A stretch of 19,736 nt of DNA from Laspinema palackyanum D2c (GTDB taxonomy: Bacteria > Cyanobacteriota > Cyanobacteriia > Cyanobacteriales > Laspinemataceae): contig NZ_JAMXFD010000004.1 in assembly GCF_025370875.1 (NCBI RefSeq), positions 260,777 to 280,512 on the forward strand. The letters are read 5' to 3'. Below are positions 1 to 19,736 of the stretch, one piece after another (positions within the stretch are counted from its first letter, which is position 1; every line of letters starts with the position of its first letter). The notes beneath the pieces are model-generated. The model saw only the letters and a list, made by a program, of their open reading frames with translations, had not been told where the DNA came from and searched no databases. The translations under genes were made by a program, and so were the position numbers.

Positions 1-1
1 G

Positions 2-1696
2 CTACAAGGACTTAAATCCAGTCAGCTTAAGCAACTTGACCGCCTATACCACCAAAAGCTCCCCGTAGATGCGATTACTACCTCGGAATTCGCCCAGCGT
101 CTGGGGGCGATTAGTACCGAAATCAAAGATTCGGTTTGTGTTTATATCAACCGTCGGGGTCAGGTGATCCGGGTGGGGGTGGGTTCACCGCGTCAAACCC
201 AAATCCCGGCAATGGAGTTACCCCGCTATGGAGAGGGTCGTCTGAGTGGGATTCGCTGTATTACTACTCAGTTGAAGGGCGAGGGGCCGAGTGAGTCTTC
301 TCTAACAGCAATGGCGATTCAACGCTTGGATGCTTTAGTCGTGTTGAATGTAACCGGGGAGGGGTTTGAACGGCGCGGAGGTGGGGCCACGGGTTATGTG
401 AGTCAATCCTATTTAGCACATTTGATTCCCCAAACGGGTATGGAAGAGGGTCAGGACAATGGGGCGATCGCCTCCTGGACCGTTTCCCCCCCGATGAGTC
501 TGGATGCCCTCTCCCTACAGGACTTCCTAGAACTCGTCGAGGGCCTAGAAGCGGAGTTCCAGCGCGAATTTATCGCCCGGGATGTGGATGCGGACCACGA
601 TCGCGCTCTATTAGTCGGAGTAATGACTAATAATCTCAAAGAGGAGCAGTTTGAGGATGGACTCAGGGAACTGGCGCGTCTAGTAGATACTGCCGGGGGA
701 ACCGTCTTGCAAACCATGCGCCAGAAACGTCCCCGTCTCCATCCCCAAACCGTGGTCGGAAAGGGGAAGGTGGAAGAAATTGCCCTCACTGCACAAACCC
801 TCGGCAGCAATCTGATTGTCTTCGATCGCGAACTCTCTCCGGCACAAGTCCGCAATCTGGAGGTCCAAATCGGCGTCCGGGTGGTCGATCGCACTGAGGT
901 GATTCTGGATATCTTTGCCCAACGCGCCCAATCTGGGGCAGGTAAACTCCAAGTCGAATTAGCCCAATTGGAATATATGCTCCCCCGTCTCACGGGTCGA
1001 GGTCAAGCGATGTCCCGCTTAGGGGGGGGAATTGGCACCCGAGGCCCTGGAGAAACGAAGCTGGAAACCGAACGCCGCGCCATTCAACGGCGAATTGCCC
1101 GTCTGCAACAGGAAGTGAACGAGTTGCAGGCCCATCGATCGCGGATGCGCCTGCGTCGCCAACATCAAGATGTCCCTTCCGTGGCGATCGTCGGTTATAC
1201 CAATGCCGGTAAATCTACTCTGCTCAATGCCTTGACCAATGCGGAAATTTATACGGCAGATCAACTGTTTGCCACCTTGGACCCCACCACCAGGCGGTTA
1301 GTAATTCCTACGGTGATGGGCGATACCCAGACGATCGTTGTCACCGATACCGTGGGGTTTATTCATGAATTGCCCCCCTCCTTGATGGATGCCTTCCGCG
1401 CCACCTTAGAAGAAGTTACCGAAGCGGATGCCTTGCTGCACGTTGTCGATTTATCCCATCCCGCATGGCAAAGTCAGATTCGCTCCGTGATGAAGATTTT
1501 GGGGGAAATGCCAGTGACTCCAGGACCGGCCCTGGTTGCTTTTAATAAGATTGATGCGGTGGATGGAGATACCCTGGCGATCGCCAAGGAAGAGTTTCCC
1601 CTGGCCGTCTTTATCTGTGCCCGGGAGCGTCTGGGACTCGAAACCCTGCGCCAACGACTCGCTCAACTCATCGATTATGCAGTGGCCCCTCAGTAA
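2..1696 (+). CDS. hflX: GTPase HflX (5' partial; frame is open to window edge; first in-window ATG at 164)
   Basis: P-loop [14 protein letters not shown]; G4 NKID; HflX N-domain motifs [37 protein letters not shown]; frame 2 has no stop from position 2 to 164. Confidence 0.85.
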
Positions 1697-1785
1697 TCTC
1701 TTTTTTCCGGTTTGCCGAAGTTACGCGATTTTGCTGACGACATTCCCTTATCCATGAGGTAATAATAAGTTAAGCACTGTTATGT

Positions 1786-1821
1786 CAACAAGTCCGCAAT
1801 CAATTTATTGAGGACTTGTTG
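1786..1821. other. perfect 10-bp inverted repeat CAACAAGTCC / GGACTTGTTG with 16-nt loop, about 90 nt downstream of hflX stop
   Basis: read directly; no U-tract follows. Confidence 0.4.
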
Positions 1822-2164
1822 CTGCGTAAAATCTCGTACTTTATCAAAACTTTGTATTAGTACAGAGCCAAAATCTCGGCAAATTCTAGCATTCAGTTTA
1901 TTTATATAAAGATTTTACAAAGCTGAGTGCAAACTATGGACAGAGTTAGGGTTTGATGGATACAGTTGAATGGAGTACCGGCGATCGCTCCGCAAAATGG
2001 GAGTTTGGCCTCCTCTTATAAAGGAGTCAAGGAATTAACCAATTCCATCGCTTAGTGCAATTGCCTAATAGGGTGGCATAAATATGCTGACTAGAACAGC
2101 CAAGCAAGAGTGCAACCGTCGGTTCGATTTCACCCATTATGCTGGTAGGATTCAGGAAAAAGAT

Positions 2165-2989
2165 ATGTTTAGATTGCTCAAACCACTTACTTTAGGGCTA
2201 TCCGTCATGGGCTCCGTCGGGGTTTACTCCTTGACTGTTGCCGCATCTGCCTCAGCTTTGACTCTTTTTGACAGCAGTACAAGCCTAGGCATTTCTCTCA
2301 GCGATGTTGGCAAAGAATTTACCGTTAACTTTGACGGAAATGTAAGTACAAACAACGTTTCTGGACTCTCCTCGGAAGCGATTTTTAAATTGGAGGCTTT
2401 TGAGTTTAACAGCGTTGGCGGCTACACCGAGGCGATTTTTGATGTGTTCCTCAAGAACACCTCCAGCGAGGGTCTCACCTCTCGGACCTCGGCTTTAGGG
2501 TTTGATGTTTGGAATTGGAATAGTGGCACCACTCTAGGTTCTGGCATGACCCTCCAAGGCGTTGGTAGCGCCAGTGGTGAAGGCAATACCCGGGTTGAAG
2601 GTTTATTTATCAATGACCGATCTGGCGACTTTCCCAATGAGTTTGGAGCACTTGATGTCTGCTTTACTAATGGGAACCGCTGCCAAGGCGGAGCCAATGG
2701 CGGCGTCGAGACCGGCAATACCGGAAGGTTCACGGCCAGTCTAGCCTTCTCCGGTGACGTCAAAAGCTTTGCGCTGAACAACTTCGGGGTTCGCTACCAA
2801 AGCATTAACGGACAGACCTTTGTTGACCAGAGCGGTACGGGTCAAGGTACGATTGATATCGGCATCCGCTCAGAAGATCCCAAACAGGTTCCGGAACCGA
2901 CAGCGACTACGGCGTTGTTCCTGCTCGGAGCAGGAGCCCTTAAATATGGAAAAAAAAAGCCGCAACCTCTGATTCAAACTGAAGGTTAA
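2165..2989 (+). CDS. PEP-CTERM sorting-domain secreted protein (ORF opens at 2084; likely start is ATG 2165 preceding the signal peptide)
   Basis: N-terminal signal peptide MFRLLKPLTLGLSVMGSVGVYSLTVAASASA; C-terminal VPEPTATTALFLLGAGALKYGKKK, i.e. PEP motif + TM helix + basic cluster. Confidence 0.75.
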   Translation: MFRLLKPLTLGLSVMGSVGVYSLTVAASASALTLFDSSTSLGISLSDVGKEFTVNFDGNVSTNNVSGLSSEAIFKLEAFEFNSVGGYTEAIFDVFLKNTSSEGLTSRTSALGFDVWNWNSGTTLGSGMTLQGVGSASGEGNTRVEGLFINDRSGDFPNEFGALDVCFTNGNRCQGGANGGVETGNTGRFTASLAFSGDVKSFALNNFGVRYQSINGQTFVDQSGTGQGTIDIGIRSEDPKQVPEPTATTALFLLGAGALKYGKKKPQPLIQTEG

Positions 2990-3084
2990 ACCCTAGAATC
3001 ATGAGATCAAGTGAAGGAATACATTAATTGTGAATAAGGGGAGCCATTTGAAGCTCTATAAATTTCAAACTGGGTGCTTTTGCG

Positions 3085-3110
3085 CTCCCCCGCATAGTGG
3101 GGAGTTTTTT
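3085..3110 (+). terminator. rho-independent terminator after PEP-CTERM gene
   Basis: CTCCCC(3085-3090) loop GGGGAG(3099-3104) followed by TTTTTT 3105-3110. Confidence 0.6.
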
Positions 3111-3358
3111 GTCTAAATTGGCCTCGTGGGTTAATTTTAATTACATTTTATTTCAATCGGTTTATAGGAATTCATCTATAAAATAGGCAATGTTTATAAT
3201 CCCAGGGTGGGATAAATCCACTTTTGGGAGCCTCTGCTGATGAGTTTTTACAGTTTAAATGACGGATTAACAATCAGTCTAAGTCAGAAAATGAACCAGG
3301 GTGAGCAGTCCCGTTACAATGGAGTAAACCTCAGATTGCTCAGACCTGTGAACCTATT

Positions 3359-3628
3359 ATGAAACCTAACGTAGAAATCTACACCTGGAGTAGTTGTCCG
3401 TTCTGTCGGCGGGCGAAAGCGCTGTTAGATCGCAAAGGTGTAGAGTATGCGGAATACTGCATTGATGGAGATGAAGACGCCAGGGATCAGATGGCAACCC
3501 GTGCCAATGGGCGTCGATCTGTGCCTCAGATTTTTATTAACGATCGCCATATTGGGGGATGCGACGATTTGCACGCCCTCGATGCCAACAATCAGTTAGA
3601 TCCCATGCTGCAACCGGAGTCGGTTTAG
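3359..3628 (+). CDS. grxC: glutaredoxin 3 (CPFC-type dithiol Grx)
   Basis: WSSCPFCRRAKALL active site; SVPQIFI; GGCDDL; 89 aa. Confidence 0.9.
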   Translation: MKPNVEIYTWSSCPFCRRAKALLDRKGVEYAEYCIDGDEDARDQMATRANGRRSVPQIFINDRHIGGCDDLHALDANNQLDPMLQPESV

Positions 3629-3685
3629 TCCAAAGGTAAAGCAACGGAAAGACAACCGGGTTCTTTCCCCCCCTTTCTGCACAAA

Positions 3686-3719
3686 AGCCCCTAAATGGGG
3701 GCTAAACCCCCGCTTTCTT
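3686..3719 (+). other. two mutually exclusive GC hairpins (AGCCCC-TAAAT-GGGGCT or GGGGG-CTAAA-CCCCC) followed by a U-rich tract; possible weak terminator or attenuator
   Basis: read directly; shared GGGGG run 3697-3701. Confidence 0.3.
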
Positions 3720-3780
3720 GTCCCTAGGATTGACAGCAGCATCCATCCTCTAGGAGGATTGGGGCGGAAATAGCACTCAA

Positions 3781-3816
3781 AAAAAGCGATCGCCCCTGGG
3801 AGGCGATCGCTTTTTT
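3781..3816. terminator. bidirectional rho-independent terminator with HIP1 stems: AAAAA-GCGATCGCC-loop-GGCGATCGC-TTTTTT
   Basis: 9-bp perfect stem 3786-3794 / 3802-3810, A5 upstream and T6 downstream. Confidence 0.65.
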
Positions 3817-3884
3817 GTCCCATTTAGCGCTTAAATAAAATAGGTAAAGCTCCACCCAGGGAACCATTCACAAGGGAAGTAACC

Positions 3885-4862
3885 GTGAAATTTGCCTTCA
3901 TCATCGATCCGATCCAAAAACTAGATCCCACCCACGATACCAGCGTCGCGCTGATGGAATCCGCCCAAGCGAAAGGACATGAGGTTTGGATAACTGAGGC
4001 GCATCAACTCAGCGTCGTGAATGGCAAAGCTTGGGCAATTTTCGACCAAGTGACCCTCAAACCGATCGAACGCGCAGGCGATCGCTGGATAGCGGCAAAC
4101 CCCTGGTACCAAATCCAACCCGACGGTTCCCATCCCCTCGAAGCAATGGATGTCGTCTTCATGCGAACCGACCCCCCCGTCACCATTCCCTATCTCTACG
4201 CCACCTACATTCTCGATTACATCGACCCCGATAAAACCCTCGTCGTCAACTCCCCAAACGGACTGCGATCGGCCAATGAAAAAATGTATGCCCTCCAATT
4301 TACCTCGGTCATTCCTGAAACCATCGTCAGTCAAAGTAAAGTCGTGATTCGCGAGTTTTTAGACCGAAAAGGTGCAGCAGTTCTCAAACCATTAGGCGGA
4401 AAAGCCGGAGAAGGCATTTTATTCCTAGACCCCGAGGATAAAAACTTCAATTCCCTGATTGAAATTAGTACCAAACAAGGCAAAGAACCCGTCATGGTCC
4501 AAACCTATCTCCCGGAAGCCAAACAAGGAGATAAAAGAATTATCCTCCTCAATGGCGAACCCATTGGCGCAGTTAATCGGGTTCCCAGTGGGAGTGAATT
4601 TCGTGGGAATATGGCCGTCGGAGGTCTAGCGGTCAAAACAGAAATTACCGATCGCGAACGACAAATCTGCGCTGAAGTCGGTCCGAAACTCCGAGAAGAT
4701 GGCCTATATTTCGTCGGCCTAGATGTGATTGGAGGTTATTTAACCGAAGTCAATGTCACCAGTCCCACAGGGATTCGCGAAATTGATAAATATCTCCCCA
4801 ATGATGAACGCCTAGGACATCAAGTGATTGACTGGGTAGAGAGTTTTATGATGGAAAAATAG
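3885..4862 (+). CDS. gshB: glutathione synthetase, prokaryotic ATP-grasp type (GTG start)
   Basis: collinear with E. coli GshB: YATYILDYIDPDKTLVVNSP, DKRIILLNGEP, RGNMAVGG, VGLDVIGGYLTEVNVTSPTGIREI; RBS AAGGGAAG 3872-3879. Confidence 0.92.
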   Translation: MKFAFIIDPIQKLDPTHDTSVALMESAQAKGHEVWITEAHQLSVVNGKAWAIFDQVTLKPIERAGDRWIAANPWYQIQPDGSHPLEAMDVVFMRTDPPVTIPYLYATYILDYIDPDKTLVVNSPNGLRSANEKMYALQFTSVIPETIVSQSKVVIREFLDRKGAAVLKPLGGKAGEGILFLDPEDKNFNSLIEISTKQGKEPVMVQTYLPEAKQGDKRIILLNGEPIGAVNRVPSGSEFRGNMAVGGLAVKTEITDRERQICAEVGPKLREDGLYFVGLDVIGGYLTEVNVTSPTGIREIDKYLPNDERLGHQVIDWVESFMMEK

Positions 4863-4868
4863 GGTCCA

Positions 4869-5005
4869 TGTTTGTAGTAACGACTTCAGTCGTTCCCTCC
4901 CTTGTTTGTAGTAACGACTTCAGTCGTTTCCTTCCTTGTTTGTAGTAACGACTTCAGTCGTTTCCTCCCATGTTTGTAGTAACGACTTCAGTCGTTCCCT
5001 CTCCC
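4869..5005 (+). repeat. 4 tandem copies of a 34-bp REP-like unit TGTTTGTAGTAACGACTTCAGTCGTT(C/T)CCTCCC, each with hairpin AACGAC-TTCA-GTCGTT
   Basis: unit starts 4869, 4903, 4937, 4971 (period exactly 34). Confidence 0.9.
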
Positions 5006-5059
5006 ATCATCCATCATCCGTCTGCTCACCCCTGACCCAGAACAAAGGACAAAAGACTT

Positions 5060-6220
5060 ATGACGAATTTATCCAGTGCCTCCTCTTATCCTACGGGCCC
5101 TAATTATGCACCGGGACCGATTGGTGTCGCCATTGTGGGGACAGGGTTTGGACAGAAAGTGCATATTCCCGGATTGAAAGAATATCCTCAGACTGAACCG
5201 ATCGCCGTCTATCATCGGGATATTAATCAGGCGGAAGCGATCGCCGCGACTCATCATATCCCCCTGGCAACCGATGCGATCGCCGATATCGCCAAAATGC
5301 CCGAAGTCCAGGCCGTGAGTCTGTCTACCCCGCCTTTCTTGCATTATGAAATGGCAAAACCCCTGCTAGAAGCAGGCAAACATTTATTACTCGAAAAACC
5401 CACCACCCTATCAGCATCGGAAGCAAAAGAACTCTATCGAATTGCCAATGCTAACGGTGTGGTCACGGCGATGGATTTTGAATTTAGATTCGTTCCAGCA
5501 TGGCAGCGGTTTAAAGAATTGTTAGATGATAGATATTGTGGACAAATCCGGTTAATTAAAATTGATTGGTTAGTCTCCTCTCGCGCTGATGCCAGTCGGC
5601 CTTGGAATTGGTACTCTCAAAAACAGCAAGGCGGTGGTGCTTTAGGGGCGATCGGGTCTCATTGTTTTGATTATATTTCCTGGTTATTTGGACCCGTCAA
5701 ACGCTTATCTGCTTCCCTGAGTACCGCAGTCACCGAACGTCCGGACCCGAAAGCGGGGGGACAACTAAAACCTGTAGATGCCGATGATACCTGCCTAATG
5801 ATGTTGGAATTGGCCGATGGCACTCCTATCCAAGTAAGTTTGAGTTCCGCAACTTACCAAGGACGAGGACATTGGGTAGAAGTGTATGGCGATCGCGGCA
5901 CCTTAGTCCTCGGCAGCGACAATCAGAAAGATTATGTACATGGGTTTAAATTGTGGGGTGCACCGGCAGGGGAATCCTTATCAGAATTGACGATTCCCAA
6001 CCGTCTGGAGTTTTCTAAAACCTACCCGGATGGCCGGATTGCGCCCTTTATTCGCGTGGTGGATAATTGGGTCCGAGGGATTGAGGCCAGACAGGCGATC
6101 GCCCCTTCCTTACGAGAGGGTGTCTATTCTCAACTCCTCATGGACCTCACCCATGAATCCCACGAAACCGGCACCTGGGTCACGGTACCCAATTTTGATG
6201 ACTATTTAGCACGCAGTTAA
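5060..6220 (+). CDS. Gfo/Idh/MocA family NAD(P)-dependent oxidoreductase
   Basis: N-terminal Rossmann GVAIVGTGFGQKVHIPGL; EKP motif LLEKP; C-terminal alpha/beta domain; 386 aa. Confidence 0.8.
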   Translation: MTNLSSASSYPTGPNYAPGPIGVAIVGTGFGQKVHIPGLKEYPQTEPIAVYHRDINQAEAIAATHHIPLATDAIADIAKMPEVQAVSLSTPPFLHYEMAKPLLEAGKHLLLEKPTTLSASEAKELYRIANANGVVTAMDFEFRFVPAWQRFKELLDDRYCGQIRLIKIDWLVSSRADASRPWNWYSQKQQGGGALGAIGSHCFDYISWLFGPVKRLSASLSTAVTERPDPKAGGQLKPVDADDTCLMMLELADGTPIQVSLSSATYQGRGHWVEVYGDRGTLVLGSDNQKDYVHGFKLWGAPAGESLSELTIPNRLEFSKTYPDGRIAPFIRVVDNWVRGIEARQAIAPSLREGVYSQLLMDLTHESHETGTWVTVPNFDDYLARS

Positions 6221-6230
6221 ACAAAGAAAA

Positions 6231-6299
6231 TGTTCGTAGTAACGAATTCATTCGTTATCTTCTCATGTTCGTCGTAATGACTTCAGTCGTTATCTTTTC
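6231..6299 (+). repeat. 2 direct copies of the same 34/35-bp palindromic unit (variants AACGAATTCATTCGTT and AATGACTTCAGTCGTT)
   Basis: same family as 4869-5005; stem preserved by compensatory and wobble changes. Confidence 0.85.
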
Positions 6300-6369
6300 A
6301 TGTTCGTAGTAACGAATTCATTCGTTATTCCCTTAAATTAAGAACGACTGAAGTCGTTACTACAAACAT
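6300..6369. mobile_element. MITE/BIME-like composite: unit + 14-bp spacer (TCCCTTAAATTAAG) + inverted unit; termini ATGTTCGTAGTAACGA ... TCGTTACTACAAACAT
   Basis: inverted repeat arms 6300-6328 and 6343-6369. Confidence 0.6.
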
Positions 6370-6390
6370 GGGCCTGATATTTTCTCCCAG

Positions 6391-6457
6391 TTCGTAGTAA
6401 CGACTTCAGTCGTTATTCCCTTAAATTAAGAACGACTGAAGTCGTTACTACGAACAT
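6391..6457. mobile_element. second MITE/BIME-like composite with perfect 25-bp inverted arms and the same 14-bp spacer
   Basis: TTCGTAGTAACGACTTCAGTCGTTA ... TAACGACTGAAGTCGTTACTACGAACAT. Confidence 0.6.
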
Positions 6458-6473
6458 CAAACCCCAGCATTGT

Positions 6474-7034
6474 TTAACATTCTTTCAAACTCGAAGGGGG
6501 ATAAGACGGTAACATTTCCACCGGGCGATCGCCAGGGAGCTCCTCAATCCACACCTGGACCCCGACTTTGCGAACCCGTCCCATCCGACCTGCTTTCGGA
6601 CCCTCTAAAATTTCCACCTTAGACCCCACCTGGGGCAGTTCCGTACAACTCGCCGAAGTTGCCAGGGCCAACTCCACCAACTTATCGATCGCCTGAGATG
6701 CTGGAATCGGTTGGTCTTGCAACCATTCCACCGTTTCCGGGGCCAGGGAAAACAACTTGCGGACTCGGTTTTTTTTGCGACTCTTTGGCCCTTTCTTCAA
6801 ATTTGCCTTGGAGTTAGGGTGGTGTCCCCGCTTACTCGGTGACCCGACTGCCTCAATTTCCCCAGTCCCTAAAACTCGGTTGCAGGTGGTCCGAATGTAG
6901 CACTCTTCATCGGTTTCACAGACCTCCGCAATCTCTAAAACCTGACACTCATACCAGTCGGACTGTTGGGGATCCGTGCGACAAACCACCTTCTGACCGG
7001 GGTGAAATTGTTTTTTGTCATCAAACATTGACAT
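6474..7034 (-). CDS. hypothetical protein; lysine/arginine-rich linker; C-terminal KOW-like motif (GSKVEILEGPKAGRMGRVRKV); possible RHH-like strand-helix (KLFSLAPETVEWL...AIDKLVELAL)
   Basis: 186-aa ORF, motif reading only. Confidence 0.5.
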   Translation of the reverse strand: MSMFDDKKQFHPGQKVVCRTDPQQSDWYECQVLEIAEVCETDEECYIRTTCNRVLGTGEIEAVGSPSKRGHHPNSKANLKKGPKSRKKNRVRKLFSLAPETVEWLQDQPIPASQAIDKLVELALATSASCTELPQVGSKVEILEGPKAGRMGRVRKVGVQVWIEELPGDRPVEMLPSYPPSSLKEC

Positions 7035-7315
7035 TTCTCCAATCAGTATATACGATTAGAATATAACCTAAAGGATTCCAGCCGGATTAAGAAAACCTTT
7101 AAGTTTTCTACCCCCACATCTAGCGGGGGTCGAGGGCAGCTCCACTCTACGGATGGAGTCGAGAGCAACCCTTTTGAAAAATTTAAGGACTGTAATCTAG
7201 GCGAAACGGTTACAGCACAATCACTTTGGGATATTGCTCCCGTGCAAGACCTCGGGAGAATGACCCCAGACTGAGGGATTCAATCCATAGCATATAGACA
7301 ATTGGAGATAGGACA

Positions 7316-7627
7316 ATGAACAAGCAAGCTTATGACGCCTTAAATCGCCTCGCGATGAGATTACATCAAACCCAGGGGACTGATGGCCCTGCAACGGAAG
7401 CAGAAGTGGCCCAGATTGCTGCCGCTTATCTGAACACTTTGGTGGAAAATTTATCCGATCGCGAATTGGTCCAAGCGATTGATGAATATCGTTCGGGTCA
7501 CACTCGGATTAAACAAGTCCAGGAGTCTGTTCAGAAGTGGTTAGAAACTGATTTAGGTCAAAGTCGAGAGCAAGAGTTCAAAGAATTTATTGCTCAATTA
7601 AACAGCAGAATGGGCAATGTAATTTAG
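7316..7627 (+). CDS. hypothetical small acidic protein (103 aa)
   Basis: clean ORF divergent from 6474-7034 gene; followed by terminator at 7697. Confidence 0.5.
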   Translation: MNKQAYDALNRLAMRLHQTQGTDGPATEAEVAQIAAAYLNTLVENLSDRELVQAIDEYRSGHTRIKQVQESVQKWLETDLGQSREQEFKEFIAQLNSRMGNVI

Positions 7628-7696
7628 GGTTGTTATTTAGGGTGGATTGAGCTTCACCAAAGGGACAAGTTACCATAATGATAGGAGCTAGAATCA

Positions 7697-7727
7697 AGAA
7701 AACCCCAGGCGATCGCTTGGGGTTTTC
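7697..7727. terminator. bidirectional terminator AAAACCCCAGGCGATCGCTTGGGGTTTT (HIP1 in loop), between convergent genes
   Basis: stem AAAACCCCAgg / cTTGGGGTTTT with one G-U pair. Confidence 0.55.
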
Positions 7728-7807
7728 GGTATTAAGGCTCTAGTTTTAAGAGGCGATCGCGCCGGTTGAAGTTCTCCCCAGGAGAATCGGGCCGATAATC
7801 CCCGCAA

Positions 7808-8539
7808 TTAAATCCGTTTGCCTTCGCGGAACTGTCCGGGGAAGCGTCTGCCAGCGCTATCAATCAGGACACCTTGACCGTGGGGAAGACCTTGACGTAA
7901 TTCTCCCTCATACCTTGTGCCATTGGGGAAGGTACAACTCCCATTCGCGTCCAAATTTTCGTTAAAAAACCGGCCTTGACAGCGGGTTCCATCCACGCGG
8001 TTGAGGGTCCCCTGACCAAAGGGCTGTCCGGCAAAGAATTCTCCCACATAGCGATCGCCATTGCTGAAGACAAATTGCCCTTGTCCAGCAGGTTGAGAGC
8101 TAACATCACCGCTACCAAGATCCTGAACGAGGCGGAAAGTCCCTTCATAGCGGGATCCATCGGGGAAAATAGCTTTCCCCCTCACAATATTGCCATTTTC
8201 AAATGTACCTTCATAGCGGGCATCATCGGCAAAGATGAAGGTTCCCTCTCCGTTGGGACGACCCCCGCTAAAGAGTCCTTCATAGCGATCGCCATTGGCA
8301 TATACATAGACCCCTCTACCATTGGGAACACCATTGGAAAACGATCCGACATAGTTATCCCCATTGTTGTAATTGCACTTAACTGGGCCAGCGGAAGCGT
8401 CTCCGGTGCAAAAAGGAGGGACATACTCCTCGCCCTCTTCTTGTGCGCTTGAGGTTGATATAGGCCCGATTGAACTGGCAATCTGCATCACACAGACGAT
8501 GAACATCGTCATTCCGATCTTTTTGAGAGAGTCAGTCAT
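7808..8539 (-). CDS. secreted MORN-repeat protein
   Basis: signal peptide MTDSLKKIGMTMFIVCVMQIASS; about 8 repeats of Y-x-G-x-F-x-x-G-x-P-x-G-x-G; GGAG 13-16 nt upstream of ATG. Confidence 0.8.
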   Translation of the reverse strand: MTDSLKKIGMTMFIVCVMQIASSIGPISTSSAQEEGEEYVPPFCTGDASAGPVKCNYNNGDNYVGSFSNGVPNGRGVYVYANGDRYEGLFSGGRPNGEGTFIFADDARYEGTFENGNIVRGKAIFPDGSRYEGTFRLVQDLGSGDVSSQPAGQGQFVFSNGDRYVGEFFAGQPFGQGTLNRVDGTRCQGRFFNENLDANGSCTFPNGTRYEGELRQGLPHGQGVLIDSAGRRFPGQFREGKRI

Positions 8540-8713
8540 AATCCTAACGTTCTCCTATGTGCATGGTTATTATCTATTCTAAGTTTTGGAAACCGAAACG
8601 TTCTTCTGCAATTGGGTAGATTCACCCCAAAGAATGAGGCGATCGCGTTCATGATTTTAGACATGACCGCGATCGGAACAACCGAGTGCCATTGCCTCAT
8701 AAATCCCCGATCT

Positions 8714-8746
8714 GGCAATCTCTGCCCACGGGTTAGGGAGATTGCC
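8714..8746 (-). terminator. 9-bp stem GGCAATCTC / GAGATTGCC 13 bp downstream of the proline-rich gene stop; weak U-tract
   Basis: read directly. Confidence 0.3.
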
Positions 8747-8758
8747 TTGACAACCCTG

Positions 8759-10078
8759 CTAACGTCCTAAGGCAGCATTAGCCAAGTTAACCCCACCCGG
8801 AGTAGCTTCCGGGGGTTGTTGTTCTCCCAGCGCTTTACTGATCTCAACGCCGTTTTGCTCCAAAATCACAATCGGGTCAGCGGAATCTAAATTTTGCACC
8901 TCTTTCACCAGCACCTCGCCTAGGGCAATGCGATCGCCTACCTTCACATAGCGCGAAGTTGCCTCATTAGGAGCCTTAACAATAATTTGCACTTGACCCC
9001 CCGCTCGAATCACCCCAGTCACTTCCGTAGCTTGGGCTAAATCCGTAGAAGGTGGCGGTGGTGGGACCGGAGGTGGGGGTGGGGGAGGAAGCTGCTCTGG
9101 ACCAATTCCCACTGGCAGTTCCGGAAGACCTGGCACCCCTCGCGCCACTAAAGGCGGAAGCGTTGGGGGTTGAGGGGGACCCGCAGGGGCCTGGGCGACT
9201 ACCGGAGGCAGTTGTTCTGGACCAATTCCCACAGGCAGTTCCGGAAGACCTGGCACCCCTCGCGCCACTAAAGGCGGAATGGTGGGGGGTTGAGGGGGAG
9301 CCGGTGGACCAGCAGCCGCTTGTCGTGCGGGGGGTCGCGGTCTGGGAGGTAGTTGTTCTGGGCCAATTCCGAAAGGCAAATCGGGAAGGGAGGGAACTCC
9401 TTGACCCACCAGGTCGGGAATTTGTGGTCCTTGAGGACCGGGCGTTCCGGGTCTGGCTCCCGGGCCCGTTCCATTTCCAGTTCCTCCCCCTGGTCCCGGT
9501 CTGGCTCCCGGGCCCGTTCCATTTCCTCGGCCTGCTCCTGGTCCTGCTCCTGGTCCTGCTCCTGGTCCTGCTCCTGGTCCTGCTCCTGGTCCTGGGAAGG
9601 GTTGAAAGGGTTGAGCTTGGGCCACTGCTTGACCTGGGGGTAATTCTGGACCGATCGCCACCGGCAATTCCGGAAGATCAGGAACCGCACGGCCTGGAAA
9701 TTCCGGAACTCTAGGAGTTGCGGGTGCTGCACCCGGTGCAGGAGTGACCGGCACCGGCTGGACATCAAGTATCCCAAAGGGATTTTCCTGAGCCTGTCGG
9801 GCCCTTTGCTGGTCCAGTTGCCGCACTCGCTCATCTGGACTGGTTGGGGGAATTAAATTCCCAATGGAAGTGGGATCCGGGCGCTGAGGCACCACAGGTT
9901 CTGCAAATTCCGGGGATTCGGGTTGTTCTCCGGCTTCTGGGGACTCCGGTGGAGTCTCCGCTGCTGGGGGAGATGGCTCGACGGGGGCGACGACTTCCGG
10001 AGTCTCCGGTTCACCACCACACGCACTCAAGATGAGGACGAGCATCCCAATTGACACCTTTAATAAAAGTTGACGCAT
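8759..10078 (-). CDS. proline-rich repetitive lipoprotein with C-terminal ~90-aa beta domain (PilP/GspC-like, tentative)
   Basis: lipobox MRQLLLKVSIGMLVLILSAC; acidic Pro-rich N-region; 4x ~40-aa repeat G-x-G-VP-x-LPELPVGIGPEQLPP; (GPGAGP)n; C-terminal RYVKVGDRIALGEVLVKEV. Confidence 0.7.
   Translation of the reverse strand: MRQLLLKVSIGMLVLILSACGGEPETPEVVAPVEPSPPAAETPPESPEAGEQPESPEFAEPVVPQRPDPTSIGNLIPPTSPDERVRQLDQQRARQAQENPFGILDVQPVPVTPAPGAAPATPRVPEFPGRAVPDLPELPVAIGPELPPGQAVAQAQPFQPFPGPGAGPGAGPGAGPGAGPGAGRGNGTGPGARPGPGGGTGNGTGPGARPGTPGPQGPQIPDLVGQGVPSLPDLPFGIGPEQLPPRPRPPARQAAAGPPAPPQPPTIPPLVARGVPGLPELPVGIGPEQLPPVVAQAPAGPPQPPTLPPLVARGVPGLPELPVGIGPEQLPPPPPPPVPPPPPSTDLAQATEVTGVIRAGGQVQIIVKAPNEATSRYVKVGDRIALGEVLVKEVQNLDSADPIVILEQNGVEISKALGEQQPPEATPGGVNLANAALGR
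9088..9302. repeat. two near-identical 120-bp in-frame direct repeats inside the proline-rich gene (diverged copies around 9340-9420 and 9600-9700)
   Basis: CTGGACCAATTCCCAC(T/A)GGCAGTTCCGGAAGACCTGGCACCCCTCGCGCCACTAAAGGCGGAA at 9098 and 9218. Confidence 0.85.
9529..9596. repeat. microsatellite (CCTGCTCCTGGT)x5 encoding (GPGAGP)n; adjacent 48-bp duplication at 9451-9478 and 9499-9526
   Basis: read directly. Confidence 0.85.
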
Positions 10079-10478
10079 GGCCGCTGATTATTAGGATTTA
10101 GTACAAAGATAGCCGATTAACCCAAAAGTGCTTCATTACCCAAGGAGTAATTCCGCAGAGTCGGTTCCATTTTTTATTGATCGCCCGGTTCTTTAAGCCA
10201 ACTTTATCTTGACAAAAACACTGAATTAGGATAAGACAGGCGATCGCTCATTCTATTGTCGATTCTAGGGTGAGGGCTGCTTTGGGCTCCGGAACCGGAA
10301 AATAGACAGCCAGTTGCTAGAAAAGAGCCTCTTGCACGGGTGCAGCGCTGGGATTATGATGGGCTCGGGATATCGAGCAAAAAGACCTCAACTTACTCTG
10401 TTTATCTGCCTATTGTACTCTAATTCTTCAACGGGAGAAATCCAGGAAACTCAAAACCTTTTTCTCGGAGAAACTCCC

Positions 10479-11096
10479 CTATATTTTAGTAAAAATAGTC
10501 AGCCAGACGGGACCGAGAAGGGAGTAATGTCCCTGGCATTGGAGTCTTGCTTCTCTCCCGAGTTGTTCGCGCCTTTGCCGGGAGTAGAGGTAAATATTGG
10601 CAGGAGAGACTCCCAAAGCATGAGACATATTTTGTCCCAGGGGGGTGAAATCAACTAAGTAGTATTTTCCCCTAGGGGACAAGACACGGTTGACTTCGGA
10701 TAAAACGCGACTGGGATTGGGGTAATGTAAAAAACTAATGGTATTGAAAACGGTGTCAAATTGTTGGTCGGTGAAGGGGAGTTGTTCGGCGTTTCCTTGG
10801 ATGAAAATGAGGCGGGGACGATGGCGATCGCGCTTTTTTTGTCTCGCTTGGTGAATCATCTCGGGGGAAAGGTCAAATCCGGTGCCGCGTAGGGTGGGAA
10901 ATTCCTCGGCAAGGCGATCGAGCAATCGACCCGTTCCGCATCCGAGGTCTAGCACATTGGGAGAGTCGGGCAAGTGCAGATAATCCAGTAATCTTTTATG
11001 CAGGGCTTGATAAAAGATAGTCGTAAACAGGATATCGTAAGTCGATGCCCAACGGTCAAAAAGTTTTTGTTTTTTGATGATTTCCGGGTGAGTCAC
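10479..11096 (-). CDS. class I SAM-dependent methyltransferase
   Basis: motif I VLDLGCGTGRLL; acidic motif II GFDLS; FIQGNAEQLPF; 205 aa. Confidence 0.85.
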   Translation of the reverse strand: MTHPEIIKKQKLFDRWASTYDILFTTIFYQALHKRLLDYLHLPDSPNVLDLGCGTGRLLDRLAEEFPTLRGTGFDLSPEMIHQARQKKRDRHRPRLIFIQGNAEQLPFTDQQFDTVFNTISFLHYPNPSRVLSEVNRVLSPRGKYYLVDFTPLGQNMSHALGVSPANIYLYSRQRREQLGREARLQCQGHYSLLGPVWLTIFTKI

Positions 11097-11169
11097 AGTT
11101 CGGTTCTCCTAAAGTTGAGGATATGATTTTAACAGGTTTGATTTCCGGGGGGTGCAGAGTGTATCAGTT

Positions 11170-11676
11170 CTAGGGGGTGACGCGGTAATTTTGGGCGATC
11201 GCATAAAAGAGAGAGTAATATTCCCCAAATCGGTCTTTGGGCGATCGGCCTTGCCAAGTATAAATCACATCTCCCGATTCTAGGGTCATCCGCATCACAC
11301 TTTCGTCAGTTCCCACTTCCACCTCTAACAATGCCGGTAATCCCTGTTCCGTGGTGAAGTTAGACTTAGGAACCGTTGCGGTTTCCTCTGCTTCCTCTAA
11401 TCCGGTGAGTTTCAAGGTTCCCCATCCTCTAATTTCTATATTGGGGTAATCGGGAGCATGAAAGGCACGTCCATCCTGATTCGTGGGGGGAGGGAGTGGT
11501 ACCCAATCCGGGGGATACGGAAACTCGAACCCAAAGCGCTGATTTTGATAAGTGTTCCATTGGGTGGGGACGGTGGGATTGGTGGGAGTGCAAGCGGAAA
11601 TTAGGACAGCGATCGCCATCCCCGACGCGATTCGGGGGAACAGTGCTGTGGGAAAAGGATGAGGGAAAGAAGTCAT
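11170..11676 (-). CDS. hypothetical lipoprotein (ORF opens at TTG 11763, overlapping the upstream stop; ATG 11676 gives MTSF...RIASGMAIAVLISAC lipobox; ATG 11619 also possible)
   Basis: LISAC lipobox; Pro/Trp-rich mature N-terminus; directly abuts DUF11 gene. Confidence 0.5.
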   Translation of the reverse strand: MTSFPHPFPTALFPRIASGMAIAVLISACTPTNPTVPTQWNTYQNQRFGFEFPYPPDWVPLPPPTNQDGRAFHAPDYPNIEIRGWGTLKLTGLEEAEETATVPKSNFTTEQGLPALLEVEVGTDESVMRMTLESGDVIYTWQGRSPKDRFGEYYSLFYAIAQNYRVTP

Positions 11677-11759
11677 AAATACACCGGCGATCGGCTGGGA
11701 TAACGGGGAGGGAATGCCTGGACACCGCCCGACGTGACTGTACCCTCCCCAACACTCAA

Positions 11760-14700
11760 TCAATCTATTCTAACCCGGAAGCGAATAAACCCATAGTCAC
11801 CCGCCGCCAGGTTACCAATATCCACAACCACCGCCCCTCTCACATTTGGCAGACGACAGACGGGAGGTGCTGTAATTCCTGAAGGATAAAACCGGCCTCG
11901 ATTACTCTCACTATTCGCACTTCTGAGATAGGCCGTCGGTAAATCCGGGTTTGGAGGATTTAACGCCAATGCAATCCCCACCTCAGCCCCAAACGCTCCT
12001 TCGGTTGGAGTTTGACCATTGAATGTATCCGTCCGAAATGTCTGATAGTTTTGCAAGGGGTCACAGACCCTTGCATTATCTAGAGGTCCACTCCCGGCAG
12101 ACAAAAAATATATTGTATATTCAACTTCATCTCCCGGTTGAATAGTATTGGAATTGGGCAATCCTCGCACAAAGTTAGCGGGCCAATTGGTCAAACTCTC
12201 ACTCTGACCTACAACCGTCCCATTAATCCGAGTAATCCGCTTTAGTAACTCCAGATTGGGAACTGCTACCGGAACAATAACTTCATTATCCTGATTATTG
12301 GTCTGGCTTGGGTCCAACTGATCGGAACCACTCACTTGCGCCACGTTCGTGATTGTTTCGTTAAGCCTGACTATGGCAGCAATTTGTAACGTCGCTGTTT
12401 CTCCATTATCCAGCCTATCCATAGTCCAAATCCCTGTACTATTGTTATAGTTCCCTTGGTTAGGACTGGCTGAAACAAACGTCAAGCCAGGAGGGAGTTG
12501 ATCCGTAATAGAAACATTCGTAGCATTACTCGGGCCATTGTTTTTCACCGAAATGGTATAGGTTATCGTCTCTCCCACCCTAGGGGTAGATTGATCTACA
12601 ATTTTCTGAACCTCTAAATCGGCTTGTTGCTGGGGAATAGTAACACTACTTTGGTTATTTGTAATGTCAGGATCAACTTGATCCGAGGAATTGATAGAGG
12701 CCGTGTTAGTGCTCTCATTGAGAGTATCTACTCGGGCACGAATTGTCAACGTTACTGTGTTCCCAGTATTAATCCGACCGATGGTCCAAATCTTTGTACT
12801 CTCGTTATAAGTCCCCAGGCTTGGCTCCGATGAAATAAACGTTAATCCAGTCGGTAACTGTTCTACAATGGATACATTTGTCGCATTATTAGGACCGTTA
12901 TTAACTACAGAAATTGTATAGGTTACAATGTCTCCTAGGTTGGGATTGGGATTATCTACAATTTTCTGAACCTTTAAATCGGCTTGTTGTTGAGGAATAG
13001 TAACAGTACCTCGGTTATTGCTGTTGTTGGGGTCCGGTTGATCGGATGCTGTAATAGAGGCCGTGTTAATAACTTCATTGACTGTATCTACTCTAGCACT
13101 AACTGTTAACGTTATAGTCGCTCCATTAGCGAGGTTTCCCACAGTCCAGAGACCCGTTGTTCGATTATATGCACCCCCACTATTGTCAGATATATAAGTT
13201 AATCCGGCTGGGAGTTGATCTGTAATTTGGACTCCGGTTGCGTCACTAGGTCCGTTGTTAGTTAGCGTAACCGTATAGGCGATGGTATCTCCTACAGTTG
13301 GATTTAGATTATCTACAGATTTTCTAAGGCTCAAATCCGACTCTTGAGCAATGACTGGGACACTACTAGCTTGGTCATCTTCATTTAAGTTATTATTTCC
13401 GGGAATAGAGTCAGTATCTGTTTCGTTAGTTGCAATGACTTCCGCTGTATTTATTACAGCAAGGCTGGTTGTAACTGTTGCCACAATAGTTAATGTAGCA
13501 CTTCCACCGTTGGAAACTGTACCCACCGTCCATAAGCCGGTCTTGCTATCATAGGTTCCTAGAGTAGGAGTAGAAGACACAAAATTTAAGCCAGCGGGTA
13601 ATTGATCCCTTACTTCTACTCCTGTCGCATTACCAGGTCCACTATTGTTTAAGGTAATCGTGAAGGTAACATTTTGCCCTAAAAGGGGAGTAGCATTATC
13701 AACCGTTTTCGTTAGGGATAAATCTACGTTTTGACCATTGATAACGACACTAGCTTGGTCATCTTCACTGAGGATATTATTATTAGGAGTAGAATCAATA
13801 TCAGGCTGGTCCGATGCACTAACTTCAGCCGTGTTGACGATAGGCTCTGGGATAGGCTCTGGGGTTGTGACTGTTGCAACAATATCTAATGTAGCAACCC
13901 CTTGGTTAGCCACTGGGCCTACAGTCCATATTCCTGTACTGTTATCATAGATTCCTTGGCTAGCAGTAGCAGAGACAAAGGTTAAACCGGCTGGCAATTG
14001 ATCCGAAACCTCCACATTAGTAGCATTATCTGGCCCATCATTCGTTAAGGTTAACCGAAATGTGACATTACTTCCCGGATTTGGAGTCGGGTTATCAACT
14101 GTTTTGCTTAAGCTTAAATCAGCTACTTGGGTTTGGGCAGAAAAAGTTAGTAAGCCCGGTGAATATCCATCGTCCCTAGTGCAGACCCTGACATTTGCAG
14201 AGGTGGCATTATTTCCAAAAATATTTTGAGCATCGTTTATAACCAGATTATCAGAATCAAACCCAAAATTATTGACATAGTTAGGCGTTCTTGTATTTGT
14301 ACTGGGTCCCGTAATAGAACTATTAAAAAAGTTATTGGAAGGATTGGATGCATCTGATAAAGGATTGTTATTCAATTCAAATGTATCACCCTGAAATCGT
14401 TGTGCTCGATCGCCCTCGTATGCAATCATTCCCAATCGGGCTGCAAAATTTCCAGCTAATGGAGTTTGAAATCCTGTCACATTAATCGCTAAACATTGAC
14501 TGTTGCTAACAAATGCAAATCCATCATAAACGATAATTCTACCAAATGGACTATTTGGATCTCGGTAAACGATAACTAGGCCCCATCCTCCATAAGGACC
14601 CGACTGAGAAATCCCGCTACTTGCTTGAATGTTACCAACTGTATAAGCTCCGGCTCCTCCTGCTCTTACGAGGTTTGTTACATTGGCGATGCCTTGATAG

Positions 14701-15359
14701 CGTCTACCTCTTCCGCCAATTCCGCCAATTCCGCCAGGACCATAACTCTCAAAATCAAATTGATCGGCTGTTATAGAGACATACCCTCCTGATGCTGGCG
14801 TTTGTAGCAGCACCCGATTCGCTTGACAACGTTGGTAATCCCCTCCGGAATTAATGGCAGTAATACCTGCATTTTGGCAGCCGGGGGAACGGGTAATCTG
14901 TTCGGGAGGATTTGTTACTGTTGTATGCTGCAAATCTGCACCCCAATATAGGCCCGCCCAGAGGACATCTGTACCCGTTACCTCTGCTGGTAATGCTAAA
15001 GTGGCACTACTTGAATTAAACGTATTAGAATTACCATCTGTATCCACATATCGCATGAAGAAGTCGTTATTATCCTGCGGAGCAGTGGGCCCAGCACCGC
15101 CTGTTCGTGCTGTTGAACAGGCAGCCGCATTAAGACGGCCTGGAGTAGGATCACACTCCATGATCGTATTTCCAATCAGAATCTGGTCACCTCTCTCCAC
15201 AGCCTCAAATCGGGGCGTAAAAGGCCGGTTAATTAATTGGGCTTTAACCGGGGCTGGATATAGAATTGTGCCTAAGAGCGGTAGAAGCCCTAGTATTTTT
15301 TTCAAAAATGGGCTTCGTAAAGTTCGTTGGGAGTTGGAGTCAGAGGGTAAGATGTTCAT
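11760..15359 (-). CDS. giant secreted surface protein with 5-6 tandem DUF11/CARDB-type conserved repeat domains
   Basis: signal peptide MNILPSDSNSQRTLRSPFLKKILGLLPLLGTILYPAPVKAQ; ~125-aa repeats starting ADLSLSKTVDN / VDLSLTKTVDN / SDLSLRKSVDN / ADLKVQKIVDN / ADLEVQKIVDQ, each with LTNxGPxxATxVxVxDQLPAGLTFVS...TGxWTVG. Confidence 0.8.
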   Translation of the reverse strand: MNILPSDSNSQRTLRSPFLKKILGLLPLLGTILYPAPVKAQLINRPFTPRFEAVERGDQILIGNTIMECDPTPGRLNAAACSTARTGGAGPTAPQDNNDFFMRYVDTDGNSNTFNSSSATLALPAEVTGTDVLWAGLYWGADLQHTTVTNPPEQITRSPGCQNAGITAINSGGDYQRCQANRVLLQTPASGGYVSITADQFDFESYGPGGIGGIGGRGRRYQGIANVTNLVRAGGAGAYTVGNIQASSGISQSGPYGGWGLVIVYRDPNSPFGRIIVYDGFAFVSNSQCLAINVTGFQTPLAGNFAARLGMIAYEGDRAQRFQGDTFELNNNPLSDASNPSNNFFNSSITGPSTNTRTPNYVNNFGFDSDNLVINDAQNIFGNNATSANVRVCTRDDGYSPGLLTFSAQTQVADLSLSKTVDNPTPNPGSNVTFRLTLTNDGPDNATNVEVSDQLPAGLTFVSATASQGIYDNSTGIWTVGPVANQGVATLDIVATVTTPEPIPEPIVNTAEVSASDQPDIDSTPNNNILSEDDQASVVINGQNVDLSLTKTVDNATPLLGQNVTFTITLNNSGPGNATGVEVRDQLPAGLNFVSSTPTLGTYDSKTGLWTVGTVSNGGSATLTIVATVTTSLAVINTAEVIATNETDTDSIPGNNNLNEDDQASSVPVIAQESDLSLRKSVDNLNPTVGDTIAYTVTLTNNGPSDATGVQITDQLPAGLTYISDNSGGAYNRTTGLWTVGNLANGATITLTVSARVDTVNEVINTASITASDQPDPNNSNNRGTVTIPQQQADLKVQKIVDNPNPNLGDIVTYTISVVNNGPNNATNVSIVEQLPTGLTFISSEPSLGTYNESTKIWTIGRINTGNTVTLTIRARVDTLNESTNTASINSSDQVDPDITNNQSSVTIPQQQADLEVQKIVDQSTPRVGETITYTISVKNNGPSNATNVSITDQLPPGLTFVSASPNQGNYNNSTGIWTMDRLDNGETATLQIAAIVRLNETITNVAQVSGSDQLDPSQTNNQDNEVIVPVAVPNLELLKRITRINGTVVGQSESLTNWPANFVRGLPNSNTIQPGDEVEYTIYFLSAGSGPLDNARVCDPLQNYQTFRTDTFNGQTPTEGAFGAEVGIALALNPPNPDLPTAYLRSANSESNRGRFYPSGITAPPVCRLPNVRGAVVVDIGNLAAGDYGFIRFRVRID

Positions 15360-15412
15360 GGAGTTTTAACAAGTATCAGAAAATTCCCGGTTGATGACCA
15401 CAGCCAAAAGTT

Positions 15413-18400
15413 TTAGGGATTAGAATTATTGGTGGATTGCGGTGCAGTTCCCTCTGCTGCTGGTGGGGGAATTACCTGTCCGAATCCGGGCCAGAGTTCG
15501 TTTAATTTGACGGTTAATCCTATGTAGGGACCGGAGGCGGACCGATCGCCATTAAAGTCCCGATCGCTGACTTTGCCGAAGACGTATCCTAACCCTAATC
15601 TCAAATCCGGAGTCAAATAATATCCCACCTCTGCTACCACTCCCCATTCATCATAATTCGCATTAGTTTGATGTATCCATCGCCCTTCACCCATCACATC
15701 CCAGCGATACCCAAATCGATAGGTTGCCCTCAACTGATTTAAGGACACTAAACTTGTGCCGACTAAATCATCGGCGAGGTATGAGGTACTTTGCCTTAAT
15801 GCGGTTTTTCCATAAAATTCCCATCGCCAATTGGGGGTATAAATGCTTTCTAAAGCAAAGGTATGGTCTCGCGCTCTTGTGCCCGAATCAAATAATATCG
15901 AATTCGGTATCAAGGCTGGATTCTGGCGATAATCATACCGCAATAAGGCATTAAATTTATCACTATTAGGATTCCGATAGGCTAACCCCATTCGCAAATT
16001 CACCGTATCCCCCATTTCATCAAACAATTGATTTGATGACGATGCCTGTTGATAGCGGGTGAGGACAGACAAGGAGTCCGTAAGTTTACCCGATGCTGCT
16101 GCGGAAATCACTGTATTGTTGCCACTACTGGAAAACCGATGTTCATATCGGGCACTAGCAGCAAAGTCCGGATTTCCGGTATAGTCAAATCCCACACTGT
16201 AACTGTCTCCGCTAAGAATTCCTAATGCAGCAGCACTCTGTCCCGGTGCATAAGGTTGAGCAAATTCACTCCCAGCACCTGTGCGACTAAATAGAGAACC
16301 AAAGACGTGTTCATAGGCGAAATTTACACGAAATCCCGGGAAGACTGTCCACCCATGTTGTAATCCTAGGGCGGCCCCCATTGTCTGTCCGTTAATAAAG
16401 GAATAGCGTCCGGTGACGATGGTATCTTCGGTAACGTTGTAATCCCCATTGAGATTGAGACTGGTGATGGAATTGTCTTCATATTGTCCCCCAGTAAACC
16501 AGACTTGATTTAATTCAAGGGTGACTCCGGGAACTAAGCGCCAATCTAACCCTAAAATGGTGCGATCGGGATAAACCACATCTTCTTCTTTTAAGAGGTT
16601 GAATTCATTTTGCGCCCGAATGTTAATTGTATCGGTAATCGGCATAGAAAAGCGCGATCGCAACTGAGAAGAGGTGGCATCTAAGGGACTGGTTGCCACC
16701 TCATCTTTCCGGTTTCTCCAAACCCAATCTAATCCCAAGTTTGCCCGCCCAATGGTCTGCTGCAATCCAGCAGAGATGGTGGTTAAGGAGTTATTCAGTC
16801 CCATTCCCGGAATGGGTTCTCGTCTGGGGGTTAAAAAATCCTCGATCGCACTAATGGGACGGGGAGAATTACCAAAGTTTTTCTCATGGTCATAGGCAAA
16901 CTGTAACAGGGTCGTATTCGTTAACCGACTGTTTAATAATGCCCCATACCGTGTTTGTCCTGGCACAAAACTCACCGTGGCATCGTTGGCAAATCCTTCA
17001 TCCGTATTGCGATAATACAAGCGACTAGAAAAAGGTCCGCCAATGGCATTTAATTCAAATCGGTACGCCTCCCCTGTGACGAGTCCTAAAAGTTCAGAAT
17101 CGTTGGTGGAATGGGCGTATTCCGCAATAAATTGGCCGCTGACTGGGGTTCTGAAATTCGGCACTTCTTCTTCTCGATAATCAGTCACCTCTTGGGGTGC
17201 TTCTTTACCAAAGGTGAGCATGAAATCGGCCCCATAAAGTTCAAAATCTCGGATGCCTTGATTTTGGCGCAGGTAGGTGGCCCCCAACCATCCGGGGGTG
17301 TTGAAATCGCGGGAAAAATTATAGCGAACTCGTCCCCCCCAGAGGTTAGTATTGCCGTCCAAGTCTTCATGTTGATAGGTGGCAACGATGCGTCTGGCAA
17401 CGACGGTTTCTACCCCATTAACGGTTACCACATCGGTTCGCAGGAGGGGACGACGAAACAAGATGGACCCGCGATCATAGTCGATTTCATAATCTGACCC
17501 TCGGTTGAGTTGTTGTCGTCGGACAATATTTCCCGGACGTCCGAGTTCTTCCAGTTCTAAAAATAAATTTTCACTGCCGGGGATGACTAATCGGTGAGAG
17601 AGGAAGTAAAATCCACTGGTCCCGTCGGGAGCGATCGCATCCCGTTGGAATCCTTGAACATCGTTGGCAAATAAGGCGCTGACTTGCCATTGTCCCCAGT
17701 TATAATTTCCTTTAAATCCCTGTAATGCGCGGGTTAAAGCAGTGAACTGTTGGGACTCGTTGGCAAATTCTGAAGTGCCATAATTTCCCCACATGAAGTA
17801 ATCTAATCCCGCATTTTCTTCCGATGAGGACCGTTCAAATCTCAGGAACACACTATCACTAGAAGGTGCAGTTGCCTGAACCGTTGAAGCATCTCCATAC
17901 AGGGGATAATTTTGCTCACTAAATTGGGTATCTGAAAATAACCGGCGGCGGTTGCCACTACAATCACAATTGAGCGATCGCTCGCTATTATAGGCCCCCG
18001 TAAATAACCATCCGCCTAACTCCCCAGTAGCAAACGCTGCACCTGTAACATCTAATTTAAACTCGTTATTTTCATCCGGGGGTAAAAAGTCCCGCAACCG
18101 TCCCCAATAGTCCAATCCTCGCCGTCCAAATCGCAGGTTAATTCCCCCAGTAACTAAACTCGGACGGAGGTAAGTATCAAACTGGATCTGAGTAAATGCT
18201 TCTAGCGATCGCCCTGCAATGGTTTCTGTATCTGTTGCGGCACGAATTCTCACGGTCTGAGCATCTAACGGCGACTGCAACTGTGCCGTAAATTCCCCAG
18301 CAATTACGGGTACTTGAAATCCAGCCTGATCGAGATTCAGGTCTTCCCCCATCAAGGTTCCCGCACTGGCACTGAGGGTAATCTCTGTGTCGCGTTCGAC

Positions 18401-19736
18401 TAATTTCCCATTTTCATCTAATAACCGTCCCTGAATATTAACAATGGACCGTCCATCGGCAGGCACTCTTTTTTCAACGGTTTCTACGGCAATTTCTGCG
18501 GCTCCTCCTGAGACAAATACGGTGACCAAAGATCCATTAACCGTTGCTCCAACCACGCGGATGGCGATCGCATTTTCCCCAGATTGTAAGGGAATCCCCA
18601 CCCAGGTTTGCGTCACCATCCCGGTATTACTATCCCGTTCCGTTTGTCCGACGGCATCGGAAGATACCAGATTCCCGTTTACCAGGAGTTCGATTTCCGT
18701 CCCTTCCGGAAATTGCACAATAATCTGGGTTGCTGGAACCCCCAACATTTCCCCCGGGGTTGGCGACAGGATCCGGATGCCACTCTCCGATTGTGCGATC
18801 GCTTCCGTGGCAGTTTCTAAATTTTCCCCAGTCCCTCTTGACCCTGGATTGGCTTCTGCTATAATGGGGGAAAGGGGGTTCTCTGTCAAAAATTGGTAAT
18901 TTTGCGAAGTTTCTCCCACACCCAAATTTATCTCTAAATCCAAAGACTCCCGACTACTAACTGTCGCTACGTTTGTAAGTCGGTTAACAATATCTGTAAT
19001 CCTTGTAAATTCAGTATTTTCAAGCCATATCGCTGATTTCATCGGATAGACATCGGGCAAATTTTCTGTTGCTGCAAATGTGGGTACAGATAAGGGAGCA
19101 ATCTGGAGTAAATTGTGGTCTCCAACTGCTACATTTGTCACAATATTTGTTGTGACATCGCTCCTCGCACTATTAACGCAAAAACCCCCCATTTTGCACA
19201 AATTTTCAGGCGTATTAAGTAAAAAAGCTACATCTGTTACTCTTAGTGTTGCTACAGAATTTAGGTATTTTTTGCCCGAAAATTCTGATATATTGGACGA
19301 TTCCTGGAAATCCCAAAAATTTCTTTGTGCTTCCAACAACCCGAGATTTTGGATGATTTCTGGGGACAACAACATCCCAGTGTCACTGGAGGCGATCGGG
19401 AAAATTGGCCCTAATTCAGGATCCGTTGTCTGAATTGGGGACAACTTTTCATCGGACAGAGTAAATTGCAGATGCTCTGTTGACAATAATCTGTTATGGG
19501 GTGTTTCCCCTGAGATATTGCTGGAATTAGCGGCATCGGGGACTGTTGCAGGGAAAGCATTCCCAGAAGTTGTCTCAATTTCCGATAACTTTTTATCGGA
19601 ACCTGTAACAAATTGCAGATGCTCTGTTGACAATAATCTGTTATCGGGTGTTTCCCCTAAGATATTGCTGGAATTAGCGGCATCGGGGACTGTTGCAGGG
19701 AAAGCATTCCCAGAAGTTGTCTCAATTTCCGATAAC
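15413..19736 (-). CDS. very large outer-membrane beta-barrel protein with N-terminal 49-aa tandem repeats and Big-1-like Ig domain(s); 5' partial (frame open to window edge; TTG at 19633 is only the first in-window start)
   Basis: C-terminal ~900 aa with alternating aromatic/hydrophobic strand pattern (YRFGYRWDV, GVVAEVGYYL, LGLGYVFGKV, YIGLTVKLNELW); Big-1-like VPADGRSIVNIQGRLLDENGKLV...ITLSASAGTL; no stop between 19634 and window end. Confidence 0.7.
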   Translation of the reverse strand, partial: LSEIETTSGNAFPATVPDAANSSNILGETPDNRLLSTEHLQFVTGSDKKLSEIETTSGNAFPATVPDAANSSNISGETPHNRLLSTEHLQFTLSDEKLSPIQTTDPELGPIFPIASSDTGMLLSPEIIQNLGLLEAQRNFWDFQESSNISEFSGKKYLNSVATLRVTDVAFLLNTPENLCKMGGFCVNSARSDVTTNIVTNVAVGDHNLLQIAPLSVPTFAATENLPDVYPMKSAIWLENTEFTRITDIVNRLTNVATVSSRESLDLEINLGVGETSQNYQFLTENPLSPIIAEANPGSRGTGENLETATEAIAQSESGIRILSPTPGEMLGVPATQIIVQFPEGTEIELLVNGNLVSSDAVGQTERDSNTGMVTQTWVGIPLQSGENAIAIRVVGATVNGSLVTVFVSGGAAEIAVETVEKRVPADGRSIVNIQGRLLDENGKLVERDTEITLSASAGTLMGEDLNLDQAGFQVPVIAGEFTAQLQSPLDAQTVRIRAATDTETIAGRSLEAFTQIQFDTYLRPSLVTGGINLRFGRRGLDYWGRLRDFLPPDENNEFKLDVTGAAFATGELGGWLFTGAYNSERSLNCDCSGNRRRLFSDTQFSEQNYPLYGDASTVQATAPSSDSVFLRFERSSSEENAGLDYFMWGNYGTSEFANESQQFTALTRALQGFKGNYNWGQWQVSALFANDVQGFQRDAIAPDGTSGFYFLSHRLVIPGSENLFLELEELGRPGNIVRRQQLNRGSDYEIDYDRGSILFRRPLLRTDVVTVNGVETVVARRIVATYQHEDLDGNTNLWGGRVRYNFSRDFNTPGWLGATYLRQNQGIRDFELYGADFMLTFGKEAPQEVTDYREEEVPNFRTPVSGQFIAEYAHSTNDSELLGLVTGEAYRFELNAIGGPFSSRLYYRNTDEGFANDATVSFVPGQTRYGALLNSRLTNTTLLQFAYDHEKNFGNSPRPISAIEDFLTPRREPIPGMGLNNSLTTISAGLQQTIGRANLGLDWVWRNRKDEVATSPLDATSSQLRSRFSMPITDTINIRAQNEFNLLKEEDVVYPDRTILGLDWRLVPGVTLELNQVWFTGGQYEDNSITSLNLNGDYNVTEDTIVTGRYSFINGQTMGAALGLQHGWTVFPGFRVNFAYEHVFGSLFSRTGAGSEFAQPYAPGQSAAALGILSGDSYSVGFDYTGNPDFAASARYEHRFSSSGNNTVISAAASGKLTDSLSVLTRYQQASSSNQLFDEMGDTVNLRMGLAYRNPNSDKFNALLRYDYRQNPALIPNSILFDSGTRARDHTFALESIYTPNWRWEFYGKTALRQSTSYLADDLVGTSLVSLNQLRATYRFGYRWDVMGEGRWIHQTNANYDEWGVVAEVGYYLTPDLRLGLGYVFGKVSDRDFNGDRSASGPYIGLTVKLNELWPGFGQVIPPPAAEGTAPQSTNNSNP
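19463..19736. repeat. 147-bp (49-aa) in-frame tandem repeat at the 5' end of the OMP gene; about 1.9 copies visible, truncated by the window edge; degenerate copy 19411-19462
   Basis: AAATTGCAGATGCTCTGTTGACAATAATCTGTTAT at 19463 and 19610; ...TTGTCTCAATTTCCGATAAC at 19570 and 19716. Confidence 0.85.

Follow-up and report, generated by a model that had tools for sequence, protein, structure and literature searches.

The gene for a Gfo/Idh/MocA oxidoreductase in Laspinema palackyanum D2c lies between two intergenic regions that contain short palindromic repeats, which raises the question of what these repeats are, how they arose, and whether the gene between them is mobile. The initial annotation compared the repeats with REP/BIME elements, took their inverted composites for possible MITEs mobilized in trans, and suggested that the oxidoreductase might be a cassette. 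In all likelihood, the repeats are GTAG-tagged REPs in BIME-like clusters that were seeded by a RAYT and later amplified locally, next to an oxidoreductase gene that is a fixed core gene.

Architecture of the two repeat clusters

Ten copies of the core GTAGTAACGACTTCAGTCGTT (2 mismatches or fewer) were found in the window, the whole 19,736-nt stretch of DNA that was analyzed, against a chance expectation of 0.01, and 0 of 200 shuffles reached 10 copies. All ten lie within the two intergenic regions around the oxidoreductase gene, and the rest of the window is without copies, which bears out the reported presence of repeats in both flanking gaps, the 253-bp convergent gap included. The conserved element spans 28 nt (GTTY-GTAG-T-AACGAC-TTCA-GTCGTT-MTC; consensus GTTYGTAGTAACGACTTCAGTCGTTMTC). 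Because one unit consists of an unpaired 5' GTAG tag followed by a hairpin of 6 to 7 bp, it is identified as a GTAG-tagged REP. Nine of the 10 window units have a perfect 6- to 7-bp stem closed by a 4-nt loop, with DNA hairpins of -4.4 to -4.6 kcal/mol, and the tag reads GTAG in nine units and GTCG in one. The positions of the repeats and their neighboring genes are given in Table 1.

Table 1. Genes and repeat features of the oxidoreductase locus (positions in the window)
Feature	Position	Strand	Remarks
gshB, glutathione synthetase	3885..4862	+	Pfam GSH-S_ATP 2.3e-73, GSH-S_N 6.6e-42
Upstream array, four head-to-tail REP units	4868..5004	+	between gshB and oxidoreductase
Upstream cores	4874-4894, 4908-4928, 4942-4962, 4976-4996	+	four perfect copies
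Gfo/Idh/MocA oxidoreductase	5060..6220	+	Pfam
Two direct REP units, 35-bp period	6230..6299	+	cores 6236-6256 and 6271-6291
REPIN-like inverted doublet 1	6299..6372	.	REP 6306-6326 (+, AACGAA), 16-nt spacer ATTCCCTTAAATTAAG, REP 6343-6363 (-)
REPIN-like inverted doublet 2	6387..6460	.	REP 6394-6414 (+), spacer ATTCCCTTAAATTAAG, REP 6431-6451 (-)
Convergent conserved ORF, 186 aa, no Pfam family	6474..7034	-	bounds downstream REP cluster

The four tandem direct units with a 34-bp period that had been described between gshB and the oxidoreductase were confirmed both by TRF and by the core scan. The period of this array is exactly 34 bp (TRF 4869-5001: 3.9 copies, 94% matches, no indels), and each unit is composed of GTTT, GTAG, T, AACGAC-TTCA-GTCGTT, and a pyrimidine-rich linker, with a DNA hairpin of -4.4 kcal/mol. 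The linkers of the upstream array resemble chimeras of right flank and left flank, without an exact match.

Downstream, six cores (6236+, 6271+, 6306+, 6343-, 6394+, and 6431-) occupy the 253-bp gap from the oxidoreductase stop at 6220 to the convergent ORF, and their order, + + + - + -, is the alternating orientation with short linkers of the BIME type. The first unit begins 15 nt past the oxidoreductase stop codon, as it does in all four relatives. In units 6236 and 6306, the stem is the compensatory variant AACGAA/TTCGTT, and unit 6271 is a degenerate copy with the GTCG tag, an AATGAC stem, one G-T pair, and a DNA hairpin of only -1.8 kcal/mol. The two inverted pairs are REPIN-like doublets. 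The GTAG ends of doublet 1 point outward, and the doublet folds as one DNA hairpin (-20.6 kcal/mol) with mismatches where the arms differ; doublet 2 contains a perfect 25-bp inverted repeat, GTTCGTAGTAACGACTTCAGTCGTT, and forms a DNA hairpin of -29.9 kcal/mol (z = -11.8). The composites at 6302-6369 and 6390-6457 share 96% identity at a spacing of 88 bp, doublet 2 being a tandem duplicate of doublet 1. The earlier description of this gap, two direct units and two inverted composites with perfect repeats of up to 25 bp, was correct in its components, but the direct units have a period of 35 bp rather than 34 bp and the spacer between core arms is 16 nt rather than 14 nt. The REP/BIME-type identity itself stands, with the GTAG tag, the covarying stem, and the alternating clusters, and the composites are inverted REP doublets.

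A covarying REP family and its association with RAYTs

The motif extends well beyond this locus, being dispersed in genomes of the Laspinema clade and in further phyla. In Laspinema and Oscillatoria, extragenic copies of the GTAGTAACGACTTCAGTCGTT core are scattered over at least 8 to 13 separate contig stretches per genome, and the identical core also occurs in Chloroflexota and Acidobacteriota. Of the 210 units in the Laspinema-clade stretches, 204 fall outside long ORFs, in gaps that are co-directional (19), convergent (17), or divergent (3). Neighboring units in these stretches are arranged head to tail in 105 of 139 pairs, the two inverted arrangements accounting for 20 and 14; head-to-tail periods in the clade are 31 to 37 bp, with pyrimidine-rich linkers of 10 to 16 nt that are themselves repeated.

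Among 204 Laspinema-clade units, the G, T, A, and G of the tag are each 97 to 98% conserved, and the first three positions of the 4-nt 5' extension are 95 to 98% conserved. Two wildcard stem positions are Watson-Crick paired (C-G, A-T, or T-A) in 224 of the 226 exact matches listed. The 79 distinct variants of GTAGT-N6-TTYA-N6 include 46 that are fully paired, and all six stem pairs show compensatory changes. Stem cells are paired in 88% of cases (shuffles, 64%), and the covariation score, 0.653 versus 0.225 in shuffles, was reached by 0 of 500 shuffles. The literature yielded no match to the GTAGTAACGACTTCAGTCGTT core as a query, nor did a search for REP or RAYT together with Laspinema or Oscillatoria acuminata, and the downstream cluster had no blastn match in plasmids.

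A connection to a RAYT/IS200-like transposase had been proposed, and for this REP family it holds outside Laspinema. The matches listed include ORFs of about 200 aa that have NHYH...YIHYNP, a proline-rich N terminus, and REPs on both sides (L009, L076, L079, L086, L088, and L090), and a further cyanobacterium (L124) has a RAYT with REPs of the same family on both sides. REP-flanked RAYTs are known here from Chloroflexota, Acidobacteriota, two other cyanobacteria, and metagenome contigs. The RAYT ORFs score 87 to 89 bits against NCBIfam REP_Tyr_transpos (NF047646; cut-off, 80), and their profile matches E. coli TnpA-REP (PDB 4ER8) at 3e-13. In a tblastn search of plasmids, E. coli rayT was matched by a cyanobacterial RAYT of this family (P0294). 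A REP lies 250 bp or less away in 21 of 38 metagenomic RAYT loci, and REPs lie on both sides in 9 of the 38. The motifs agree with subclass 2.8 of Quentin et al. 2018 (PMC6006769), and sequence comparison places the REP family in the type that flanks, and is presumably recognized by, subclass 2.8 RAYTs.

For Laspinema itself, the proposed connection found no counterpart: an HMM of six RAYTs, run on every ORF of 35 aa or more in about 330 kb of Laspinema-clade sequence, detected no RAYT. The best 120 matches in each of two RAYT homologue searches included no Laspinema protein, and neither the metagenome scan nor tblastn against plasmids returned a RAYT from Laspinema.

The locus in related strains

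In five strains whose oxidoreductases are 94.6 to 100% identical, REPs occupy the same pair of sites, and the flanks of these sites are conserved. The copy numbers, with the window given first, are 4/1/1/3/1 upstream and 6/4/2/12/13 downstream, so the anticipated variation between related strains was found, from 1 to 4 and from 2 to 13 copies, respectively. Upstream, one copy is present in L. olomoucense D3b, O. acuminata PCC 6304, and Oscillatoria sp. HE19RPO, and three are present in L. palackyanum D2a. Downstream, D3b has one inverted doublet, D2a four, and HE19RPO two, and mixed-orientation clusters are also found in D2a and HE19RPO. O. acuminata PCC 6304 has a single REP upstream of the oxidoreductase and a single inverted doublet downstream, with an AACGCC/GGCGTT stem in the orthologous doublet. 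The PCC 6304 chromosome is a finished assembly; most of the compared genomes are short-read drafts, and one array elsewhere (L101) contains a run of N, which may make the lengths of the longest arrays inexact. All differences between strains at the locus are differences in tandem copy number, a change that does not require a transposase, and the sequences point to local tandem amplification.

Gain or loss of the oxidoreductase between strains was not seen; the strains differ in tandem copy number at fixed sites, without new insertions. The oxidoreductase of the window matches P0363, a protein of Laspinema palackyanum/sp. D2c, at 100% identity. Orthologues of about 70% identity are found in many cyanobacterial genera, and the order grx-gshB-oxidoreductase is kept in all five Laspinema/Oscillatoria relatives. 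The convergent ORF likewise has an orthologous 184-aa gene (stretches L121, L129, L130, and L131). The idea of a cassette is unsupported because Oxynema aestuarii keeps the grx-gshB-oxidoreductase order intact at a locus without these repeats. Judged by this conservation and synteny, the oxidoreductase is an ordinary fixed core gene and not a mobile cassette.

Origin of the repeats and comparison with known systems

The unit is predicted to fold, on single-stranded DNA or RNA, into a 6- to 7-bp hairpin with an unpaired 5' GTAG. The single REPs and inverted doublets in 3' and intercistronic gaps of the Laspinema lineage most likely go back to RAYT activity, present or ancestral. At this locus, one REP would have been seeded upstream of the oxidoreductase and one inverted doublet downstream, a state still seen in O. 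acuminata PCC 6304. Later growth in place, which the strain comparison shows, followed two modes, one adding head-to-tail units of 31 to 37 bp and the other adding repeats of 82 to 118 bp that contain a doublet; it may have proceeded by replication slippage, unequal recombination, or HUH-type re-initiation between neighboring REPs. The orthologous site thus offers a natural series of REP-cluster growth, from one REP or doublet in PCC 6304 to 12 to 13 units in sister strains. Neither a new mechanism nor a mobile oxidoreductase gene is indicated.

It is possible, if on balance improbable, that the Laspinema REPs are orphans whose RAYT was lost or never arrived and whose arrays expand and contract in the manner of minisatellites, independently of a RAYT. 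The searches of sampled Laspinema-clade DNA and of the homologue lists described above are consistent with this, as are the dominance of head-to-tail arrays and the restriction of between-strain variation at the locus to copy number, and REPtron loss is documented in E. coli strains (PMC3733652). However, the sampled DNA is a small fraction of each genome, and the high uniformity of the units (GTAG intact in 9 of 10 and the conserved 5' extension) suggests recent spread or ongoing constraint. Orphan REPs would in any case be a subcase of RAYT-seeded, locally amplified REPs and not a different identity. Primary function as host regulatory RNA or DNA elements (terminators, stabilizers, attenuators, or protein-binding sites) that are under selection and not selfish is unlikely. 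Such a role would fit the start of the downstream cluster just past a stop codon and between convergent genes, the preference for co-directional and convergent gaps, the G-T pairs that occur in stems, and the very stable RNA structure predicted for the 253-nt downstream gap (-100.7 kcal/mol, z = -14); E. coli REPs, moreover, affect mRNA decay and termination (PMC3733652). Yet orientation relative to transcription shows no bias (32 sense versus 24 antisense), the units are without the U-tail of intrinsic terminators, a terminator scan flags the inverted arms alone and only weakly, and an Rfam scan of the whole window at gathering thresholds matched no family. Copy number varies among near-identical strains over the ranges given above and the repeats are absent in Oxynema; therefore, no particular dose is required. 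Regulatory effects are compatible with RAYT-seeded REPs and may be by-products. The arrays are positioned 15 nt past the oxidoreductase stop, about 20 nt past the stop of the convergent gene, and in the gshB-oxidoreductase spacer, and, if E. coli REPs are a guide, they probably have an incidental role as 3'-end barriers or mRNA stabilizers.

Cyanobacterial MITEs (Nezha) and the SDR elements of Nostoc resemble the Laspinema repeats in being small, dispersed, intergenic, partly palindromic, and found in filamentous cyanobacteria. MITEs are 70 to 300 bp long and are marked by terminal repeats of fixed sequence, duplicated target sites, and a parent IS, hallmarks of which none was found for the Laspinema repeats. 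The composites, at 68 to 74 bp with terminal inverted repeats of 25 to 28 bp and an intergenic location, have the dimensions of classical MITEs that a DDE transposase would mobilize in trans via the 25-bp terminal repeats, with the direct units as broken halves. Their placement among MITEs is nevertheless a wrong class assignment and that origin very improbable, given that inverted pairs are far fewer than single units and head-to-tail arrays, that no target-site duplication was seen by eye at the flanks of either composite (CTCCCA...ATCAAA), and that no related autonomous IS with ends matching the composite arms was found in the examined loci. Further, what is constant is GTAG with a short covarying hairpin and not a long fixed terminal repeat, the two arms of a doublet often bear different stem variants, and the sole gene repeatedly flanked by units is a Y1/HUH RAYT and not a DDE transposase. 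With palindromic direct repeats at regular spacing, the arrays also recall degenerate or miniature CRISPR-like arrays, an explanation that, together with assembly artefact, is of negligible probability. A CRISPR array is ruled out by short linkers that recur and so are not unique spacers, by inverted units interspersed with direct ones, and by a lack of Cas domains in the ORFs near the repeats according to gene calls and to Pfam scans, the latter excepting two large ORFs at the window's distant end; as to artefact, separately assembled genomes, among them the finished PCC 6304 chromosome, show the same architecture.

GTAG-tagged REPs, REPtrons, tandem REPIN clusters, and GTAG-guided CT cleavage have all been published (PMC3733652, PMC3116915, and PMC8266576), and characterized RAYTs bind an ssDNA hairpin, GTAG selecting a nearby CT/CA site at which the strand is cut and rejoined. 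The closest description is that of the GTAG REP superfamily (Di Nocera, De Gregorio & Rocco 2013, PMC3733652), which includes the cyanobacterial GTAG-12, -15, and -16 and to which the Laspinema REPs are likened by description and not by consensus. Both have an unpaired 5' GTAG, a covarying stem of 6 to 9 bp, and a short loop, and both are extragenic, mostly 3' of genes, as singles, HH/TT/HT dimers, and clusters, often in association with a RAYT (REPtrons). Laspinema and Oscillatoria acuminata are absent from the species analyzed in that study, in most of whose genomes head-to-tail dimers are absent or rare, whereas they dominate in the Laspinema clade. This dominance of head-to-tail arrays is the unusual trait of the Laspinema repeats.

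E. coli REPs and BIMEs are likewise built of GTAG-plus-hairpin units in alternating orientation with short linkers, and the alternation of AACGAA and AACGAC arms in Laspinema doublets recalls the E. coli Y/Z REP types. In contrast, the Laspinema stem is short and perfect and lacks the bulge that the E. coli enzyme needs, its TTYA loop is nearer to the T-T-N-A loop of Marinomonas group 3 REPs (PMC8266576) than to that of E. coli REPs, long head-to-tail arrays are untypical of the E. coli BIME layout, and the RAYT flanked by this REP family is of subclass 2.8 (NHYH/YIHYNP), different from E. coli TnpA-REP. The doublets share with REPINs (Bertels & Rainey 2011, PMC3116915) two inverted REPs, a short spacer, and a long hairpin. 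That paper takes the inverted doublet to be the unit that replicates, and in SBW25 doublets are the majority and singlets are regarded as decayed REPINs; in the Laspinema clade, inverted neighbors are the minority and the doublet is not the predominant form. The arms of Laspinema doublets often differ at a compensatory pair, so that the hairpin of each arm is preserved and the hairpin between arms is not. The REPIN paper also mentions "small dispersed repeats" once and analyzes REPs of Nostoc punctiforme.

Subclass 2.8 REPtrons (Quentin et al. 2018, PMC6006769) share NHYH, W[YH], YIHYNP, a length of about 200 aa, and a proline-rich N terminus with the RAYTs found here, as well as flanking REPs with 5' GT[AG]G, and some of the RAYTs carry REP insertions (L076). 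The eight subclass 2.8 sequences of that study all came from cyanobacteria, with relatives noted from other phyla; the present searches turned up hundreds of relatives, mainly in Chloroflexota, and located none in Laspinema. A REP core and one RAYT subclass are common to at least three phyla, which bears on strict vertical inheritance of REP-RAYT systems. We tentatively consider, while thinking it doubtful, that the subclass 2.8 REP-RAYT system moved between phyla (Chloroflexota, Acidobacteriota, and mat-forming Oscillatoriales) with its 21-nt core unchanged and that Laspinema switched from doublets to head-to-tail multiplication of 31- to 37-bp units, by HUH cleavage and re-initiation between adjacent REPs or upon transposase loss, giving hypervariable minisatellites beside core genes, with differences even among near-identical strains. 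For Laspinema and Oscillatoria, the arrays are strain-level length markers and a likely source of assembly breaks.

REP units around the oxidoreductase gene

The 21-mer GTAGTAACGACTTCAGTCGTT occurs 10 times in the window at no more than two mismatches (0.01 expected by chance), with no copy outside the two gaps that flank a Gfo/Idh/MocA oxidoreductase gene; the repeat family that the initial annotation had described on both sides of this gene is therefore real. The period of 34 bp given for its direct units is exact upstream, but the downstream direct units are spaced at 35 bp. The downstream copies take up the 253 bp that separate the oxidoreductase stop codon from a convergent ORF and include two inverted composites, 96% identical at a spacing of 88 bp. 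Perfect inverted repeats of up to 25 bp had been noted for these composites and are present in the second, whereas their description as MITEs was not supported.

REP copies and neighboring features in the window
Feature	Position	Strand	Remarks
gshB	3885-4862		Pfam-confirmed; upstream neighbor of first array
Upstream REP array	4874, 4908, 4942, 4976	+	Four perfect copies (TRF 4869-5001)
Oxidoreductase gene	5060-6220		Pfam-confirmed; between both REP clusters
Downstream REP copies	6236, 6271, 6306, 6343, 6394, 6431	+, +, +, -, +, -	Six units; 6236 and 6306 have the compensatory stem variant AACGAA/TTCGTT, 6271 is degenerate
First composite	6302-6369		
Second composite	6390-6457		Inverted arms perfect over 25 bp
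Convergent ORF	6474-7034	-	

The REP unit consists of an unpaired GTAG, one T, and the hairpin AACGAC-TTCA-GTCGTT. A single unit is predicted to fold at about -4.5 kcal/mol as single-stranded DNA and the inverted pairs at -20.6 and -29.9 kcal/mol as DNA, while the whole downstream gap is predicted to fold at -100.7 kcal/mol as RNA (z = -14). Across 204 Laspinema-clade units, the conserved element extends to GTT(C/T) ahead of the GTAG and (A/C)TC after the hairpin, and 156 of them have a CT dinucleotide no more than 10 nt beyond the 3' side of the hairpin; array linkers are pyrimidine-rich.

The hairpin is under constraint. Distinct variants gathered by a stem-blind rule (GTAGT-N6-TTYA-N6) numbered 79, with six positions paired in 46 and five in 24, and all six stem pairs were changed on both sides within their alignment. 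Paired cells amounted to 88% versus 64% in shuffles, and the covariation score was 0.653 versus 0.225, a value that none of 500 shuffles, nor any slid register, came near. Among the matches listed from a genome collection scan, the two wildcard stem positions were Watson-Crick (C-G, A-T, or T-A) in 224 of 226, the remaining two being one G-T pair and one mismatch.

REPtrons and GTAG-tagged REPs, with their dimer types, clustering, and position 3' of genes, have been reported from more than 80 species, among them cyanobacteria and Chloroflexi (PMC3733652). Bertels and Rainey identify REPINs, which are inverted doublets, as the replicating unit; their study also describes REPINs repeated in ordered tandem together with their flanks, as well as tandem REPs at even spacing (PMC3116915). 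Biochemical work on three REPtrons revealed that the enzyme binds the single-stranded hairpin, that GTAG acts in cleavage and in cleavage-site choice, and that cleavage falls at CT (or CA) 5' or 3' of the hairpin; the loop essential in the Marinomonas REP is T-T-N-A (PMC8266576), compared with TTCA or TTTA in the Laspinema family. By these published features, the elements in the window are structurally GTAG REPs in BIME-like clusters and their doublets REPINs, and the initial annotation had correctly recognized this REP/BIME-like identity.

Copy number at orthologous loci

The oxidoreductase of the window is 100% identical to the protein of Laspinema palackyanum / Laspinema sp. D2c. A comparison of related strains, as had been proposed, covered four close relatives (oxidoreductase 94.6 to 96.9% identical) and Oxynema aestuarii (70%). 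REP copy number at fixed sites differs between near-identical strains, from 1 to 4 upstream and from 2 to 13 downstream: 4 and 6 in the L. palackyanum D2c-like window, 3 and 12 in L. palackyanum D2a, 1 and 4 in L. olomoucense D3b, 1 and 13 in Oscillatoria sp. HE19RPO, and 1 and 2 in O. acuminata PCC 6304, the longest array lengths being possibly imprecise because all compared Laspinema, Oscillatoria, and Oxynema genomes but PCC 6304 are short-read drafts and an array elsewhere (scan stretch L101) has an N-run.

The order grx-gshB-oxidoreductase-(convergent ORF) is common to all five Laspinema and Oscillatoria genomes, in each of which the upstream-gap REP has the same position between conserved flanks (ATGTTY before and YCCTCTCCCAT after) and the downstream cluster starts 15 nt past the oxidoreductase stop codon. 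The downstream element of PCC 6304 is a single inverted doublet, both arms having the compensatory stem AACGCC/GGCGTT; the extra downstream copies in other strains are head-to-tail 35-bp left-arm units and doublet-containing repeats of 82 to 118 bp. Oxynema keeps grx-gshB-oxidoreductase, but both gaps lack REPs of this family. The locus comparison thus indicates that, in the Laspinema lineage, REPs arrived in intergenic DNA that was already there and afterward multiplied in situ. That the oxidoreductase gene might be a cassette was not borne out, given orthologues about 70% identical throughout cyanobacteria and the order kept in Oxynema without REPs. The spacer between gshB and the oxidoreductase gene is a hotspot for variation in repeat length.

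Short heptamer or nonamer tandem repeats, differing by strain, lie beside the upstream REP: (TTGGTCA)n and inverted (ATGACCA)n in D3b (L121, 5815-5845 and 5955-5985), which resemble cyanobacterial STRR-type heptamers, (GGATGGGGA)n in HE19RPO (L131, 1361-1415), and 2.3 copies of CCATCAT in the window (5004-5019). Downstream of the oxidoreductase, PCC 6304 (L129, 2820-2880) has an unrelated second GTAG-tagged palindrome, GTAGGGGCGCAATGCTTGCGCCCC, with an inverted copy, and Oxynema (L122, 5150-5185) has GTAGGGACACGGCAATGCCGTGTCC, likewise GTAG-tagged and followed by a T-run; both probably represent other REP families or terminators.

Dispersal and organization of the family

In the sequence covered, the REP family is dispersed and extragenic. 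The genome-wide search suggested in the initial annotation, run with GTAGTAACGANTTCANTCGTT on a species-representative genome collection, found copies well beyond this locus, with at least 226 exact matches in at least 120 stretches. Among the matches listed, many are from Laspinema olomoucense, L. palackyanum, Oscillatoria sp. HE19RPO, Phormidium pseudopriestleyi, and related MAGs, and the core is also found in many Chloroflexota (Anaerolineae, Caldilineales, and Herpetosiphon) and Acidobacteriota (Blastocatellia and Terriglobia) and in single Acetothermia and Zixibacteria MAGs; the stem variant is A-T in most Blastocatellia matches and T-A in some Chloroflexota and Acidobacteriota. Head-to-tail arrays reach at least 11 copies in Laspinema-group genomes (L013, L017, L100, and L101), and non-cyanobacterial copies mostly stand alone or form a pair with a variant REP in inverted orientation. 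The 21-nt core is identical across Cyanobacteria, Chloroflexota, Acidobacteriota, and the Acetothermia and Zixibacteria MAGs (e.g., stretches L088, 6848-7567; L090, 2434-3096; L081; and L093), which suggests either cross-phylum REP-RAYT transfer or unusually strong REP conservation.

Of 210 units in Laspinema-clade stretches totaling about 330 kb, 204 fall outside long ORFs, and the gaps with REP clusters are co-directional in 19 cases, convergent in 17, and divergent in 3; no sense bias was seen in these stretches (32 sense versus 24 antisense). Neighboring pairs are head-to-tail in 105 cases (period, 31 to 37 bp), inverted with GTAG outside in 20, and inverted with GTAG inside in 14. In contrast to the usual REP picture, head-to-tail arrays dominate here and doublet arms often differ at a compensatory pair. 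The doublets at 6306-6363 in the window, 2782-2839 in D2a (L130), and 2992-3049 in HE19RPO (L131) have AACGAA/TTCGTT in the left arm and AACGAC/GTCGTT in the right, so that each arm's own hairpin is perfect and the long inter-arm hairpin is mismatched; this difference, reminiscent of the alternating Y and Z REP types of Escherichia coli BIMEs, favors the own-arm over the inter-arm hairpin. A specialist might pursue just two points, the core being identical across phyla and the head-to-tail mode, which is minisatellite-like.

At many Laspinema-clade loci (L059, 7294-7340; L055, 354-400 and 470-516; L061; L071; and L096), a second, different hairpin directly follows the REP, as in GTCGTT ACCGCGTGA CTTGGC-NNNN-GCCAAG or GCTCTCGTGT CATGGC-NNNN-GCCATG. 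The juxtaposition suggests a larger composite element, absent from the window.

RAYT association and possible origin

In several phyla, RAYT genes of subclass 2.8 have REPs of this family on their flanks. Six scan stretches (five Chloroflexota and one Oculatellaceae cyanobacterium) contain an ORF of about 200 amino acids with such REPs on both flanks, a proline-rich N terminus, and the motifs NHYH(V/I)L and NYIHYNPVKH. These ORFs score 87 to 89 bits (78.6 for the cyanobacterial one) against the NCBIfam equivalog REP-associated tyrosine transposase (cutoff, 80), and a profile built from them hits 4ER8, the structure of E. coli TnpA-REP, at 3e-13. The motif set is that of subclass 2.8 (NHYH, W[YH], YIHYNP, about 199 amino acids, Pro-rich N terminus, occasional REP insertions, and flanking REPs with 5' GT[AG]G), which was found in cyanobacteria only, with relatives noted in other phyla (PMC6006769). 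Among the matches listed, homologues in Allocoleopsis, Coleofasciculus, and Nostoc are named REP-associated tyrosine transposase and others, e.g., in Prochlorothrix, transposase or hypothetical. A further cyanobacterial RAYT (L124) has GTTCGTAGTAGGGACTTCAGTCCCT and GTTCGTAGTAAGCACTTTAGTGCT as its flanking REPs. At 38 metagenomic RAYT loci, a REP of this type lies within 250 bp in 21 and on both sides in 9, frequently as GTAGTGACGACTTCAGTCGTC upstream and GTAGTAACGACTTTAGTCGTT inverted downstream.

The earlier suggestion of a RAYT-type enzyme thus agrees with the flanking of RAYT genes in other genomes, but no RAYT was found in the approximately 330 kb of Laspinema-clade sequence, nor was a Laspinema RAYT among the best 120 of either of two homologue lists. 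A RAYT would have seeded the REP elements. Array growth would be due to slippage or to unequal recombination; in another possible route, HUH-type cleavage would occur at the CT that follows a REP, and rejoining or re-initiation would take place at the next REP. The hairpins might incidentally protect or terminate the transcripts of gshB, the oxidoreductase gene, and the convergent gene. The plus strand between gshB and the oxidoreductase gene showed no sigma-70-like promoter, a weak supporting point that the upstream array may be intercistronic.

The Oculatellaceae RAYT gene (L076, 2644-3477) has REP-like sequences within its reading frame, with units at 2665 and 2699 near its 5' end and GTAGTAAAGGCTTTAGCCCTT at 3074; these add a peptide segment that the Chloroflexota RAYTs lack, which fits the REP insertions published for subclass 2.8 (PMC6006769). 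Elsewhere in the window, intergenic palindromes unrelated to the REP family surround the cyanobacterial HIP1 octamer GCGATCGC (3780-3816 and 7685-7740), and the HIP1-centered palindrome of the grx-gshB gap, AAAAAAGCGATCGCC-N7-GGCGATCGCTTTTTT, resembles a bidirectional terminator. Coding tandem repeats occur in the minus-strand ORF 8759-10078 (120-bp unit, 1.8 copies; 48-bp unit, 2.1 copies; and CCTGGT, 10.8 copies; 9084-9303 and 9446-9595), and at the right end (19463-19736) a 147-bp unit (1.9 copies, 98% identity) overlaps the 5' end of a 1,406-amino-acid minus-strand ORF (15413-19633).

Follow-up and report, generated by a model that had tools for sequence, protein, structure and literature searches.

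We know of no account of how diderm bacteria outside the Bacteroidota display giant DUF11/CLIPPER adhesins on their surface. This question is raised by a stretch of 19,736 nucleotides from Laspinema palackyanum D2c (contig NZ_JAMXFD010000004.1, positions 260,777 to 280,512; hereafter, the window), in which a gene for a giant putative outer-membrane protein (OMP) is followed on the same strand by genes for a DUF11-type protein (D), a lipoprotein and a methyltransferase. An earlier note on this DNA had read OMP, D and the lipoprotein, with or without the methyltransferase, as one surface-protein module. The genes and spacings described there were all found, and no minus-strand terminator-like hairpin was present in any of the three gaps. 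The features of the window are:

10479..11096, minus strand: class I SAM methyltransferase (Pfam Methyltransf_25/11, E 2e-25); neighbour, not a system component
11170..11676, minus strand: lipoprotein, 168 aa, lipobox ISAC with Cys; neighbour, not a system component
11760..15359, minus strand: gene D, Sec-exported fibrillar-adhesin-like protein, 1199 aa (ATG 15359, TGA 11760-11762)
11763..12269, minus strand: CTD of D, strictly C-terminal β-sandwich of ~170 aa, conserved next to OMP
12270..14123, minus strand: five DUF11/CLIPPER repeats of D (aa 413-1030; Pfam DUF11 and repeat alignment)
14124..15239, minus strand: unique N-terminal domain of D (aa ~41-412), no family match
15360..15412, minus strand: spacer of 53 bp between OMP stop and D start, without terminator-like hairpin
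15413..19736, minus strand: OMP gene, 5' end cut by the window edge; signal peptide and first repeats outside the window
15500..18157, minus strand: predicted transmembrane β-barrel region of OMP, ~38-40 strands
17420..17653, minus strand: short-stranded insert inside the barrel region, plug-like candidate (model residues 377-454)
18182..18781, minus strand: two Ig-like (invasin D3/Big_1-type) domains ahead of the barrel
19463..19736, minus strand: 147-bp tandem repeat encoding a 49-aa repeat of the variable N-terminal OMP region

The stop codon of the OMP gene is located at 15413-15415 and the reading frame is still open at 19735; therefore, the gene runs off the window and OMP is longer than 1440 aa. 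This agrees with the length of over 1400 aa and the Big-1 Ig domains reported before, the latter being found as invasin D3/Big_1-type domains. Homologs of 90-97% identity have a length of 1449-1561 aa and start with the signal peptide MHFQSKFSHLSFNGSLVLPVAAFLFPLPGFAQ. The tandem repeat is present in 1.9 copies with 98% matches (Tandem Repeats Finder), and offset blastn matches in relatives suggest that its copy number differs among strains. Counting the strands, as had been proposed earlier, was based on an AlphaFold2 model of an OMP fragment (pLDDT 73.6, pTM 0.64), which is barrel-like, with ~38-40 long strands and with residues 377-454 forming the short-stranded insert. The number of strands, the closure of the barrel and its insertion into the outer membrane are thus predictions from one model of moderate confidence. 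Conservation within the family is highest in a motif of this insert (GFQRD..PDGTSG.YFLS.R...GSE....E.....G......L.RG.DYEIDYDRG..LF..P), which is kept in 32/32 cyanobacterial members and aligns in the Roseovarius and Acinetobacter homologs. The family comprises at least 592 cyanobacterial genome stretches. In Pseudanabaena, an OmpA peptidoglycan-binding domain is fused behind the barrel; in Acinetobacter, such a domain is encoded beside OMP.

A match of OMP to a well-known family of unrelated function would have spoken against the module, but no usher, TonB-dependent receptor, LptD or Omp85/TpsB model matched. The usher model PF00577 hit neither the window OMP nor, at E ≤ 0.01, a single one of 32 family members. 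TonB-dependent receptor models (Plug, TonB_dep_Rec) gave no match in Pfam, and NCBIfam gave no OMP match at all; the name ‘TonB-dependent receptor’, under which many NCBI records list OMP homologs, is therefore unsupported. Models for LptD/OstA (Pfam, NCBIfam), Omp85/TpsB (POTRA, 16-strand Bac_surface_Ag barrel), the intimin barrel, autotransporters and SprA were likewise without OMP match, and neither the Por_Secre_tail cargo domain nor the SprA/Sov translocon family of the type IX system (T9SS) was detected. The Ig-like domains precede the ~900-aa barrel, so the layout is not that of an inverse autotransporter. The absence of a POTRA-like segment, remarked on before, was borne out, with a Toc75 POTRA match of E 0.16 on a 108-aa segment as the only trace. 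Weak family matches concerned Porin_4 and DUF2490. In a fold search (Foldseek), the best barrel matches were only the largest known barrels (SlpA, MtrB and LptD at the top) with a TM of 0.28 or lower, and among PDB sequences the OMP profile matched only Ig domains of GH2 enzymes. Hence, the relationship to ushers or LptD considered in the earlier note has no sequence support, and the fold support is weak and non-specific, while its statement that no named secretion system is recognisable stands, as OMP matches no named transporter family. Full-text literature searches returned no description of OMP, the CTD or the operon, the sole trace being a supplementary-table line on 38-stranded Deinococcus barrels (PMC9388160).

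In D, a signal peptide is readable in the sequence. Pfam finds DUF11 over 5 stretches (E 1.9e-181) and TIGR01451 finds 6, which fits the 1199-aa signal-peptide protein with 5-6 DUF11 repeats noted before. In the repeat alignment, using triad positions according to PMC12617251, a Lys/Asp(Glu)/Asn isopeptide-type triad was located in five repeats. Judged by signal peptide, tandem DUF11 domains and isopeptide-type triad, D would be classed as a DUF11/CLIPPER fibrillar adhesin. Its N-terminal domain is common only to L001 (67% identity) and has no PDB sequence relatives.

Neither the DUF11 repeats nor the N-terminal domain of D make up the conserved partner element. Across cyanobacteria, conservation of D downstream of OMP is confined to the terminal CTD of ~170 aa (consensus LxLxKRITxIN...W...PGDExEYTIYFLSxG..CD...C..N..GAVVV...YGFIRFRxxxx-COOH; AlphaFold2 model with pLDDT 80 and pTM 0.80), itself a divergent DUF11-type domain. 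A word-indexed search found only 14 proteins and was replaced by an exhaustive profile search and DNA-level scans. At E ≤ 1e-30, the profile retrieved 1053 representatives, a number which includes generic DUF11-repeat proteins. Within the top 150 representatives, the CTD ended no more than 5 residues from the protein C-terminus in 113 of 114 full-length matches and reached the exact last residue in 102 of them. The host proteins are 206 to 2090 aa long and their N-terminal parts vary widely (DUF11, SdrD_B, GEVED, LTD and β-helix domains). From its position, the CTD behaves like a terminal tag; alternatively, it might be merely the last stalk domain instead of a signal. A kinship of the CTD to the C-termini of A or C, two genes upstream of OMP (see below), was unsupported (hhalign, only 2.6% and 29%).

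One to three CTD genes are located downstream of OMP on the same strand in 55/80 loci, i.e., in 55 of the 66 testable loci (> 4.4 kb downstream DNA), and directly adjoin OMP in 41 of those 55. Reciprocally, OMP was found upstream in 37 of 42 testable CTD-seeded metagenome loci. Co-conservation of OMP and the DUF11-type gene, for which a test had been proposed in the earlier note, therefore holds in both directions in cyanobacteria. Eleven OMP loci with ample downstream DNA have no CTD gene and 5/42 CTD genes have no upstream OMP within 10 kb; therefore, D is considered an optional add-on and not a core component. Among Laspinema strains, the whole segment from the 3' end of OMP to the beginning of the CTD is exchanged as a cassette: the DNA of the strains is no longer homologous between ~15445 and 12261, and homology sets in again exactly at the CTD start.

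The conserved operon is larger than the triad proposed earlier and continues beyond the upstream edge of the window. In 70/70 cyanobacterial loci with upstream DNA, the order is A-B-C-OMP (A, B and C being outside the window), and the stop of C overlaps the start of OMP. In our best reading, the conserved cyanobacterial operon is A-B-C-OMP-D, and the window holds its downstream half. In Picosynechococcus sp. NIES-970, this set of genes is plasmid-borne. Scanned against Pfam and NCBIfam, A, B and C gave only DUF7925, DUF11 and SdrD_B, and no PapD-like chaperone domain. DUF7925 is carried by A; this domain was defined in the CLIPPER survey from a Nostoc PCC 7120 protein (PMC12617251). B (~190 aa) is distantly related to the CTD, in stand-alone form (hhalign 80%, E 1e-5).

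Proteobacteria have OMP homologs as well (hhalign probability 99.6-100%, E 7e-25 and 3e-50). In 7/9 annotated loci, the closest large upstream gene encodes a DUF11/SdrD_B or unnamed protein of 1859-6076 aa, which directly adjoins the OMP homolog in six; the giant DUF11/SdrD_B genes before OMP homologs belong to Alphaproteobacteria, and no type I secretion gene is listed adjacent at these loci. The eighth locus, on an Acinetobacter plasmid, encodes a single 2008-aa protein in which a C-like module (C HMM E 1e-29) is fused to the complete OMP, and the ninth locus is IS-disrupted. The Roseovarius giant, the OMPs and the Acinetobacter fusion each carry a Sec signal peptide. Cyanobacterial C and the proteobacterial giants share a conserved SdrD_B module at the C-terminus; a search for the specific CTD in the proteobacterial loci gave no match. 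The giant genes ahead of OMP homologs and the Acinetobacter fusion further back the pairing, and the data support OMP and the DUF11-type protein as a conserved functional pair of cognate partners, on stronger evidence than the earlier note had suggested seeking.

The same is not true for the lipoprotein and the methyltransferase. By its N-terminus MTSFPHPFPTALFPRIASGMAIAVLISAC, with the signal peptide read from sequence and lipobox ISAC, the former is a bacterial lipoprotein. The TTG at 11763, from which it was thought to start, does overlap the TGA of D (TTGA); the likelier start is ATG 11676, which is used in relatives and leaves a gap of 83 bp after D. The methyltransferase begins 73 bp past the lipoprotein and has no equivalog-level NCBIfam match; the downstream window genes are housekeeping genes. 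No PDB sequence relatives of the lipoprotein and no Rfam RNA families in the window were found. Tight same-strand spacing without terminator, and synteny kept in Laspinema and O. acuminata, would suit a module of OMP, DUF11 protein and accessory lipoprotein, with or without the methyltransferase. However, the two genes adjoin OMP-D only in the Laspinema/Oscillatoria acuminata relatives and are not beside OMP in Phormidium CCY1219 or in any Nostocales or other locus examined; a Nostoc homolog of the lipoprotein has an unrelated neighbourhood, beside Rce1-like and AAA genes. Moreover, the lipoprotein is ~90% identical whichever cargo precedes it. On these neighbourhood and conservation grounds, the accessory role assumed earlier, as well as a role as immunity protein, was rejected. 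Lipoprotein and methyltransferase are lineage-specific neighbours and not components, and such a triad is very improbable.

For OMP itself, we regard it as probable that it is a dedicated outer-membrane export or anchor barrel for isopeptide-type fibrillar adhesins. OMP is Sec-exported and combines a variable repeat region with two Ig-like domains and a predicted barrel of ~38 strands that has a conserved internal insert; D, likewise Sec-exported, has a variable N-terminal head, a stalk of five isopeptide-type CLIPPER/DUF11 domains and the conserved CTD. Gene order, domain content, conservation, the fusion, the cassette boundaries and the signal peptides were observed directly, and from these the location in the outer membrane, the topology and the translocation or anchoring are inferred. 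The barrel may be a conduit and/or docking site to which DUF11-type surface proteins would attach via their C-terminal end, so that the head projects outward; D would use the CTD as its attaching end, and C as well as the giants of Proteobacteria the SdrD_B module. This logic would resemble two-partner or autotransporter secretion with an unrelated and far larger barrel. Speculatively, export could be driven by Ig-like domains which fold outside the cell, possibly with isopeptide formation. That an energy source is not evident was counted against the export reading. Strains exchange the head and stalk of D as one cassette but retain the CTD, leading to surface diversity.

Other roles for such a barrel have to be weighed against this. 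If OMP acted like an usher, it would polymerise small Ig-fold subunits, e.g., B, into a pilus, with A and D as tip adhesins and C as adaptor or chaperone. The N-terminal Ig-like domains and the insert early in the barrel do resemble an usher, B stands alone as a distant CTD relative, and several subunit-like genes share one operon. Such fibre assembly is nevertheless unlikely, given that PF00577 matched none of 32 members and that A, B and C lack a PapD-like domain; in addition, the subunits are complete isopeptide-type Ig domains and not strand-deficient pilins, and the alphaproteobacterial modules consist of one giant adhesin and OMP only. We also doubt that barrel and DUF11 proteins form a structural envelope complex by which the outer membrane or a surface layer is tethered or patterned, comparable to Deinococcus SlpA or protein-in-barrel complexes of the MtrAB/LptDE type. 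With 3000-6000 aa and tens of Ig domains, the partners greatly exceed what the periplasm could accommodate; they look like surface adhesins which must cross the outer membrane; strain-specific exchange of the D cassette likewise suits an exposed, diversifying protein. What points to an envelope complex are the top fold matches SlpA, MtrB and LptD, the OmpA domain fused behind the barrel (Pseudanabaena) or encoded adjacent (Acinetobacter), and three predicted 38-stranded barrels with invasin-D3 domains in D. radiodurans (PMC9388160 SI). It is partly compatible with the export or anchor barrel, since both involve anchoring. Finally, a TonB-dependent receptor or porin for nutrient uptake, with incidental DUF11 adjacency, is hardly credible: the NCBI names and the weak Porin_4 and DUF2490 matches suggest it, but against it stand the lack of Plug/TonB_dep_Rec and NCBIfam matches, ~38 predicted strands versus 22 in TonB-dependent receptors, cross-phylum DUF11 synteny, the overlap of start and stop codons, and the fusion.

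Among known systems, type V secretion (Va, Vb, Ve) is similar in having a Sec-exported adhesin and a dedicated barrel side by side, or fused passenger-first as in Acinetobacter, in Ig-like (invasin/Big_1-type) domains joined to the barrel, and in the absence of an ATPase or inner-membrane component encoded nearby. However, no homology was detected, the predicted strand number is ~38 versus 12 or 16, POTRA domains are missing in OMP, its Ig domains precede the barrel in reverse of intimin/invasin, and there are extra conserved partners A and B and a separate CTD-bearing cargo. Type IX secretion shares a very large single-chain barrel (SprA, 36 strands) and diverse cargo architectures with a common, strictly C-terminal β-sandwich domain. 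It differs by the missing Por_Secre_tail/SprA match, the CTD of ~170-200 aa and DUF11 type, the lack of PorK/L/M/N-like genes in the OMP operon, cargo genes which mostly adjoin the barrel gene instead of being scattered genome-wide, and its occurrence in Bacteroidota versus Cyanobacteria and Proteobacteria. Chaperone-usher systems (FimD/PapC) have a large barrel with additional Ig-like domains, an early insert and Ig-fold surface proteins in the operon; unlike there, no PF00577 match or PapD-like chaperone was found, ~38 predicted strands contrast with 24, and OMP is partnered by complete isopeptide-type domains or by giant monomeric adhesins. CLIPPER/DUF11 adhesins are described as signal peptide, head, tandem DUF11 stalk with Lys/Asp/Asn triad and C-terminal anchoring end (Protein Sci 2025, PMC12617251), and D has this layout; the anchors in that survey are Por_secre_tail, CHU_C, LPXTG and OmpA-like, with no mention of the CTD or a partner barrel. 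The 38-stranded Deinococcus radiodurans barrels with N-terminal invasin-D3 domains have the same stated architecture and strand number as OMP (PNAS 2022, PMC9388160, SI Table S3), but are a table entry alone, giving no function or partners, and were compared by description only.

We put forward tentatively an unnamed outer-membrane export and anchoring pathway of Cyanobacteria and Proteobacteria, possibly also of Deinococcota. Its single-chain barrel of ~38 strands would be larger than any solved one and would work in the manner of a giant autotransporter or two-partner translocon for isopeptide-stabilised fibrillar adhesins (CLIPPER/DUF11, SdrD_B), with a portable CTD of ~170 aa that would target polymorphic, strain-specific adhesin cassettes to it in cyanobacteria.

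Adhesin plus OMP would be a concrete answer, in two genes, to how giant DUF11/CLIPPER adhesins are displayed, and the module is widespread (≥ 592 genome stretches in cyanobacteria, and many plasmids of Proteobacteria). If confirmed, it may be a new secretion or anchoring system, with OMP as the largest single-chain barrel. For annotation, hundreds of records carry the unsupported receptor name for OMP. In biotechnology, the CTD could be used to tag proteins for surface display or secretion in cyanobacterial strains. In mat-forming cyanobacteria, an exchange of cassettes bounded by the CTD would account for strain-level surface differences, which bear on adhesion, aggregation and recognition by phages or grazers.

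Four collinear ORFs were read on the minus strand of the window: a giant predicted outer-membrane barrel protein (OMP), a DUF11 protein (D) consisting of head, stalk and C-terminal domain (CTD), a small lipoprotein and a methyltransferase.

Stop at 15413, frame open through the window edge, minus strand: OMP
15359-11760, minus strand: D, 1199 aa
End at 11170, likelier start ATG 11676, minus strand: small lipoprotein
11096-10479, minus strand: methyltransferase, 205 aa

OMP and D are separated by 53 bp and lipoprotein and methyltransferase by 73 bp; the distance between D and the lipoprotein is 83 bp with ATG 11676 as start, otherwise the two genes overlap (TTGA). From ATG 11676 the lipoprotein has a textbook lipoprotein signal (…LISAC), and the start in relatives corresponds to this codon. 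A terminator-like hairpin on the minus strand was found in none of the three intergenic gaps; genes, spacing and lack of hairpins agree with an earlier note on this DNA. The remaining window genes are housekeeping genes (HflX, glutaredoxin, glutathione synthetase, GFO/IDH/MocA oxidoreductase), and an Rfam scan of the window gave no RNA family. A 439-aa putative lipoprotein (MRQLLLKVSIGMLVLILSAC…) is encoded at 8759-10078 (minus strand); it has a GC-rich (0.63) Pro/Glu-rich stretch and no Pfam match, and its gene is kept in Laspinema and O. acuminata synteny. In O. acuminata PCC 6304 (L162), a group II intron-type reverse transcriptase (RVT_1/GIIM/HNH; 18492-20249) lies 3' of the glutaredoxin gene; it has no counterpart at that site in the window, whose other ORFs matched HflX and glutathione metabolism genes.

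Genomes scanned with the OMP alignment yielded at least 592 stretches from cyanobacteria; 80 loci went into a neighbourhood search with the window proteins. In 55 loci OMP is followed downstream, on its own strand, by one to three CTD genes; in 14 of the 25 negative loci the downstream DNA is shorter than 4.4 kb, hence 55 of 66 testable loci are positive. OMP and the CTD gene are direct neighbours in 41 of these 55. The DUF11 protein proposed earlier as the partner is thus conserved beside OMP in its CTD, but not in its DUF11 repeats and N-terminal domain. Lipoprotein and methyltransferase, which had been counted as parts of the module, occur beside OMP only in four close relatives and do not belong to it. 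In the reciprocal test the CTD served as seed for 79 metagenome loci: OMP was found upstream in 37, was missing within 10 kb in five, and 37 were too short to judge. Some Nostocales/Oscillatoria loci (L012, 13347-14924; L008, 13587-15581) carry a right-handed beta-helix (NosD/Beta_helix) protein near OMP, encoded between OMP and the CTD gene or replacing the latter; these proteins share the C-terminal motif HP.YGTSEPA.

The OMP-D pair stood, but the module does not end with it: the operon runs on upstream of the window, and each of the 70 loci whose upstream DNA is long enough has the gene order A, B, C, OMP. The stop of C overlaps the start of OMP, and A-B-C-OMP-D is also present on a Picosynechococcus plasmid.

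A: ~850 aa, DUF7925 (predicted as a CnaA-like isopeptide domain)
B: ~190 aa, single DUF11-like domain; distant CTD relative
C: 500-1150 aa, DUF11 and SdrD_B

The CTD signature is LxLVKRITxIN…W…PGDExEYTIYFLSxG…CD…C…N.NGAVVV…SYGFIRFRxKVK; two cysteines are invariant, a K/D/N pattern hints at a DUF11 relative of the isopeptide type, and a TIGR01451 match touches the domain. When 1.84 billion representatives were searched exhaustively with a CTD profile, 6252, 2610 and 1053 matches passed E cutoffs of 1e-3, 1e-10 and 1e-30, totals which take in generic DUF11-repeat proteins (36 of the 150 best matches). The other 114 of these 150 are full-length, in proteins of 206-2090 aa; the CTD ends at the last residue in 102 of the 114 and within five residues of it in 113. 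All named CTD proteins are cyanobacterial; their annotations read DUF11, GEVED, lamin-tail or 'isopeptide-forming fimbrial'. The AlphaFold2 model is an eight-strand beta-sandwich (pLDDT 80, pTM 0.80), for which no close solved structural relative was found.

At DNA level, the window was compared with its Laspinema and O. acuminata relatives. OMP is 84-89% identical as far as ~15445-15465, between that point and 12261 no homology can be detected, and from 12261, the CTD start, homology of 82-94% returns and continues across lipoprotein and methyltransferase. The proteins at the position of D differ in length (829, 1028, 1158, 1193, 1199 and ~1400 aa) and domain content; in this comparison only L001 shares the window's type, with fewer repeats. 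This loss of homology up to the CTD and the differing cargos indicate that the head-plus-stalk of D is a replaceable cassette with the 3' end of OMP and the CTD as its borders. In one MAG (L005, 13135-16934) the cargo gene between OMP and CTD is broken into three ORFs, which marks either a pseudogene or a fault of the assembly.

Within the window, the OMP ORF starts inside a tandem repeat (19463-19736) of 147 bp, a 49-aa unit of the OMP N-terminal region. Laspinema homologues (90-97% identity) have an N-terminal signal peptide and 1449-1561 aa; these lengths and multiple offset blastn matches suggest that the repeat copy number varies. Searches of Pfam and NCBIfam with the window OMP gave no named transporter family, the sole match being a sub-threshold DUF2490. 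The 32 family members matched Invasin_D3 (25), a GH2 Ig domain (20), Big_1 (12, as anticipated in the earlier note), DUF2490 (19, weak) and Porin_4 (5), and none matched usher, TonB receptor, LptD or POTRA models, in line with the lack of a recognisable POTRA reported before.

The last 1122 residues were modelled with AlphaFold2 from a 32-sequence alignment (pLDDT 73.6, pTM 0.64). The model has two Ig-like domains, ~38-40 long predicted strands across residues 209-1094 and an insert of short strands (377-454), a plug-like candidate; no other motif in the family is as conserved as the one within this insert. In Foldseek the largest known barrels rank top, yet TM-scores are ≤0.28; kinship with ushers or LptD is not supported by sequence models and is backed by fold in a weak and non-specific way.

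Fold comparison of the OMP model with known barrels (two values each)
SlpA: 396; 12.2
SprA: 469; 11.2
LptD: 364; 10.8
Ushers: 268-329; ~11
TonB-dependent transporters: —; ~11

Predicted 38-stranded barrels with invasin-D3 domains in Deinococcus radiodurans (PMC9388160, a line of an SI table) have the same stated architecture. Since an OmpA peptidoglycan-binding domain directly follows the barrel in Pseudanabaena homologues, the barrel C-terminus is predicted to be periplasmic.

A tblastn search of plasmids with the barrel gave homologues in Alpha- and Gammaproteobacteria. Profile comparison (Roseovarius: probability 99.6%, E 7e-25, 789 columns; Acinetobacter: 100%, E 3e-50, 990 columns), with the insert motif inside the aligned region of both, confirms homology of these predicted barrels to the cyanobacterial OMP. 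In seven of nine annotated loci (Roseovarius, S. meliloti, Pelagibacterium, Sulfitobacter, Devosia, Nitratireductor, Loktanella) the closest large gene upstream encodes a giant of 1859-6076 aa (DUF11, SdrD_B or unnamed). It directly adjoins OMP in six, often with stop/start overlap; in Devosia a 174-nt ORF lies between. The C-terminal SdrD_B module is recognisably alike in cyanobacterial C and these giants; the giant of Roseovarius, the OMPs and an Acinetobacter fusion all have signal peptides. The PLSDB gene tables, which are incomplete, show no type I secretion genes near the two-gene modules. In another of the nine loci, on a Paracoccus alcaliphilus plasmid (L171, 1019-3993), the upstream gene is interrupted: IS110 and IS5 elements occupy the expected site of the giant DUF11 gene, and only a 203-aa ORF overlapping the OMP start is left there. 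Directly 3' of the Roseovarius OMP (L163, 11417-12112) lies a 231-aa signal-peptide protein with the motif '…AIGRYQFIPSTL…', conceivably a cell-wall hydrolase that would serve assembly through peptidoglycan, an idea that no family search supports.

In the remaining locus, p4 of Acinetobacter haemolyticus, a single protein of 2008 aa combines a C-like module (CarboxypepD_reg, DUF11, SdrD_B; E 1e-29 with the HMM of cyanobacterial C) with a complete OMP homologue (residues 951-1996); the flanks hold small DUF11 genes, an OmpA gene and a further DUF11 protein. The cluster (L165, 3111-15476) resembles the cyanobacterial operon in its order of several small DUF11/NEW3 genes, C-OMP fusion, OmpA-family gene and 978-aa DUF11 protein.

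Two-way co-conservation, stop/start overlaps, cross-phylum synteny and gene fusion make it very likely that OMP and DUF11 protein are a functional unit, and the partnership claimed in the earlier note holds. Proteins of several thousand residues made of Ig-like stalk domains are surface adhesins, which must cross the outer membrane. Because OMP is their sole partner gene in the minimal modules, the most economical reading is that the barrel would serve as a dedicated conduit and/or anchor for DUF11-type adhesins. The adhesin C-terminus would be the cell-proximal end, an orientation consistent with the arrangement of D (head, stalk, CTD) and with that of the Acinetobacter fusion from N- to C-terminus. 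Usher-like fibre assembly, for which no usher match was found in the 32 family members, is improbable; a structural envelope complex, with which the peptidoglycan-binding domain would be compatible, is improbable to the same degree.

The proposed conduit or anchor resembles type V secretion in pairing an adhesin with a dedicated barrel and, partly, type IX in its giant barrel and C-terminal domain. Assignment to type V, type IX, usher, TonB-receptor, Omp85 or LptD was tried and failed each time. A full-text literature search gave no description of the system; the sole traces are the table line on Deinococcus and the CLIPPER survey (PMC12617251), in which neither the partner barrel nor this CTD appears. 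The function of the system is putative, and variation in OMP repeat copy number, if true, would give it a second variable region.
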